Source: an uncultured Acidobacteriota bacterium (lineage in GTDB: Bacteria > Acidobacteriota > DATKUA01). Taken from it: a stretch of DNA of 64,000 nt. The stretch is from contig CAYOXX010000001.1 in assembly GCA_964408025.1 (NCBI GenBank), positions 79,140 through 143,139 of the forward strand, in the 5' to 3' direction. Each line of letters begins with the position of its first letter. The stretch's first letter is position 1. Shown here piece by piece: positions 1-64,000 of this stretch. The translations under genes were made by a program, and so were the position numbers. The notes below the pieces were generated by a model that saw nothing but the letters and a program-made list of their open reading frames with translations, had not been told where the DNA came from and did no database searches.

Positions 1-46
1 GGGCGACATTGGCAGGCATGCTCTTTTTGCCAGTCCGAGTGTCAAG

Positions 47-1144
47 ATGAGTGGCGCCAGAATAGCCAGCTGGCGCGAACCGGCCAGGCTGACCGTCGAC
101 CGCGATTCGTGGTTCTTCTTCGTCGACGAAGAGCCGGGTGCCAACTGGGAACACCAGGCTAGATATGTTCTCGTCGACAGAGCAACAGGCGCCGTCAACT
201 CCATCCCTGTGAGGACTCCCCCGATGGAAATCCTCGAGATGGAGACGCAAAGTCCTGTCGCTGTAAACCAGATGACGATCCTGAGACAAAACTACCGGCT
301 CGTCCTGGCCCGCCCGCTACAGCTTGCTGTCATAGAGATCCCCAGGGAGCCGAAGTATGCGGTGCTGGTCAGCGGCGGTTGGAACGCCACATATAACTAT
401 GGGCGCTACTGGAACGACCTGGCGTTCATCTACAAAGCGCTCAAGGAGAAATACGGCTACACCGACGCACAGATTATCGTACTCTACGCCAACGGCAGCC
501 ACAGCCCCAACAACGACCTCGACGGCGACGGCACCAACGACGTGGACTACTCCGCAACCAAAGCCAACCTCACCACCGTCATGAACCAGGTTAGGAGCAA
601 TATTGAAACGGATGGCGAGTTCTTCTTCTATGCAACCAACCACGGTGGCCAGGAAGTGGATGGTACCCACGAGGCCATCCTTTATCTCTGGGGCGAGTGG
701 ATCAGGGACGACGAGTTCGCCGCCCTGACACAGAACATCCGCTGTGCAAAAGCGTTCTACGTCATGGAGCAGTGCTTCAGCGGCGGGATGATGGACGATA
801 TTCTAACCGCCCAGACCTACCCGTGCACAAATCCCAGGGTTTGCGTAATGACCGCGGCAAACTACAACGAGTCCTCGTGGGCTTGCGACACCGAAGGCCA
901 GTACGACGAATATGTTTACCACTGGACTTCGGCGATCTACGGCCAGACTCCCGGCGGCACGTCCGTCAATGCAGACACCGACGGCGACGGCTTGGTCAGC
1001 ATGAGCGAGGCGCACCAGTACGCGTTGAACCATGACAGCCGCAACGAGCATCCCACTATCGGTTCGTGCATCGCGGACGCCTGCGGGCTGGGCTTGGCGC
1101 CCAGACTGATTTTACGTATTAGGCCGTTGCAGCGCAGGCCGTAG
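47..1144 (+). CDS. Clan CD cysteine peptidase, legumain-like (C13-type); possibly 5'-truncated by the window edge
   Basis: Legumain-order blocks are present: 'KYAVLVSGGWN', the His-Gly block 'FFFYATNHGGQ' and the Cys block 'VMEQCFSGGM'. The frame has no stop from nt 2 to the ATG at 47. No signal peptide follows that ATG, so the true start may lie upstream of the window. Confidence 0.6.
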   Translation: MSGARIASWREPARLTVDRDSWFFFVDEEPGANWEHQARYVLVDRATGAVNSIPVRTPPMEILEMETQSPVAVNQMTILRQNYRLVLARPLQLAVIEIPREPKYAVLVSGGWNATYNYGRYWNDLAFIYKALKEKYGYTDAQIIVLYANGSHSPNNDLDGDGTNDVDYSATKANLTTVMNQVRSNIETDGEFFFYATNHGGQEVDGTHEAILYLWGEWIRDDEFAALTQNIRCAKAFYVMEQCFSGGMMDDILTAQTYPCTNPRVCVMTAANYNESSWACDTEGQYDEYVYHWTSAIYGQTPGGTSVNADTDGDGLVSMSEAHQYALNHDSRNEHPTIGSCIADACGLGLAPRLILRIRPLQRRP

Positions 1145-1240
1145 GAGTAGAGCCGTCTCGAAATTTACGAGCCGACTGAGCATAAAAGGGGCCGCGTTTG
1201 ATCATATGCGGCTCCATTTTTTTCGTTTACAATAATCGCA

Positions 1241-1699
1241 ATGAAGACTCTTGTCCTCGGGCTCGGAAACGAGCTTCTCAGCGACGACGCCGTCGGCCTG
1301 CTCGTCGCCGGCGAGGTTGAGAAAGCGATCGGCCTGCCCGGAGTCGAGGTCAAGACCACGCAGTCGGCCGGCTTCAGGCTCGTCGAACTGCTGGTGGGAT
1401 ACGACAAGGCTATCGTCGTCGACGCCATCATCAGCGACCGGGCTCCCGCCGGTGAAGTCTACTGGCTCGAGCTGGCCGACCTGGTGCGGCCGCTCAGGGC
1501 CGTCGCGAACCACAACATCCACCTCGCCGACGCACTCGAGCTCGGGCGCAAACTAAATCAGCCGATGCCACAAGAGGTCAAGGTGCTGGCGATCGAGGTC
1601 GAGGACAACCTCACGCTGCGCGAGAGCGTAGGCGACGTCGCCATGGCCGCAGTCCCCAAAGCGGTCAAGATGATCCTCGACGAGCTGGGGGCTCTGTAG
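1241..1699 (+). CDS. Hydrogenase maturation endopeptidase (HyaD/HybD/HoxM family)
   Basis: N-terminal 'VLGLGNELLSDDAVG' motif, 'VVDAI' block and a 152-aa size typical of the family. Confidence 0.7.
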   Translation: MKTLVLGLGNELLSDDAVGLLVAGEVEKAIGLPGVEVKTTQSAGFRLVELLVGYDKAIVVDAIISDRAPAGEVYWLELADLVRPLRAVANHNIHLADALELGRKLNQPMPQEVKVLAIEVEDNLTLRESVGDVAMAAVPKAVKMILDELGAL

Positions 1700-1745
1700 C
1701 CGAAATCCTAACCAGGAACCGTACGCTGTGTCGCGTCGGGTATAA

Positions 1746-1773
1746 AAATGCCTCGGCGTAAGCCAAGGCATTT
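1746..1773. terminator. Hairpin between convergent genes; likely intrinsic terminator of the RND operon (minus strand)
   Basis: AAATGCCTCGG / CCAAGGCATTT stem (one mismatch) with a 6-nt loop. On the minus strand it is followed by TTTTATA. It lies 24 nt downstream of the RND stop codon. Confidence 0.5.
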
Positions 1774-1796
1774 CCTGAATCGTTTAACCTTGGCGA

Positions 1797-4700
1797 TTAC
1801 TCGCCGGCCGAATCAACATCCTCCTCTTGCGCCCCAGCGTCTGCGGCTTCGGTCGCGTAGCGCCGCCTGTCGATGACGGCGTATACGGTGGGGATTACCA
1901 GCAGCGTTAGTAGCGTGGAGCTGAGCAGGCCGGCGATCACCGTCCAGGCCATCGGCGCCCGGATTTCGGTGCCCGCGCCCAGGCCCAAGGCCAGCGGCAG
2001 CAGCGCCAGCACAGTGGTCATGGTGGTCATCAGGATCGGCCGCAGCCGCACCTTGCCCCCCTCGATGATGGCCTCGATCTTCTCGAGGCCGCGGGCGCGG
2101 AGCTGGTTTATGTAGTCGACCAGGACTATTGCGTTGTTGACGACGATGCCGGCGAGCATTATGACGCCGATGAGGACGACGATGCTGACCGGGGTGCCGG
2201 TTCCGGCGAGCAGGTAGATGACTCCGATCAGTGCCAGGGGGATGGTGAAGATGATGACGAACGGCTGGATCAGGGACTCGAACTGGGAGGCCATGACGAT
2301 GTAGACCAGGAAGATCGCCAGCGTGAGCGCCCACTGCAGGGAGTTCATCGACACGGACATCTCCTCGGTCTGCCCGGTGATCACGTAGCGGAATTCGGGT
2401 CGCCAGTTGGCGCTCAGCGCCGCCATCCTATCGCCGATCGCTTCGGTGGCGGTGCTCAGGTCGGTGCCGCTGAGGTTGGCCGTGACCAGGGCTGTGCGCT
2501 CCTGGTCGATGCGGCGGATCTCGTTCGGCCCCTCGCGGGTCTCGATCTCCGCCACCTCGCCGAGGCGCAGGGTTTGCGTCTCCGTGGGCCGCAGCTCGAG
2601 GTTTTCCAGGTCGACACGGTTCCGGATGTCGGAGCGCTGCAAGCGGACGCGGATGTCGTAGAGGCGGTCGGCGCGCCGGAGCTCGGTGGCTATGCTGCCC
2701 TCCACCATGTCGCGCACCATCTGGGCCACCTGGTATATGTCGAGGCCGTGTAACCGCAGCTTGTCGCGGTCGAAGTTGATCTGCAGTTCGGGGCTTCCAG
2801 GTTGGATCGAGTTTGTCACGTCCGTCAGGCCCGGAAGGGCCGCGATAGCCTGTACCGACTCGTCGGAGTAGCGCTTCAGGTACTCGCGATCCTGGCCCTT
2901 GATTTCGATTTCAATCGGCGTCTTGAAGCTGAACAGTACGGGGCGGTCGAAGGTCACCGCGCTCAGGCCCGGCATCCTGGCCAGGCGCGAACGGATGATC
3001 GAGATAGCTCGCTCTTCGGCCGCGCGCATGTCCTGGTGGGAGCCCAGCCTCACGGTGACGACGCTGGTGTTCTCGCCCTCGTCGCTGCGCGTGTTGGCCG
3101 TCTTCTCAGCGCCGACCACGGTGGCGACCGTCTCGTAGAGCCTCCGCTGTCCGCTGCCGTCGTCAACGGTGAGGGCGGCTTGGATTTCCTGTTCGACGGT
3201 CACGGTCAGCTCGTTGGTCCGCTCGATGTCCGTCCCCACAGGCGCCTTGATGCGCACGTTGAACTCGCCCTGATGCACCTCGGGAATCAATTCGGCGTTG
3301 AGTCCGATAACCAGGCTGCCGGCATGGATGGCCAGCACCAGGGCGATGGCGATCACTGCCCACTTGTGCCGCAGAGCCCAGGAAATCGCCTTGGGGTAGA
3401 CGGCGTTCAGGCCTTCTAACGTCTTTCCGAAGCTCCACAGGAATGGCGCGATGATCACGGCGACCAGAGCGCCGATCGAAACGAAGAAGAAACGCAGGAT
3501 CTTGAAGATCAGGAAGAGGGCGATGAGGATGACGCGGCCGACCAGTTCGAACATGACGTGGATCACGAACAGCACTACGGCGTAGAGGTGGAACGGTATT
3601 GCCGTGAATATCCTCAGCGACTTACGCAGCCAGCCTCTGCGCTTCGTCCAGTACCTGACGAAGCGCCCCGCCATCAGCCGCCAGGAGTTGAAGGGTCTCC
3701 AAATCACCTTCGCAATCAGGCTCGCGAAATTGACCAGCAGCTCGAAGGCTACACCCGGCACGGCGATGAGCGACCACAGGAGTGTCATCGGAATCAGCAG
3801 AAGCAGCTTCAGCAGCTTCGCCATGAATCCCCGTGCGGCCCGCCAGCGCGTCTCGATCTCGTCCAGCACGGCTCTTGCCGAGGGGAACTGCCAGGCCGGC
3901 AGCGGCAGCCGCTCCATCAGCTCCCCGAATTTAACCTGGCGCGATGCTAGCATGGGGATGAAGAAGAGGGCGCAGAGCAGCGATGCCAGCAGTGAGAACA
4001 CGACGGCCAGCGACATGTCGCCGAATACCTGCCCCGCGACGCCCTCGACGAAAACGATGGGGAAGAAGACCGCGATCGTGGTCAGCGTGGAGGCCATCAC
4101 GGCCCCTCCAACCTCGCCTGTGCCGCGCACCACGGCCTCGACGAGGGAGTCGCCTTCCTCCCTACATCGGAAGATCGATTCGAGCACGACGATCGAGTTG
4201 TCGACGAGCATGCCGATGCCCAGGGCCAGCCCCCCCAGCGACATGATGTTGAGCGAGACGCCGAACATCATCATCGGCGCGAAGGTGGCGATCACGGACA
4301 CGGGAATCGTGAGGCCGATCAGGATAGTCGACTTGAGGTTGCGCAGGAACAGGAAGAGCACGATGATCGCCAGGGCGCCGCCGACTACGGCGCTGTCGCG
4401 GACCTCGTCGATCGAGTCGCGTATGAAGATCGACTGGTCGGTGAGGACGCGGAACGACCAGTTGGGATCGATCCTGCGAGCCTCGTAGGCGAGGTAAGTC
4501 GGCTCGCGCCTGCGGCCTTCGCTCCCCTCGCCCCCTTCGCCCTCGGATGCGGCCGCCTCCATTGCCAATTCCTGCGGCGTACCGAATATCCGGTCGCGCA
4601 CGCGCTGGGCCACGGCAACGATGTTGGCGTCGGCCTCCTTGAAGATGTTGATCTCGACGCTCGGTTCGCCGTCGACGCGCGAGTAGATCTCCCTGTCCTT

Positions 4701-5573
4701 GTGCCCCCAGCTCACCGTGGCCAGCTCAGGCGCCAGGCGGATCTCCCTGGCGCCGCTTTCGTCCACGCGGCGGTCGACGATCAGCCCGCGTATCGTCGCC
4801 AGGTCATCGTACTCCATGTCGACGCGGACCAGGAGCTCGGTGTCGCCCTCCTGGAGGTTGCCCGCCGGCACGGTGATGTTGCCGGCGCTGACGATGTTGA
4901 TGACCGTCTGCGGATCGGTCTGGGTGGCGCGCAGTGCGTCGGCATCCAGCTCGATCAGCAGTTCCCTCTCCAGCCCGCCGCGGACGCGCACCGCGGCTAC
5001 GCCCTCCACGGTCTCCAGTTGCTCGCGCAGCTCGTGCTCGGCGTACTCGCGTAGCCGCATCGCCATCTCTTCCTGGGTCGTGTCTTCTCCCGTCTCGGCG
5101 GCGAAGAGCGCGATGCGCATGATCGGATCGAGGGTCGGGTCGTAACGGAGGATGAGCGGCCGCTCGGCCTCCTCGGGCAATATCACCTGGTCGAGGCTCT
5201 CGCGCACGTCGGCGGTGGCCTCGTTCATGTCGGTCTTCCAGGTAAACTCCAAAACGACATCGGAGATCCCGGCCTTGGATATCGAGCTGATGCTCACCAG
5301 GTTGTCGACGACGGCCAGAGCATTCTCGATCCGCTTGGAGATATTGTTCTCCACCTCCTCGGGCGCGGAGCCGGGGTACTCGGTGCGGACGGTCAGGCTC
5401 GGGTAGGATATCTCCGGCATCAGGTTCAGCGGCAGCTTGTCGTAGCTCTGCCACCCGAACACGAAGACGCCGATGACGATCATCAGGATCGCCACCGGCC
5501 TGGTGGTTGTCACCCTGAAGCCTTCTCTGATCTGCCCCTTTACTCTACCGATTTTCTTGCCGATATCGTTCAC
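1797..5573 (-). CDS. RND efflux transporter permease (AcrB/HAE1-like), 1258 aa, with an extra hydrophobic insertion between TM6 and TM7
   Basis: Shows the duplicated RND architecture (TM1, large loop, TM2-6, twice). Conserved TM4-region block 'GGLALGIGMLVDNSIVVLESI' and its second-half counterpart 'AGIVVNNAIVLVDY' are present. It is co-transcribed with an adaptor gene. Confidence 0.9.
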   Translation of the reverse strand: MNDIGKKIGRVKGQIREGFRVTTTRPVAILMIVIGVFVFGWQSYDKLPLNLMPEISYPSLTVRTEYPGSAPEEVENNISKRIENALAVVDNLVSISSISKAGISDVVLEFTWKTDMNEATADVRESLDQVILPEEAERPLILRYDPTLDPIMRIALFAAETGEDTTQEEMAMRLREYAEHELREQLETVEGVAAVRVRGGLERELLIELDADALRATQTDPQTVINIVSAGNITVPAGNLQEGDTELLVRVDMEYDDLATIRGLIVDRRVDESGAREIRLAPELATVSWGHKDREIYSRVDGEPSVEINIFKEADANIVAVAQRVRDRIFGTPQELAMEAAASEGEGGEGSEGRRREPTYLAYEARRIDPNWSFRVLTDQSIFIRDSIDEVRDSAVVGGALAIIVLFLFLRNLKSTILIGLTIPVSVIATFAPMMMFGVSLNIMSLGGLALGIGMLVDNSIVVLESIFRCREEGDSLVEAVVRGTGEVGGAVMASTLTTIAVFFPIVFVEGVAGQVFGDMSLAVVFSLLASLLCALFFIPMLASRQVKFGELMERLPLPAWQFPSARAVLDEIETRWRAARGFMAKLLKLLLLIPMTLLWSLIAVPGVAFELLVNFASLIAKVIWRPFNSWRLMAGRFVRYWTKRRGWLRKSLRIFTAIPFHLYAVVLFVIHVMFELVGRVILIALFLIFKILRFFFVSIGALVAVIIAPFLWSFGKTLEGLNAVYPKAISWALRHKWAVIAIALVLAIHAGSLVIGLNAELIPEVHQGEFNVRIKAPVGTDIERTNELTVTVEQEIQAALTVDDGSGQRRLYETVATVVGAEKTANTRSDEGENTSVVTVRLGSHQDMRAAEERAISIIRSRLARMPGLSAVTFDRPVLFSFKTPIEIEIKGQDREYLKRYSDESVQAIAALPGLTDVTNSIQPGSPELQINFDRDKLRLHGLDIYQVAQMVRDMVEGSIATELRRADRLYDIRVRLQRSDIRNRVDLENLELRPTETQTLRLGEVAEIETREGPNEIRRIDQERTALVTANLSGTDLSTATEAIGDRMAALSANWRPEFRYVITGQTEEMSVSMNSLQWALTLAIFLVYIVMASQFESLIQPFVIIFTIPLALIGVIYLLAGTGTPVSIVVLIGVIMLAGIVVNNAIVLVDYINQLRARGLEKIEAIIEGGKVRLRPILMTTMTTVLALLPLALGLGAGTEIRAPMAWTVIAGLLSSTLLTLLVIPTVYAVIDRRRYATEAADAGAQEEDVDSAGE

Positions 5574-5607
5574 GATTCCCTACCCGCTCTGTCTTCTAAA
5601 AGGAAAC

Positions 5608-6759
5608 TCAATTGGACGGCTGCTGATCCGGTTCCGCCTCTTCGGCGGTTTCCGACTCCGCTCCGGGCTCCACCTCGGCTCCATACGCGGTCGTGATCTG
5701 GACCTCGGTTCCGTCCCTGAGGCCGTCCTGCCCCACCACCACGACCGACTCGCCCTCCTCGATGCCGGATACGGCCTCGAAGAACCCGATGTCCTCGTAG
5801 CCGCCTTCGCGCAGCATCACGCGCCGCGCAGCGTCATCGCGGACTACGAAGACGAACATGCGGTTCTCGTCGTAGACGACGGCGTTCTTGGGCACCAAAA
5901 CAACATCGTGGTGGGTGTCGGTGATCAGCTGTACGCGCACGTACATGCCGGGCCGCAGGATCAGGTTCGGGTCTTGGTACTCGATGGTGATCTTTATCGT
6001 GTTGCTGGTGGAGTCGACCACCGGCGCCACGCGCTTGATTGTGCCGAGGAACTCCATGTCCGGAAGCGAGTCGGTGTGGATGAGGGCGTGGATCGAATCA
6101 GTATGGCCGTCCACCCTCCTGAAGTAGTCGCGCTCCGGGATGTGTATGTTCACCACCAAGCTGGACGGATCGAAGAGCCGGTAGAGGCGCGCGGCCGAGT
6201 TCACCCGCTGGCCCAGCCGCACGGAACGCTCTGCGACGATGGCGTTGATGGTGGATCGGATCTCGGCGTATTCGAGGTTCGTCTGCTCCTGCTGCCAGGC
6301 GATCACGGCCTGCTGGTAGGTGTACTCGGCGTTAATCAGCTCGGTGTCCGTGAGTATCCCCTGGTCCACCAGTGTCCGGGTCCGCTCGAGGTCCCTCTCC
6401 AGCTTCTCCATCTCCGCCCGCGCTCGGGCCTCGTTGAGACGCAGCTCCTCGTCCTCGAGGCTGCACAGCAGCTGGCCGGCCTGCACCTGACGCCCCTCTT
6501 CGGCGACGATGGCGGTAACTGTGCCCGTTACGCGCGAGTAGATATCGACCGTCTGCTCGGCCTCGATGACGGCCGTGGAGAGGATCGAAGTGCTGATGTC
6601 GCCACGTGCCACCTGGGCCACGCGCACCGGCACGCCAGCCTCCTCGTTCTCGGGCTGCGCCTCGGCCTCCTCCTCCTCCGGCGGCGGGCTTCCGCACGCA
6701 GCCAGGAGACCGACCCCCACAGCTACAACAAATACGAGAAACAGTTCGTTAGGCTTCAT
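5608..6759 (-). CDS. RND efflux periplasmic adaptor (membrane fusion protein), lipoprotein
   Basis: Lipobox 'LLAAC' follows an N-terminal hydrophobic segment. A coiled-coil hairpin and beta-barrel pattern is typical of the HlyD/AcrA family. The gene sits directly upstream of the RND permease. Confidence 0.85.
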   Translation of the reverse strand: MKPNELFLVFVVAVGVGLLAACGSPPPEEEEAEAQPENEEAGVPVRVAQVARGDISTSILSTAVIEAEQTVDIYSRVTGTVTAIVAEEGRQVQAGQLLCSLEDEELRLNEARARAEMEKLERDLERTRTLVDQGILTDTELINAEYTYQQAVIAWQQEQTNLEYAEIRSTINAIVAERSVRLGQRVNSAARLYRLFDPSSLVVNIHIPERDYFRRVDGHTDSIHALIHTDSLPDMEFLGTIKRVAPVVDSTSNTIKITIEYQDPNLILRPGMYVRVQLITDTHHDVVLVPKNAVVYDENRMFVFVVRDDAARRVMLREGGYEDIGFFEAVSGIEEGESVVVVGQDGLRDGTEVQITTAYGAEVEPGAESETAEEAEPDQQPSN

Positions 6760-6938
6760 ATGATCACCGCCTGCGTAAAGATGAAATCCTATCCATGCTT
6801 AGAGAAACGGTAAAGGGAGCGAAAAGTTCGCGTTCCCTCCGCGGAGCCGAATCGGCGACTGCCCACGCGCTCCTCCGAGCGGTTCGTCTTGCCTTTATTA
6901 GTCGCACGGGGGTAGAATCGGTTTCCGCGAGGTCCAAA

Positions 6939-7013
6939 GCCCCCTTAGCTCAACGGATAGAGCGTCGGCCTCCGGAGCCGAAGACAGAGGTTCGATTCCT
7001 CTAGGGGGTACCA
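6939..7013 (+). tRNA. tRNA-Arg (anticodon CCG), CCA encoded
   Basis: Folded by hand. Acceptor GCCCCCT/AGGGGGT, D stem GCTC/GAGC, anticodon stem TCGGC/GCCGA with loop CT-CCG-GA, 4-nt variable loop, T stem AGAGG/CCTCT with loop TTCGATT, discriminator A, then CCA. Confidence 0.85.
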
Positions 7014-7075
7014 CCTATTTGCCGCTCAGTTCTCCCCCACCCGATGTTATACTCCCGTCGAGGTGAATTCGGCCG

Positions 7076-9094
7076 ATGCCGGAGCGGAAGAAGTACATAC
7101 TGCGCGACGAGGTTTCCCTTCCCGGGCCCGAGGAGGAGTTCCGCTACCGCGACGACCTGAACGAGGCGCAGTTCGAAGCGGTTTCGGCTCTCGATGGGCC
7201 GGTGCTGGTGATCGCGGGTGCGGGCAGCGGCAAGACCCGCACGCTCGTCTACCGGCTCGCCTACATGGTCGAGCGGGGCATCCGCCCGGACGACGTCCTG
7301 CTGTTGACATTCACCCGCCGCGCGGCCGAGGAGATGCTGCGTCGCGCTGCCGCGCTGGTCAGCCCGGCGGTCGGGCGCATCGAGGGCGGTACCTTCCATT
7401 CGGTCGCGGCGTCGATTCTGCGCCGCCACGCCTCCTCCATCGGATACAGGTCCAATTTCACCATTCTCGACACAGCCGACAGCATGGAGCTTGTCGGCCG
7501 CTGCCGGGCGAAGCTGGGCATCGACTTCAGGAAGAGCCGCTTCCCGCGCCGGCAGACGCTGCAGAAGCTGTTCAGCAAGTCTGTGAACAAAGGTACGCCG
7601 CTGGAGATGCTGGTTTACGACGACTTCCCACACTTCAGCGAATTTATCGAGCTGATGGAACAGATCCGGACCGAGTATGACCGCCTCAAGATCGAGCGCG
7701 GGATGATGGACTTCGACGACCTGCTGGTGCGGCTGGTCGAGCTGCTGGAGAATAGCGAAGCGGTTCTCAAGCAGCTGCGGCGCCGCTACCGCTACATTAT
7801 GGTGGACGAGTACCAGGATACCAACCCGCTGCAGGCTCGAATCGTCGGGCTTCTGGCCGGCCGAGAGGGTAACGTGATGGCCGTGGGCGACGACAGCCAG
7901 AGCATCTATGCCTTCCGCGGCGCCGACTTCCGCAACATACTCGATTTCCCGAAGCAGTACCGGAACTGCCGCACCATCAAGCTCGAGGTAAACTACCGCA
8001 GCTCGCAGCAGATCCTCGATGTCGCCAACGCCTCGATCGACCGCGCTGTCGAGAAGTACACCAAGATCCTGGTGGCCGCGCGCGGCGCCGGCCCGAAGCC
8101 GGTGATAATCGCCGCCGAGGACGAGGCGTTCCAGAGCCGTTTCGTTTCGCAGAAGCTTCTGGAGCACCGCGAGGAAGGCATCGGTCTGGACGACATGGCG
8201 GTCCTCTTCCGCTCGTCCTACCTCAGCTCCGACCTCGAGCTCGAGCTGGCCCGCCGCAACATACCGTTCGTCAAGCGCGGCGGGCTCCGCTTCTTCGAGA
8301 GTGCCCACATCAAGGACCTCGTGGCCCACCTGCGCCTGCTGGTCAACCCGGCCGACGATATCGCTTGGTCGCGTTCGCTGCGGCTCGTCGGCGGTGTCGG
8401 GCCAGTGACGGTAGACAGATTGCTCGGCTTTATCCTATCGGCGCCGCAGGCGCTGAAGGCCCTCATGGAGGTCGAGAGCCCGAAGAGCGAGAGTTTCAAA
8501 CGCTTCCAGACACTGATGGCCGACCTCTGGCGCCGCCGCGAGAGCTCGTCGCCGGCGGAGCTGCTCGAGCTGGTCGGCGAGTACTACGAGCCGATCCTCA
8601 GGGACAGATTCGACGACTACCCCAAGCGCCTGCGCGACGTGCAGCACCTGATCGGCGTCTCGAACCGCTACCGCAGTCTCAACTCCTTCGTCACCGACCT
8701 GGCGATCGAACCCCAGGATCGCTTCGCAGAGGTCGGCGACGAGGTAGACCTCGACGACGAGAAGCTGACGATCAGCACCATCCACAGCGCCAAGGGCCTG
8801 GAGTGGCGCGTAGTCTTCCTGGTCTGGGCGCTCGAGGGGCGCTTCCCCTCCTCGTATGCCGTCCACAACGACGAGCAGCTCGAGGAGGAGCGGCGGCTGT
8901 TCTACGTCTGCGTCACCAGGGCGAAGGAGCACCTCTACCTGCTCTACCCCGTCAACATCTACGACAGGCTCACGCGCGTCATGTGCCAGCCCTCGGAATT
9001 CGTCAAAGAGCTGCCCGATGACTTGTGCGAGCAGTGGGATCTACAAGAGGATGCGGAAGAGCCAGAGAACGACCAGGAACAGACTGTCCACTAA
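7076..9094 (+). CDS. UvrD/Rep/PcrA-family ATP-dependent DNA helicase
   Basis: Walker A 'AGAGSGKTRTL', motif II 'MVDEYQDTN', plus 'AVGDDSQSIYAFRGA', 'NYRSSQQI', 'TIHSAKGLEW' and 'LFYVCVTRAKE'. Confidence 0.9.
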   Translation: MPERKKYILRDEVSLPGPEEEFRYRDDLNEAQFEAVSALDGPVLVIAGAGSGKTRTLVYRLAYMVERGIRPDDVLLLTFTRRAAEEMLRRAAALVSPAVGRIEGGTFHSVAASILRRHASSIGYRSNFTILDTADSMELVGRCRAKLGIDFRKSRFPRRQTLQKLFSKSVNKGTPLEMLVYDDFPHFSEFIELMEQIRTEYDRLKIERGMMDFDDLLVRLVELLENSEAVLKQLRRRYRYIMVDEYQDTNPLQARIVGLLAGREGNVMAVGDDSQSIYAFRGADFRNILDFPKQYRNCRTIKLEVNYRSSQQILDVANASIDRAVEKYTKILVAARGAGPKPVIIAAEDEAFQSRFVSQKLLEHREEGIGLDDMAVLFRSSYLSSDLELELARRNIPFVKRGGLRFFESAHIKDLVAHLRLLVNPADDIAWSRSLRLVGGVGPVTVDRLLGFILSAPQALKALMEVESPKSESFKRFQTLMADLWRRRESSSPAELLELVGEYYEPILRDRFDDYPKRLRDVQHLIGVSNRYRSLNSFVTDLAIEPQDRFAEVGDEVDLDDEKLTISTIHSAKGLEWRVVFLVWALEGRFPSSYAVHNDEQLEEERRLFYVCVTRAKEHLYLLYPVNIYDRLTRVMCQPSEFVKELPDDLCEQWDLQEDAEEPENDQEQTVH

Positions 9095-9426
9095 TTAGAT
9101 TTTAAATCTGAACTCCTAGCACGCACTCGATACCCACTGGTCCTTTCGATCACAAGGCCTTAGTGTAAACACCAGGGGGCACACTGGTCATCCAAGTTAA
9201 CACTATTGTTTTCAACAGATACGCTCTGCCTATTGGACTTTTGCCTGGTTATCCACTCCTGACACGACTAGCACCGCACTGATGGACATATACAGGCAAG
9301 GAGACGAAAGTGAATCGCGTTTTCCAGCCGATTTGGATGTATATTGTTGTATAATGTGATCTAAATCAACCTTACTTACGGTAGTAGACGACTACAATAC
9401 CAGCGTATTAAGGGGATTGGCTCGAC

Positions 9427-11958
9427 ATGGTTGGTCCGTCTCGGCAGAGGTTAGTTACATGGAGGAGAGCGGTAAGCGCTCAGTGTGTCGTTGTCTTAAT
9501 CTTCATACTTATATTCGGCGACCTTGTCGTTTCCCAAGAAATAAACACTCGAACTGATGACCGCCCAGTGCTGCGGTCCTCAGAACGGCGCCACGGTTCT
9601 CCCGCATCTCCATATTTCAGCAGGTTCAGGCAGCCGGACGGAACAAAGTTCCTGGCGCGCCTATTCGGTGATGAGAGCTACCATTGGATGGGGACCGCCG
9701 CCGGTTACACGATCGGTCGGAACAGGCAGACCGGTTACTACGAATATCTTACGACGGACGACGAAGGCCGATTCAGATTTTCGGACGTACGAGTAGGCAT
9801 CGGCGACCCGCGGAAAGCCGGCATACCAAAACGAGTTAGGGAGAGCGGCGATATCATCCGCGAGAGGAGGCGGATCTACCTCAACCGGATGGCGGTCGCA
9901 ACCGCTCCGCAAATTGCTATGCCTGCAGCCACCACTACAGGCGACCTCAAATTACTTGTGATCCTGGCCAATTTCAGCGATACGACGACCACCTACACGC
10001 AGAGCGATTTCAACAGCCTCTTCAACACACCCGGATACTCGGACTACGGAGCCCTTGGTTCCGTATGGGACTACTTCGACGAGGCCTCCTACGGGCTCTT
10101 GAATCTGGATACAACGGTGTCGGTCTGGGTGGACCTCCCTCACACCATGGCCTACTACGGGGCCAATATATCCGGCTACGATGTGCGCCCCCGCGAAATG
10201 GTGGAAGATGCAATCGCTGCTCTCGATGCGACAGGATTCGATTTCTCCCCCTTTGATGTCGATGAGGACGGGTGGATAGATGCTTTTGCGGTCATCCACC
10301 AGGGCCGCGGAGAGGAAGCCGGCGGTGGCGCCGACACCATCTGGTCGCATAAATGGGCTCTGTCGTCTCCTGTCACGGTGGACGGCATCAATATCCAGAC
10401 TTATTACACGGGGCCGGAAAAGCTATATAGCAGCATCTCCACGATCGGTGTCCACTGTCACGAGTTTGGACACGTCCTCGGCCTGCCGGATCTCTACGAT
10501 TATGGTTACGACTCGAAGGGCGTGGGCGACTGGGGAATTATGGCCGGCGGCTCCTGGAACAATCTAGGGAGAACGCCGGCGCACTTCCTCGGATGGTGTA
10601 AGGCACAACTCGCTTGGGTAGTCCCTACGCAGCTCGACGCAGACCAGTCCGATATAACTGTGTCGAGGCTGTCGGACAATCAATCAGTCTACAGAATTTC
10701 AGACGGCATGGGATCGGGCGAGTACCTGATGGTGGAAAACCGGCAGCTTCATGGCTTCGACTCTTTCCTGCCGGGTGCCGGTATCCTGATAACCCATATT
10801 GACGAGAACCAACCCAACAACAACGACCAGACCCAGTATCTGGTCGGGATTGTCCAGGCCGATGGGCTCTGGCACCTGGAAAACAATGTCAACTACGGGG
10901 ACACCGGCGATCCCTACCCCGGCTCGGCCGATAACCGGGCTCTATCACCTTGGACTGATCCTGATAGCGACAGCTATTACAACGGCGTCACAGGCATCGC
11001 CGTCTTCAACATCAGCGACTCAGCCGCAACCATGACCTTCGACCTGGATCTACAAGCGGAGCCGAAAGGCTCCTTAACGGTGAATATCGAGCCGGCCGAA
11101 GCTGTAGTCGCCGGCGCGCAGTGGCGTAGAGTCGGCACTTCGACCTGGTACGACAGCGGCTTCACCGAAAGCGAAATTCCGGTCGGAGATTACGATGTGG
11201 AATTCAGTAGCATCGCTGGATGGATCACGCCTTCTAACGAGCCGGTAACAATTACCGTCGGCGAAACCACCACTACCTCCGGCACCTACACGCTGCAAAC
11301 CGGTTCCCTGAGAGTAACTATCGAACCTCAGGGTGCCAAAGATGCCGGCGCGCAATGGCGCCGAATCGGCACTTCGACCTGGTACGACAGCGACTTCACC
11401 GAGAGCGGCATCCCGACAGGAAGCTACAACGTGGAATTCAAAAGCATCTCTGGGTGGGACACGCCCTCGAACGAGCCTGTCGTAATCACCTTTGGCGGCA
11501 CCGCCACTGCCTCCGGCACCTACATCCTGCAAACCGGTTCCCTGAGTGTGACTATCGAGCCCCAGGGTGCCAGAGATGCCGGCGCGCAGTGGCGCCGAGT
11601 CGGCACTTCGATCTGGCACGACAGCGGCTACACCGAGTCAGACATCCCTGTCGGCGAGGAGACTGTGGAGTTCCAAGAGATAGAAGATTGGGCAGCCCCT
11701 GAGAACCAACCTGTCACTATCATTAAGGACGACAATACCCCCCTAACTGGAACATACGTGATATGCCCAAAGACCTACGACGTGAACCTCGACGGCAGTG
11801 TGACGCCGGGCGACGCCCTGATGGCCTTCCAGCACTATCTGGGGATCATAACCATCTCCGATCCCTGCAGCCTGCTGCGCGCCGACGCCAACGACGACGG
11901 CAGCATCACGCCGGGCGACGCACTTATCATTTTCCAGGATTATTTAGGGCTGAATTAG
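9427..11958 (+). CDS. Secreted M6-family (immune-inhibitor-A-like) zinc metalloprotease + 3x 78-aa beta-module + C-terminal dockerin-like module
   Basis: N-terminal hydrophobic signal-like segment. HEXXH 'HEFGHVLGLPDLYD' at 10459-10473 sits within M6-domain-like context ('LLVILANFSD', 'HKW', 'GDWGIMAGG', 'GILITHID'). Three tandem repeats and a duplicated Ca-loop dockerin segment follow. Confidence 0.8.
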   Translation: MVGPSRQRLVTWRRAVSAQCVVVLIFILIFGDLVVSQEINTRTDDRPVLRSSERRHGSPASPYFSRFRQPDGTKFLARLFGDESYHWMGTAAGYTIGRNRQTGYYEYLTTDDEGRFRFSDVRVGIGDPRKAGIPKRVRESGDIIRERRRIYLNRMAVATAPQIAMPAATTTGDLKLLVILANFSDTTTTYTQSDFNSLFNTPGYSDYGALGSVWDYFDEASYGLLNLDTTVSVWVDLPHTMAYYGANISGYDVRPREMVEDAIAALDATGFDFSPFDVDEDGWIDAFAVIHQGRGEEAGGGADTIWSHKWALSSPVTVDGINIQTYYTGPEKLYSSISTIGVHCHEFGHVLGLPDLYDYGYDSKGVGDWGIMAGGSWNNLGRTPAHFLGWCKAQLAWVVPTQLDADQSDITVSRLSDNQSVYRISDGMGSGEYLMVENRQLHGFDSFLPGAGILITHIDENQPNNNDQTQYLVGIVQADGLWHLENNVNYGDTGDPYPGSADNRALSPWTDPDSDSYYNGVTGIAVFNISDSAATMTFDLDLQAEPKGSLTVNIEPAEAVVAGAQWRRVGTSTWYDSGFTESEIPVGDYDVEFSSIAGWITPSNEPVTITVGETTTTSGTYTLQTGSLRVTIEPQGAKDAGAQWRRIGTSTWYDSDFTESGIPTGSYNVEFKSISGWDTPSNEPVVITFGGTATASGTYILQTGSLSVTIEPQGARDAGAQWRRVGTSIWHDSGYTESDIPVGEETVEFQEIEDWAAPENQPVTIIKDDNTPLTGTYVICPKTYDVNLDGSVTPGDALMAFQHYLGIITISDPCSLLRADANDDGSITPGDALIIFQDYLGLN
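11068..11769 (+). repeat. Three in-frame tandem coding repeats of exactly 234 nt (78-aa 'GSLxVxIEP..GAQWRRxGTSxWxDSGxTE..P.G...VEF' module)
   Basis: Repeat starts at 11068, 11302 and 11536 were read directly from the DNA and the translation. Confidence 0.9.
11776..11955 (+). other. Dockerin-like module (coding segment)
   Basis: 'YDVNLDGSVTPGDALMAFQHYLG...ADANDDGSITPGDALIIFQDYLGLN'. These are two D-x-[ND]-x-DG-x-[VI] Ca-loop plus helix segments about 30 aa apart. Confidence 0.75.
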
Positions 11959-12300
11959 GAGACAAGTATGACTCGCATCTCCCAAGGACGCGGGCGAGGA
12001 GGGCGGAGAGGACGAACAACTAAACAGCGAGGCCGATACGGATACATTGATATGAGATTCTGAGGGGCGCAGGAAACAGATCACCCGCTTAAACGAGACC
12101 TTGAGTTCTTCCTAATAAAATTCTCTTGAAAGATTCAAAAAAGACTTGCGCAACTCTTCCGACTCGCGTAGTTTATTCATCTGGGCCTTGATGATCTTTG
12201 AAGCAAACCATTACTCGCTGCTCATAATCCGCGCCATTACTTCCATTATACCTTGCGCGTACAGCAATGAGAAATTAATCGCTTTAAAGGAGGTTAAACT

Positions 12301-15300
12301 ATGATTAATTCCCAGAAGACCATCCAGTTTATTATTTTTCTGGCGATTACGACTATAAGTGTACTGCCCGGTATCTTATTGGGGCAAAGTGGCTCACATC
12401 ATAAGGGAGGTAAGGAATTTGGTCTTATTCATTATCATAGAAATAATACTATAACCTATAGCCCACCATCATTAGGTGATAGAACTCCTTTAATATTAGT
12501 ACATGGAATGGGGAGCGAAATTGATTATTTGGAAGGATGGGATGAATGGATTGATTATATCAATGACAATGATAATGGGCGTTTTGAGATTTACAGATTT
12601 ATTTACAATTCCGACAACAGAATAGAATATAATGGGAGACTTTTTGCCGATGCTTTCCTTGATAACTATGATCTACGGACAAGCAACAAGACCATTATTC
12701 TGGCTCATAGTATGGGAGGTCTCGTCTCAAGAGCAGCACTTGCATATAGCCCACAAATGCTGAACGCAGTTAAAAGGCTAGTAACTTTGGGTACTCCCCA
12801 TTATGGTTCACCATTGGCGATCCCAGCATGGGTACGTTATTCACGAATGGAAATTCCTCTTCTGTATCGCTGGGCGTTTTGGGCACATTATGCTGGTTGG
12901 TGGAGTTTTTTCCCCGCGGAGCGTGGAGCCTTTGATTTGGCTTGGTATCCTCCTGATGCAAATTACAATCTCCCCAATGGTGCTGTGTCTGGTGCACAAA
13001 TTACAGAGACAAATAATGTATTAAACTATAACCAGGACCAAATAAATTGGCATAACGAGGCAATCACTGAACCTTATATAGAACGTTTAGACGAGAATGA
13101 ACCACTTGAAGTGAAGCTAAAAACATTTGCTTATGCCGTAATTTACGACGATGGTTCCGAAGAATGGAGTTGGCTAACGGATTTTTCTCCGATATGGGAA
13201 TTTGGTTGGCAATTTCTAACTGTGCATCAAACCGAAGGAGGTTGGTACCCATTTTTATTAAATGATGGTGTTGTTCCTGAAATAAGTGCCCGGTACAATT
13301 ATCAAGCTTTTGGACAAACAATCAATGGGTATTACTCTCACGGGGATTTATTGACTCATCAAGACATCCACAGCGTAGTTTTTCAGTTTCTTTGCGCTTT
13401 GCATGACATTCCTGATGACCCGACACCTGATTATTACAGAGTATCTGGATACGTGAAAAACACTTCAGGATCTCCCATTAAGAATGTCAAGGTTACATTC
13501 GTCGGTAATGGAAGAACTGAATACACATATACGGATAGAGATGGATATTATGATAACTGGCTCGAAGAAGGATGGAGTGGCACTGTCAATGCTGAAGGAG
13601 GTGAATATACATACAGTGGTCCGATTTCTATTTCATCGCTAACATCTAACCTTGATGGACAAAATTTCACTGGTACACCCTTTTATACGGGAACTCCTGA
13701 TTACACTATAATTAGCTTTACTGCTGATTCAACGGCAACTGAAAGAACACATGTATATTATTCCATGACAGTGAGAAATGTTGGGAATAATACTGTGCCC
13801 ATAGCGAGTGAAGGAACCACCATATACATATCAGAAGATAGCATAATAAGCGAGTGGGATTATAGAATAGGATCCGATCCGACCCCTCTGTACAATCCTG
13901 GAGATGAGGAATCATTCAATAATGACTTTCGTATGTTGACTTCTGCTACAGGAAGCCCAACTAACTATTATCGACCAACGGTATTATGGCAAAATACACA
14001 GATAGTATATGCGGCTGGTCAAAATATGCATATAGAAGTGGTAGGATTTGCATATACCAAATCGGGAAGCGATGATAGAAGAACTCCCGCCGGAGATATC
14101 GGAAATCCGGCCCCTGACGACGGCAACTGGCCAGGTCCAGGCCTTGACAAGTACAGCATTATTGCACGATTGGGAGAGGGTGGAGAGCCGTTCAGGTTAG
14201 CCGTATACCAAATAGATGCGACTCGATGGGAATATGATGGTCCCGCACCTGCAAGTGGAGAACTATTTATAACAGCAAATGATACCGATCTTAGTGATAA
14301 TATAGGATCTTTAGGAGATAATAGGTATAGCATAACAACTTATGATTACGCAATAAGACTACCAATAGGTAATGTATACATCGGTGCATTTATAGATGCG
14401 CATAATGAAGTTCCCGAAAGTGATGAAGCTAATAATTCAATGTGCGTACCAATATACATTGAACCCGCTCCTGACCCTGTAATCAGTGGTAATATTCGCC
14501 GGAGCAATGGCGACCCAGTCTCAGACGTGCTTGTAATATTCCCTGGTGCTGGTTCAGCTGTAAGCAATGAAGAAGAAGGTTATTACCAGATCGAGGTTCC
14601 ATGGGGCCTTACTAGCTATTTACATATCGCGAAAGATGACGGTGCAGATTGGACATTCGATGTAGATGGAAACGAGTATTCTATTCAGAATGATCAGACT
14701 ATTGATGTTTTAGCAACTCCAGCGAATATTGGTTTACTGACGGTAACGATTCAACCGGCCGAAGCTGAGTTATTCGGCGCACAATGGCGACGCACAGGAA
14801 CAACAACTTGGCACGATAGCGGCGATACCGAGACTGATATACCAGCTGGGAATGTTACTGTAGAGTTCAAGGAAATCCTCGGTTGGACAAAGCCGGATAA
14901 CCAAACGGAAATAGTACCCTCAGGAGATACATTATCACTTAGCGGCACCTACACGCTGCAAACCGGATCCTTGAGCGTAACTATCGAGCCCCAAGGTGCC
15001 AGAGATGCCGGCGCGCAGTGGCGCCGAGTCGGCACTTTGACCTGGTACGACAGCGGCTTCACCGAAGGCGGCATTCCGACAGGAAGCTACGATGTGGAAT
15101 TCAAGAGCGTCTATGGATGGGACACACCCTTGAACGAGCCTGTCGTAATCACCTTTGGCGGCACCACCACTGCCTCCGGCACCTACGAGCTGCTTTCCGG
15201 TTCCCTCCAGGTGAATATCTCGCCCCAGGGAGCCGTCGACGCCGGAGCCAAGTGGCGGCGCACCGGTACCGGTACCTGGCTCGATAGCGGATACACGGAG

Positions 15301-16023
15301 AGCGGTATCCCCGTCGGCGATGTCACCATAGAGTTCAAAACAACGCCGGGCTGGACAGAACCTTCCGACAGGACCGCTACGATTAATCAAGATGAAACCA
15401 CTACGTTGGATGCCGCCTATACCGAAACGCCACTCATTGTCAGCGTATCCGACGGGCTCGGAATGCCTGGTGATACCGTTCCAATCAGCGTGAGCTTGAG
15501 CGAGGGCGCGGGAGTGCTGTCCTTCGGATTCGACCTGACCTTCGATCCTAATGTTCTCGAGTACCAGCCGCCCGCGGAGAGAGGCGGCTTGGTACCCGGC
15601 GGCTATAATTTTAACTCCAACCTCATCGGTAACAGCATCGTCAGGGTCGGCGGCTACAGCGGCGATGGCGAGACAACACTTAATCCCGGCAGCGGCGTCC
15701 TGGCCGTCATCAACTTCAAGATAAAAGAAGATGCCGCAACCGAAACCACAACCGAACTGGTCCTCAGCGTCATTTCGGACGACATCGCGAGCGGCACGAT
15801 CGACAACGGTCAGATCGAAGTAATCGACTGCGTAAATAACTACGACGTAAACCAGGACGGCAGTGTTACGCCGGGCGACGCACTGGTGACCTTCCAGCAC
15901 TATCTTGGAATATCCACCATCACCGATCCCTGCAGCCTCTTACGCGCCGACGCCAACGACGACGGCAGCATCACGCCCGGCGACGCCCTGATCATTTTCC
16001 AGGAATATTTAGGGCTGAATTAG
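12301..16023 (+). CDS. Secreted multidomain alpha/beta-hydrolase (lipase class-2/PGAP1-like) + carboxypeptidase-regulatory-like and CARDB-like domains + 3x 78-aa module + cohesin-like + dockerin-like
   Basis: Strong SD AAGGAGG lies 7-8 nt upstream. Signal-like N-terminus. 'LILVHGMGS' and nucleophile elbow 'ILAHSMGG' (Ser codon 12709-12711), plus 'TLGTPHYGS'. The downstream domains were read from the translation. Confidence 0.75.
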   Translation: MINSQKTIQFIIFLAITTISVLPGILLGQSGSHHKGGKEFGLIHYHRNNTITYSPPSLGDRTPLILVHGMGSEIDYLEGWDEWIDYINDNDNGRFEIYRFIYNSDNRIEYNGRLFADAFLDNYDLRTSNKTIILAHSMGGLVSRAALAYSPQMLNAVKRLVTLGTPHYGSPLAIPAWVRYSRMEIPLLYRWAFWAHYAGWWSFFPAERGAFDLAWYPPDANYNLPNGAVSGAQITETNNVLNYNQDQINWHNEAITEPYIERLDENEPLEVKLKTFAYAVIYDDGSEEWSWLTDFSPIWEFGWQFLTVHQTEGGWYPFLLNDGVVPEISARYNYQAFGQTINGYYSHGDLLTHQDIHSVVFQFLCALHDIPDDPTPDYYRVSGYVKNTSGSPIKNVKVTFVGNGRTEYTYTDRDGYYDNWLEEGWSGTVNAEGGEYTYSGPISISSLTSNLDGQNFTGTPFYTGTPDYTIISFTADSTATERTHVYYSMTVRNVGNNTVPIASEGTTIYISEDSIISEWDYRIGSDPTPLYNPGDEESFNNDFRMLTSATGSPTNYYRPTVLWQNTQIVYAAGQNMHIEVVGFAYTKSGSDDRRTPAGDIGNPAPDDGNWPGPGLDKYSIIARLGEGGEPFRLAVYQIDATRWEYDGPAPASGELFITANDTDLSDNIGSLGDNRYSITTYDYAIRLPIGNVYIGAFIDAHNEVPESDEANNSMCVPIYIEPAPDPVISGNIRRSNGDPVSDVLVIFPGAGSAVSNEEEGYYQIEVPWGLTSYLHIAKDDGADWTFDVDGNEYSIQNDQTIDVLATPANIGLLTVTIQPAEAELFGAQWRRTGTTTWHDSGDTETDIPAGNVTVEFKEILGWTKPDNQTEIVPSGDTLSLSGTYTLQTGSLSVTIEPQGARDAGAQWRRVGTLTWYDSGFTEGGIPTGSYDVEFKSVYGWDTPLNEPVVITFGGTTTASGTYELLSGSLQVNISPQGAVDAGAKWRRTGTGTWLDSGYTESGIPVGDVTIEFKTTPGWTEPSDRTATINQDETTTLDAAYTETPLIVSVSDGLGMPGDTVPISVSLSEGAGVLSFGFDLTFDPNVLEYQPPAERGGLVPGGYNFNSNLIGNSIVRVGGYSGDGETTLNPGSGVLAVINFKIKEDAATETTTELVLSVISDDIASGTIDNGQIEVIDCVNNYDVNQDGSVTPGDALVTFQHYLGISTITDPCSLLRADANDDGSITPGDALIIFQEYLGLN
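14731..15432 (+). repeat. Three in-frame tandem coding repeats of 234 nt, same 78-aa module family as 11068-11769
   Basis: Repeat starts at 14731, 14965 and 15199. The second copy is about 88% identical in DNA to 11302-11535 (hand alignment, 29 mismatches in 234, no gaps). Confidence 0.9.
15433..15822 (+). other. Cohesin-like module (coding segment)
   Basis: 'LIVSVSDGLGMPGDTVPISVSLSEGAGVLSFGFDLTFDPNVLEYQ...VRVGGYSGDG...GVLAVINFKIKED...GQIEV'. The pattern resembles the cohesin jelly-roll signature (G..V.IPV.....G....F.L.YDPNVLE). Confidence 0.65.
15841..16020 (+). other. Dockerin-like module (coding segment)
   Basis: 'YDVNQDGSVTPGDALVTFQHYLG...ADANDDGSITPGDALIIFQEYLGLN'. Identity to 11776-11955 is 159/180 nt by hand alignment. 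Confidence 0.75.
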
Positions 16024-16113
16024 GAGGCCGACATGAACCGCATTCCTGAGGTAGTAAAGCGAAATAAAACCAAGCAATCTCCACTGTTGCTTAGTGAAGG
16101 AAAGGTAAATCCT

Positions 16114-18312
16114 ATGCGCAGCGCGACCATACGTTATATATTATTGGCCTCTTTGCTAATAATATTAAATTGTTTCACTACCTCTTCTGCTTTGGAACCT
16201 CTGCAGGCGGCAATGGCCCCGAGCTCGATCGGCGTTTCCAGCGCTACGGGCGGTCCAGGAGACAATATCTCGATCAGCGTCAGCATCAACGACGGCTCAG
16301 GAGTGCTGGCATTCGGCCTCGACCTGAACTTCGATTCCTCAGTTCTTAGTTACAACAGTACCTCCAAGGGCAACCGTGTTCCGAGCGGATACAATTTCAG
16401 CTCGAACCTCATCGGCGGCAACACGGTTCGCGTTGGTGGCTATAGCGGCGATGGCTCGACAGGGCTGAATTCCGGCGGCGGTACCGTAGCCGTAATGTCA
16501 TTCCAGATAAAGAACGACGCGCCCATGGGTACCACCAACCTTACTCTTAGTAACCTGACCGACGGGTTCGCCGGCTTGTCAATCAGTAATGGTTCAGTGA
16601 CTGTTCAGATTACGGTAAAGATCAATTCATTCACCGCCAGCCCGAGCACGATCGCCCGGGGAGGATTTTCGACGCTAAGCTGGAGCATCAGCGACGCCAC
16701 CAGCGCCAGCATCAACCAGGGTATCGGCAGCGTCGACCCGGTTAGCGGCTCCGTGGAGGTTTCGCCCAACAACACAAAGACCTACACCCTGACCGCCCAA
16801 GGTCCGGGCGGCCCCAAAACAGCCCGAGTCACGGTGACAGTCAATATAGATCTACCCACTGTCAACTATTTCACAGCGAGTCCAGGAACCATAGCTGCAG
16901 GGGGATCGTCCACACTAAGCTGGGATGTAAATAATGCGGACAGCGTCAGCATCAACAATGGCGTCGGGAACGTAAACAAGAAAAGCGGCAGCAAGAACGT
17001 CTCGCCCGGCAGCACAACTATCTATACCCTCACGGCTACGAACTTCGCCGGGTCATCTACTGCCCAGGCGACCGTCACCGTCCTCAGCGCGCCCATAATC
17101 AACTGGTTCTTCTCCAGCACCTCGTCGGGCGATCCTATCCACACATCGGAAGATGCTTATCTCAGCTGGAGCGTTACGGGTGCCGCTAACGTCAGGATCA
17201 ACAACGGCGTGGGCGCCGTCGATTCGGAATGCGGCGCTACAGCTGTTTCGCCCAATAGGACGACCAGCTATAGACTGACGGCCACAAACAACGCCGGAAC
17301 TTCTACGGCTAACGCCACCGTTCACGTGACCGACAGACCGAGAATTCGGGCCTTCTATTCACTTCCAGCTTCAGCCGTGTTGGGACAGGCGATAAATTTC
17401 TACTGGACTGTCGCCGGCGCCAGCAGCCTCGAAATCTCCCCCGACGTTGGAGACGTCGATGGTGATAATGGGTCCACAGGCTACCTGCCAACCTCCTCCA
17501 GGACTTACACCCTCAGAGCCCGCAACTCCGACGGTACCGATACCGCCACTGTCATGGTTGCTGTGGTTAGGGAGGCTCCTGATCTGGAGGTCAGCATATC
17601 AAGGGTTGGTAGCAGGTCCATCAGATCAACTACCGCTCCTCCTCGACGAAGGATCGGTAAGGGACCAGTCGGCACGGAGTCGACTATAGAGTTCATAGTC
17701 AAGAACGTCGGAAGCGGTGATGCCAACAACTTTAAAGTTCAGCTTGTGGAAAACGGAGTTGTCATTGACGAGATCAGGGTATCTCATCTGGCAGCCGGAG
17801 CCACCGCCAGTTTGAGCTTTGAATATACTCCTCTCACTCCCGGCGAGAACGCTGTAGAGTTAGTGGTAGACTCGGATTGCATGTTGCCCGAGTTGAACAG
17901 AACTAATAACACCTATCATGGAAGATTCATCGCCACGTCTGTAAAAGGTGTCGACCTGGTAGTTAGCCACGTAAGAGTAATGCGGCTCGGTGCTGGTGCG
18001 TCTTCCGACGCCCTGCAGATCAGCTTCCGTATAACCAACTGCGGCAATACCGAATCGCCTGAATTCCAATACCGAGCCTACATTACAAGGAAGGCAGGAA
18101 GGATCACAAAAAGCGATACCCTCGTTATCGAAGGTCAGATATCCAGCCTGGGCGTGAACGGAGACTACGTCGAAATAACCAGAGTGATGCTGTTCAAGAA
18201 GCTCAAGAGGAAGTTCTATTTCCAAGGATTCGTAGACGTAGCCGAGGCTGTGAGCGAGGCCAACGAGGAGAATAACGCCACCGTCAAGAAGATCCAAAGG
18301 AAGTACCTGTAG
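16114..18312 (+). CDS. Secreted scaffold-like protein: cohesin-like module + 4 Ig-like repeats + 2 CARDB domains
   Basis: The ATG at 16114 has a purine-rich SD-like run (GAAGGAAAGG) upstream and opens directly onto a signal peptide 'MRSATIRYILLASLLIILNCF'. The ORF is also open from 16033. Domains were read from the translation. The CARDB ends 'ELNRTNNT' and 'EANEENNA' are characteristic. Confidence 0.7.
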   Translation: MRSATIRYILLASLLIILNCFTTSSALEPLQAAMAPSSIGVSSATGGPGDNISISVSINDGSGVLAFGLDLNFDSSVLSYNSTSKGNRVPSGYNFSSNLIGGNTVRVGGYSGDGSTGLNSGGGTVAVMSFQIKNDAPMGTTNLTLSNLTDGFAGLSISNGSVTVQITVKINSFTASPSTIARGGFSTLSWSISDATSASINQGIGSVDPVSGSVEVSPNNTKTYTLTAQGPGGPKTARVTVTVNIDLPTVNYFTASPGTIAAGGSSTLSWDVNNADSVSINNGVGNVNKKSGSKNVSPGSTTIYTLTATNFAGSSTAQATVTVLSAPIINWFFSSTSSGDPIHTSEDAYLSWSVTGAANVRINNGVGAVDSECGATAVSPNRTTSYRLTATNNAGTSTANATVHVTDRPRIRAFYSLPASAVLGQAINFYWTVAGASSLEISPDVGDVDGDNGSTGYLPTSSRTYTLRARNSDGTDTATVMVAVVREAPDLEVSISRVGSRSIRSTTAPPRRRIGKGPVGTESTIEFIVKNVGSGDANNFKVQLVENGVVIDEIRVSHLAAGATASLSFEYTPLTPGENAVELVVDSDCMLPELNRTNNTYHGRFIATSVKGVDLVVSHVRVMRLGAGASSDALQISFRITNCGNTESPEFQYRAYITRKAGRITKSDTLVIEGQISSLGVNGDYVEITRVMLFKKLKRKFYFQGFVDVAEAVSEANEENNATVKKIQRKYL
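16222..16610 (+). other. Cohesin-like module (coding segment)
   Basis: 'SSIGVSSATGGPGDNISISVSINDGSGVLAFGLDLNFDSSVLSYN...VRVGGYSGDG...GTVAVMSFQIKND...GSVTV'. It is roughly half identical in protein to the 15433-15822 module. Confidence 0.65.
16621..17580 (+). repeat. Four tandem divergent coding repeats (79-82 aa, Ig-like 'F.ASP..I..GG.S.LSW.V..A.SV.IN.GVG.V...G...VSP..TT.YTLTA.N..G' pattern)
   Basis: Repeat anchor motifs start at 16621, 16861, 17098 and 17344 (spacings 240, 237 and 246 nt). Confidence 0.75.
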
Positions 18313-18339
18313 CTGGTAACAGGCACCGATTTCATATTT

Positions 18340-19158
18340 TCAGAATAGTCTATGAGCGCAGCGGAACAGTCCTGCCATCCTGGCTGAGTAATTATCTTCT
18401 CCGGGTTCGAGCGATTCGACTGCGACGCGGCCGTTGCTGATAGATGCGTGGGCAACGCTGGCGCCGCCCAGCGAGACGGCCACGTGGTCGATCCTCTCGC
18501 CCTCGGCGAAAAACAGCAAGTCGCCAGCGATCAGCCTCCCCCACCCTTCGCCTGGCTCGACGGCCTCGCCCATTTCGCCCTGCTCGTAGGAATTACGCGG
18601 CAGGATTGTGCGGTGCAGGCGGTAGATGAGCTGAACGTAGCCGGAGCAGTCGAATGCAAGAGTCGAGGTTCCCCCCCAAAGATACGGTATGCCGACATAA
18701 TCCAGCGCGAGGCCGCGTATCGACTCAGGTGACGGCGAGGGCAGATTCTCGATCAGCGTGGCGATCCCGGCGGGAATCCAGCCGGAGTGGCCGTCAGGGA
18801 GGATGACGCGCTGCCACTTGTCTTGCCGTTCAGAACTCAGCAGACGCGAACCGTCGGTGAGGATGGCGAGGGTTCGCGAAGCCGGATTCGGCTCTTCCAG
18901 ACAGCGGGCTTGCAGCGCCCGCGCGCAGAGCAATTCCCCCGTGCGGTAACTACCGGCTATATCCGGATCGAGTGTTAGCGAGCCGCTGTGAATCCAGCCT
19001 ATAGAACCGTCTTCGAGCCGGCAGCGGAACCAGGGGACTTTCTCTTCGAGAACACCTACGGATTCGCCCAGGAGGACCTGGCTGTGCAGGCCCGAGCGCT
19101 GGTTCGGCTCGATCCTGACGTTGGCGACCGAGTTTCGCGCTATCGCATCCATCTCCAC
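18340..19158 (-). CDS. NlpC/P60 (C40) peptidase with N-terminal SH3b-like domains (YkfC-like gamma-D-Glu-diamino-acid endopeptidase type)
   Basis: Catalytic Cys block 'FDCSGYVQLIY' and His block 'IDHVAVSLGG'. Two SH3-like segments ('GWIHSGSL', 'GWIPAG') lie upstream. No obvious signal peptide. Confidence 0.8.
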   Translation of the reverse strand: MEMDAIARNSVANVRIEPNQRSGLHSQVLLGESVGVLEEKVPWFRCRLEDGSIGWIHSGSLTLDPDIAGSYRTGELLCARALQARCLEEPNPASRTLAILTDGSRLLSSERQDKWQRVILPDGHSGWIPAGIATLIENLPSPSPESIRGLALDYVGIPYLWGGTSTLAFDCSGYVQLIYRLHRTILPRNSYEQGEMGEAVEPGEGWGRLIAGDLLFFAEGERIDHVAVSLGGASVAHASISNGRVAVESLEPGEDNYSARMAGLFRCAHRLF

Positions 19159-19218
19159 GCCTGGAGTGTATCACGACTGCCTGGACGGATTACCGGGTCC
19201 CGAATACAATGCGCCACT

Positions 19219-19827
19219 ATGTCGAAAGGTACCCGTATCGTTCTTGCTTCGGCTTCCCCTCGCAGGGCCGAGTTGCTGCGCGCTCTGGGGCTCGAGTTCG
19301 AGGTGCGCCCGGTGGAGCTGGACGAGACTCCTCTTGCGGGAGAATTGCCGCCGGACCACGCCATCAGGCTGGCGGTGGCCAAGGCCACGACGTACTCCCA
19401 CGGCGACGACAGCAGCCTGGTGATCGGTTGCGACACCGTTGTTGTAGTTGGATGCGAGATCCTTGGCAAGCCGCGCTCGGCGGACGACGCGCGCCGTATG
19501 CTCGAACTTCTGAGCGGCAGGAGACACGAGGTGATCTCAGCCGTGGCGATTTGCTGCGGCGAGACAGTTTCGGGATACAGCAAAACGCGCGTGACGTTCG
19601 CGCCGCTGAGCGAGAAGGAGATTAACTGGTATGTCGCTACGGGCGAATCGATGGACAAATCGGGCGCCTACGGCATCCAGGGCTACGCCGCGCTGTTCGT
19701 GTCCGAGATAAGCGGTTCCTACAGCAGTGTCGTTGGCCTGCCTCTGGAGCTGCTCCCCGAACTCTTCGGGAAGCTCGGCATAGATCTGTTCTCGCTGATT
19801 AGACCGTCGGATAGTTATGCCACCTGA
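19219..19827 (+). CDS. maf: Maf-family nucleoside triphosphate pyrophosphatase
   Basis: 'IVLASASPRRAELL', 'GCDTVV', 'GKP', 'GAYGIQG'. The start was moved to the ATG at 19219, because the longer ORF from 18988 runs antisense through the NlpC/P60 gene. Confidence 0.85.
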   Translation: MSKGTRIVLASASPRRAELLRALGLEFEVRPVELDETPLAGELPPDHAIRLAVAKATTYSHGDDSSLVIGCDTVVVVGCEILGKPRSADDARRMLELLSGRRHEVISAVAICCGETVSGYSKTRVTFAPLSEKEINWYVATGESMDKSGAYGIQGYAALFVSEISGSYSSVVGLPLELLPELFGKLGIDLFSLIRPSDSYAT

Positions 19828-19923
19828 TTGCTGACCGCTGCGATCACCCTCGCCTCTATCACCACGCGTTCCGCCTCGAACCGCTGCGGCTGGTCAGCTC
19901 GATAGGCTACCTAAAGGTGGCCG

Positions 19924-20532
19924 CTACGGCCCTTTGCCGACCACCACCTTTGCGGGCCTCAGTACTATATCGCCGATTTTGTAGCCGGCCTGTGTTTCTT
20001 CGATCACGAGGCCGTCCTCTTCGGGCGTTGCTTCCCGCGTCATTACCGCTTCGTGCAGCTCCGGATCGAAGGGCAAGCCCGCTGCTTCGATGCGGACGAC
20101 TTCTATTTTACTCAGCTTGGAACGGAGGTCGTCGCGGATAAGTCGAACTCCCTCGTGCAGAGCGGGTTTGTGAGCGGGTGCATGGACACCTGCTTCCGAC
20201 GAGGCGCTGAGCGCGGAGTCGAGGTTGTCCAGAACATCAAGTAATACTTTAATCAACTCGAGTCTCTTACTTTCCGCCCGGCGTTCCATTTCCGACTCCA
20301 TCCGTTTCTTGAACGCCGCCTGCTCCTGCTCCAGTTCCTGGTAACGATCTTTTAGCTTCTCGCGGCCGGCTTCCATCTGCGCCTGCAGCTGTTCCACGAA
20401 GGAAGGGTAGTCGCTGCGGCGCGCGGGCCGTTCGCCCGCTTTCCGCGCTCCCGACTCCCTGCGGGCCCAGAAGCGCCGGTCGTCTACCTTGAATTCTTTC
20501 CCTTCTTTTGGGGTTTCGCCATCGTTTACCAT
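19924..20532 (-). CDS. grpE: Nucleotide exchange factor GrpE
   Basis: Long N-terminal helix, then the C-terminal beta-domain 'GYKIGDIVLRPAKVVVGK'. Size and layout are typical of GrpE. Confidence 0.85.
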   Translation of the reverse strand: MVNDGETPKEGKEFKVDDRRFWARRESGARKAGERPARRSDYPSFVEQLQAQMEAGREKLKDRYQELEQEQAAFKKRMESEMERRAESKRLELIKVLLDVLDNLDSALSASSEAGVHAPAHKPALHEGVRLIRDDLRSKLSKIEVVRIEAAGLPFDPELHEAVMTREATPEEDGLVIEETQAGYKIGDIVLRPAKVVVGKGP

Positions 20533-20535
20533 CGT

Positions 20536-22233
20536 TCAGGACCCGGCTTCTAGCGCCTTGATGTCGAGCTGCAGCTGCCGCCTGCCGCGCCAGTTGTTGA
20601 ATACGGCGGTGAACACGACGTCCAGGCGGTCTCCCGCCCGCAGTCGCGACATCTCGTCCGCCATTCGCCAGGCGAGCGCCGTGTGCGCGGATCCCTCCTG
20701 CTCCAGTATCAACTTCGCGTGCAGGCTTTTCAGTATCCTCGGCGGGGCCGCCAACCTCACGCCCCTCGCCAGGAGCAGTGGGCTGGGGTTAGCGTGGCCG
20801 AACGGCTCGAGCAGAGTGAACTGCTCCTGGAATTTCTTGTCTAGTTCACCCATCTTGATTTCGGCGTCCACTTCGATTTTCGGTTCGATTAGATCTGGAG
20901 TAATAAGGGCCTCGGCGTGAGCACGCAGCATAGCGCGCAAGACCGGGAGATCGGCGGCTGGCAACTCGAATCCGGCCGCCATGTTGTGGCCGCCGTACCT
21001 GCCGAACAGATCTCTGCATGTCGCCAGTGCGTCGAGGAGGTTGAAGCCGGGTATGCTGCGCCCCGACCCGACAGCGACGCCGTCTTCGACGGCGGCGACC
21101 AGCGCCGGGCGCGCGTAATTGTCTACCAACTTGGAGGCGACGATGCCGACAATCCCCTTGTGCCAGCGCGAATCGGCAAGCACTAGGATGCGCCCCGACA
21201 GGTGCGAGGGATCGGCCTGCAGAATCTCATCCGCCTGCTCTACCATGCGCTCGACCATCCGCTGGCGTCGCCCGTTCAGCCGATTCATGTTCTCGGCGAT
21301 CTCGCGCGACCTTTTCCTGCTGCCGGCGAAGAACAGCTCTATCGCCTCCTCCTGGCGCCCGAACCTACCCATGGCGTTGAGCCTCGGCGCCAGGCGGAAG
21401 CCGACATCGGCCGCCGTGATCTCGCTGCCTGCGAGGCCGGCGACCGCGATCAGGGCCTGCAAGCCCAGATTCGAGGTTCCAGGGAGCAGAGCGAGGCCGT
21501 GGCGGGTGAGAACGCGGTTCTCGCCGACGAGCGGAACTACATCAGCCACGGTTCCCAGGGCGCACAAGCGCAGAATCGAGTGAATCGGCGGCTCCACGCC
21601 GCAGCGTTCGAACAATGCCAGGGCGAGCTTCGCCGCCACGCCCACTCCCGCCAGTTCCTTGAAGGGGTAAGAGCAATCTGGCCGCTGCGGATTGACGACG
21701 GCTACCGCCTCCGGCAGCTCCCCGTCAGGCGGATGGTGGTCGGTGACGATTATATCGATGCCCAGCGAGCGAGCTAGAGCGACCGCCTCGCGCGAGTTGA
21801 TGCCGCAGTCGCAGGTGATGGCGAGCGTCACGCCGCGGCTGTGAGCCACCTCAACACCCTCGGCCCGCAGGCCGTAGCCTTCCTCGAGACGGTTGGGGAT
21901 GAAGTGCGTTACCTCGTTTCCCAATGATTCGATGGTCCGGACCAGGAGGGCCGTGGCGGTCAGGCCGTCGGTGTCGAAGTCGCCGTGGACGAGGATCTTT
22001 TCCCTGTCGCGAAGTGCTCTTACGATCCGCTCAACGGCGGCTTCCATATCCTCGAGGAGGAATGGGTCGTGCAGCTTGTCCAGCGACGGCTCGAGAAAGT
22101 CCCGCGCACACTCGACGCTATCGAATCCGCGCGCAGCCAGAATCCTGGCGACGAGGGGATGGAGACCACCGACCCGCGCGAGCTCCTCTGAGAGGCTCTC
22201 GTCGCAGGGCACGATCAAGTAGCGCAGCGTCAT
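20536..22233 (-). CDS. recJ: Single-stranded-DNA-specific exonuclease RecJ
   Basis: DHH motifs 'LVHGDFDTDG', 'ITCDCG' and 'IIVTDHH', plus DHHA1 'GGHNMAAG'. Confidence 0.9.
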   Translation of the reverse strand: MTLRYLIVPCDESLSEELARVGGLHPLVARILAARGFDSVECARDFLEPSLDKLHDPFLLEDMEAAVERIVRALRDREKILVHGDFDTDGLTATALLVRTIESLGNEVTHFIPNRLEEGYGLRAEGVEVAHSRGVTLAITCDCGINSREAVALARSLGIDIIVTDHHPPDGELPEAVAVVNPQRPDCSYPFKELAGVGVAAKLALALFERCGVEPPIHSILRLCALGTVADVVPLVGENRVLTRHGLALLPGTSNLGLQALIAVAGLAGSEITAADVGFRLAPRLNAMGRFGRQEEAIELFFAGSRKRSREIAENMNRLNGRRQRMVERMVEQADEILQADPSHLSGRILVLADSRWHKGIVGIVASKLVDNYARPALVAAVEDGVAVGSGRSIPGFNLLDALATCRDLFGRYGGHNMAAGFELPAADLPVLRAMLRAHAEALITPDLIEPKIEVDAEIKMGELDKKFQEQFTLLEPFGHANPSPLLLARGVRLAAPPRILKSLHAKLILEQEGSAHTALAWRMADEMSRLRAGDRLDVVFTAVFNNWRGRRQLQLDIKALEAGS

Positions 22234-22413
22234 GCGAGACCCGTAAGGATTTCCGAGGTCACCCGCTTCTGTCGGCGTGGTCGAGTTTCATTGGCGTCCA
22301 TGGTCAACACCAGGCGATCCCGGCCGCAAGCCTTTTCCGCGCGGTATGCCATTTTTCCGGCGGCCGCTTGCGGCCGGCTAGGCGAAGTGGGCGGGAGGGT
22401 CACGGGGTCGTCT

Positions 22414-23385
22414 TCAGTCCTCGATTTTCACGGCCTCTTCGATGAAGGCGCCCAGCTTGCGGAATCTCTGGAATCGGTCCTCGATCAGTTCATTCGGGCT
22501 GAGGGCGCTGAGCTCCTGCAGATCCTCCCAGAGGTGCTCCGCCAGGATCCCGGCCATCTGCTCCCGGTCGGTGTGGGCCCCGCCCAAGGGCTCGGGAATT
22601 ATTCGGTCGACTATGCCCAGTTCCAGCAGGTCCGGGGCTGTCATCTTCATGGCGTCGGCGGCTTCGGCGGCGTAGCCGGCGTCCTTCCAGAGAATGGCTG
22701 CGCAGCCCTCGGGCGAGATAACCGAATAGATCGAGTTCTCCAGGATGCTGACTCTGTTGCCGACGCCGATGGCCAGGGCGCCGCCGCTGCCGCCCTCGCC
22801 GGTGATGGTGACGATGATCGGCACTGAGAACTTTCCCATCTCCCGCAGGTTGTAGGCGATCGCCTCCGCCTGGCCACGCTCCTCGGCACCGATGCCCGGG
22901 TAGGCGCCGGGCGTGTCGATGAAGGTGAAGATAGGCCGGCGGAACTTGTCCGCCATCTGCATGATCCTGATTGCCTTGCGGTAGCCCTCCGGCCGCGGCA
23001 TGCCGAAGTTGTGGTGCAGCTTCTCCTTGGTTGAGCGCCCCTTCTGGTGGCCGACCACGCAGACGGGCTGATTGCGGAATAAGCCGAAGCCGGCGACGAT
23101 GGCGTGATCGTCGGCGAATTTCCTGTCGCCGTGGATCTCGAAGAAGTCCTGGAAGAGGAGCTGGATGTAGTCGTTAGTGTAGGGGCGGTCGGGAGCGCGG
23201 GCCATCAGCGTCCGCTCCCAACGCGAGAGGCCCGCGACGATCTCTTTGCGCTTCTCGCTCAGCTCGAGGCGCAGCGCCTCGAGCTCGCTCTCCCTCTCGG
23301 GTGAATCGGTATAGCTCTCGAGGTCGCTTATGCGCTCCTCGAGCTCGACGAGCGGGCGCTCGAACTCACCAGCCAGCTTCCTCAA
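22414..23385 (-). CDS. accA: Acetyl-CoA carboxylase carboxyltransferase subunit alpha
   Basis: 'FIDTPGAYPGIGAEERGQAEAIA' and 'GEGGSGGALA' blocks; 323 aa. Confidence 0.9.
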   Translation of the reverse strand: MRKLAGEFERPLVELEERISDLESYTDSPERESELEALRLELSEKRKEIVAGLSRWERTLMARAPDRPYTNDYIQLLFQDFFEIHGDRKFADDHAIVAGFGLFRNQPVCVVGHQKGRSTKEKLHHNFGMPRPEGYRKAIRIMQMADKFRRPIFTFIDTPGAYPGIGAEERGQAEAIAYNLREMGKFSVPIIVTITGEGGSGGALAIGVGNRVSILENSIYSVISPEGCAAILWKDAGYAAEAADAMKMTAPDLLELGIVDRIIPEPLGGAHTDREQMAGILAEHLWEDLQELSALSPNELIEDRFQRFRKLGAFIEEAVKIED

Positions 23386-23453
23386 CGTCGCTGTCCCCCA
23401 TCAAGGAGACGGATGGTAGCAGAGAGGGGTATCGGCGTCAACGAGCAGGCGGT

Positions 23454-26400
23454 TCAAGGTTTCGCCCTGTTGCGAACGATCCTCACGTTCTCTTCGCCCG
23501 CCAGTTCCTGCAGGCGGGCGATGACGTCGGGCGAGGCCTTTATGTTGTAGTAGCCGCTGGTGCTCGCCTCGATGTCGAACTCGCCGTCGCGCAGCATGCG
23601 GAAGGTGAGCGCCGAGGAGCCGCGGTTTCCGCGCACCACCTCGATGATTTCGTTGATCCGTCCGTCGTCCAGCCGGTCGAGGTCCAGCGTCACCGTGAGC
23701 GCCTTTGCCTCCTTGGGGCGCACGTGGGCGAGCGGCACGATCTCCTCAGCGATCAGGCGCAGGCTCTCCGAATCGGACTCTGCGCGGCCGCGCACGAGAA
23801 TCACCTCGTCGTCATCAAGCCTGCGCGAGACCTCGGCGTAGAGGTCCGGGAAGACAATGGTTTCCACGCTGCCGGTTTCGTCTTCCAGGTGGAAGACTGC
23901 CATCGCCTTGCCGCTGCGAGTGCGCTTACGCCTGAGGCCGGTGACAATGCCGCCGACGCTGACCTGCTCCCGGTTCTTCGAGGCCAGCCTTTCGGTCGGG
24001 GAGGTGGCGGCGGACTCAAGCTCGGCCCTGAACTGCTGCAGCGGGTGTCCGCTGGCGTAGAAGCCGAGGACCTCTTTCTCGTAGGCCAGCCTGGTCTTCT
24101 CCGACCAGTCATCGACGTTCGGCAGCTCCTCCGTTCCCCGTCCCGGCGTGTCGCCTTTGGCCTCGTCGAGGCCGCCGAAGAGGCTCTCCTGCCCCGAGAG
24201 CCGGTCGCGCATCGCCTTCTGTCCTGACTCGAAGGCCCTATCGAGGACGGCCAGCAGCTGCGGCCTGCGAGCACCGAGGCTGTCGAAGCTGCCGGACTTG
24301 ATGAGCGACTCGACGACTCGCTTGTTGACCGCCCGCAGGTCCACCTGCTCGCAGAAGCGGAAGATGCTGGCGAAGCGCCCGTGCTCCTCCCTGGCGGCGA
24401 CGATGGAGTTGATCGCCCCGACGCCGACGTTCTTGACGGCCCCGAGGCCGAAGAGGATCGAATCGCCCTCAACGCAGAAGTCGGCGCGGCTCCTGTTGAC
24501 GTCGGCAGGTGCCACCTCGATACCCATCTCGCTGCACTCGGCCAGGTAGCGCTTGATGCGCTCCGAGTTCTCCATCTCGCTGCTCATCAGTGCGGCCATG
24601 AAGTGGGCCGGGTAGCGTGCCTTGAGGTAGGCCGTCTGGTAGGCGATATAGGCGTAAGCGGTCGAGTGGGCCTTGTTGAAGCCGTAGCCGGAGAAGTAAG
24701 CGATCAGCTCGAAGACCTCCTCGGCTCTGCGGCGGTCCACGCCGTTGTCGACGGCGCCGGCGACGAAGTGATCCCTCTGTTGCGCCATCAGAGCCTTCTT
24801 CTTCTTACCCATCGCCCGGCGCAGCAGGTCGGCCTCGCCGAGCGAGAAGCCGGCCAGCCGGCTGGCGATCTGCATCACTTGCTCCTGGTAAAGGATGATG
24901 CCGAGGGTCTCTTTCGTTATCTCCTCCAGCTCAGGCAGGATGTACTCGACCTTGGTCTTGCCGCGACGGCGCTTGATGTAGTCGTCGATCAGCCCCCCTT
25001 TGATCGGTCCCGGCCGGTAGAGCGCGTTCAGCGCGCTGAGATCCTCGAGGCGCTCCGGCTTGAGGCGCATGAGGATATCGCGCATGCCGGCGCTCTCGAA
25101 CTGGAATATGCCGCAGGTCCGGCCGGCGCGCAGCATCTTGAAGACCTCCGGGTCGTTGAGCGGCAGGCTCTCGATATCGAGCCGCTCGCCGGAACTTCCT
25201 ACGATGGCCTCCACTGTGTCCTGGATCACGGTCAGCGTGCGCAGCCCCAGGAAGTCCATCTTGATCAGACCGATAGCCTCGATGTCGTTCATGTCGTACT
25301 GCGTGGTGATCTCGTCCTTGCTGCTCTTGTAGAGCGGCAGGAACTGCAGCAGCGGCTTGGGCGCGATCACCACTCCGGCGGCGTGGGTCGACGCGTGGCG
25401 CGTGAGGCCCTCGAGTCTGCGGGCGATGTCGATGATGTGCTTTATCTTCGGGCTGGCCCGGTAGAGCTCGGCGAGGTCGGGCGAGTTCTTGAGCGCCCTG
25501 TCCAGCGTCATGCCGATTTCGAACGGAACCAGCTTGGCGACGCGGTCAACCTCGGCGTAGGGCACCTCGAGCACGCGGCCGACGTCGCGGATGGCGTTGC
25601 GCGCAGCCATGGTGCCGAAGGTGATGATCTGCGACACGTTCTTCAGGCCGTACTTCTGGCGCACGTACTCGATCACCTCGCCGCGGCGCCGCACGCAGAA
25701 GTCTATGTCGAAGTCCGGCATGCTGACGCGCTCGGGGTTGATGAAGCGCTCGAACAGCAGGTTGAAGCGTATCGGGTCGATGGCGGTGATGCCCATCGAG
25801 TATGCAACGAGGCTTCCGGCCCCCGAGCCCCTACCGGGCCCGACCGGGATGCCGCTCTCCTTGGAGAAGCGGATGAAATCCCAGACGATGAGGAAGTAGC
25901 CGCTGAAGCCGGTCTTCTGGATCATGGCGATCTCCTGATCCAGGCGCTCGCGGTACTCGTCGAGGTCGACAGAAACTTCTCCCCGCTCTATCGCCCTGCG
26001 GATCTCGGGCATCCTCTGCTCGAAGCCCTCTTCGGCCACGCGGGCGAAGTAGCTGTCGATCGACTCCCCCTCCGGCACCTGATACTGCGGCAGGTGGTAG
26101 ACGCCGAACTTCAGCTTGAAGTCGCACATTTCGGCTATCGCGAGCGTGTTGTCGAGGGCCTCCTCAAGCTCGCCGCCGAAAAGCTCGGCCATCTCGTCGC
26201 CGCTCTTCAGGTAGAGCTGGTCGGAGCTGTAGCGCAGGCGGTTCTCGTCGCTGACGTTCTTGCCGGTGCCGATGCAGAGCAGGACGTCGTGCGCCTCGGC
26301 GTCGTCGGCGCCGACGTAGTGGCAGTCGTTGGTGGCCGCCAGCGGTATGCCGTGCTTGCGCGATATGCGCGTCGCACCCCTGATCACGGCGGCCTGTTCC

Positions 26401-26990
26401 TGCAGGCCGTGGTTCTGGATTTCGAGGAAGAAGCTATCCTGTCCGAATATATCGCGGTATTCGAGGGCGGCCGCCTCGGCAGCCTCGTCGCTGCCCGACA
26501 CCAGGTTCTTGGCCACCTCGCCGCTGTCGCACCCGCTCAGGCATATGAGGCCTTCGGCGTGCTCCCTCAGCAGCCGCTTGTCGACGCGTGGTTTGTAGTA
26601 GAAGCCGTTGAGGAACGACTCGCTAACCAATTTTATCAGGTTGAGGTAACCTTGCTCGCTGCGCACTATCAGGGTTAAGTGGTGCGGCTTGCCGTTCGAC
26701 GCCGACTTGTCGCGGTAGTCGCCCTGGGCGACGTACATCTCGCAGCCGATTATCGGCTTCACTCCCGACCCCTTCGCCGCGCGCATAAGCTGCACCGCTC
26801 CGAACATGACGCCGTGGTCGGTTACGGCCACGGCCGGCATCCCGAGCCTCTTGCAGCGCCGGATGAGGTCGGGGATCTTGATGGCGCCGTCGAGAAGGCT
26901 GAATTGGGAGTGCAGGTGCAGGTGTACGAAGGGGCGCTTGGCTGGGGAGTCGCTCGACGGCATTTCCTGTTCCCCGCCTGTAACCATCAC
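23454..26990 (-). CDS. dnaE: DNA polymerase III subunit alpha
   Basis: PHP N-terminus 'FVHLHLHSQFSLLDGA', 'GPGRGSGAGSLVAY', 'PDFDIDF', and an OB-fold-like C-terminus; 1178 aa. Confidence 0.95.
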   Translation of the reverse strand: MMVTGGEQEMPSSDSPAKRPFVHLHLHSQFSLLDGAIKIPDLIRRCKRLGMPAVAVTDHGVMFGAVQLMRAAKGSGVKPIIGCEMYVAQGDYRDKSASNGKPHHLTLIVRSEQGYLNLIKLVSESFLNGFYYKPRVDKRLLREHAEGLICLSGCDSGEVAKNLVSGSDEAAEAAALEYRDIFGQDSFFLEIQNHGLQEQAAVIRGATRISRKHGIPLAATNDCHYVGADDAEAHDVLLCIGTGKNVSDENRLRYSSDQLYLKSGDEMAELFGGELEEALDNTLAIAEMCDFKLKFGVYHLPQYQVPEGESIDSYFARVAEEGFEQRMPEIRRAIERGEVSVDLDEYRERLDQEIAMIQKTGFSGYFLIVWDFIRFSKESGIPVGPGRGSGAGSLVAYSMGITAIDPIRFNLLFERFINPERVSMPDFDIDFCVRRRGEVIEYVRQKYGLKNVSQIITFGTMAARNAIRDVGRVLEVPYAEVDRVAKLVPFEIGMTLDRALKNSPDLAELYRASPKIKHIIDIARRLEGLTRHASTHAAGVVIAPKPLLQFLPLYKSSKDEITTQYDMNDIEAIGLIKMDFLGLRTLTVIQDTVEAIVGSSGERLDIESLPLNDPEVFKMLRAGRTCGIFQFESAGMRDILMRLKPERLEDLSALNALYRPGPIKGGLIDDYIKRRRGKTKVEYILPELEEITKETLGIILYQEQVMQIASRLAGFSLGEADLLRRAMGKKKKALMAQQRDHFVAGAVDNGVDRRRAEEVFELIAYFSGYGFNKAHSTAYAYIAYQTAYLKARYPAHFMAALMSSEMENSERIKRYLAECSEMGIEVAPADVNRSRADFCVEGDSILFGLGAVKNVGVGAINSIVAAREEHGRFASIFRFCEQVDLRAVNKRVVESLIKSGSFDSLGARRPQLLAVLDRAFESGQKAMRDRLSGQESLFGGLDEAKGDTPGRGTEELPNVDDWSEKTRLAYEKEVLGFYASGHPLQQFRAELESAATSPTERLASKNREQVSVGGIVTGLRRKRTRSGKAMAVFHLEDETGSVETIVFPDLYAEVSRRLDDDEVILVRGRAESDSESLRLIAEEIVPLAHVRPKEAKALTVTLDLDRLDDGRINEIIEVVRGNRGSSALTFRMLRDGEFDIEASTSGYYNIKASPDVIARLQELAGEENVRIVRNRAKP

Positions 26991-27014
26991 CCTCGACCTT
27001 CGTCGGAACCCCGC

Positions 27015-28559
27015 CTATTCCCACTCGATGGTGCTGGGAGGCTTCGAGCTGATGTCGTAGACGACCCTGTTGATCCCGCGCACCTCGTTGATTATCCGGT
27101 TGCTTATTGTGCGTAGGAGTTCGTACGGCAACTGAGCCCAGTCGGCCGTCATCGCGTCGCGGCTCTCGACGGCCCGCAGGGCCAGCGTGCTCTCGTAGGT
27201 CCGCTCGTCGCCCATCACGCCGACGCTGCGCACCGGCAGCAGGACGCCGAAGCTCTGCCACAGCTCGCGGTAGAGGCCTGCGGCCTTGATCTCGGAGACG
27301 ATGATGTGGTCGGCCTGCCTCAGGACGTCTAGGCGCTCTTTAGTGACCTCGCCGAGAATGCGCACCGCCAGGCCGGGCCCGGGGAAGGGCTGCCGGTAAA
27401 CCAAGTCCTCGGGGAGGCCGAGCTCGAGGCCCAGCGCTCTTACCTCGTCCTTGAACAGAAAGCGCAGCGGTTCCACCAGCTCCAGCTTCATCCGCTCCGG
27501 CAGGCCGCCGACATTGTGGTGGCTCTTGATGACGTCGGAGGGTCCGTGCACGGCGATGCTCTCGATGACGTCGGGGTAGAGCGTCCCCTGGGCCAGAAAT
27601 CCGACGTCCTCCCCCAGCTTGGCAGCCTCCTCGGTGAAGATTTCGATGAACTCCTCGCCGATGATCCGCCGCTTGCGCTCGGGATCGGATACGCCGGCGA
27701 GCCTGGCGAGGAATCGTTTAGCGGCCTCTACGCGGACGATGTTCAGCTTCATCCGCTGCGCGAAGTTCCGCATCACCTGGTCCGCCTCGCGCAGCCGCAG
27801 GAGTCCGTTGTCGACGAAGATGCAGAGCAATCGGTCGCCGATGGCCCGGTCCAGCAGGGCGGCTGTGACGGACGAATCGACGCCCCCGCTCAGCCCCAGG
27901 ACAACGCGGCCTCCGCGCACCTGCCGCCTGATCGCCTCGACGCTCTCCTCGATGAAGCCGGCCATTGTCCAGTAGCTGCGGCAGCCGCAGATCTCGCCGA
28001 CGAAGTTGCGCAGCATCGCCGTCCCGTTGTCGGTGTGGACGACCTCGGGGTGGAACTGCACGCCGTAGATGGCGCGGCCCCCGTCGGCCATGGCAGCGTT
28101 CGGGCAGCTCGGAGTCGAGGCGACGGCCTCGAAGCCGTGCGGCAGTGCGGTCACCGAGTCGCCGTGGCTCATCCATACCTTCTGACGCCGCTCGAGGCCG
28201 GTAAACAGCAGCGAGGCGGTGTCCACTTCGACAACGGCGTGGCCAAACTCCCTGGCCGGCGAGTTCTCCACGTCGCCCCCCAGAAGTTTCGCGATGGTCT
28301 GCATGCCGTAGCAGATGCCGAGGATCGGGATCCCGAGTTCCAGAAGCTCGGCGTCGACCGCCGGGGCGCCGTCGTCGTAGACGCTCCTCGGCCCGCCTGA
28401 AAGAATTATGCCCCGTGGCGCCAGGCCGCGGATTTCGTCTGCCTGCAGCGAGAAGGGATGGATCTCGCAGTAGACCTGCAGTTCGCGCACCCGGCGCGCG
28501 ATCAACTGCGTCACCTGGGAGCCGAAATCGAGGATCAGTATGCTGTCGCGAGCCGGCAT
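27015..28559 (-). CDS. guaA: GMP synthase (glutamine-hydrolysing)
   Basis: GATase block 'ILGICYGMQ', ATP-PPase P-loop '[10 protein letters not shown]', C-terminal 'KPPSTIEWE'. Confidence 0.95.
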
Positions 28560-28680
28560 CAGGTTCTCGTCCTGTTTGTAGCCACTATAGCAAAAGGGGT
28601 ATGCGAGTCAAGGACCGGCACTACATCTTGAGCAAGTCGAGCGTTTTCAACGGTATGCGGCTCGCCCGGAATCACCTTCG

Positions 28681-31110
28681 CTACATCACGGAGACCGGAT
28701 CGATTACCGTTTTCAGCGCGCCGGGTCCTTCGTGGGCGGCACGGGCGCGGCGGATCGCTTCGTTGAGGCGCTTGCGTTCCGCCGCCTTTATGATCAGCTG
28801 GTGTCGCCAGCTGCTCTTCAGCCTAGCGTAGGGCGCCAGCGAGGGTCCCAGCACGTATGCCTTCCCCTCGAGCTCGCCGTAGAGGACCTCGGCGATCCTC
28901 TGCGCCGCTGCCCTGCCCCTGCCCCTGTCGCGGTCCTCGACGGTTAGCAGCGCCAGGTAGCCAAAAGGGGGATAGCGCAGCCTGGCGCGGTAGTCGAGCT
29001 CCTTTTCTAAAAACAGCTCCCAGTCGCCCTCGCCGGCGGCCCGCACTGCGTAGTGGTCGGGCCTGTAGGTCAGTATGAATACCTCGCCGGGCCGCTCACC
29101 GCGTCCGGCCCGCCCAGAGATCTGAGTGATCAACTGGAAGACACGCTCGCAGTGGCGGAAATCGGGTAGCCTCAGGAGCGAGTCGAGCCCCAGGGCGACC
29201 ACCGTCGTCACGTGGGGGTAGTCGTGGCCCTTGGCGATCATCTGCGTGCCAACCAGGATGTCGATCCGCTGCTTCCGTAGCCGCTCGAGGACCTCGCGGT
29301 AGCGGCGTGGATTGGTGATCACGTCGCGGTCCATGCGCTCAATCGCGGCGTCGGGGAAGCGCTCCAGCAATTGCTCCTCGACCTTCTCGGTCCCCGTGCC
29401 CAGGGCTTCGACCGATCCGCTGCCGCATTCTGGGCAGATGCGGGGCATCTCGCTCCGGCGTCCGCAGTAGTGGCACTTCAGCCCCCCGACGGCTTCGTGG
29501 TAGGCCAAACCGATTGAGCAGTTCGGGCACTCGAAGTTGTGGCCGCAGGCGCGGCAGAGGACGAAGGGGGCGTAACCCTTCCTGCCTACCAGAACTAGCG
29601 TCTGCTCGCCGCGCTGCAGCGTCCGCTCGACAGCCTCGTCCACGACGCCCGGAAACGGCGACACGCCGTCCGCGGATTCCGCTGAACGAAGGTCCACTAT
29701 ATTGAGACGCGGCAAGGGCCGCTCGAAAACCCGCTTTTTCAGCCTCAGCAGCCGGTACTTGCCCCGGCCGGTGTTGTGCAGCGACTCGAGCGAGGGCGTG
29801 GCGCTGCCGAGGACGCACACGCACCCGGATTTCTGCGCCCTCACAAGGGCGACGTCGCGGGCGCTGAAGGTCGGGTAGTCGTCTTGCTTGTAGCTGCTGT
29901 CGTGCTCCTCGTCGACCACGATCAGGCCGGGGTTTTCCAGCGGTGCGAACACCGACAGCCTGGTTCCCAGGACTACCTTCGCCTCGCCCCTGCGGACGCG
30001 GTTCCACTCGTCGATCCTCTCGCCGCCGCTCAGAGCGCTGTGGAGCACGGCCAGGTGGTCGCCGAAGACGGCGTAGTAGCGCCGCACAAACTGCGGCGTA
30101 AGCGCCAACTCGGGGATCAGGATCAGGGTACCTTTGCCCGACTCCAGGCAGCGCCCGGCCGCGTGGATGTAGATCTCCGTCTTACCGGAGCCGGTTACGC
30201 CGTGCAAAAGGAAGGGCGAGAAGCGCTCACCCTTCAGCGCTTTCTCGATCTCTGAAAACGCCTGCCGCTGCTCCCCCACGAGTCTCTTGGGCCGCTCCGG
30301 TTCCACGTCGAGATCGGCGAACGGGTCGCGACGGACGGTGACCGACGCGTACTCGGCCAGCCCGGCCCTGACCAAACCATCTACGACCGCCCTCGAGGCG
30401 CCGAGCTGGTTCTCGGTCTCCGAAAGCGGGATCGGTCCAGCCGCCGCCAGCAGGCGCTCGTATGCCGGCTTGCGCTTCGCCGAGCGGCGCCAGAACTCGT
30501 CGGGCTGCGGTGGCGCGCTCTCGACGGCCAGCACCGCCTTGCGCCGCTTCTCCAGCTTCCGGCCGCTCCGCATCCTCGTTGCCCCGATCCAGCCCTCCCG
30601 CAGCAGGCGTGAAATCAGCGGAGCTGGAAAGGATTTGTTTAGCAGCGCGACCTTCTGCGGTCCTCGCTCGACGAGGTGATCCAGCAGGCGGCGGGTCTCG
30701 CCGAGGTCGTCAGGCACGAGGGCGAGCGCTCGCAGGCGGTGATGCTCGGAGCGGCCGCTCTCGGTCAGCCGCACGACTTCCCGCTCGACCACGTTGATGC
30801 CGGCCGGCAGCGCCGCCTTGATGACGTCGCCCCAGGAAGATATGTAGTAATCGGCCACCCAACGGGTAAGCTCGAGCATCCGCGGCGAGAGCAGCGGCTC
30901 GTCGTCGAGGATCTCGAGCAGCGGCTTCAGCGTACGCCCAGTGGAGGCCGATGCGGCCAGCCCGGTGATGTAGCCGGTGACCCTGGCACCGCCCACGGGG
31001 ACGAGCGCGCGTACGCCGGGCTTCGCTCTCGCGTCGAGATCGCCGGGAACGAGATAGTCCCAAGCGGTCTCCACGTTCGGCCTGGGGATGGCGACTCTGG
31101 CTAACCGCAT
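28681..31110 (-). CDS. priA: Primosomal protein N' (replication restart helicase PriA)
   Basis: Walker A 'HGVTGSGKTE', 'VVDEEHD', and a Cys-rich Zn region 'CRACGHNFECPNC...CHYCG...CPECGS'. Confidence 0.9.
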   Translation of the reverse strand: MRLARVAIPRPNVETAWDYLVPGDLDARAKPGVRALVPVGGARVTGYITGLAASASTGRTLKPLLEILDDEPLLSPRMLELTRWVADYYISSWGDVIKAALPAGINVVEREVVRLTESGRSEHHRLRALALVPDDLGETRRLLDHLVERGPQKVALLNKSFPAPLISRLLREGWIGATRMRSGRKLEKRRKAVLAVESAPPQPDEFWRRSAKRKPAYERLLAAAGPIPLSETENQLGASRAVVDGLVRAGLAEYASVTVRRDPFADLDVEPERPKRLVGEQRQAFSEIEKALKGERFSPFLLHGVTGSGKTEIYIHAAGRCLESGKGTLILIPELALTPQFVRRYYAVFGDHLAVLHSALSGGERIDEWNRVRRGEAKVVLGTRLSVFAPLENPGLIVVDEEHDSSYKQDDYPTFSARDVALVRAQKSGCVCVLGSATPSLESLHNTGRGKYRLLRLKKRVFERPLPRLNIVDLRSAESADGVSPFPGVVDEAVERTLQRGEQTLVLVGRKGYAPFVLCRACGHNFECPNCSIGLAYHEAVGGLKCHYCGRRSEMPRICPECGSGSVEALGTGTEKVEEQLLERFPDAAIERMDRDVITNPRRYREVLERLRKQRIDILVGTQMIAKGHDYPHVTTVVALGLDSLLRLPDFRHCERVFQLITQISGRAGRGERPGEVFILTYRPDHYAVRAAGEGDWELFLEKELDYRARLRYPPFGYLALLTVEDRDRGRGRAAAQRIAEVLYGELEGKAYVLGPSLAPYARLKSSWRHQLIIKAAERKRLNEAIRRARAAHEGPGALKTVIDPVSVM

Positions 31111-31194
31111 CCTGAGTTCTCGTCTGGTGTTATCCGGCGCCTATCGTAACGCCGGGCGGCGTGTTTTAGAATACTCGGATTGGCCGACAACCCG

Positions 31195-31884
31195 CTAGCG
31201 GTTGTCGGCGGTGATGCCGAGAAGTCCCATGACCTTCTGCATGTCCTCCCAGACCTGGCCGCGCGTCCTGGGCGTGTAGTTGCGCAGCAGGTAGGCGGGG
31301 TGGAAGGTAGGCTGCAGCGGCACGCCGAGGTAGCTGTGCACCTCCTCGCGCAGGCGCGAGATCGGCTCGCTGGTGTTGAGCAGCGTCTGCGCCGCTACCG
31401 TTCCGAGAGCGCAGATGACCCGCGGCTGGATTATGGCGATCTGGCGCTCGAGGTAAGGCAGACAGCTACGTATCTCGTCGGGACGCGGCGAGCGGTTGCC
31501 CGGCGGGCGGCACTTGACGATGTTGCCGATGTAGACGTCCTGCCGCTGTAGGCCGACGGCCCTGATGATCTCGTTGAGCTTCTTGCCGGCGCGGCCGACG
31601 AACGGCAGGCCCTGGCGGTCCTCTTCCGCACCCGGCCCCTCGCCGATGAACATCAGGTCGGCGTCAGGGTTACCCTCGCCGAAAACGATGTTACTCCGCC
31701 CCTCCTCGCTCAGGCGGCACCGCTGGCAGCCGGCGACGTAGTCCGACCATAGCTCTTCCAGTGCCTTGGCTTTCGATTTGACTGCGGCGACGGCGGGATC
31801 GGCCGCGTCGGCGTACTCGGCGCCGATATCTTTCAGGTAGCGGAGGTGCCCCAGAAGCTGACCGTGGACATCTTCCCTCTTCAT
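31195..31884 (-). CDS. Uracil-DNA glycosylase, family 4 (Fe-S type)
   Basis: 'CQRCRL', 'GEGPGAEEDRQGLPFVGRAGKKL', 'HPAYLLR'. Confidence 0.85.
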   Translation of the reverse strand: MKREDVHGQLLGHLRYLKDIGAEYADAADPAVAAVKSKAKALEELWSDYVAGCQRCRLSEEGRSNIVFGEGNPDADLMFIGEGPGAEEDRQGLPFVGRAGKKLNEIIRAVGLQRQDVYIGNIVKCRPPGNRSPRPDEIRSCLPYLERQIAIIQPRVICALGTVAAQTLLNTSEPISRLREEVHSYLGVPLQPTFHPAYLLRNYTPRTRGQVWEDMQKVMGLLGITADNR

Positions 31885-33089
31885 CTGCTTATTCTGCTCT
31901 CGACTTCGTCCAGGATCGCGCTCGCCATCTCGGCTTTCGGGCAGCGCCCGATCTCTTTTTCGCCGCCGTCGGCGAAGAGTATCAAGCCCTCAGTGGTATC
32001 CCCACCCATCGCGTCGGCGCGGCCGGCAACCGGATTGGCCACTATCATGTCGAGGGCCTTACTTTTCAGCTTGGCAGCAGCATTGCCGCGCAGGTCTTCG
32101 CTTTCGGCCGCGAAGCCGACTAGGAACGGGCGGTCCTTCAGGGTCCCGACTCGCGCCAGGATGTCCTCTGTCAGCTCCAGCTCCAACTTCAGCGCGGCTC
32201 CGCTCTTCTTTATCTTGCCGCTCTCGATCCTCCTCGGTCGAAAGTCGGCCACCGCGGCGGCCATTATCAGCAGGTCGGTACCGCGCAGCTCCCTGTCGAC
32301 CTCCCTGGACATCTCAGCGGCTGTGCGGACGGAAATCCCGTCGACGTAGTACGGCGTCCGCAGCCCGGTCGGTCCGCTGATCAGGATCACCTTGGCTCCG
32401 CGCGCTGCAGCCTCGCGGGCCAGTGCGTAGCCCATGCGCCCGCTCGAGCGGTTACTGATGAAGCGAACCGAATCTATCTCTTCGGCCGTGGGTCCGGCAG
32501 TTACAAGGACTTTTAATCCCTCCAGGGTCTTGGGTTGGCGCAGAGCGTATTGGGCGGCGTCGAGGATATCCTCGGTCTCCGCCAGGCGACCCTCCCCTTC
32601 CCAGCCGCAGGCGAGGTATCCGCGGCCGGGCTGCACCACTACCACTCCCCGCTCCTTCAGTGTCTCGACGTTGCGTTGGGTTGCGGCGTGGCGCCACATC
32701 TTGGAGTTCATCGCCGGGGCGATTGCCACCGGGCAGTCTGCGCTGACGTATAGAGTCGAGAGGAAATCGTCGGCGATGCCGGCGGCGAACTTGGCGATGA
32801 TGTTCGCCGTAGCCGGCGCCACGAGCAGCAGCCGCATCGAGTCCGAAAGTGCGATGTGCTCGACCAGCCAGTCACCCGAGCCGTCGAAGAGACCGGTGAC
32901 GGCTTGCGCGCCGGCGAGCGTCTGAAAGGTCAACGGTGTCACAAAACGCTGCGCCGCCACCGTGAGGACCGGCCGCACCTGGTAGCCGCGGTCCTGCAGC
33001 CGCCTCAGCAGCTCGACCGCCTTGTAGGCGCCGATGCACCCGGTGATGCCGAGTGCGACCAGCGGTCCGCTATCCCTTTGTGTCGACAT
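31881..33089 (-). CDS. coaBC: Bifunctional phosphopantothenoylcysteine decarboxylase / phosphopantothenate-cysteine ligase
   Basis: Flavoprotein N-domain 'GITGCIGAYK' and ligase C-domain 'ISNRSSGRMG'. It overlaps the downstream udg gene by 4 nt. Confidence 0.9.
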   Translation of the reverse strand: MSTQRDSGPLVALGITGCIGAYKAVELLRRLQDRGYQVRPVLTVAAQRFVTPLTFQTLAGAQAVTGLFDGSGDWLVEHIALSDSMRLLLVAPATANIIAKFAAGIADDFLSTLYVSADCPVAIAPAMNSKMWRHAATQRNVETLKERGVVVVQPGRGYLACGWEGEGRLAETEDILDAAQYALRQPKTLEGLKVLVTAGPTAEEIDSVRFISNRSSGRMGYALAREAAARGAKVILISGPTGLRTPYYVDGISVRTAAEMSREVDRELRGTDLLIMAAAVADFRPRRIESGKIKKSGAALKLELELTEDILARVGTLKDRPFLVGFAAESEDLRGNAAAKLKSKALDMIVANPVAGRADAMGGDTTEGLILFADGGEKEIGRCPKAEMASAILDEVESRISR

Positions 33090-33109
33090 CTCTCAGGCGG
33101 GACGAGGCC

Positions 33110-33361
33110 TCAGAGGAATCCCTGCGGCTCTTCCTCTTCCAGTTCTTCAGGCTCCTCAGGCTCCGCGGATTCTTTGTCCTTCGCGATGATCTCGAAGTCA
33201 ATGAGACCGTCCAGCACCTCCTCCATTGCTATCTTGGAGAACTTTGCGTAGCGATCTTCGTCTATCTTGGGCTTTGCGCCCTTCTGAAGCATTTCGCAGC
33301 GCTTGGCGGCGATGGTGATGAATCGGTACTTGCTGTCGATGTTTTCCGGGAGGTCCCGCAT
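33110..33361 (-). CDS. rpoZ: DNA-directed RNA polymerase subunit omega
   Basis: 'SKYRFITIAAKRCEMLQKG'. The ATG at 33361 has GAGGT about 8 nt upstream. The longer ORF to 33439 would overlap gmk. The gmk-rpoZ order is conserved. Confidence 0.75.
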   Translation of the reverse strand: MRDLPENIDSKYRFITIAAKRCEMLQKGAKPKIDEDRYAKFSKIAMEEVLDGLIDFEIIAKDKESAEPEEPEELEEEEPQGFL

Positions 33362-33398
33362 CCTGTTACCTCGGTTCTGTTCTATGTGCAGTGGCGCA

Positions 33399-34064
33399 TT
33401 ATATAGGCAAGTCGAAGGAACGCAAGATTTTATCCACACGCGCCGGGTGGCGTTTGAGCTTGAGCCTTTCGGCGGTGATTATCGCCTCTACTTCGCCGAC
33501 GGCCGTATCGAGGTCGTCGTTGACGACTGCGAAGTCGAAGTTCAGCGCCATAGACATCTCCTCGGCGGCGATGCCGATGCGGCGCTCGAGTTCTTCCTCG
33601 CCGTTGGTGCCCCTTTCGCGTAGCCTCCGGGTCATAACCTCTCTTGAGGGCGGCAGGATGAATACCCTGACGCAATCTGGGATCGCCTCGCGGACGTTGT
33701 CGGCGCCCTGGATGTCGATATCCATCAGGACGTCGTGTCCGCCTTCGAGTAGCTCTTCGGTCAGCGCGCGGTCGGTGCCGTAGCGGTGCCCGTGAACAAG
33801 AGCCCATTCCAGAAACCGGCCGCGTTCTATCCTCTCTTTGAATTCCTCTTCGCTCACAAAGAAGTAATCGATGCCGTCGCGCTCGGCGGTTCGCGGAGGT
33901 CTGGAGGTGCACGAAATCGAGAACCGGAGCTGATCGTCTCGCTCCAGCAGGCGGCGGCAGATCGTCGTCTTGCCGCCGCCCGAAGGCGAGGTGACGACGA
34001 ACGCTATTGCGCGGCGCGTCCCTCCCGCGCCCTCCTCAACGGCAGCCGAATTTTGCTTAGCCAT
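33399..34064 (-). CDS. gmk: Guanylate kinase
   Basis: P-loop 'SPSGGGKTT' and 'TSRPPRTAERDGIDYFFVS'. Confidence 0.9.
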   Translation of the reverse strand: MAKQNSAAVEEGAGGTRRAIAFVVTSPSGGGKTTICRRLLERDDQLRFSISCTSRPPRTAERDGIDYFFVSEEEFKERIERGRFLEWALVHGHRYGTDRALTEELLEGGHDVLMDIDIQGADNVREAIPDCVRVFILPPSREVMTRRLRERGTNGEEELERRIGIAAEEMSMALNFDFAVVNDDLDTAVGEVEAIITAERLKLKRHPARVDKILRSFDLPI

Positions 34065-34079
34065 CTTTCCCCACCGCGG

Positions 34080-34961
34080 TCACTCTACGTTCTGGACCTG
34101 CTCCCTGATCTTCTCCAGCTCCGACTTGATCTCGATCACGGCGTGGCTGAACTTGATATTCTTGCTCTTGGAACCGATTGTGTTGATCTCCCGGTTCATC
34201 TCCTGGACCAGGAAGTCCAGCTTCTTACCCACGATACCATCGACATCGAGCAGTCCGCGCATCTGGCCGAAGTGGCTACGCAGGCGAACCGTCTCCTCCG
34301 TAACGTCGCTGCGGTCGGCCAGCAGCACCGCCTCCTGCTCGAGACGCAAGGCATCGATTTCCACGCCTCCTGTGAGTTCCTTGATCCGCTTCCGCAGCCT
34401 GTCGAGGTGTTCGGTCCTCACCTGATCCGCGGATTCCTCGATCCCGGAGAGCTCGGCCTCGCAGCGGCCGAGTCGCTCCTCGATGTCGTCCCGTATCTTT
34501 TCCCCTTCCGACGCCCTCATCCCGGCCATCTCGGCGATGGCCGACTCCGCCGCTCTCTCCAGCTCTCGGCGGAAGCGCTCCGGATCGTCGAGCTCGGCCG
34601 GCTCGACTGAGAGGACGTCGGGCAGCGAGAGCAGCGCAGAGGGGTCGAATTCGCCGGACACGTCAGGGCGCTCCCTGAGGAACTCCGCCGCCTCCAGAAC
34701 CGCCTCGACCAGGCGCAGATTGAAGCTCGCCTTTAGGACGTCGCTGCGCAAGTCCCTGACCTCCACGTGGATATCTACTTTGCCGCGTCCGAGGATTTCG
34801 AGGCAGCGCCGGCGCAGCGGGTACTCGAATTCGTAGTAAAGCTGTGGCATCCGGATCGTCAGGTCCAGGTAGCGGCTGTTGAGGGAGCGCACCCTGACCG
34901 AGATGTCGAACTGGTCGTTCAGGCGCCTGGCGCTGCCGACGCCCGTCATGCTACTTATCAC
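34080..34961 (-). CDS. yicC: YicC-family protein (stress-induced endoribonuclease family)
   Basis: 'SMTGVG' N-terminus, about 290 aa, mostly helical C-half, and the conserved position upstream of gmk. Confidence 0.8.
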   Translation of the reverse strand: MISSMTGVGSARRLNDQFDISVRVRSLNSRYLDLTIRMPQLYYEFEYPLRRRCLEILGRGKVDIHVEVRDLRSDVLKASFNLRLVEAVLEAAEFLRERPDVSGEFDPSALLSLPDVLSVEPAELDDPERFRRELERAAESAIAEMAGMRASEGEKIRDDIEERLGRCEAELSGIEESADQVRTEHLDRLRKRIKELTGGVEIDALRLEQEAVLLADRSDVTEETVRLRSHFGQMRGLLDVDGIVGKKLDFLVQEMNREINTIGSKSKNIKFSHAVIEIKSELEKIREQVQNVE

Positions 34962-34988
34962 AGGTTGCCTCCGCCGGACGTATCCGCG

Positions 34989-36869
34989 TCACGAGCTGGC
35001 CCGCAGCGAGCGCAGGGTCTCTATATCTACCTCTTCAGCGAACTGGAGGCCATAGAGCTTGGAGTAGATCCCGTCCAGCCCCATCAGCTCATCGTGCACG
35101 CCGCGCTCGACGATCCTGCCCTCGTCCATTACCAGCAGGAGATCGGCGCGGCGGACGGTCGAGAGGCGGTGGGCGATGACGAAGGTGGTGCGGTTGGCCA
35201 TCAGGTTCTCCAGGGCATTTTGCACCAGCCGCTCCGATTCGCTGTCCAGCGACGACGTCGCCTCGTCAAGGATCAGGATCGGCGGATTGCGTAACAGGGC
35301 CCTGGCGATCGCCAGCCGCTGCTGTTCGCCGCCCGAGAGCAGCACTCCCTTCTCGCCGATAACCGATTCGTACCCACGCGGCAGCTTCATGATGAAGTCG
35401 TGAGCGTAGGCCGCCTTTGCCGACTCCACGATCCGCTCCGGATCGGTCGAGCCCTCGTCGCCGTAGGCGATGTTGTTCCTTACCGTGTCGTTGAAGAGGA
35501 TAGTCTCCTGGGTGACTATACCGATCTGCCCGCGCAGGCTGGCCAGCGTGAAGCCGCGGATATCGGCGCCGTCGACGAGTATCGAGCCGTCGCTGAAGTC
35601 GTCGAACCTGGGCAGCAGGTTAACCAGCGTGGTCTTCCCCGCCCCGCTGATTCCGACGATGGCGCAGACGGTGCCCTTCGGCACCCTGAAGGAGATGTCG
35701 TGGAGGATGCGGCGCTCCGAATAACTGAAGCCGACGTCGCGGAACTCTATCGATTCCCGAAACGCCGGCATCGGCACCGCCCCGGGGCTCTCCAGCACCT
35801 CCTCCTTGATCTCAAGCACCTCGTGTACCCTCTCGATGGCTGCGAAAGCTTGCTGGAGGTTGTTGTTGACGCGGCTGAGCTTCTTGATCGGGTTGTACAT
35901 GCCGTAGAGGGCCGCCAGGATCACCGCGAAGTCGCCGACCGTCATGGCGCCGCTGGCGATCTGCCGGTAGCCCCAGTTGATCAAGAAGGCCACTGCGATG
36001 GCGCCGATCATCTCCATAACCGGCGAGGTCAGTGCGAAGTACCTCATCGCCTTGAGGTTAACCCGGAGCAGTTTGGTGTTCTCCTCCCGGAAGCGGCGCT
36101 TCTCGTGCTCCTCGGTGCTGAAAGCCTTCACTATCCTGATGCCGGTGAAGGTCTCGTGCAGCCTGTTGCTAAGCACCTCCATCTTCTCCTGGCCCCGTCG
36201 GCTTGTGTGGCGCAGGCGCCTGCCGAATTGGATGATCGGATATAGGATAACGGGCGCGATCACTAGCGCGCCGGCCGCGAAGGCCCAGTTGAGGTAAAGG
36301 ACCAGTAGGGCGAGACCTAGGATCGTCAGCGCCTCGCGTATCAGGTCGGCGAGGTTTGTGGATACGGCGAACTGTATCCGCTCGACGTCGTTGGTGATGC
36401 GGCTGATCAGGCTGCCGGTGGCGCGGCTGCGGAAGAAACTTATCGGCTTGGCGATCGTGCTGTCGTAGAGCCGACCGCGGATGTCCCTGACGACGCCCTG
36501 TCCCACCGAGGACATCAGGTAGTTGCCGAAGTATGAAAAGAGACCCTTTAAGAAGAAAATCATCACCAGCAGAATCGGAACGAGAATCTGCACCTGAACC
36601 AGCTGCGGTGGCAGTATCTCGTTTAGCCTGAAGGCCTTGATGGCCAGTGTCAGCGCGTCTTCTTTTTGCGTTGTGCTCGGGCTTGGCTGCGCGGGTGCGG
36701 AGGCTGAGGCGTTGAAGTTCGTGTTGCTCCAGACCTGGTCGAAGATGGGACGTACGAGCGAGGTGAAGGCGACGATGCAGGCGGTGACGATCGCCAGGCA
36801 GAATATGGCCACGAAAAACCGACCCCAATAGGGCCTCACCATCGCCAGAAGTCTTGACAGGTTCCTCAT
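34989..36869 (-). CDS. ABC transporter permease/ATPase fusion, MsbA-like lipid exporter
   Basis: Six-TM N-domain plus an NBD with 'GISGAGKTT', 'LSGGEQQRLAIARAL' and 'ILILDEATSSLD'. It overlaps the upstream lpxB gene by 4 nt. Confidence 0.85.
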   Translation of the reverse strand: MRNLSRLLAMVRPYWGRFFVAIFCLAIVTACIVAFTSLVRPIFDQVWSNTNFNASASAPAQPSPSTTQKEDALTLAIKAFRLNEILPPQLVQVQILVPILLVMIFFLKGLFSYFGNYLMSSVGQGVVRDIRGRLYDSTIAKPISFFRSRATGSLISRITNDVERIQFAVSTNLADLIREALTILGLALLVLYLNWAFAAGALVIAPVILYPIIQFGRRLRHTSRRGQEKMEVLSNRLHETFTGIRIVKAFSTEEHEKRRFREENTKLLRVNLKAMRYFALTSPVMEMIGAIAVAFLINWGYRQIASGAMTVGDFAVILAALYGMYNPIKKLSRVNNNLQQAFAAIERVHEVLEIKEEVLESPGAVPMPAFRESIEFRDVGFSYSERRILHDISFRVPKGTVCAIVGISGAGKTTLVNLLPRFDDFSDGSILVDGADIRGFTLASLRGQIGIVTQETILFNDTVRNNIAYGDEGSTDPERIVESAKAAYAHDFIMKLPRGYESVIGEKGVLLSGGEQQRLAIARALLRNPPILILDEATSSLDSESERLVQNALENLMANRTTFVIAHRLSTVRRADLLLVMDEGRIVERGVHDELMGLDGIYSKLYGLQFAEEVDIETLRSLRASS

Positions 36870-38014
36870 CCGCGCTCCAGAAATGCGGCCAGTTGCCGGG
36901 CGGCCCGCTCGATCGCTCCGGGCTCGCCGAGCGAGGAGGCTACCTTCCTTAATCGCGCCCGGATTCTACCATATCTGCTTGAATCCTCAATGATTTTAGC
37001 CGCCTCTTCGGCGATCAGTTCCGGCCTGCAGCGGCGCTGCAGTAGTTCGGGAAGCAGCTCCTCGCCGGCGATTATGTTCGGCAGCGAGACATGGGGGACC
37101 TTCAGCAGCAGCCTGGCCGCGAGGGCTGTGAGCGGGGAGGTTCTGTAGACGACCACGGAGGGCACGCCGAGCAAGGCGGCCTCGAGGGCGGCCGTGCCGG
37201 AGGCAATCAGTAATAGATCGCAGGCGGCCATGGCGCAATAGCGATCCTCCCTGACCACCGGTAACGCAGCCTCGCCGACTCGCTCCAGGACCATGTCGGC
37301 TACCGGGGGGGCGGCGACGATCAGCCGCTGGCCGTACCCCCGGGCTCCCAGCGCCTCACCGGCTCTGAGCAGCGGCTCCAGCAGCAGGCGGATCTCCGAC
37401 GGCCTGCTCCCGGGCATCAAACCGATCACACGTCGCTCGGGGTCGAAACCGAGGCCGCGGCAAACCTCTTCCCGCGTCTTCTTCGCCTTAACTTCGTCGA
37501 CGAGAGGGTGCCCCGTGTGGACTGCGTTCACGCCGTGACGCCGATAAAGATCCTCCTCGAACTCGAACAGTGTAAGCATGAGGTCGACGTAATCGCGCAC
37601 CCAGCGGATCCTGCCGGGGCGGCTGGCCCAAACCTGGGGGCTTACGTAATAGGCTACCCTGGCCCCCGCCCCCGCCCCCAGCCGCTTCAGCGAGCGCGCC
37701 AGGCGAAGGTTGAAGCCGCCGAAGTCGACCAGCAGCGCCGCGTCGGGGCGATGCCGGTTCCACAAGCCCAGGAGTTCCCTCCTGATGCGGCTGAACCTGC
37801 GGATCCCGGTCAGTGCCTCGGTGAGGCCGAAGACGGCGGTGTCGGATATGTCTACGGCGATCTCGGCGCCGGCGGCGCGTAGACTATCGCCCCCCATGCC
37901 GAAAACCCGCAGGCGGGGGAGCAGGCGCCGCAGGGCGCCGACCAGCTCGGCTGCGCGCGCGTCTCCCGACGGCTCGCCGGCCGAGACGAGGATCACGGGC
38001 GCTTGTGGCTCCAC
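36866..38014 (-). CDS. lpxB: Lipid-A-disaccharide synthase
   Basis: N-terminal 'VSAGEPSGD' motif, about 380 aa, adjacent to the MsbA-like exporter. Confidence 0.85.
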   Translation of the reverse strand: MEPQAPVILVSAGEPSGDARAAELVGALRRLLPRLRVFGMGGDSLRAAGAEIAVDISDTAVFGLTEALTGIRRFSRIRRELLGLWNRHRPDAALLVDFGGFNLRLARSLKRLGAGAGARVAYYVSPQVWASRPGRIRWVRDYVDLMLTLFEFEEDLYRRHGVNAVHTGHPLVDEVKAKKTREEVCRGLGFDPERRVIGLMPGSRPSEIRLLLEPLLRAGEALGARGYGQRLIVAAPPVADMVLERVGEAALPVVREDRYCAMAACDLLLIASGTAALEAALLGVPSVVVYRTSPLTALAARLLLKVPHVSLPNIIAGEELLPELLQRRCRPELIAEEAAKIIEDSSRYGRIRARLRKVASSLGEPGAIERAARQLAAFLERG

Positions 38015-38178
38015 CTGACGACCTCCCGCAGCGAGTATAACCGCGGCGCGGCGCCGCCGCCACGGTCGTTTGACAGCGGCGACGGCCGCGGATATTATTC
38101 CACCGTCCCTGGGTAGGGGTAAGGCCGAGGAGAGCTTGGGCAGAACGCAGCCTTATCTCTAACCAGGGGACCGGGAAA

Positions 38179-39324
38179 ATGGGCTTTTCAACCGAAACGA
38201 TTCACGGCAGCAGGGAGCCGGAGGATCGCACCGGCGCGCTTGTCTCCCCCATCCACCTCTCAACAACCTTCGCGCGTCCGAGCGTGGACGTCAGCGGCGG
38301 CTACACCTACGCCCGAGACAACAACCCGACGCGCGAGAGGCTGGAGAACCTCATCGCCCGTCTGGAAAGGGCCAGTCACGGGATCGCCTTTTCATCGGGG
38401 ATGGCTGCCATCACCGCCGTCTTCTCACTCTTCCGAAGTGGCGAACACTTCCTGGTAACCGACAACGTCTACAGCGGCACCTTCCTGGCCCTGAAGCGGA
38501 TCTGCGAGCACACGGGCGTCGTCGTTAGCTACATCGACAGCTCGAACCTGGTCGCCCTGCGGCAGGCGATTACCGACCGCACGAGGCTGATCTTCATAGA
38601 GACGCCGACCAATCCCCTGCTGAGGATCTCCGATATCGGAAGCATCGCCGAAGCCAAGCGCGAGCACGACATCCTCTTTTGCGTCGACAACTCGATAATG
38701 ACCCCCTACCTGCAGCAACCCCTGGAGCTGGGTGCCGACCTGGTGCTGCACAGCACCTCGAAATACTTCTGCGGCCACAACGACAGCATGGGGGGCGTGG
38801 TCGCCACCAGCAACGACCGGGCAGCCGCAGAACTGCGGAGGATTCAGAACGTCCACGGTGCGGTCCTCAATCCGTTCGACTGCTGGCTGCTGATGCGGGG
38901 GATAAAGACTCTGGCCCTGCGCATGGACCGCCACAGCGCCAACGGCCGACTGGTTGCCGAGTACCTGAGCAACCACAAGCACGTGGACAGGGTGTTCTAC
39001 CCCGGGCTGACTTCGCACCCGTGCCACGAGCTGGCCAGGCGGCAGTGCCGTGGTTTCGGCGGCGTAGTTTCCTTCAACCTGGTGGACCCGGAGATGAGCG
39101 TCGGGTTTCTCAATAATCTACGGCTTTTCGTGCTCGCCGAGGGTGTCGGCGGCGTCGAGTCGGTAGCCTGCCACCCCTACTCTATGACCTTCGGTCGCCT
39201 CGCCGACGAGGAGAAGGAGCGCCTGGGCATCTCCCCGCAGCTGCTGCGGCTCTCGGCGGGAGCGGAAGATATCGAGGACCTGATCGAGGACATCGACACG
39301 GCCTTCTCGAAGGCCGGCGGCTAG
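38179..39324 (+). CDS. Cys/Met-metabolism PLP-dependent enzyme (cystathionine gamma-synthase / beta-lyase family)
   Basis: PLP-lysine block 'HSTSKYFCGHND', 'IFIETPTNP', C-terminal 'LRLSAGAEDIEDLIEDI'. Confidence 0.85.
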   Translation: MGFSTETIHGSREPEDRTGALVSPIHLSTTFARPSVDVSGGYTYARDNNPTRERLENLIARLERASHGIAFSSGMAAITAVFSLFRSGEHFLVTDNVYSGTFLALKRICEHTGVVVSYIDSSNLVALRQAITDRTRLIFIETPTNPLLRISDIGSIAEAKREHDILFCVDNSIMTPYLQQPLELGADLVLHSTSKYFCGHNDSMGGVVATSNDRAAAELRRIQNVHGAVLNPFDCWLLMRGIKTLALRMDRHSANGRLVAEYLSNHKHVDRVFYPGLTSHPCHELARRQCRGFGGVVSFNLVDPEMSVGFLNNLRLFVLAEGVGGVESVACHPYSMTFGRLADEEKERLGISPQLLRLSAGAEDIEDLIEDIDTAFSKAGG

Positions 39325-39344
39325 GCGGACATCTTCCGTCAGGC

Positions 39345-39671
39345 TCAGCCGTCGAGGCAGGAATCGATCCAGTTCAGGTAGCTCTCGGATCCTTCGTCCA
39401 TCGTCAGGGCGATGGCCTCGGGGCAGTCGTAGCCGCTGATATCCTCAATGATTTCGGCCACCGTTCCGAATCGGTCCGACCTGGTTTTGATGAGCAGAAG
39501 GATCTCGACCTCGTCGCGGACCTCCCCCCGCCAGCGGTAAACTGAGCGGACTCCACCGAGCAGGTTCACGCAAGCGGCCGCGCGCCGCGCGACAAGCTCG
39601 CGCGCCAGCTCGAGCGCTTTCTCCTCCGAATCTACGGTGGAGAGGACCACGATCCTTCTGTTCTCGCCCAT
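39345..39671 (-). CDS. cutA: Divalent-cation tolerance protein CutA
   Basis: 'AACVNLLGGVRSVYRWRGEV...EILLLIKT' and the 108-aa size. Confidence 0.8.
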   Translation of the reverse strand: MGENRRIVVLSTVDSEEKALELARELVARRAAACVNLLGGVRSVYRWRGEVRDEVEILLLIKTRSDRFGTVAEIIEDISGYDCPEAIALTMDEGSESYLNWIDSCLDG

Positions 39672-39704
39672 CGAACTCCCCAGGGATGCCGCGTTGCGCC
39701 GGCG

Positions 39705-40682
39705 TCAGCGCTCGGCGCCCGGCCAGTTGAGTGTCTTGACGGTGGGTTCGTCCTTGCGCCTCTTGAAGTAAGCCATCACCTCTGCTATGTCCCTGTCGAT
39801 CTGCGCCTGCAGGTGCGCGGGCGTAGGAAATTTTTTGTCGTCGCGAATTTTCTTAAAGAACTCCAGCGATATGACGCGGCCGTAGAGCGAGCCGGAGTAG
39901 CCGAGCAGATGAGCCTCGATAACCAGTTTTTCGCCTTCGAAGGTTGGGCGCGTGCCGATGTAGGTAGCTGTGGGAAAGCGGTCGTCGCCGATCTTCGCCG
40001 CGCCGACATATATCCCATTAATCGGTATCAATTCGTTCTCGGGCCTGATGTTGCTCGTGGGGCAGCTCAGCAGGTCGGTCCCCCGTTGGGTGTCGGCGTA
40101 TACGACGCCCGAGATTGCGTACGGCCTGCCCAGCATCCGCATCGCCAGCTCCATCTCACCGTTCAGTACCGCTCGTCTGATGAATGAGCTGGAGACGAGC
40201 GAGTGCCGGAAATGGACGTTTTCGACGACGTTTAGCTTGAAGCCGTGTTCGCCGGCCGCACGCTCCAGGAGCGCTACGTTGCCGGCCGCGCCGCGACCAA
40301 ACGTGAATTTGGCGCTGACGAAGAGCTCGGCGATGCCGAGTTGCTCGACCAGCAGCTTGACCACGAAATCGTCGGCATCCATCGAGGCGAAGCGCTCGTC
40401 GAAACGCTGGATTATAACAGCCTCAGGTCCCAGCGACTCGATCAGCTCCAGGCGCTGCTCCAGCGTAGTGATCATCGGCTCGTGAGAATCCGGGTCGAAG
40501 AAAACGCGCGAGTGAGGATCGAAGGTCATCACGACGGAAGTGCCCTCGATCTTGCGCGCCCGTTCCACGACCAAGCCGATGACATGGCCGTGGCCGATAT
40601 GCACGCCGTCGAAGTTACCTACGGTCAGGACGGGGCGCGCCAAGCGCACATCGATCTCGCCGATGCCGTTGATAACTTTCAT
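39705..40682 (-). CDS. ribF: Bifunctional riboflavin kinase / FMN adenylyltransferase
   Basis: 'GNFDGVHIGH' N-domain and a riboflavin-kinase C-domain ('TSNIRP', 'GIYV', 'GTRPTF', 'IEAHLL'). Confidence 0.9.
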   Translation of the reverse strand: MKVINGIGEIDVRLARPVLTVGNFDGVHIGHGHVIGLVVERARKIEGTSVVMTFDPHSRVFFDPDSHEPMITTLEQRLELIESLGPEAVIIQRFDERFASMDADDFVVKLLVEQLGIAELFVSAKFTFGRGAAGNVALLERAAGEHGFKLNVVENVHFRHSLVSSSFIRRAVLNGEMELAMRMLGRPYAISGVVYADTQRGTDLLSCPTSNIRPENELIPINGIYVGAAKIGDDRFPTATYIGTRPTFEGEKLVIEAHLLGYSGSLYGRVISLEFFKKIRDDKKFPTPAHLQAQIDRDIAEVMAYFKRRKDEPTVKTLNWPGAER

Positions 40683-41467
40683 AGCTCTACCGTCATGCCG
40701 TCGAAAGCCGGCTCCACGCGCTCGGGCAGCTCCTCCAGCAGTCTCGAGTAGTCCAGGTCGTGAGACATGTGGGTCAGCAGCACCCGGCGCGCCCCCACCC
40801 TGAGCGCGAAATCGAGCGTCTGCTCGAGAGAGAAGTGCTTGACGTGTGGCTTATACCGCAGGGCGCCGATGATGAGCAATTCCAGATCTCTCAGGCGCTC
40901 TTCGGAGGCGGGCGGTATTTCGCTGACGTCGGTGACGTAGGCGGCGGCGATGACCGGCTTGTCGCCGGGCGTGGCTGGACCGAAGCGGTAGGCGAGCACC
41001 GTCATCTTATGATGGAGCACCTCGACCGGCTCGACCCAGAGTCCGCACAACTCGAAGCGGCCGTCGACCGGCACCGCCCGCAGCCTCGGCACGTCGCTCT
41101 CCCACATCGGGTTGCTGAACATGTAGCCAAACATCCTGCGAAGCACTTCCAGCGTCTTCGTCGAGGCGTGGACTGGCACCTGCCTCCTCTGGCGATCCAC
41201 GACGATGCGCATGTCGTCCAGGCCGAGGCAGTGGTCGGCGTGGGCGTGGGTGAACAGGATCGAGTCTACCTGACCGAGGCCGTTTTCAAGCGCCTGGAGG
41301 CGGAAATCGGTCGCCGCGTCGATGAGGATGTTGCTTCCGGCGTGCCGAATCCAGAGCGACGGCCGCAGGCGCCGGTTCCTGGGGTCGCTCGAGGTGCATA
41401 CGTTGCACCCGCAGCCGATCATAGGTACACCGAGCGAGCCGCCGGTTCCCAGGAAGGTGATTTTCAA
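40679..41467 (-). CDS. MBL-fold metallo-hydrolase (PhnP-like)
   Basis: 'FTHAHADH' metal motif, N-terminal 'FLGTGGS' and a Cys cluster 'GCGCNVC'. It overlaps both neighbours by 4 nt. Confidence 0.7.
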   Translation of the reverse strand: MKITFLGTGGSLGVPMIGCGCNVCTSSDPRNRRLRPSLWIRHAGSNILIDAATDFRLQALENGLGQVDSILFTHAHADHCLGLDDMRIVVDRQRRQVPVHASTKTLEVLRRMFGYMFSNPMWESDVPRLRAVPVDGRFELCGLWVEPVEVLHHKMTVLAYRFGPATPGDKPVIAAAYVTDVSEIPPASEERLRDLELLIIGALRYKPHVKHFSLEQTLDFALRVGARRVLLTHMSHDLDYSRLLEELPERVEPAFDGMTVEL

Positions 41468-41868
41468 TCTTCATACCTTTTCTTACGGCGGTCGGAAGCC
41501 CGGCGCTGGAAGGCCAGGCGGCGCAGCGCTATCTTCGCCCTCTCGACGCTCTCACAGACGGGAACCATCTTCCCGAGGCTTGCAGATGTCAGCAGCGAGT
41601 GCAACTCCCTCTCCGGCCCGATGATGGCCATCAGAGCGCCCACGTCGTCGAGGTGGTTCTTGCCGGCGAAGAGTAGGCCTAAACCCGAAGTCGAGAGCTT
41701 CTCTACGCCGGTGAGATCGACGATCATGTAGGGGCAAGCCCGCTCGACGACCATCTCGATATAGTGCTTGAGCGTCGCCGGCGTCAGGCGCTCCAGGTCT
41801 CCCACAATAGCCAGGAGGCCGAACTCGCCGTCTTTTGTGAAGCCGATTTTCATATTTCCCGGGCGCAA
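41464..41868 (-). CDS. STAS-domain protein (anti-sigma-factor-antagonist-like)
   Basis: About 130 aa with 'MIVDLTGVEKLSTSGLGLL', which resembles the SpoIIAA phospho-Ser loop region. The start could instead be the ATG at 41853. Confidence 0.5.
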   Translation of the reverse strand: MRPGNMKIGFTKDGEFGLLAIVGDLERLTPATLKHYIEMVVERACPYMIVDLTGVEKLSTSGLGLLFAGKNHLDDVGALMAIIGPERELHSLLTSASLGKMVPVCESVERAKIALRRLAFQRRASDRRKKRYED

Positions 41869-41968
41869 CCTCCACCCTCTGCCCTGGTTGGTCTCTAGGG
41901 GCGGTTATATCGAGGACAGGATTATAGGAGCCCACACCGCTGCCGGGCAAGCGTCGTGAACCCGCGTC

Positions 41969-44089
41969 CTATCGAAACTGCTCCAGGGCCTGGCTCAGGT
42001 AGTACATATTCACAGGTCCCCAGGGGGCATAGACGGAACGCATGGTGCTGATCGCAGTCGGGCGGTAGATGCCGTAGGCGTGGTAGCCGCCGCCCTCGAA
42101 CAGGCCCACGCTCGAATACCCGTACGGAGTCGGCACCTCGATAACCGGGTCGGTAAAGAAGCGCCTCCACTTGCAGGCGGCGGGATCGGAATTGAGCGTC
42201 AGGTTCGGCTGATCGGGTTCGGTGTCGTAAGGGTAGGTGCTGCTCTCGTTACCCATCTCGACGTATTCGTCGTGCAAGTAGCCGATCGAGTGTCCGAACT
42301 CATGGAGCAGGACCAACCCATAGCGCAGTCTGGAGCTGGAGAGCAGCACCCTGCCGAAGTTGAAGTAAGTATTGCCGCGGCCGATGGCGTACGGGTCGTG
42401 GACGATGACCACAGTCTGGGTGACGAGAGGGATTACTGACGATGCGGCGCTCTGCACTGCATTATCGTCGATACTCAGGATGAGATAATCGCCCGTTCCC
42501 TCGCAGTAAGACCCGAGTGCGTTGTCGCGCTCGATATTCATATCCGGGAAGCCTGGTCCCGCCTGCACCGAAACGGTTGGAACGGCGTAGACGTTTATGC
42601 GGCCGCGGTTGGAACGGAACGGCTCGGTGTTCAGCAGCGTCGCGGAGTTGAAGGCGGCGTCGAAGAGGAAGTGCTGCTGCTCGGCTAAATTGCAGATGGC
42701 GTCGTCGTTGAGATCATCAAACGGCTCCGGCTGGTCGAAGGTCCCGTTGTTATTGCGGTCGTGGTAGTTCTCACCGGCGTTGTAAACCCCGTTGCCGTTG
42801 GCGTCGAGGTAGGTGTCGCCGTCCCAGCGACCGTTACTATCGAGGTCGGTGAAGGTCTCGTTCGAGCTGGTGTAGCCGTCCCCAAGGATCACTATTACGA
42901 GCCGTCCCGCGTCGTCGCCGCTGCGCCACAGCGGCACACCGCCGCCCGAAACCGGCTGTCTGCCTATCGGATCGAGGTAGACGTGGTAAGGCCGCTTTCG
43001 CTTGATCTTAACGGCCTGCAGGCGCAGCAGCTCCTGTAGCTGCAGGTCCTCGGGAGGCGCGACGGCGAGCGTCACAATATCGCCGTCCTCAACTTCCATT
43101 CCGAGACCCACGAAACCGTTCTCGTCGCTGATCAGCAGCCGCCGCAGCCCGCCGAGCGGGCTGAGGATGGCAACGTAGGCGTTTGCGATGGGTGACTTGT
43201 CGCCTCGGCGCATTATGCGAGCGATGAAGGGATAACCCCGGTCCAGCTTGATCCGCCGTCGCTCGCCGTCGGCTATATTTACCCTTGGCAGCACTCTCAC
43301 CGGGTAACGGACTCCCGCGCCGGTCCTGGAGTCGACGTAGCTCGCGTAAATCGAGATGTCGTACTCACCCGGCGGCACGTCGAGCACGAACTTGTTCCGC
43401 CTGCCCCTGATCGCGGACGAGGCGATTTCCTCTCCGGTCCTGTAATCGTCGGCGTAGACAGTGCCGCTCAGGCCTAGCCCGCTCTCCAGGCGGTCACTTA
43501 AGAATCCGATATATCGTACCGTCGCCGTGGGGGAAGGTAACTCGAGGCCTGACGGTCGGCGGTCGCCGTACTGTTCCAGGTAATCGCGCATCCCCCACGT
43601 GTGTCGGGAGGCAATCGCTACCGTCGGAGAGGTATCGTGTCCCGGCACGAATTGCCCGTCAAGGATAGTCCCGCCGTCCTCGATCTCTATTTCGAGACCG
43701 CCGCCTTCGGCTGGGAAGGGAATGCGGACGATGAACGGCTCTCCGAGGGGCCGGCTGCCGCCTGTGAAGAGCCCATTAGGCGCGACATCGTCGACAAGCA
43801 GCCAGCGGGGCAGCACCAGGGGTCCCCTCGCGATCACCATCCCCCCAGCGTCCCTGACGATAAAACGGTAGCCCCCGTCCAGACCGGTCGGCGCGGCACC
43901 TTCCGTGATGCGGTGGCCGAGCACCCGCAATTCGCCGCCGTCCCAGCGCAGTTCCAGTTCGAGGACGGCGGTTGCGGCGCCGACTTCCCGGGCCACAGCG
44001 GATACCGGCAGTGCGAGCACCCCAACAAGCGCCGCTATCAACCACGCGGTCCCAGGTAGGCTCTTCATAGCAGACCTCCGTCGATGCAT
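41969..44089 (-). CDS. Secreted M64-family (IgA-peptidase-like) zinc metallopeptidase with Asp/Asn-rich Ca-binding-type repeats
   Basis: Signal peptide 'AWLIAALVGVLALPVSAVA'. Catalytic block 'LLHEFGHSIGYLHDEY'. Repeats 'DLDSNGRWDGDTYLDANGNGVYNAGENYHDRNNNG'. Confidence 0.75.
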   Translation of the reverse strand: MHRRRSAMKSLPGTAWLIAALVGVLALPVSAVAREVGAATAVLELELRWDGGELRVLGHRITEGAAPTGLDGGYRFIVRDAGGMVIARGPLVLPRWLLVDDVAPNGLFTGGSRPLGEPFIVRIPFPAEGGGLEIEIEDGGTILDGQFVPGHDTSPTVAIASRHTWGMRDYLEQYGDRRPSGLELPSPTATVRYIGFLSDRLESGLGLSGTVYADDYRTGEEIASSAIRGRRNKFVLDVPPGEYDISIYASYVDSRTGAGVRYPVRVLPRVNIADGERRRIKLDRGYPFIARIMRRGDKSPIANAYVAILSPLGGLRRLLISDENGFVGLGMEVEDGDIVTLAVAPPEDLQLQELLRLQAVKIKRKRPYHVYLDPIGRQPVSGGGVPLWRSGDDAGRLVIVILGDGYTSSNETFTDLDSNGRWDGDTYLDANGNGVYNAGENYHDRNNNGTFDQPEPFDDLNDDAICNLAEQQHFLFDAAFNSATLLNTEPFRSNRGRINVYAVPTVSVQAGPGFPDMNIERDNALGSYCEGTGDYLILSIDDNAVQSAASSVIPLVTQTVVIVHDPYAIGRGNTYFNFGRVLLSSSRLRYGLVLLHEFGHSIGYLHDEYVEMGNESSTYPYDTEPDQPNLTLNSDPAACKWRRFFTDPVIEVPTPYGYSSVGLFEGGGYHAYGIYRPTAISTMRSVYAPWGPVNMYYLSQALEQFR

Positions 44090-44154
44090 TCCCGGATACT
44101 AGCTTCGTCCCGCCCGCTAAGCGGTTATCCCGGTTACACTATACACACGGTCGA

Positions 44155-45144
44155 TCAGTCGGAAGAGGGCGGTGGGAAATGCGCGTAGCCGTTGGGCGTG
44201 ATCTCCTGGCGGGTTCCATCTTTTCGCGACAGCTCAATACCTGTTTTCGACTTCAACATTTTTCCGATGCGGTGCAGCGCCGGCATTGCCCGCAGACGGT
44301 CGCGATTGTCACGATTCGCTGTGAAGAGCAGCAGGTAATCCTCGCCGCCTTGCAGCGCCAGCTCGATTGGGTCGTCGCTGCGCGAACCGGGTACAGCTGG
44401 CACGGGTAACAAGTCTTCCTCAAGGACTGCGCCAAGGCCGTTTGCCGCGCAGAGGTGCCCGAGATCTATAGCGATGCCGTCGGAGGTGTCTATGCAGCTG
44501 GTCGCCAGGCCGCCGGTCGCCAGCTCTCGCCCTAGCTCTATTTGCGGGACCGGCGACAGATGGCGCTCTACCTCTTCCGCCACCGCGCCGTGGTCGCCGG
44601 CGCCGCCCGCTTCGAGAATGCGCAGCCCAAGCGCCGCCAAACCCGGCGTGCCGCAGATCCAGATATCGTCGCCGTCTGCTGCGCCCGAGCGCCAGAGGAT
44701 CTGGGCAGCGGACACGCGGCCGGTGACCGTAACTGCAACTGTAACCGGTCCCGCGCCGGCACAGGTGTCGCCGCCGACGATCTGGCATCCGTACTTAGCG
44801 GCCGTATTCGTGAAGCCGTCGCGGAACGCCAGCAGCCAGCTCTCATCGAGCTCTGGCGGCAGCGATAGGGCCAGCAGGCAGGCCTGTGGCGTGCCCCCCA
44901 TCGCCGCGATGTCGCTCAGGTTGACCGCGAGCGCCTTGGCGCCGAGCTGGCTCGGCGAGCCGAAGGCGCGCCTGAAATGGACTCCCTCGACGAGCAGATC
45001 GGTTGTCAGGAGTTGCAGTTCACCATTGCTCAGCCGTACGACGGCACAGTCGTCGCCGATCCCCCGGATCACCGGATCGTCAACGGCGCCCGAATCGAAG
45101 AGGCTGATGATTCCCGCCTCGCCAAGTCTGGAGAGGTCAGGCAT
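44155..45144 (-). CDS. thiL: Thiamine-monophosphate kinase
   Basis: 'IGDDCAVV', 'TTDLLVEGVHF', 'GGDT'. Confidence 0.85.
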   Translation of the reverse strand: MPDLSRLGEAGIISLFDSGAVDDPVIRGIGDDCAVVRLSNGELQLLTTDLLVEGVHFRRAFGSPSQLGAKALAVNLSDIAAMGGTPQACLLALSLPPELDESWLLAFRDGFTNTAAKYGCQIVGGDTCAGAGPVTVAVTVTGRVSAAQILWRSGAADGDDIWICGTPGLAALGLRILEAGGAGDHGAVAEEVERHLSPVPQIELGRELATGGLATSCIDTSDGIAIDLGHLCAANGLGAVLEEDLLPVPAVPGSRSDDPIELALQGGEDYLLLFTANRDNRDRLRAMPALHRIGKMLKSKTGIELSRKDGTRQEITPNGYAHFPPPSSD

Positions 45145-45274
45145 AGGTTGTGCCGCGCTTGTGGGTTGAAGTCATCTCCCCCGGAGCGCCGGAACCGCTC
45201 TCGCTCCGTCTCGGTGGAAGGAAGGTGTCGATAGCGCTATGCCGGACCGTTTCAGCCGGTTGATAGCGCTGCGC

Positions 45275-45736
45275 TCACTTCGTGTGCTTCCCGAACAGCT
45301 TGTCAACTTCGCCCTTGAGTTCGGTGATGTCGCTGAAGTCGCGGTATACGGAGGCGAAGCGGACGTAGGCGACGTCGTCGAGATCGTGCAGGCGCTCGAC
45401 TATCATGTTGCCGATGATGCTGCTCTCGATCTCCCTCCCGGGAGAATCGTGCAGCTTCGCCTCGACCGCATCGGCGATCTCCTCCAGCTCCGACATCGGC
45501 ACCGGGCGCTTTTTGCAGGCCAGTATTAGACCCTGCAACACCTTTTGGCGGTCGAACGGCTCCCGCCTGCCGTCGGTCTTGATCACCATGAAGTCGATTT
45601 GGTCATGGGTTTCATAGCTGGTAAAGCGCCTCGAGCAGATCATGCACTCCCGCCGCCGCCTGATAACGGCGCCCTCCCTGCTCTCTCGCGAGTCCACCAC
45701 CCGGTCGTTGTTGCCACCGCAAAATGGACACTTCAT
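45275..45736 (-). CDS. nrdR: Transcriptional repressor NrdR
   Basis: Zn-ribbon 'MKCPFCGG...RRRECMICSRRF' plus an ATP-cone. The ATG at 45736 is preceded by GGAGGAG. Confidence 0.9.
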   Translation of the reverse strand: MKCPFCGGNNDRVVDSRESREGAVIRRRRECMICSRRFTSYETHDQIDFMVIKTDGRREPFDRQKVLQGLILACKKRPVPMSELEEIADAVEAKLHDSPGREIESSIIGNMIVERLHDLDDVAYVRFASVYRDFSDITELKGEVDKLFGKHTK

Positions 45737-46011
45737 AAACTCCTCCCCCCTCTGAACAATCCCCGGCAATCAAGATTATGCGGCCGAAGAGTAGCGAAAT
45801 CAACGTTCCAGGTCAACCTGCATCCGCATGCTGCTATGAACTGACTGTCCATGCGAGACATGTGCCTAGTGATGCCCACGCCGTCCGTAAACCAGAAGCG
45901 TAGACACTCCTGTACACGACTTCGAGCGAGTCGCACACCCGGCCGGCGCGGTTACCTTGCCTGGAGGCGACCGCTGCGATAATATGTCCCCTCTTTTCGG
46001 AGAGGTGTGCT

Positions 46012-46968
46012 GTGGAAGGCGCTGGGGTCGATCTGACAGTTTCGATTCCGATATACAACGAGCGGGAGAACATCACTCTGCTGCTAGACGAGCTTCGCCC
46101 CGTGCTCAACGGCCTCGGCCGCAGCTACGAGATCCTCTTCGTCGACGACGGCAGCGAGGACGGATCGTTCGAGGTCATCAGAGAATTCGCGCTCCAGGAC
46201 AAGCGGATCCGCGCACTCAGGTTCCGCCGCAACGTCGGCCAGACCGCGGCGCTCGACGCCGGCTTCAAGGAGTCCAGCGGCGAGGTGATCGTCACCATGG
46301 ACGGCGACGTTCAGAACGACCCGGCCGACATCCCCAAGCTCCTGCACGCCATGGACGAGGGCGACTACGACATCGTGAGCGGCTGGCGTAGAGACCGCAA
46401 GGACCGCTTCCTGACGCGCCGCCTGCCTTCCTCCATCGCCAACAGGCTGATCAGCAAGATCACAAGCGTGCGCCTCCACGACTACGGTTGCACGCTGAAG
46501 GCCTACCGGCGCGAGGTGGCGAAGCACTTCAACCTCTACGGCGAAATGCACCGCTTCATACCCGCGCTGGGGCGCTTCGTCGGCGCCACGATAACCGAGG
46601 TGCCGGTGAACCACCGGCCGCGCAGGCACGGCAAGTCGAAGTACGGCCTCTCGCGGGTCATGCGAGTGATCTTGGACCTGATCACGGTCAAGTTCTTCCA
46701 GGGCTACATGACGCAGCCTATCAAGGTCATCGGCCGCCTCGGAATCCTCTTCTTCCTGATCGCCTTCGGCTCGCTTGGCTACGTAATCTTTGACAGGTTC
46801 GTCTTCGGCCAGGACATGACTAACAGCCCGTTCTTCTACCTCTCGATTCTCGGCTTCTTCAGCGGACTGCAGCTCGTCACCATCGGCCTGCTCTCCGAAA
46901 TCCTGATACGCACCTATTACGAGAGCCAGAACAAGCCGACCTATATCATCAAGGAGCGAATCAACTAG
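46012..46968 (+). CDS. GT2 polyprenyl-phosphate glycosyltransferase (ArnC/GtrB/DPM1-like)
   Basis: GTG start with GGAGAGG upstream. 'SIPIYNERENI', 'VDDGSEDGS', 'MDGDVQNDP', and two C-terminal TM helices. Confidence 0.85.
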   Translation: MEGAGVDLTVSIPIYNERENITLLLDELRPVLNGLGRSYEILFVDDGSEDGSFEVIREFALQDKRIRALRFRRNVGQTAALDAGFKESSGEVIVTMDGDVQNDPADIPKLLHAMDEGDYDIVSGWRRDRKDRFLTRRLPSSIANRLISKITSVRLHDYGCTLKAYRREVAKHFNLYGEMHRFIPALGRFVGATITEVPVNHRPRRHGKSKYGLSRVMRVILDLITVKFFQGYMTQPIKVIGRLGILFFLIAFGSLGYVIFDRFVFGQDMTNSPFFYLSILGFFSGLQLVTIGLLSEILIRTYYESQNKPTYIIKERIN

Positions 46969-46997
46969 CGACTATCGGCCAAGAGGGGGACCGAACC

Positions 46998-47570
46998 ATG
47001 TCGGACAATGCCGGGGCGGTTCTGAGCCGGGATTCCGAGAAGGAGCTGCTCCGCTTGGCGCGCGCTTCTATCGAGCACTTCCTGGAATCCGGCACCTACA
47101 TCTCGTATTCCACAGAGAATGAAGAGCTTACGCGTCCCTGCGGCGCCTTCGTCTCGCTGCACAAAGGAGGATCGCTACGCGGCTGCATAGGGTTCATTGC
47201 CGCGGAAAAGCCGCTCTGCCAAACAGTCATCGACGTCGCCGTCTCCGCTGCCCTCCGCGATTCCCGTTTCCCGACGGTTTCCGCCGACGAGCTCAGGGAA
47301 TGCGATATCGAAATCTCGGTGCTAACGCCGTTGGAAAGAGTCGAGGATATCGAGGAGATCGAAGTCGGCAGGGACGGCTTGATCATTTCAGACAGCTTCC
47401 ACAGCGGTCTTCTCTTGCCCCAAGTGGCCACGAACTGCGGCTGGGATCGCGATGAATTCCTCGAGCACACCTGCGTCAAGGCCGGCCTGCCGCCCGACGC
47501 CTGGCGGGGCGAAGTCACCATCGAGCGCTTCCAGGCCCAGGTCTTCGACGAAAGCATTCTTGACGATTAG
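46998..47570 (+). CDS. AMMECR1-domain protein (AmmeMemoRadiSam system protein A type)
   Basis: 'CGAFVSLHKGGSLRGCIG', 'DSRFP', 'EISVLTP', 'GLLLPQVA'. Confidence 0.8.
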   Translation: MSDNAGAVLSRDSEKELLRLARASIEHFLESGTYISYSTENEELTRPCGAFVSLHKGGSLRGCIGFIAAEKPLCQTVIDVAVSAALRDSRFPTVSADELRECDIEISVLTPLERVEDIEEIEVGRDGLIISDSFHSGLLLPQVATNCGWDRDEFLEHTCVKAGLPPDAWRGEVTIERFQAQVFDESILDD

Positions 47571-47625
47571 GCCGTGTCCTCTTATTCCTGTCCTTTTGGA
47601 GGGGGGAAGTTGAGAACTTTGGCAG

Positions 47626-47645
47626 GACAGACACTCTTGTCTGTC
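47626..47645 (+). other. Perfect 8-bp hairpin GACAGACA-CTCT-TGTCTGTC downstream of the AMMECR1 gene
   Basis: Read directly from the DNA. A near-identical hairpin occurs at 52003-52022. No T-tract follows this copy. Confidence 0.5.
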
Positions 47646-47739
47646 GTCGGAGCAAAGCCCTGGTTAACAACTTGGTAACCACTCTTAGCACACAGACAGC
47701 ACTCACAAAAAATTTTCAAAAAGTGTCGGTTTCTTGAGA

Positions 47740-47774
47740 AATAACGGCCGGCTGATATCCAGCCGACCGTTATT
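47740..47774 (-). terminator. Intrinsic-terminator-like hairpin downstream of the BON gene
   Basis: AATAACGGCCGGCTG / CAGCCGACCGTTATT (15-bp stem, one mismatch) with loop ATATC. On the minus strand it is followed by TCTCAAG...TTTTTG. It lies 29 nt from the BON stop codon. Confidence 0.6.
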
Positions 47775-47802
47775 CAGGTTGAGTGAGGTCTGAGGTGGTA
47801 GA

Positions 47803-48336
47803 TCACTCCTCGACGCGAAGGTTGTTGGTCAGGTTCACAATGCCGCCGACGCCACGGGCGATGCTCTCCGCGAGCCTGCTGTCCATCCGGGTGTCGACGA
47901 CGCCTTCCAGCGTCACGTAGCCGTTGTTGACGATGATGTGGATCGGCCCCGCCTGGTTCCTCATGATCGAGTAGCGCAACAGCCGGTCGTCGGTGTAGAT
48001 GCCGCGAGCAATAGCGTAGCGCAGGTTGTCATCGACGGCGGAGACCGACAGGGTCTCAATGTTGTTCTCGACGCTTGCGACGCCGTCCACCCTGTGGAGA
48101 ATCGTTCTCTCGAAGGCATCGCTCTTGTACGGATCGGTCACGAAGCCGCCCAGGGTCACGACGCCCTCGCTGACGTCTACCGAAACGATGTCGAAGATCG
48201 TGTAGAAGACGTGGCTCTGAACCACGTTGAATACGTCGGCGTAGATGATGTCGTCTCGGTTCTCCTCCTGTGCCGATAGCGTTACCGACAGCAACGCGGT
48301 TATCGCCATTGCTGCGATAAGATTTCTCGTTTTCAT
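47803..48336 (-). CDS. BON-domain (OsmY-like) periplasmic protein
   Basis: Signal peptide 'AAMAITALLSVTLSAQ'. Two BON-like units ('VTLGGFV', 'VTLEGVV', each followed by 'V..V.N.L.V'). Confidence 0.75.
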   Translation of the reverse strand: MKTRNLIAAMAITALLSVTLSAQEENRDDIIYADVFNVVQSHVFYTIFDIVSVDVSEGVVTLGGFVTDPYKSDAFERTILHRVDGVASVENNIETLSVSAVDDNLRYAIARGIYTDDRLLRYSIMRNQAGPIHIIVNNGYVTLEGVVDTRMDSRLAESIARGVGGIVNLTNNLRVEE

Positions 48337-48569
48337 CGCCTTGCTCCTTTCCTATCTAAACCGAAAATGATGCCATTATCGCCAGTTGACCGTAACGGCC
48401 ATTACCTCGCTAAAGCACTGGTTAAACATCAAGTCCCTACTGATATTACGATTTCGTGATGATTATATTTCTCCAGTAGCGCAGGCCAGCCACGGCAGTC
48501 GGCCGTCGCATACGCGGCACAACTTAGGCTTATCGCTCCACATGACAATAATGTTCACTGGAAGTTGTT

Positions 48570-50588
48570 TCAACGCGGCGGGTCGACGGTGTAGTAGAGG
48601 CTTTCGTCCCAGCGGCTGTTCTCGTAGACGAGGAAATAGCCGTCGTCGAAGTAGTCGACGAAGCGGTAGTGCGAGAAGGGTTGCCCCAGGAGCTCGATGG
48701 CTTCCTGAATCTGCCGGTGGTTGTAGTGCCTGGTGCGGATCACCAGGAACCGCAGCGCGTAGTTGTCCTGCAGGTACTTGATACTCCTCCTGGACGGGAA
48801 AGCGGACATCTCGTTATAGAGTGTCATGTACTCGGGCGGCCAGTAGCTGAGCTGGCCGGTGACCATCGGCCGCCAGTGGTACATCGACCAGTACATGCGG
48901 TCCGTCTCCGGGTGGTGGGGCGGCCCCCAGACCGGCAACTCGATGAAGGGGCTGGCCGCGGGCTCGGCTGCCAGCCAACGGTAGAACTCCGGCACCAGCA
49001 GCGGCACCTCCACCCAGTCGTGCCGGTTGCGGATGTTCGGGTCGCGATTGTGGTTGTAGGTGGTGTCTACCTGGTACTCGAAGCCGATCCAGACGAACAT
49101 GCCGACCAGCAGCGCCACGCCCGCCACCTTCGGCAACTTCTCGAGTCGCTTAAGCGCCACGCCTGCGGCCGCGACGGCGAAGAGCACGAAGTTGGTGTTG
49201 AAGTGCATCGGCTGCCTGATCGTGCCGAAGCCCGGCAGGAAGCTGAACAGTGGCCAGTAGACGTTCTGCGCCACGCTCACGTTACGGATGTGTAGTTGCG
49301 GCCCGAGTGCGAAGAGGCTGTTCAAAACCGCAAGCGACAGGAAGGCCCAGAGCGCAAAGCCCTCGAAACTAATCCTCCCCTTCCCCACCCCGACGGCTGC
49401 CACGAACGCCGCAAACAGCCAGGCGATCAGTGCGCACCATAGCAACCCTGTAAGAAGCGTGAATCCATCGTTCGGTTGCGACGGCGGCGATACGGCATAG
49501 GCCGCCATGAGCAGGCCGCTCAGCGCGGTCAGGGCCAGTACGAGCCAGCGCATGGCGCCGAAAGCTCTGGTGATACCTTTCCCCGCCTCTTCACCCTTCT
49601 TAGGCGCCGATGGCCGAGTCGTAAAGAACATCCCGAGGGCGAATAGAATCGCCGCCGCGGCGAGGAAGCCGGGGAAGAGCGTGAAATAGGGTGTCCTGAC
49701 CCGCGCCGGCAGGAGGTCATAAGGCGGCGAGACGAGATATTTCGGCTGCTGGGCGTAATCGAGCAGGTCGGGGGAGAAGACAAGCACCTGCTGAAGGTCC
49801 GGCCCGAGGCCGAGTTCCTGTGTGATGCGATAGAACGGGTAGTAGAACGGCGCCAGAAACAGCAGGAGAACCGCGCCGGAGATCAGCAGCCAGGCAATAG
49901 AACGGCGGTCGAGCGGGAAGGCGATCCAGAGCATGATCACGAACAGAGCCAGCGGTAAGCTGAACATCACGAAGTAGGTGGCGCAGCTCATAGCCTGCAT
50001 CCAGAGCGCCGCCATCGCCGCGAAGGCCCAGCGGCGCCTGCGCTCGCGGAAAAAGCGTATCATGAACAGCAGCACATACGGCAGCCACTCGTGCGAGGCG
50101 TACTGCAGGTGGGTGATGCTGTCCAGCCTGTACGGCGTGAAGGCAAACAGCACTCCCGCGATCACGGCGATCGCCGTGCGGCCTGTGAGGTAGCGAACCA
50201 GCAGGAACATGCCGAAAGCGGCGAGCGTGAAGGCTATCAGGAAGGAGGCGTTGAACACGACCGTCGGCTCGGAGGTGAAGAACAGCAGCGGCAGCGCCAG
50301 CAGGCTCGGGGCGATGACGCTGTCGCTGTAAGCCAGGGCGTCCGTGTTCGGGTAGAAGATATTGGCCCTGTAGAGGTTGATCGGGTCGTTTAGAAGCTGG
50401 TGGTGAACCCAGGTCATGGTCCAGATGAGCACCTTGGGGTCGGGGCCGGCGTGCAGGCGGCCCTTCATGTCGACCGAGCGCGGATAGAGAACAGCTACCG
50501 TGAAGGCGAAGAAGAGAACTAAAACCGCCAGCTTGACGATAAACGGCTTACTGAAAATCCCCAGGACCTTTTGCGGCAGCGCCAACAA
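48570..50588 (-). CDS. Large polytopic membrane protein, possible GT-C-fold glycosyltransferase
   Basis: More than 10 hydrophobic helices, a first-loop segment 'NIFYPNTDALAYSDS', and a soluble C-terminal domain of about 180 aa. The function is inferred only from topology and context. Confidence 0.5.
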   Translation of the reverse strand: MLALPQKVLGIFSKPFIVKLAVLVLFFAFTVAVLYPRSVDMKGRLHAGPDPKVLIWTMTWVHHQLLNDPINLYRANIFYPNTDALAYSDSVIAPSLLALPLLFFTSEPTVVFNASFLIAFTLAAFGMFLLVRYLTGRTAIAVIAGVLFAFTPYRLDSITHLQYASHEWLPYVLLFMIRFFRERRRRWAFAAMAALWMQAMSCATYFVMFSLPLALFVIMLWIAFPLDRRSIAWLLISGAVLLLFLAPFYYPFYRITQELGLGPDLQQVLVFSPDLLDYAQQPKYLVSPPYDLLPARVRTPYFTLFPGFLAAAAILFALGMFFTTRPSAPKKGEEAGKGITRAFGAMRWLVLALTALSGLLMAAYAVSPPSQPNDGFTLLTGLLWCALIAWLFAAFVAAVGVGKGRISFEGFALWAFLSLAVLNSLFALGPQLHIRNVSVAQNVYWPLFSFLPGFGTIRQPMHFNTNFVLFAVAAAGVALKRLEKLPKVAGVALLVGMFVWIGFEYQVDTTYNHNRDPNIRNRHDWVEVPLLVPEFYRWLAAEPAASPFIELPVWGPPHHPETDRMYWSMYHWRPMVTGQLSYWPPEYMTLYNEMSAFPSRRSIKYLQDNYALRFLVIRTRHYNHRQIQEAIELLGQPFSHYRFVDYFDDGYFLVYENSRWDESLYYTVDPPR

Positions 50589-50804
50589 TATCTCTCCCCA
50601 AAAGGTAATCGGGCTTGCGATAGTATATTTCTTGAACGGCAGATCTTAGCACGGCGGGAATCGGGGGGACAATAGCGCCTGGAGTGTCAATACGGTTGCG
50701 ATGACAACCGCCAGCCCTTATTATAGGTGGCGTAACCGGTGCTACTACCAGCATCCAGGTTTCTTAATCCGCCAATGTTGTTTATCCAAGCCGCGAGGTG
50801 AGCA

Positions 50805-51983
50805 ATGGGAAATCCTGTAATCATCAGCGCCGTGCGAACCGCCGTCGGTCGCTTCCTAGGTACGCTCTCGCCGTTGAGCGCCACCAAGCTGGGCTCCGTC
50901 GCCGTCAGGGAAGCTGTGGCGCGGGCGGGCGTCGATCCCGAGAGCGTAGACGAGGTGATCATGGGCAACGTCGTCTCCGCCGGTCTCGGCCAGGCGCCGG
51001 CACGCCAGGCCGCCATCAACGCCGGCCTCCCCGACAAGATCCCCTCCATGGCGATCAACAAGGTTTGCGGCTCCGGCCTCAAGGCAGCGGTGCTGGCTGC
51101 GCAGGCGATCAAGCTCGGCGACGCCGAGGTGGTGGTGGCCGGCGGCATGGAGAGCATGACCAACTGCCCCTACACGCTGCCCGCCGCCCGCCAGGGCATG
51201 CGCATGGGCAACAGCGAGGCGGTCGACCTGATGATCCTCGACGGCCTCTGGGACTCCTTCAACGACTTCCACATGGGCGAAACCGGCGAGATCGTGGCCG
51301 AGAAGTACAAGATCTCCCGCGAGAGTCAGGACGAGTACGCCTTCAACAGCCACCGCAAGGCTGTGGCCGCCATCGAAGGCGGCAAGTTCAAGGGCGAGAT
51401 CGTCCCCGTTGAGATTCCGCAGCGCAAGGGCGAACCGATCTCCTTCGACACCGACGAAGGCCCGCGCGCCGACACGACTATCGAAAGGCTGGCACGCCTG
51501 CGTCCCGCTTTTAAGAAGGACGGCACTGTGACGGCCGGCAACGCCTCGAGCATCAACGACGGCGCCTCGGCCGTCGTAGTCACTTCCGAAGAGAACTCCG
51601 GAAGACTCGGCGCCGAGCCGATGGCGCGCATCGCCGGCTATGCAGTCAGCGGCGTAGCGCCGGAGATGGTGATGATGGCCCCGGTGCCCGCGGTTAACAC
51701 GCTGCTCGAGCGTGTAGGCTGGACTGTCGACGACGTGGACCTGCTGGAGCTCAACGAGGCGTTCAGCGTCCAGGCCATCGCCTGCTGCCAGGAACTCGGT
51801 TTTGATTTCGAGAATGTAAACGTCAACGGCGGCGCGGTCGCCATCGGCCACCCGATCGGCGCCAGCGGCGCCCGCATCCTCACCACACTGCTCTACGCCA
51901 TGGCTGACCGCGGTGCGACGAAGGGCGTAGCCGCACTCTGCCTCGGGGGTGGAAACGCCGTCGCTATGGCCGTCGAACGCTGA
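50805..51983 (+). CDS. Acetyl-CoA C-acetyltransferase (thiolase II)
   Basis: Active-site Cys block '[11 protein letters not shown]', '[17 protein letters not shown]', '[11 protein letters not shown]'. Confidence 0.9.
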
Positions 51984-52002
51984 ACACTATTTTAAACGCT
52001 AG

Positions 52003-52022
52003 GACGGACACTCCTGTCTGTC
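52003..52022 (+). terminator. Hairpin GACGGACA-CTCC-TGTCTGTC followed by ATATTTTTA, downstream of the thiolase gene
   Basis: 8-bp stem (one G-T pair) starting 20 nt after the stop codon, with a T-rich tail. Confidence 0.5.
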
Positions 52023-52070
52023 ATATTTTTAATAGCGAGGGACTTGAAGAGGGAAATCGGGGGTAATGAA

Positions 52071-52919
52071 ATGAAAATCGAAACGATCGGCGTGGTAGGC
52101 GCGGGCACGATGGGCAACGGCATAGCACACGTCGCCGCCTTCTCGGGCTACAACGTCCTCCTCAACGATGTCGGCGACGCGGAGCTGGAGAAGGCGCTGG
52201 CGATCATCGGAAAGAACCTGCAGCGCGGCGTGGACAAGGATAAGTTCGGCGCCGCCGACAAGGACGCTACTCTGGCGCGGATCGCCACCTCGACCGACGT
52301 CGGAGTCATGAAAGACGCCGACCTGGTGGTCGAGGCGGTAGTTGAGCGCTACGAGCTGAAGCAGGAGATCTTCAAGCGCCTCGACGAGATCTGCCGCCCC
52401 GAGGCCATCCTGGCCAGCAACACATCGACCATATCGATCACCAAGATCGCCGGCAACGTCGCCGACGCCGGCCGCGTCATCGGCATGCACTTCATGAACC
52501 CGGTGCCGGTGATGAAGCTGGTGGAGATCATCCGCGGCATGGCTACCAGCGACGAGACGTTCGAGGCGACGAAGGGCCTGGCGGAGAAGCTGGGCAAGGT
52601 CCCGGTCGAGGCCGGCGACTACCCGGGCTTCATCTCCAACCGTATCCTGATGCCGATGATCAACGAGGCGGTATACTGCCTGATGGAGGGAGTCGGCTCC
52701 GCCGAGGCGATAGATACGGTCATGAAGCTGGGCATGGCCCACCCGATGGGCCCCCTGGCGCTGGCCGACCTCATCGGCCTCGACACCTGCCTCTTCATCA
52801 TGGAAGTGCTTTACGAGGGGCTCGGCGACTCGAAGTACCGCCCCTGCCCACTGCTGCGCAAGTACGTCGACGCGGGCTTCCTGGGGCGCAAAACCAAGCG
52901 GGGATTCTATAGTTACTAG
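52071..52919 (+). CDS. hbd: 3-hydroxybutyryl-CoA dehydrogenase
   Basis: '[14 protein letters not shown]' Rossmann motif, 'NTSTISIT', '[13 protein letters not shown]'. The ORF is also open from a TTG at 52044. Confidence 0.9.
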
Positions 52920-52974
52920 GCCATACCGCACGCCACACCGGATGCCTCCGCACGAGAGGTGGGGGCGGGGAGCT

Positions 52975-54147
52975 ATGAGGGCGGTTTCGCGCTCGCTATC
53001 GGCGCTGCTGGCAGCTGCTGCAGCGCTGCTCCTGGCTACATCGTCTACAGCGAGCTGGCCACAAGATCAGTCTGGAGACGAGCGCCAGCGACAGCTCCGC
53101 CGCATCAACGCCGAAATCGAGCGTCTGCAAGGCGATATATCATCGCTGCAGTCCTCCGAACAGACGACCATCAGGCGTATAGAGCAGCTACGCCTGCAGA
53201 GGCAGATTCACCTGCGGGAGATCGATAGCCTTGAGATCGAAATCGGCTCCGCTGAGGAGCGAATCGTCGAGCTCGAGGATACCGTATCGGGTATCGAGAT
53301 CTCGTTGCGCGAGCGCCGAGCCGAACTCGGACGGATCGTGCGGAGGCTGTACACCAGCGGCCGCCACGGCATGCTGCGTGTGCTACTCTCCGTTCCCCAG
53401 GCGCGACAACTCGGGCTGGCGCAGGCCTACCTGGCGGCCATCTCCGAGCGGGAGATGATATTCATTCAGAGCTACCAGGCCGATATAGCCGTGCTGCAAG
53501 GCCAGCGGACGGAACTGGTGCGGGCGCGCACCGAGCTCGAGGAGATGCGCGAAGCGGAGCGCCGCCATGCCCGGGAAGCCGCCGAGGCCGAGCAGGATCA
53601 GGAGCGCATCCTCGACGAGATCCGCAACCAAGGTGGCATCTACCAGCAGGCCCTGCGCGAGAAGATCGCAGCCCGCCAAGCGCTTGAAGAGCTGATAGAG
53701 CGTGTGACGAGCGGCGAAGAGCCCGCGCCGCACGCACCCCTCTCCGGCATGCGCGGTCGCCTGGCCTGGCCATGCCAGGGCGAAGTGGTGGCACGCTTCG
53801 GCAGGATAAGGGACGCTAACTACGACGTGGTGCTGGAGAACGATGGCATCGACATCGAAGCCCCGACCGGCACGCCGGTGCGCGCCATCTACGTCGGCTC
53901 CGTCGTATTCTGCGACTGGATCGACGAGCGCGGCAATATGGTTGTCCTCAACCACGGGAACGGCTATTATTCGTTGTACGCTCATCTGGAGCGCTTCTAC
54001 GTGGCGCTGGGAGACCAGGTGAGCGCCGGCCAGGCTATCGGTACGGTAGGCGAAACAGGCTCGCTTAAGGGATCGATACTGCACTTCGAGATCCGCAGGC
54101 AGGCCCAGGCCCTCGATCCAGCCGACTGGTTGACAAGGCAACCCTGA
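52975..54147 (+). CDS. envC: EnvC-like murein hydrolase activator (coiled coil + degenerate LytM/M23 domain)
   Basis: Signal peptide starts at the ATG at 52975. Long heptad-rich region. The C-terminal M23 fold reads 'NDGIDIEAP' (family HxxxD His is Asn here) and 'GSILHFEIR' (first His of HxH is Ile here). Confidence 0.75.
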   Translation: MRAVSRSLSALLAAAAALLLATSSTASWPQDQSGDERQRQLRRINAEIERLQGDISSLQSSEQTTIRRIEQLRLQRQIHLREIDSLEIEIGSAEERIVELEDTVSGIEISLRERRAELGRIVRRLYTSGRHGMLRVLLSVPQARQLGLAQAYLAAISEREMIFIQSYQADIAVLQGQRTELVRARTELEEMREAERRHAREAAEAEQDQERILDEIRNQGGIYQQALREKIAARQALEELIERVTSGEEPAPHAPLSGMRGRLAWPCQGEVVARFGRIRDANYDVVLENDGIDIEAPTGTPVRAIYVGSVVFCDWIDERGNMVVLNHGNGYYSLYAHLERFYVALGDQVSAGQAIGTVGETGSLKGSILHFEIRRQAQALDPADWLTRQP

Positions 54148-54160
54148 AGAGGTCGCAGTT

Positions 54161-55336
54161 GTGAACGGAAGAACTAGAATCGTCCTGTTGGTAAGCTCCT
54201 CGGTGCTGCTAGCCCTGATAGCGCTCGCAGCGCTCCTGGGCCAGAGCTACGAGAGCGACGGGATCTACAACAAGCTCGACGTATTTGTCGAGGTGATGCG
54301 GCACATCCGCAGCGACTACGTCGAGCCCGTCGCCTCACGCGACATATTCGACGGCGCCCTGCGGGGAATGGCCGCGACTCTGGACATCGAGAGCAGCTAC
54401 CTGACCGCTGAGGAGTACCTTCGCTACCGCGAGGAGCTGCCGCGGCGCTCCGCCACAACCGGCATCGAGATTCGCAAGCACCCCGGCAGCGGCTACGCCG
54501 AGGTGCTCTTCATCCGCCCCGGCTCTCCCGCCGCCGGCTCCGGCGTCCGGGCCGGCGACTTCATCCGCGCCGTCGACGGCACCTCAACCCGCGACCTGCC
54601 TATTCTGATGATAGGGCTCGTGATGGCCGGCGAACCCGAATCGGTTGCCAGCCTCAGCATCATCCGCACCGGCGTCCGCGGCACGCTTACCTTTGAGGTC
54701 GCCCGGGCGGAGCTGGCGCCCGCTCAGGTAACCCACGAAGCCCTCGACGGCGTCGGCTACATCTCGCTGCCCAGCTTCCGGCTTGGAGTCCTCGAGAGTG
54801 TGCAGTCGGCCTGCGGCGAGTTCCGGGGCACCGGAATCGAGGTCCTGATAATCGACCTGCGCGGTAACGTCGACGGCGACATCGAGGAGGCCGTTCACGT
54901 CGCCGACCTGTTCGTGGCGGACGGCGAGCTGCTGACGCTGCGCACCAAAGGCCGCGACACCGACTACACCGCCGGCGAGTTCGCCATGCCCTTCAACATC
55001 TTCCTGCTCTGCGACGAGTCAACGGCACGCGCGGCCGAGGGATTCGCCGTCGCGCTGGCCGACCGCGGCATTGCGACGATTATCGGCCGGACTACCGCGG
55101 GCCTGGCCACTGTGCAGAGGAGAATCGAGCTTGAAGACGGCGCTCTGCTCAACATATCACACGCGAAGATTATCGGCCCCGGCGGGACGGACTACCACGG
55201 CACCGGTGTCGAGCCATCCGTCGAGGTGCCGACTTCCACCTCGGAGGACGGGGAAGACCTGATTCTGCGGACGGCGCTGGAACGTGCGAGACATCATGCG
55301 ACACGGCAACGGGACTCGGCAGCAGTCGGCGGCTGA
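54161..55336 (+). CDS. S41 (C-terminal processing peptidase) homologue with PDZ domain; catalytic Ser and Lys both substituted
   Basis: GTG start with GAAGAGG upstream. N-terminal TM/signal segment. PDZ block 'GSPAAGSGVRAGDFIRAVDG'. S41 core 'IIDLRGN...' and 'ESTARAAEGFAVALADRG...GRTTAGLATVQ'. Confidence 0.75.
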   Translation: MNGRTRIVLLVSSSVLLALIALAALLGQSYESDGIYNKLDVFVEVMRHIRSDYVEPVASRDIFDGALRGMAATLDIESSYLTAEEYLRYREELPRRSATTGIEIRKHPGSGYAEVLFIRPGSPAAGSGVRAGDFIRAVDGTSTRDLPILMIGLVMAGEPESVASLSIIRTGVRGTLTFEVARAELAPAQVTHEALDGVGYISLPSFRLGVLESVQSACGEFRGTGIEVLIIDLRGNVDGDIEEAVHVADLFVADGELLTLRTKGRDTDYTAGEFAMPFNIFLLCDESTARAAEGFAVALADRGIATIIGRTTAGLATVQRRIELEDGALLNISHAKIIGPGGTDYHGTGVEPSVEVPTSTSEDGEDLILRTALERARHHATRQRDSAAVGG

Positions 55337-56897
55337 TTCCACACCGCTCGCGGCCGGCTCAGGCTCCCGCAAGAACGCGAGGTATCTACGCTGGTTCCTC
55401 GGCGGCGCCGCACTCTGGGCTGTGGCTATACTCCTGCTCTCCCAGCATCTCTTCCTGGGCGACTCACCCGACAACTTCGGCCGCACCCGACAGGGGCTCA
55501 ACGCCGGCCTGCGCGAAACCCTGATCGGCCTCGGCATCAGGCCCGAAGTGCGTAGCGTCCTGGAATCCAGAGAGACCCTCGGCGATGGTGACTACACCTG
55601 GACAGCCCTCAACTGGCGCATCAGGATCGCGGAGGACTTCGATGTGCCGCACGCGCGCAGCCGCCTACAGGCCGCGGTCGAGGCCGCGGGCGCCCGCCCG
55701 GAGATAAGGTGGAACCGCGACGATCGCGAGATACCCCTAATCGTCGAGGCCTACGTAGAAGAGCGGCTCAGCCACAGGCTGTTCTTCATCGCCCCCGCCC
55801 CAGCCACCTTGCACGCGCCTGCACAACCGGCAGCGCTCGACGCAGCCGAGCTACTCGGCGAGCGGTGGCAACTGCTCACCGGGCCCAGGCTCGACCTGGA
55901 TGTCGATCTGCGCGCCGCCCTCGCTCTCGCCGCTCCCAACGGTCCGCCACTACTGGTGCGCGAATACTGGGACACCTCGGTGGCCCACTGGGTAGTCAGC
56001 ATCGACGACGGCGCAAACGCTGGCGACGTAGTGGAAACGCTGCGCCGTCACCTCCCCGAGGGTAGCCTTGCCGTTGCCCCGCCCGGCGAGCACGAGGGGG
56101 AAGCAATCGTCCTGGACATCTCAGCCGGCGGCCGCCTCAGCCATCGCCTAGTGCTCACCGATTACCCCGACGGGCGCGGCCTTGGCAGCGCTGGGCGGCG
56201 CGATGAGAACACGATTTTACTTCTGCCGCCGCGCGCGGCGATCATCATCGACGACATCGGCTTCGACCAGGAGATCGCCGACCAGCTCATGGGATTGGGA
56301 GTGCGCATAACCCTCTCGATCCTGCCGCATCGCCCCTACTCGATGGAGATAGCGTTGCGGGCCCGCAGCCGCAACTTCGAGACGATGCTGCACCTACCGA
56401 TGGAGCCGAGGGGATACCCCGATTCGGACCCGGGCAGAGGCGCCATCTACACCGAGATGGCCAGCGACGAAATCCGCGGGCGCACCGCCGACAACATCGC
56501 CGCCGTCCCCTACGTCTCGGGAGTGAACAACCACATGGGCTCTCGCGCCACGGCGGACCCCAGGGTAGTCAACGACGTGCTGGCCGTAGTCGAGGACCGC
56601 GGCCTCTACTTCGTGGACAGCCGCACCACCGCCGAGACGGTAGTCTTCTCCACCGCCAGGCAACTCGACATACCAACGGCCGAGAGGACCGTTTTCCTGG
56701 ACAACGAAGAGGATGCGGACGTGGCATCCTGCATGCTCCGCCTCGGCGAACTGATTCGGGTAGCCAGGCTCAGAGGCAGCGCCGTGGGGATCGGCCACCC
56801 GCGGGCGACCACTCTGGAGGCGATCAGGCGGATGGCCGGCGAGTTCAGCCGGCACGGCGTCGAGCTGGTCTTCGCCTCCGAGATCGTTTCACTCTAG
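55284..56897 (+). CDS. Divergent polysaccharide deacetylase family protein (YibQ-like) with long N-terminal extension
   Basis: C-terminal 'IIIDDIGF', 'HLPMEP', 'NNHMGS', 'FVDSRTT'. N-terminal TM helix. The start is uncertain (GTG at 55284 or ATG at 55296), and either overlaps the preceding gene. Confidence 0.75.
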   Translation: MRDIMRHGNGTRQQSAADSTPLAAGSGSRKNARYLRWFLGGAALWAVAILLLSQHLFLGDSPDNFGRTRQGLNAGLRETLIGLGIRPEVRSVLESRETLGDGDYTWTALNWRIRIAEDFDVPHARSRLQAAVEAAGARPEIRWNRDDREIPLIVEAYVEERLSHRLFFIAPAPATLHAPAQPAALDAAELLGERWQLLTGPRLDLDVDLRAALALAAPNGPPLLVREYWDTSVAHWVVSIDDGANAGDVVETLRRHLPEGSLAVAPPGEHEGEAIVLDISAGGRLSHRLVLTDYPDGRGLGSAGRRDENTILLLPPRAAIIIDDIGFDQEIADQLMGLGVRITLSILPHRPYSMEIALRARSRNFETMLHLPMEPRGYPDSDPGRGAIYTEMASDEIRGRTADNIAAVPYVSGVNNHMGSRATADPRVVNDVLAVVEDRGLYFVDSRTTAETVVFSTARQLDIPTAERTVFLDNEEDADVASCMLRLGELIRVARLRGSAVGIGHPRATTLEAIRRMAGEFSRHGVELVFASEIVSL

Positions 56898-56934
56898 AAA
56901 ATTGCTGCGGCGAATCCTAGCGGAGGGACAGTCA

Positions 56935-57876
56935 ATGGAAGCCCAAGACTTCGACGTCGTCATCATCGGCGGCGGCCCGGCGGGTCTGACCGCAGGTATG
57001 TATGCGGGCCGCGCCATGATGAAGACGGTGCTGCTGGAGCGCATGATCCCCGGCGGGCAGATGAACAACACCGACCTGATTGAAAACTACCCCGGCTTCG
57101 AGAGCGTCGCCGGCGCCGAGCTGGCTAAGCGCTTCGCCGAACACGCCGTGGCCCACGGCTGCGAGATACGCCAGGAGTACGTCGAGGAGATCTCCTGTTG
57201 CGAGGGGCATTACAAAATGGTGCACAGCGACCAGGGCCTCTACCGCGCCAAGGTGGTCGTTCTGGCACCCGGAGGCGAGAACCGCAAGCTCAACGTACCC
57301 GGCGAGCGTAAGCTCGCCGGCCGCGGAGTCAGCTACTGCGCAATCTGCGACGGCGCCTTCTTCCGCGACCAGGTGATCGCAGTCGTCGGCGGCGGAGATG
57401 CGGCGGTCAAGGAGGCGATCTTCCTGACTAGGTTTGGCTCCAAGGTGCTCATCATCCACCGCCGCGACGAGCTTAGAGCGCGGGTGCGCGCCCAGAAAGA
57501 GGCTTTCGAAAATCCAAAAATAGAGATCATATGGGACAGTGTGGTCGACGAAATCCAAGGCGATGAGAAGGTTTCGCACCTGCTCCTCAGAAACGTCAAG
57601 ACTGGCGAGAAATCGAAGCTGGAAGTTGGCGCTGTATTCATCTTCATAGGTTTCGTTCCCAACTCGGGTTTGGTCAAAGACGCCGTGGAGACCGACGACG
57701 GGGGCTACATAATCACCAACGCGCGCATGGAGACCTCCATCCCGGGGCTCTACGCCATTGGCGACGTGAAGCCCAACATCTGCAAGCAGGTGAGCGTAAG
57801 CGTCGGGGAGGGCACCCTGGCGGCGGTCGACGCGCAGCACTACATCGGCGAGGGGCGCGCGCAGGGCATGTGGTAA
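56935..57876 (+). CDS. trxB: Thioredoxin-disulfide reductase
   Basis: 'VVIIGGGPAG', redox 'CAICDG', 'VVGGGDAAV'. The ATG at 56935 has GGAGGGA upstream. Confidence 0.9.
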   Translation: MEAQDFDVVIIGGGPAGLTAGMYAGRAMMKTVLLERMIPGGQMNNTDLIENYPGFESVAGAELAKRFAEHAVAHGCEIRQEYVEEISCCEGHYKMVHSDQGLYRAKVVVLAPGGENRKLNVPGERKLAGRGVSYCAICDGAFFRDQVIAVVGGGDAAVKEAIFLTRFGSKVLIIHRRDELRARVRAQKEAFENPKIEIIWDSVVDEIQGDEKVSHLLLRNVKTGEKSKLEVGAVFIFIGFVPNSGLVKDAVETDDGGYIITNARMETSIPGLYAIGDVKPNICKQVSVSVGEGTLAAVDAQHYIGEGRAQGMW

Positions 57877-57989
57877 CGAACTTTCCCTCAACTCCCAAGA
57901 TATGCTATATAGACAGGGAGATATCGCTCCATAATTGGAATCCTGAAACAGATGCGGATCGGCTCCGCGGCCGACGCAAGAGTGTGACT

Positions 57990-58724
57990 ATGGGAACCGG
58001 GAAGCGTTCGACAACTTTTCTCGAGGCGGCCAGAACCGTACTCGAAGAAATGAAAGTACCTATGCACTTCAAGAAGATCACCGAGCTCGCCATCCAGAAG
58101 AGGTACCTGCGCAGCAGGGGCAAGACTCCTGAATGGACTATGGGCGCCAGGCTCTCCGTAGACGTCAAGGAGAAGGGATCACGCAGCGAGTTCAACAGGA
58201 TCGGCAGCGGCCGCTACGGCTTGCGGAAGTGGAAAAGGGGTACGGGGGCCAGAGCTTCCGTCGACGCCGCAGAGGGCGACGCCGGCGGGCGCAGGTACTG
58301 GCTGGTGAGCGTCGAGCCCGAAAATTTCGACGCCGACGATAAGGCCGGCAGCCTCGACACCATCGGCGTCAGGTACCGCATGCGCAATACGCTGGCCACG
58401 CTTCAGCCCGGCGACCGCGTGGTCATCTACATCAAGAAGGTCGCGGCCTTCGGAGCAATCATGGAGGTGAGCGGGCCTGCCTACGGCGACCACAGCCCCC
58501 GCTGGCCTGTGGGCAGCCCCCAGCTATCGTCGCGGATCCCTTGCAAGCCCACGCTAGTGCTCGCGGACCGCAAGCTGGACGCGCGCCCACTATACGCGCG
58601 GCTGGAGGTGTTCACGCAGTACCCCGCCAAGCACCGCACGCTCGCGCTGCGCAACGGCATCACGGGAATCGGCGCGGAAGACTACCGGGAAATCGAGCGG
58701 GCCATGAGCGCAAGCCTGGCGTAG
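57990..58724 (+). CDS. HARE-HTH (winged helix) + EVE/PUA-like domain fusion protein
   Basis: N-terminal 'TFLEAARTVLEEMKVPMHFKKITELAI...FNRIGSGRYGLRKW' matches the HARE-HTH pattern. C-terminal 'RYWLVSVEPENF...LQPGDRVVIYIKK..AFGAIMEV' matches the EVE/ASCH-type PUA-like pattern. Confidence 0.6.
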   Translation: MGTGKRSTTFLEAARTVLEEMKVPMHFKKITELAIQKRYLRSRGKTPEWTMGARLSVDVKEKGSRSEFNRIGSGRYGLRKWKRGTGARASVDAAEGDAGGRRYWLVSVEPENFDADDKAGSLDTIGVRYRMRNTLATLQPGDRVVIYIKKVAAFGAIMEVSGPAYGDHSPRWPVGSPQLSSRIPCKPTLVLADRKLDARPLYARLEVFTQYPAKHRTLALRNGITGIGAEDYREIERAMSASLA

Positions 58725-58730
58725 GCTGCG

Positions 58731-59420
58731 CTACCGCTGCCCCTCGTCGCTATAGGGTCTGCCGGCCTGGTCGACGGTAACCTTCAGCTTGGAGAGAATC
58801 TCAGCCAGGCGTCTGTCTTTTTCCCAGATGTTCAGCACGTTATCTATGACGTACGGCTCACGGTTCTGGGGAATCAGCTTGATGCGCCCCGACATCGCCA
58901 GCGCCAACTCGAACACGTCGCCGATCTCCCGCGTGTAGCTGAGATTAGGGGCGTTGATCCTCTCGGTATCGCTGAGCAGGCCGTGGCGGTGGAACAGCTC
59001 GTTGTGCCTGACGTCCCAGTAGTTGAAGCGGGTCCTGATCCAGACCAAAGCAAACACGATGATGAAGAACAGGAAGTAGTAGTAGTAGAAACTGGAGTTC
59101 ATGCCCAGGTCGAACGAGGCGACGAAAGCGAAAATCGCTGGCCAAGCGTTCAGCAGCCAGAGGATGATCCCGCCCAGGACGACGGTGATGACGATAATGA
59201 TGGTCATCAGGATGGAGAAATCGAAGGCGAAGATCAGGACGTTGATGCTGAACACGAGCATGAAGATCAGATTCCAGTTCCTGTTGGCCTCGGCGGTGTC
59301 GATGAGACTCAGGAGAGAAAGCAGGGCGACGATGCCCGCAAGCACTACCGACGGGTAGAAGAAAATTACCTTGGGCCAAGGTCTGATTCGGACGAAGTTG
59401 TTCGGCTGCTGCTTTGCCAT
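58731..59420 (-). CDS. Membrane protein, 4 TM helices + C-terminal bacterial-PH-like domain (hypothetical)
   Basis: The ATG at 59420 is preceded by GGGGGAAA. Hydrophobic segments were read from the translation. No catalytic motif was recognised. Confidence 0.5.
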   Translation of the reverse strand: MAKQQPNNFVRIRPWPKVIFFYPSVVLAGIVALLSLLSLIDTAEANRNWNLIFMLVFSINVLIFAFDFSILMTIIIVITVVLGGIILWLLNAWPAIFAFVASFDLGMNSSFYYYYFLFFIIVFALVWIRTRFNYWDVRHNELFHRHGLLSDTERINAPNLSYTREIGDVFELALAMSGRIKLIPQNREPYVIDNVLNIWEKDRRLAEILSKLKVTVDQAGRPYSDEGQR

Positions 59421-59592
59421 GATTTCCCCCTTTGTTAGCCAGCGGAAAAAACAGATCGTAGTGCAGAGCGAGCGCACCGGTCAAGCCGATGACGCCTTGT
59501 TTTCCGGTCGGCGGGTGCTTTACTTTTCGTCGGCGGTTTTGCTATCTTGGCGTAACTCGTGCAGGGAAAGCCATAATCCCGGGAGGAGTAAG

Positions 59593-61185
59593 ATGAGGAT
59601 CGGAGATCTCCTGGCGCAAACCGTAGAGCGGTCGCGCCATCGCCCGGCAATAATCTACAAGGGCCAGAAGATCAACTACAACCATTTCGATCAGGCCGCC
59701 AACCGGGCCGGCCACGGCCTCAAGAAGATCGGAGTCGAAACCGGCGGCAAGGTGGCGATCCTGCTGGAAAACCGTCCCGAATATCTCCATTTCTACTACG
59801 GCATCAGCCGAATCGGCGGCGTAATCGTGCCGATAAACAACTTCCTGAAGGGCGAGGAGATCAAGTACATGCTCGAGGACTGCGGCGTCCACACGCTCGT
59901 GACCTCCCCCCACTACTACTCGGCCGAGATCAAGGGTATCGAGAACAAGCTGACTACGGTCAGGAACATCGTCTTCGTCGGCGAGCCCCACGAGCTTGAC
60001 GAACTAGAATACGCCGACACCGAGATAGATTACGTCCGCCACCAGTCCTTCCACTCCCTGCCGCACGATGCGCCGGAACCGACCAGCGATTTCGGCCCCG
60101 AAGACCTGGCGGTGATCATCTACACATCCGGCACAACGGGCCACCCGAAGGGCGCCATGCTGAGCCACCGCAACATAGTCGCCAACTCGACGAGCTGCAC
60201 CCACGTCCTCGAGATCAACCGCAAGGACAAGATCCTCCTATTCCTGCCGATGTTCCACTCCTTCACCGAAATGGTTTGCATGGTCCTGCCGGTGCATATG
60301 GGCATACCGATAGTGATCGTGGAACGGATCGACAGAGTCGAAATCCGCGCCGCGATCCGCCGCTACCGACCTACTCTCTTCGTCGGCGTCCCGAGCATCT
60401 ACAGCGCTCTGCTGGGCGCCAAGCTGAATCCGCTCATGCGGATGCTCAATCCCGTGCGACTCTACATCAGCGGTGGGGCTCCCCTGCCCGTCGAGGTTCT
60501 CCGCAAGTTCGAGGAGAAATTCAGGCGGCCGCTGATCGAGGGTTACGGGCTCAGCGAAGCCTCGCCCGTGGTCAGCGTCAACCCGATCGAGGGGCCGCGC
60601 AAGCCCGGATCAGTCGGCCTGACGGTCGTCGGCGTTGAGGTCAAGATAGTCGACGAAGATGACAAAGAGGTTGCCAACGACGCCGACGGCGAGATCCTCG
60701 TGCGCGGAGAAAACGTCATGTCGGGCTACTACAACCAGCCCGAGGAGACGGCCAAGACGCTGAAAGACGGCTGGCTCTACACCGGCGACGTCGGCCACCG
60801 CGACGAGGACGGCTACATCTTCATCGTCGAGCGCAAGAAGGACATGCTCATCTACCGCGGCTGCAACATCTACCCGCGCGAGGTCGAGGAGGTCCTCTAC
60901 AAGCACCCGGCGATCGAGGACACCGCAGTCGTCGGCGTACCCGACGCTTCGCGCGGCGAGATGCCCAAGGCGTTCGTAATCCTCAAGGAGGGCGCCCACG
61001 CCACGGAGAAGGAGCTGAAGAAGTTCTGCATGGAGCACCTGGCGCGCTACAAGGTCCCGAGAATCTTCAGCTTCGAGACCGAGCTGCCGCGCACGGCCAC
61101 CGGCAAGGTGCTCAAGAAGGAGCTTCGCAAGCGGGTCCTGCAGGAGCAGCAGGAAAAGATGGGCGGCGCCGAGGAGGAATCCTGA
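59593..61185 (+). CDS. Long-chain-fatty-acid--CoA ligase (AMP-dependent synthetase)
   Basis: The ATG at 59593 has GGGAGGAG upstream. 'IIYTSGTTGHPKGAMLSH', 'GWLYTGDVG', 'PRTATGKVLK'. Confidence 0.9.
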   Translation: MRIGDLLAQTVERSRHRPAIIYKGQKINYNHFDQAANRAGHGLKKIGVETGGKVAILLENRPEYLHFYYGISRIGGVIVPINNFLKGEEIKYMLEDCGVHTLVTSPHYYSAEIKGIENKLTTVRNIVFVGEPHELDELEYADTEIDYVRHQSFHSLPHDAPEPTSDFGPEDLAVIIYTSGTTGHPKGAMLSHRNIVANSTSCTHVLEINRKDKILLFLPMFHSFTEMVCMVLPVHMGIPIVIVERIDRVEIRAAIRRYRPTLFVGVPSIYSALLGAKLNPLMRMLNPVRLYISGGAPLPVEVLRKFEEKFRRPLIEGYGLSEASPVVSVNPIEGPRKPGSVGLTVVGVEVKIVDEDDKEVANDADGEILVRGENVMSGYYNQPEETAKTLKDGWLYTGDVGHRDEDGYIFIVERKKDMLIYRGCNIYPREVEEVLYKHPAIEDTAVVGVPDASRGEMPKAFVILKEGAHATEKELKKFCMEHLARYKVPRIFSFETELPRTATGKVLKKELRKRVLQEQQEKMGGAEEES

Positions 61186-61340
61186 CGCCGCGCGCTTATA
61201 ACAGCGCCGCAAAGCGGCCGATGTAGTCCTGATCCCAATGCGAATGAACAGGTCCGCCATCCCACTGCCCGGCGGATGTCCGCTGCAGTTTTACTTACTC
61301 CCTGAAATGTGAAAAGATTTCCGTACCGCGGGAGATTCGG

Positions 61341-63334
61341 ATGAGCCGGGACGAAACCAATCACGAATCGGAGCGTGAGGCCGTCCTGACAAACTCCGTG
61401 CAGCCGTGGCAGCCGATACTGCTGGCTCTGGTTTCCATGTGGGTGCTCTTCTATCCTCTGCTGGAGCGGGGCGCCGAGGAGACCGAAATCCAGGGGGACT
61501 CGGTAAAATATTTCGCCTGGTTGCAAACGGTGTTCGAAGACGGCGACCTGCAGTTCGCCGACGACTTCGCCGAGCTGAATCCCGGCATCTCCGAATTCCA
61601 CCTCCGGATTCTGCCCAGCGGCCACACGCCCAACTACTTCACCATCGGGGCGCCGGTCCTCTGGTCGCCCTTCTACCTGGCCGGCAAAGCCTTCGTCGGT
61701 TTGGTCGGTGTCCCCGACCGGGCCGCGGAGCTAGATATCCTCATCGCCGCTGTGCGCTTCGGCACGCGATGCTACGCTGTCCTGGCGCTCTTCCTGATGT
61801 TTTTCATAACAAGGCGATTTTTCGATTCCAGGATCGCCCTGCTCGGATCGCTCGCCGCCTACTTCGGCACCGCCTTCTACCTCTACGGCCAGTTCAACAC
61901 CGTCAACTCCCACGCCGCCGGCGCCTTCTGCTGCGCCCTGTTCGTCTACTACTGCCTGAGGACGGGTCCGGACAGGGGCGTCCGCCGCTGGGCGATAGTC
62001 GGCCTGCTCGCCGGCCTGGTGATCCTCTGCCGCCTGCAGGATTGCGTCCTGCTTCTCTGGCTGGCAGTGGAGCAAGCCCCGAGGCTTACGGCAGCTCTCA
62101 GGCGACCTTCGTCGCTGCCGAGACTTCTCCTGCGCTACCTCGTCGCTCTGGTTGTTCTGCTTCTCGTCCTGGCGTCACAAATAGTCGCCTGGACCGTAAT
62201 CTTCGGGCCGTTCAAGTCCCCGCTCGACTACAACGCCAACCAGGCTTTCTGGACGCGGCCGGAGTTATTGAACACCCTTTTCTCGTCCCGGCACGGGCTT
62301 TTCAGTTGGCACCCGCTGACATACCTGGCGATAATCGGATTGGTCTGCATGCTGTTTCGCCACAGGAAGGAGGCGATGGCGGCGCTGGCGGTCTTCCTGG
62401 CGCTGTTTTTTGTGAACGCCGCCATGGCCGACTGGTGGGGTGGCCACTCCTTCGGCATGCGCCGCTTCGTCAGCCTTTCGTTTGTATTCGCCATCGGTAT
62501 CACCGCCTTCGCCGAAGCCTTCGCGGCGCTGTTGAAAAAGCGCGCGGAGGCGGCAGTGTTGGTCGGGGTGCTGCTGCTGGCGTGGTGGAACGTCGACCTG
62601 GCGGGACTATACCTCGACGACACAATACCCCACGACAACCCACCACCCATGGAGGCAGTGGCGGCCCGGCAGTTGGACAGCTGGTTCTTCGGCTACCCGT
62701 TCGCCTTCCCGGGAAACCTGATTCAGTCGCGGCTGCTGGGCGTCGAGTCCTACAGCGAGGCCGACTGGCTCGCTTCCCGTTACCTGTTCTATCGTCATGG
62801 TAACCTGGGTGGCGTAATCGAGCCCGGGTTCCCTTCCTTCAGGGACGGCTTCAGCAGGCCGAGAGGGAGCGGGGGCGGGACTGCGGCCTACCGACTGCTC
62901 GGCGGCCCAAAGGGTGTTGTGCTGCTCAACCGGCGCCATCTATTACCGGAGGAGCCGGTCAGGACTCTGGCCATCGACGCGGAAGTCATCTCGCAACTCG
63001 ACGGCGACGAGGTGCCGGTGATCGAGGTGGTCATCAACGGCCGCCAGCTCAAGGTCCTCTCGGGCACGCGGGGCTTGGTTTACCTGTGGGGGCCCGTCTT
63101 CTTCCGCACAAGCGACTGGCGCCTGGGAATGAACAAGCTGGAGTTGAACCTACTAGTCGGCCGCCGGGATCGCCTCGAGCGCTACCGCAGCCGGGGATTC
63201 GATCCCTCCGCGGACGACAGCCTTGTTGCCAACGCCGGGCAGTACCGGCTCAGGATCTATCTGCTCAAGTTCTACGACAGGAAGATCTCCAATCTCGAGG
63301 GTTACGAGACGAGGTCGCGAAGGAGGCAGCGCAA

Positions 63335-63338
<4 letters not shown>
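61341..63338 (+). CDS. Large polytopic membrane protein, possible GT-C-fold (ArnT/PMT-like) glycosyltransferase
   Basis: More than 10 TM helices, an acidic first loop 'GDSVKYFAWLQTVFEDGDLQFADD' and a soluble C-terminal domain. The function is inferred. Confidence 0.5.

Positions 63339-64000
<662 letters not shown>

Follow-up and report, generated by a model that had tools for sequence, protein, structure and literature searches.

A candidate non-cellulosomal cohesin-dockerin system for a secreted protease and a lipase-like hydrolase in an uncultured bacterium

Described cohesin-dockerin systems and the present locus

Clostridial and ruminococcal cellulosomes contain both cohesins and dockerins, the latter formed by a Ca-loop duplication with internal symmetry, and their adaptor scaffoldins carry both modules; all of these features have counterparts at the locus described here. 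In some cases the dockerin-bearing protein of a cellulosome is an S8 peptidase or an esterase/lipase (PMC2930009, PMC12484212). Ruminococcus bromii Amy4 combines a catalytic module, a cohesin and a dockerin, and its cohesin was found experimentally to bind its own and other dockerins (Ze et al. 2015, PMC4611034), while R. bromii Sca2, of the single-cohesin base protein type, also binds peptidase dockerins (PMC4611034). For freshwater Planctomycetes the "planctosome" was put forward as an in-silico hypothesis (Andrei et al. 2019, PMC6461901), and a cellulosome-like complex was likewise proposed in silico for Cloacimonadota (PMC8542988). Specific binding has been confirmed for cohesin-dockerin pairs of archaea, according to work cited in PMC9012536. 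Archaeoglobus fulgidus resembles the present case in having cohesin and dockerin in a non-cellulolytic prokaryote, but its system is archaeal and without defined catalytic cargo. One A. fulgidus protein is said, in work by Bayer from 1999 and by Voronov-Goldman from 2011, to bear both modules. Cohesin-dockerin peptidase complexes have already been hypothesised, in the planctosome and Cloacimonadota models, and the locus reported here is a variant of that idea.

The locus lies in the window, by which we mean the whole 64 kb stretch of DNA that was analysed. Its host is an uncultured bacterium of sediment type whose placement follows from DnaE, the best named relatives of which are Acidobacteriota, at only ~52% identity. 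Three genes encode the proteins P1, P2 and P3 (Table 1). Like Amy4 of the amylosome, P2 is predicted to be an enzyme with both a cohesin and a dockerin in a non-cellulose system. Amy4, however, is a GH13 amylase of a Firmicute with sortase anchoring, whereas the heads found here are a putative lipase or predicted proteases, and the cohesin-dockerin (Coh-Doc) tandem is contiguous at the C-terminus, unlike in Amy4. With the planctosome and Cloacimonadota models the locus shares a cohesin-bearing anchor, an adaptor with dockerin and cohesin, dockerin-bearing peptidases, and a proposed function that is partly or wholly polypeptide degradation. The adaptors of those models are non-catalytic, whereas the adaptor here would itself be an enzyme; the peptidases assigned to them belong to M12B/M14 or S8/C25, and LTD or T9SS-type domains are found in their anchors, whereas here the base is Coh-Ig-CARDB, a putative lipase is included, and several genomes document a cassette of two genes whose heads can be swapped. 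Compared with cellulosomes, P1-P3 are without a multi-cohesin scaffoldin, CBM, glycoside hydrolase, SLH or sortase anchor, and the host lineage is probably diderm, unlike the cellulosome producers. Acidobacteriota are generally diderm.

Extracellular hydrolysis of protein and lipid is rate-limiting for organic-matter turnover in sediments and soils, and the organisation of exoenzymes in uncultured bacteria is largely unexplored. P1-P3, a compact three-protein system with two types of socket and one type of plug, could show cohesin-dockerin assembly serving proteolysis and lipolysis outside Firmicutes.

Table 1. Positions of the genes, predicted modules and DNA features in the window
Feature	Position	Strand	Description
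P1 gene	9427..11958	+	843 aa; signal-like N-terminus followed by an M6 metalloprotease, three AQWRR beta-sandwich modules of 78 aa and, at the C-terminus, a dockerin
P1 M6 catalytic domain	9958..10797	+	Residues 178-457; H345-E-F-G-H and downstream GLPDLYD
P1 AQWRR modules (three, tandem, 78 aa each)	11062..11763	+	Candidate spacer or stalk; repeat analysis and fold
P1 dockerin	11764..11955	+	Dockerin_1 E 3.6e-8; Cys, then two 22-residue repeats
Relic of P2/P3 junction, 3' of P1 stop	11956..11985	+	TAGGAG..ATGA.TCGCAT (stop, SD, ATG); DNA alignment, repeat family D2
Low-GC segment	12000..14950		GC 0.36-0.49 (P2 tail, 0.55-0.62; flanks, ~0.63)
P2 gene	12301..16023	+	1240 aa; RBS AAAGGAGG (strong)
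P2 alpha/beta-hydrolase head	12463..13410	+	~Residues 55-370; PGAP1 match; HG 68-69, A135-H-S137-M-G
P2 AQWRR modules (three)	14725..15426	+	Repeat analysis
P2 cohesin	15433..15828	+	Residues 1045-1176; Cohesin E 1.2e-13
P2 dockerin	15829..16020	+	Residues 1177-1240; conserved Cys1177 and Cys1211
P3 gene	16033..18312	+	Signal-like N-terminus, cohesin, four Ig-like and two CARDB domains
P3 cohesin	16222..16611	+	Cohesin E 1.1e-12
P3 tail, four Ig-like and two CARDB domains	16612..18267	+	CARDB E 9.9e-24; I-set-like matches

Modules and genes of P1, P2 and P3

An earlier note on this DNA had read the C-termini of P1 and P2 as dockerins and two modules of ~130 aa, one each in P2 and P3, as cohesins, and both readings were borne out. 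In a Pfam profile check of the three proteins every family assigned lay above its curated cut-off: Dockerin_1 (PF00404, cut-off 22.9 bits) matched P1 at 33.9 bits and P2 at 32.3 bits (E 1.1e-7), and Cohesin (PF00963, cut-off 24.1) matched P2 at 51.9 and P3 at 48.8 bits. The last ~64 aa of P1 and of P2 consist of duplicated 22-residue Ca-loop/helix segments, and the Ca loops are intact in both repeats of both dockerins (D1, N3, D5, D12). The repeats of the P1 dockerin read DVNLDGSVTPGDAL.. and DANDDGSITPGDAL.., and the linker holds a second Cys; DVNxDGSVTPGDAL and DANDDGSITPGDAL are found in the P1 and P2 dockerins alike, and the Cys pair of the dockerin is near-invariant, in keeping with secretion. 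The AlphaFold2 model of the P2 tail (pLDDT 92.8, pTM 0.77) comprises a beta-sandwich and three helices, at model residues 157-168, 176-182 and 192-203. Its best PDB matches in Foldseek were type-I cohesins (5nrm_A, E 1.2e-11, TM 0.82). TM values of 0.75-0.82 were obtained against the type-I cohesins of solved cohesin-dockerin complexes and the non-cellulosomal A. fulgidus cohesin, the last of these (PDB 2XDH) giving 0.79. The modelled P2 cohesin, to which the P3 cohesin is 52% identical overall, fits the nine-stranded beta jelly-roll of the family, and a profile of the P2 tail searched against the PDB returned cohesins (7.5e-11) as well as dockerins (1.3e-5). By profile and predicted fold, the modules of P1-P3 are genuine cohesins and dockerins.

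When all six frames of the 64 kb were scanned, no further cohesin or dockerin turned up, and with one cohesin each in P2 and P3 the window holds no multi-cohesin scaffoldin of the cellulosomal kind. No CBM or glycoside hydrolase match was significant in P1-P3 (CBM49 stayed sub-threshold, at 13.9 bits against a cut-off of 23.4), and neither class is among the top 25 families of the 69 tail relatives. For an SLH or sortase surface anchor there was no Pfam match in P1-P3, nor a C-terminal hydrophobic segment.

The same note assigned protein and ester/lipid hydrolysis, not the breakdown of carbohydrate, to the two proteins with dockerins, and profiles and motifs agree: one is a protease, the other is lipase-like, and neither is a glycoside hydrolase. 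P1 matches Peptidase_M6 (E 8.7e-29, Pfam profile search) and TIGR03296 (E 3.8e-70; 237 bits, cut-off 110.8), and the zinc motif HEXXHXXGXXD of family M6 (InhA-like) is present as H345EFGHVLGLPD. The P2 head matches PGAP1 in Pfam at 35.8 bits (cut-off 24.3) and, more weakly, the Abhydrolase_1, LCAT, DUF676 and Lipase_2 profiles; among PDB sequences, Burkholderia lipases and BlEst2 align with it over residues 45-180. An oxyanion HG (68-69) and a nucleophile elbow AHS137MG are recognisable, and D322 (in NDGVV) and H347 would complete the triad, by motif resemblance at positions beyond the reach of the solved-lipase alignments. We regard the head as a putative lipase-like hydrolase; PGAP1-like hydrolases take various esters as substrates. 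Behind it follow transthyretin-like and CARDB-like domains, the three AQWRR modules, the cohesin and, after a linker of ~5 residues, the dockerin, the N-terminus of P2 being signal-like. A protein identical to full-length P2 (P0281) was recovered in an exhaustive HMMER search. With a predicted catalytic module, a cohesin and a dockerin on one polypeptide, P2 is Amy4-like in composition, and so are its S8- or M6-headed relatives.

At the DNA level, the low-GC segment spans the P2 head and stops where a repeat shared with P1 starts (14943), and DNA identity between the second AQWRR modules of P1 and P2 is 86%. The relic that follows the P1 stop codon shows a duplication common to the 3' end of P1 and the 3' end of P2 with the start of P3.

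P3 is 759 aa long from start 16033, 9 nt from P2 and preceded by a strong AGGAGG, or 732 aa from start 16114, the one used in orthologues, which lies 90 nt from P2. This spacing, the common direction of the three genes and their signal-like N-termini are as the note had described them; a hydrophobic segment occurs once in each protein, at the N-terminus, and nowhere else. Pfam profiles and the hydrophobicity of the sequence revealed no membrane anchor, SLH, sortase, lipobox, T9SS signal or TM segment in P3. A Cys-anchored lipoprotein (LIILNC) was considered and ruled out because the Cys is not conserved among orthologues, and programmed readthrough of the in-frame P2-stop-P3 was rejected because the frames differ in two other loci (L001 and L003). 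Promoter and terminator scans gave signals at or below background.

A conserved gene pair in other genomes

The earlier note had asked whether the synteny of the three genes extends to related genomes. The arrangement does recur, but the conserved unit across genomes is a pair of genes, X-Coh-Doc followed by Coh-Ig-CARDB, where X is the head; this unit is new here, and the protease with a dockerin only (the P1 type) is an optional addition to it. Besides the window, four loci carry a P3 orthologue (L001, L003, L006 and L008), and at all five a gene for X-Coh-Doc lies directly upstream of the P3-type gene, with X being a lipase, a subtilisin (S8), an M6 protease or a head of unknown type, and the flanking genes differ among the loci that share the pair. 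At L001, L006 and L008 the genes for adaptor and base are present without an adjacent enzyme that has a dockerin only. Among dockerin loci of metagenomes other than the source sample, a dockerin gene is followed by a cohesin gene in each of the closest seven (7/7). One further locus (L007) has an S8-Coh-Doc gene followed by a second S8 protease gene in place of a P3 orthologue; the contig ends there, so that the locus has no bearing on the pair rule.

L003 is informative in two ways. The head of its M6-Coh-Doc protein is 63% identical to the M6 domain of P1, and the locus also encodes, as a Rosetta-stone fusion, M6-AQWRR joined straight to an Ig-CARDB tail of the P3 type; the P3 tail is 38% identical to L003 13902-15701 over 491 aa (E 2e-103). 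In the exhaustive HMMER search a contiguous C-terminal Coh-Doc tandem was found in 69 of the 149 top cluster representatives, on heads as unrelated as S8, C1, MopE-like repeats, beta-helix and propellers. Roughly 400 relatives of the tail reach E <= 1e-10. We count head swapping on the conserved Coh-Doc tail, alongside the synteny, as established. The natural design rule is a conserved Coh-Doc tail and Coh-base gene pair on which catalytic heads are freely swapped, and it is of direct use for designer enzyme scaffolds.

The P2 cohesin is 94% identical to the cohesin of the S8 protein at L001, and the P3 cohesin 87% identical to the scaffold cohesin of that locus, against ~72% for the remainder of P3, which suggests that the sockets are under selection. 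The two cohesins represent distinct, conserved paralogue classes, and their partners may differ. The identity between the P2 and P3 cohesins is unevenly spread, with 67% in the 8-3-6-5 sheet and 40% in the opposite sheet. At the classical recognition positions (10, 11, 17, 18 and 22) of both repeats, the P1 dockerin does not differ from that of P2; overall the two are 86% identical in one alignment, with 55/66 identical residues in another.

Proposed assembly and alternative explanations

P1, P2 and P3 most likely join into a small protein- and lipid-degrading complex, whose pairing, like its binding, stoichiometry, location and substrates, we infer from these features. P3 would be the base: it offers a single cohesin socket, and its Ig-CARDB tail most likely serves to tether the complex to, or target it at, a surface or substrate. 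P2 would act as an enzyme-bearing adaptor, for which Amy4 is a precedent, its C-terminal dockerin entering a cohesin and its own cohesin offering a further socket, and P1, an M6 protease with a plug only, would be the terminal subunit. The assemblies expected from this grammar of "starter, extender, terminator" are P3-P1, P3-P2-P1, and chains of P2 that start on P3 and end in P1. Since the dockerins look equivalent and the cohesins share the conserved 8-3-6-5 face, mixed assemblies are expected rather than one fixed chain. Proteolysis and ester/lipid hydrolysis would thereby be brought together on cell debris or particles of organic matter. Across genomes the head X is swapped by recombination, mostly among proteases, the low-GC lipase head being the present instance. 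Should the host be diderm, export would involve crossing an outer membrane, and the complex could instead be periplasmic. On balance, we consider it probable that P1-P3 are secreted hydrolases and a base protein of a non-cellulosomal cohesin-dockerin system that forms mixed assemblies.

The ordered hierarchy of the earlier note, in which the P3 cohesin takes the lipase dockerin and the lipase cohesin the protease dockerin, finds no support in the two dockerins, which are identical at their recognition positions; mixed assemblies and self-chaining of P2 are equally possible. A strict 1:1:1 trimer, with the P3 cohesin binding only the P2 dockerin and the P2 cohesin only the P1 dockerin, would suit the two cohesins and two dockerins of the window and the anchor/adaptor/enzyme order of the planctosome model (PMC6461901), and the separate conservation of the cohesin classes, each far closer to its L001 counterpart than to the other, allows distinct preferences. 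We nevertheless think it improbable: the near-identical plugs share their recognition positions, the 8-3-6-5 faces are the most similar part of the two sockets, and the adaptor cohesin is strongly conserved even though three of the loci have no adjacent enzyme with a dockerin only. It is also rather unlikely that the Coh-Doc tandem acts mainly on itself, as a stabilising module in cis or a daisy-chain in trans for which P3 and P1 are not obligatory. Its wide occurrence on unrelated heads is consistent with this, as are the confident and fairly rigid two-domain model and the binding of Amy4 to its own dockerin (PMC4611034). The short linker can be read both ways, for it fits a rigid unit but should make the canonical cis contact on the 8-3-6-5 face sterically unlikely, and the conservation of a cohesin-led gene directly downstream and the M6-Ig-CARDB fusion, which ties protease heads to the P3 tail, argue for a role of the base protein.

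A somewhat better, though still doubtful, case can be made for partners whose genes lie elsewhere in the genome, for instance a surface-layer protein or a scaffoldin with several cohesins, with the cluster as one piece of a genome-wide network. The window covers 64 kb of the 490 kb contig Ga0111034_1025699, the relatives include multi-cohesin proteins and coh-doc-coh-coh architectures, and R. flavefaciens and ANME archaea have many scattered dockerin and cohesin proteins. However, the window holds no further cohesin or dockerin, and the tight, recurrent adjacency of plug and socket genes in unrelated contexts argues that neighbours are partners.

Beyond the mixed assemblies that we favour, we suggest only tentatively, and hold unlikely, that uncultured anaerobic and sediment bacteria widely use the C-terminal "AQWRR stalk - cohesin - dockerin" tail as a plug-and-play module for polymerisation, building "proteolysome" filaments. 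P3-type proteins would then seed, P2-type proteins extend head-to-tail and P1-type proteins cap extracellular protease/lipase filaments, with heads traded between lineages as cassettes and the Doc/Coh segment co-inherited as one DNA block. Public gene calls truncate P1, P2 and P3, that of P1 starting at M88 (756 aa) and so missing the signal segment, and such systems are therefore probably under-counted.

Domain composition and fold of the three proteins

The three neighbouring genes encode an M6 protease (P1), a lipase-like enzyme (P2) and a base protein (P3), whose features are collected in the table. Every particular that the earlier note had seen in the sequence was confirmed, and the cohesin (socket, Coh) and dockerin (plug, Doc) profiles matched above their cut-offs. 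When the window's modules were searched against all six frames of the 64 kb, no additional cohesin or dockerin came up. The catalytic motif of P1 (H345-E-F-G-H-x-x-G-x-x-D) is intact, as are those of P2 (HG at 68-69 and A-H-S137-M-G), to whose first ~120 residues Burkholderia lipases and the esterase BlEst2 align; judged from motifs only, D322 and H347 would complete the triad of P2 as its Asp and His.

Features of the window and of related loci (L001, L003, L006, L008) with a P3 orthologue
Feature	Position (strand)	Length	Content
P1-P3 ORFs	9427-18312 (+)		three, same direction
P1		843 aa	Peptidase_M6, E 8.7e-29 (Pfam); TIGR03296, 237 bits, cut-off 110.8 (NCBIfam)
P1 C-terminus			Dockerin_1, 33.9 bits, cut-off 22.9
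P2 head		1240 aa (whole P2)	PGAP1/alpha-beta-hydrolase, 35.8 bits, cut-off 24.3
P2 downstream of head			transthyretin-like and CARDB-like domains; Cohesin, 51.9 bits, cut-off 24.1; terminal Dockerin_1, 32.3 bits
P3		759 aa	Cohesin, 48.8 bits; four Ig-like repeats; two CARDB, 83.9 bits
AQWRR modules, P1	11062-11763		three copies
AQWRR modules, P2	14725-15426		three copies
P1/P2 DNA repeat	11280-11579 / 14943-15242		85-86% identity
P1/P2 DNA repeat	11764-11978 / 15829-16043		85-86% identity
Low-GC stretch	12000-14950		P1-P2 intergenic region and P2 head
Stretch after P1 and its P2/P3 counterpart	11956-11985 / 16021-16050
P2/P3 gap	16021-16035		one TAG stop and three codons
C13 legumain-like peptidase gene	47-1144 (+)
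M64 IgA-peptidase-like gene	41969-44089 (-)
ORF	48570-50588 (-)	672 aa	no Pfam match at E <= 1e-5
Gene upstream of P3, window			PGAP1 lipase-Coh-Doc
Gene upstream of P3 orthologue, L001			Fervidolysin-prodomain/S8 subtilisin-NIDO-Coh-Doc
Gene upstream of P3 orthologue, L003			M6-six AQWRR-Coh-Doc
Gene upstream of P3 orthologue, L006 and L008		1750 aa and 1765 aa	Ig/fn3 proteins-Coh-Doc
Fused M6 gene, L003	12381-15701 (L003)		M6 protease, one AQWRR, four Ig-like, two CARDB

Each protein has one strong hydrophobic segment, N-terminal, with no second one, and neither an anchor nor an outer-membrane export signal was found in P1-P3. Since the N-termini are signal-like and the dockerin Cys pair is near-invariant, we infer an extracellular location. 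Public gene calls shorten all three proteins, P1 to 756 aa (from M88), P3 to 699 aa (from M61) and P2, depending on the sample, to 498 or 1171 aa (loci L004 and L005). Database entries thereby lack the signal segments and, in one instance, the entire head of the lipase. The ribosome-binding site of P2 is strong. P3 has two candidate starts, 16033, which has AGGAGG at a 6-nt spacer and overlaps the P2 stop, and 16114, which agrees with orthologues of 732-734 aa. P2 and P3 share a reading frame; a readthrough device was considered and rejected, and because the frames differ in L001 and L003 the shared frame looks coincidental.

Between head and tail, P1 and P2 both carry copies of a 78-aa repeat module, AQWRR (consensus GSLxVTIxPxxAxxAGAQWRRxGTxTWxxSGxTExxxPxGxxxVEFxxVxGWxxP), which has no match in Pfam and none by sequence in the PDB. 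Its AlphaFold2 model (pLDDT 98.2) is a 7-strand beta-sandwich nearest to CnaB2, SdrD-B and transthyretin-like domains (TMq 0.6-0.7, E about 5e-3), and 2-7 copies per protein occur in Desulfonatronovibrio magnus, Ca. Electrothrix and Planctomycetota. We read it as a so far undescribed family of stalk domains.

The AlphaFold2 model of P2 residues 1035-1240, based on an alignment of 20 tails (pLDDT 92.8, pTM 0.77), has nine strands, with breaks in the first and in the last, and then three helices. The top Foldseek matches in the PDB were all cohesins; the model superposes on 5nrm_A, the dockerin-bound Coh6 of A. cellulolyticus ScaB, with TM 0.82 (E 1.2e-11) and on 2XDH, a non-cellulosomal cohesin of A. 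fulgidus, with TM 0.79, and C. cellulolyticum and C. acetobutylicum cohesins were matched as well. The sequence profile of the tail reached PDB cohesins at 7.5e-11 and dockerins at 1.3e-5 (2ccl_B). Two of the outcomes that the earlier note had named as refuting its reading, a lack of profile hits and folds of another kind, were therefore not seen.

An exchangeable head on a conserved gene pair

P3 has full-length orthologues at 73%, 55% and 49% identity, and further ones in L006 (a GTDB representative MAG) and L008 (a metagenome contig). The arrangement recurs in related genomes: wherever another locus reaches far enough upstream (L001, L003, L006 and L008), the P3-type gene is immediately preceded, as in the window, by a gene that ends in a cohesin and then a dockerin. 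The genes flanking the pair are unrelated from locus to locus. Among metagenome loci, the seven whose dockerins are most similar all have a cohesin ORF directly after the dockerin ORF. An exhaustive search of 1.84 billion representatives gave, as the closest tail relatives, proteins with S8 heads (P0282, P0283, P0284, P0286 and P0288) or an M6 head (P0285); of the eight closest tails, only that of the window, with its lipase, has a head other than a protease. A contiguous C-terminal Coh-Doc tandem was present in 69 of the 149 best representatives, on very diverse heads (e.g. S8, papain C1, MopE-like repeats, beta-helix, propellers), with no glycoside hydrolase among the 25 commonest families of the tandem relatives. 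The conserved unit is the gene pair, and its head is swappable.

Many more distant Coh-Doc tails have an extra conserved end, ...YLGxPSCLD, and more Cys (alignments A2/A3), often 4-6 around the dockerin; the subfamily of the window ends in YLGLN and has the Cys1177/Cys1211 pair only. The YLGxPSCLD tails form a distinct subfamily.

The fused M6 gene of L003 sits just downstream of the P3 orthologue, and its tail is 38% identical to that of P3 over 491 residues (E 2e-103). What is split in the window between P1 (protease-stalk-dockerin) and P3 (cohesin-Ig-CARDB) is covalent in L003 (protease-stalk-Ig-CARDB), and the fusion amounts to the presumed complex of P1 and P3 in covalent form. Together with the synteny it is the best available in-silico evidence that plug-bearing enzymes and a socket-bearing base may work together.

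Pairing, descent and relation to known systems

We consider it fairly likely that the locus encodes a Ca-dependent cohesin-dockerin assembly, in which the secreted M6 protease and the lipase-like hydrolase would be held on the Coh-Ig-CARDB base by promiscuous, not strictly ordered, pairing. The earlier note had read the modules as cohesins and dockerins that allow a hierarchy, the P3 cohesin taking the P2 dockerin and the P2 cohesin that of P1. This interpretation is supported in part: the modules stand, and the fixed order is possible, though not indicated. The dockerins of P1 and P2 share 86% identity and have symmetric repeats like those of dual-binding-mode dockerins. At positions 10, 11, 17, 18 and 22, which set the specificity of type-I dockerins, as is known from the C. 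thermocellum and C. cellulolyticum complexes, both 22-residue repeats read the same in the two proteins (P, G, F, Q, G). Between the P2 and P3 cohesins identity is only 52%, and each belongs to a class conserved on its own (94% for the P2 type and 87% for the P3 type, window vs L001). Their 8-3-6-5 sheets, the canonical dockerin-binding face, agree at 67% (22/33), as against 40% (18/45) for the opposite sheet. Since the dockerins are alike at the specificity positions and the cohesins in this sheet, we expect either dockerin to fit either cohesin. With such loose pairing, P3-P1, P3-P2-P1 and self-chains of P2 could all form. L001, L006 and L008 lack an adjacent Doc-only enzyme, yet the cohesin of the adaptor is strongly conserved in them, which speaks for a partner all the same, either a dockerin of its own kind or proteins that are not linked to it.

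GC is 0.36-0.49 at 12.0-14.95 kb, 0.55-0.62 afterwards and about 0.6 in neighbouring sequence, and the break meets the start (14943) of a DNA repeat common to P1 and P2. P2 is a chimera, whose lipase head seems to have been grafted recently, from a donor of lower GC, onto the resident tail. The likeness of the P1 and P2 3'-ends extends about 25 nt beyond both stops; because it takes in the Shine-Dalgarno and ATG of P3, the stretch after P1, followed only by a 30-codon ORF, is a relic of a duplicated P2/P3 junction. As its head is 63% identical to that of the L003 M6-Coh-Doc protein, P1 is plausibly a cohesin-less derivative of such a protein. Against L001, DNA identity forms a mosaic, with 94-97% in the P2 cohesin and about 90% in the P3 cohesin (window 15267-16761 vs L001 9150-10650) and 58-80% in the rest of P3; the heads cannot be aligned as DNA and the enzyme heads are unrelated. 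The dS values are 0.29 (tail), 0.32 (P3 cohesin) and 0.99 (rest of P3). Low dS and high identity suggest that the interacting segment behaves as a block, exchanged between lineages by recombination, co-inherited or unusually constrained.

A cellulosome has a multi-cohesin scaffoldin, a CBM, glycoside hydrolases and SLH/sortase anchors; the P1-P3 system has none of the four and is not a cellulosome. In its probable mode of working it resembles the R. bromii amylosome and the proposed planctosome. The general idea is not new, because the R. flavefaciens cellulosome includes dockerin-bearing peptidases and an esterase/lipase (PMC2930009), in-silico work has put forward cohesin-dockerin complexes that break down polypeptides, both in Planctomycetes (the "planctosome", made up of an anchor, a Doc-Coh adaptor and Doc-peptidases; PMC6461901) and in Cloacimonadota (PMC8542988), and R. 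bromii Amy4 was shown by experiment to be an enzyme with both modules whose cohesin binds its own and other dockerins (PMC4611034). In the literature that could be searched, no description was found of an enzyme-borne contiguous Coh-Doc tail on proteases and lipases. Nor were the fixed pairing of such a gene with a base gene of the Coh-Ig-CARDB type, the exchange of heads, the Rosetta-stone fusion or the block-wise conservation of the interacting segment described there. The appeal of the locus lies in its being a minimal model system that can be tested directly; conceptually it brings no surprise.

Host and genomic setting

A 490 kb JGI metagenome contig differs from the window by 5 mismatches in 22.1 kb, and a sister-sample contig also matches. 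DnaE has relatives at 73% identity, and the best named ones, about 52% identical, are Acidobacteriota; on account of these relatives the uncultured host is deep-branching and probably diderm. The cluster has uvrD on one side and an NlpC/P60-maf-grpE-recJ block on the other, and its GC is below that of its flanks. The C13 and M64 peptidases fit a protein-degrading lifestyle. Neither contains a cohesin or dockerin, and the C13 protein has a single EF-hand-like loop, DTDGDGLVS.
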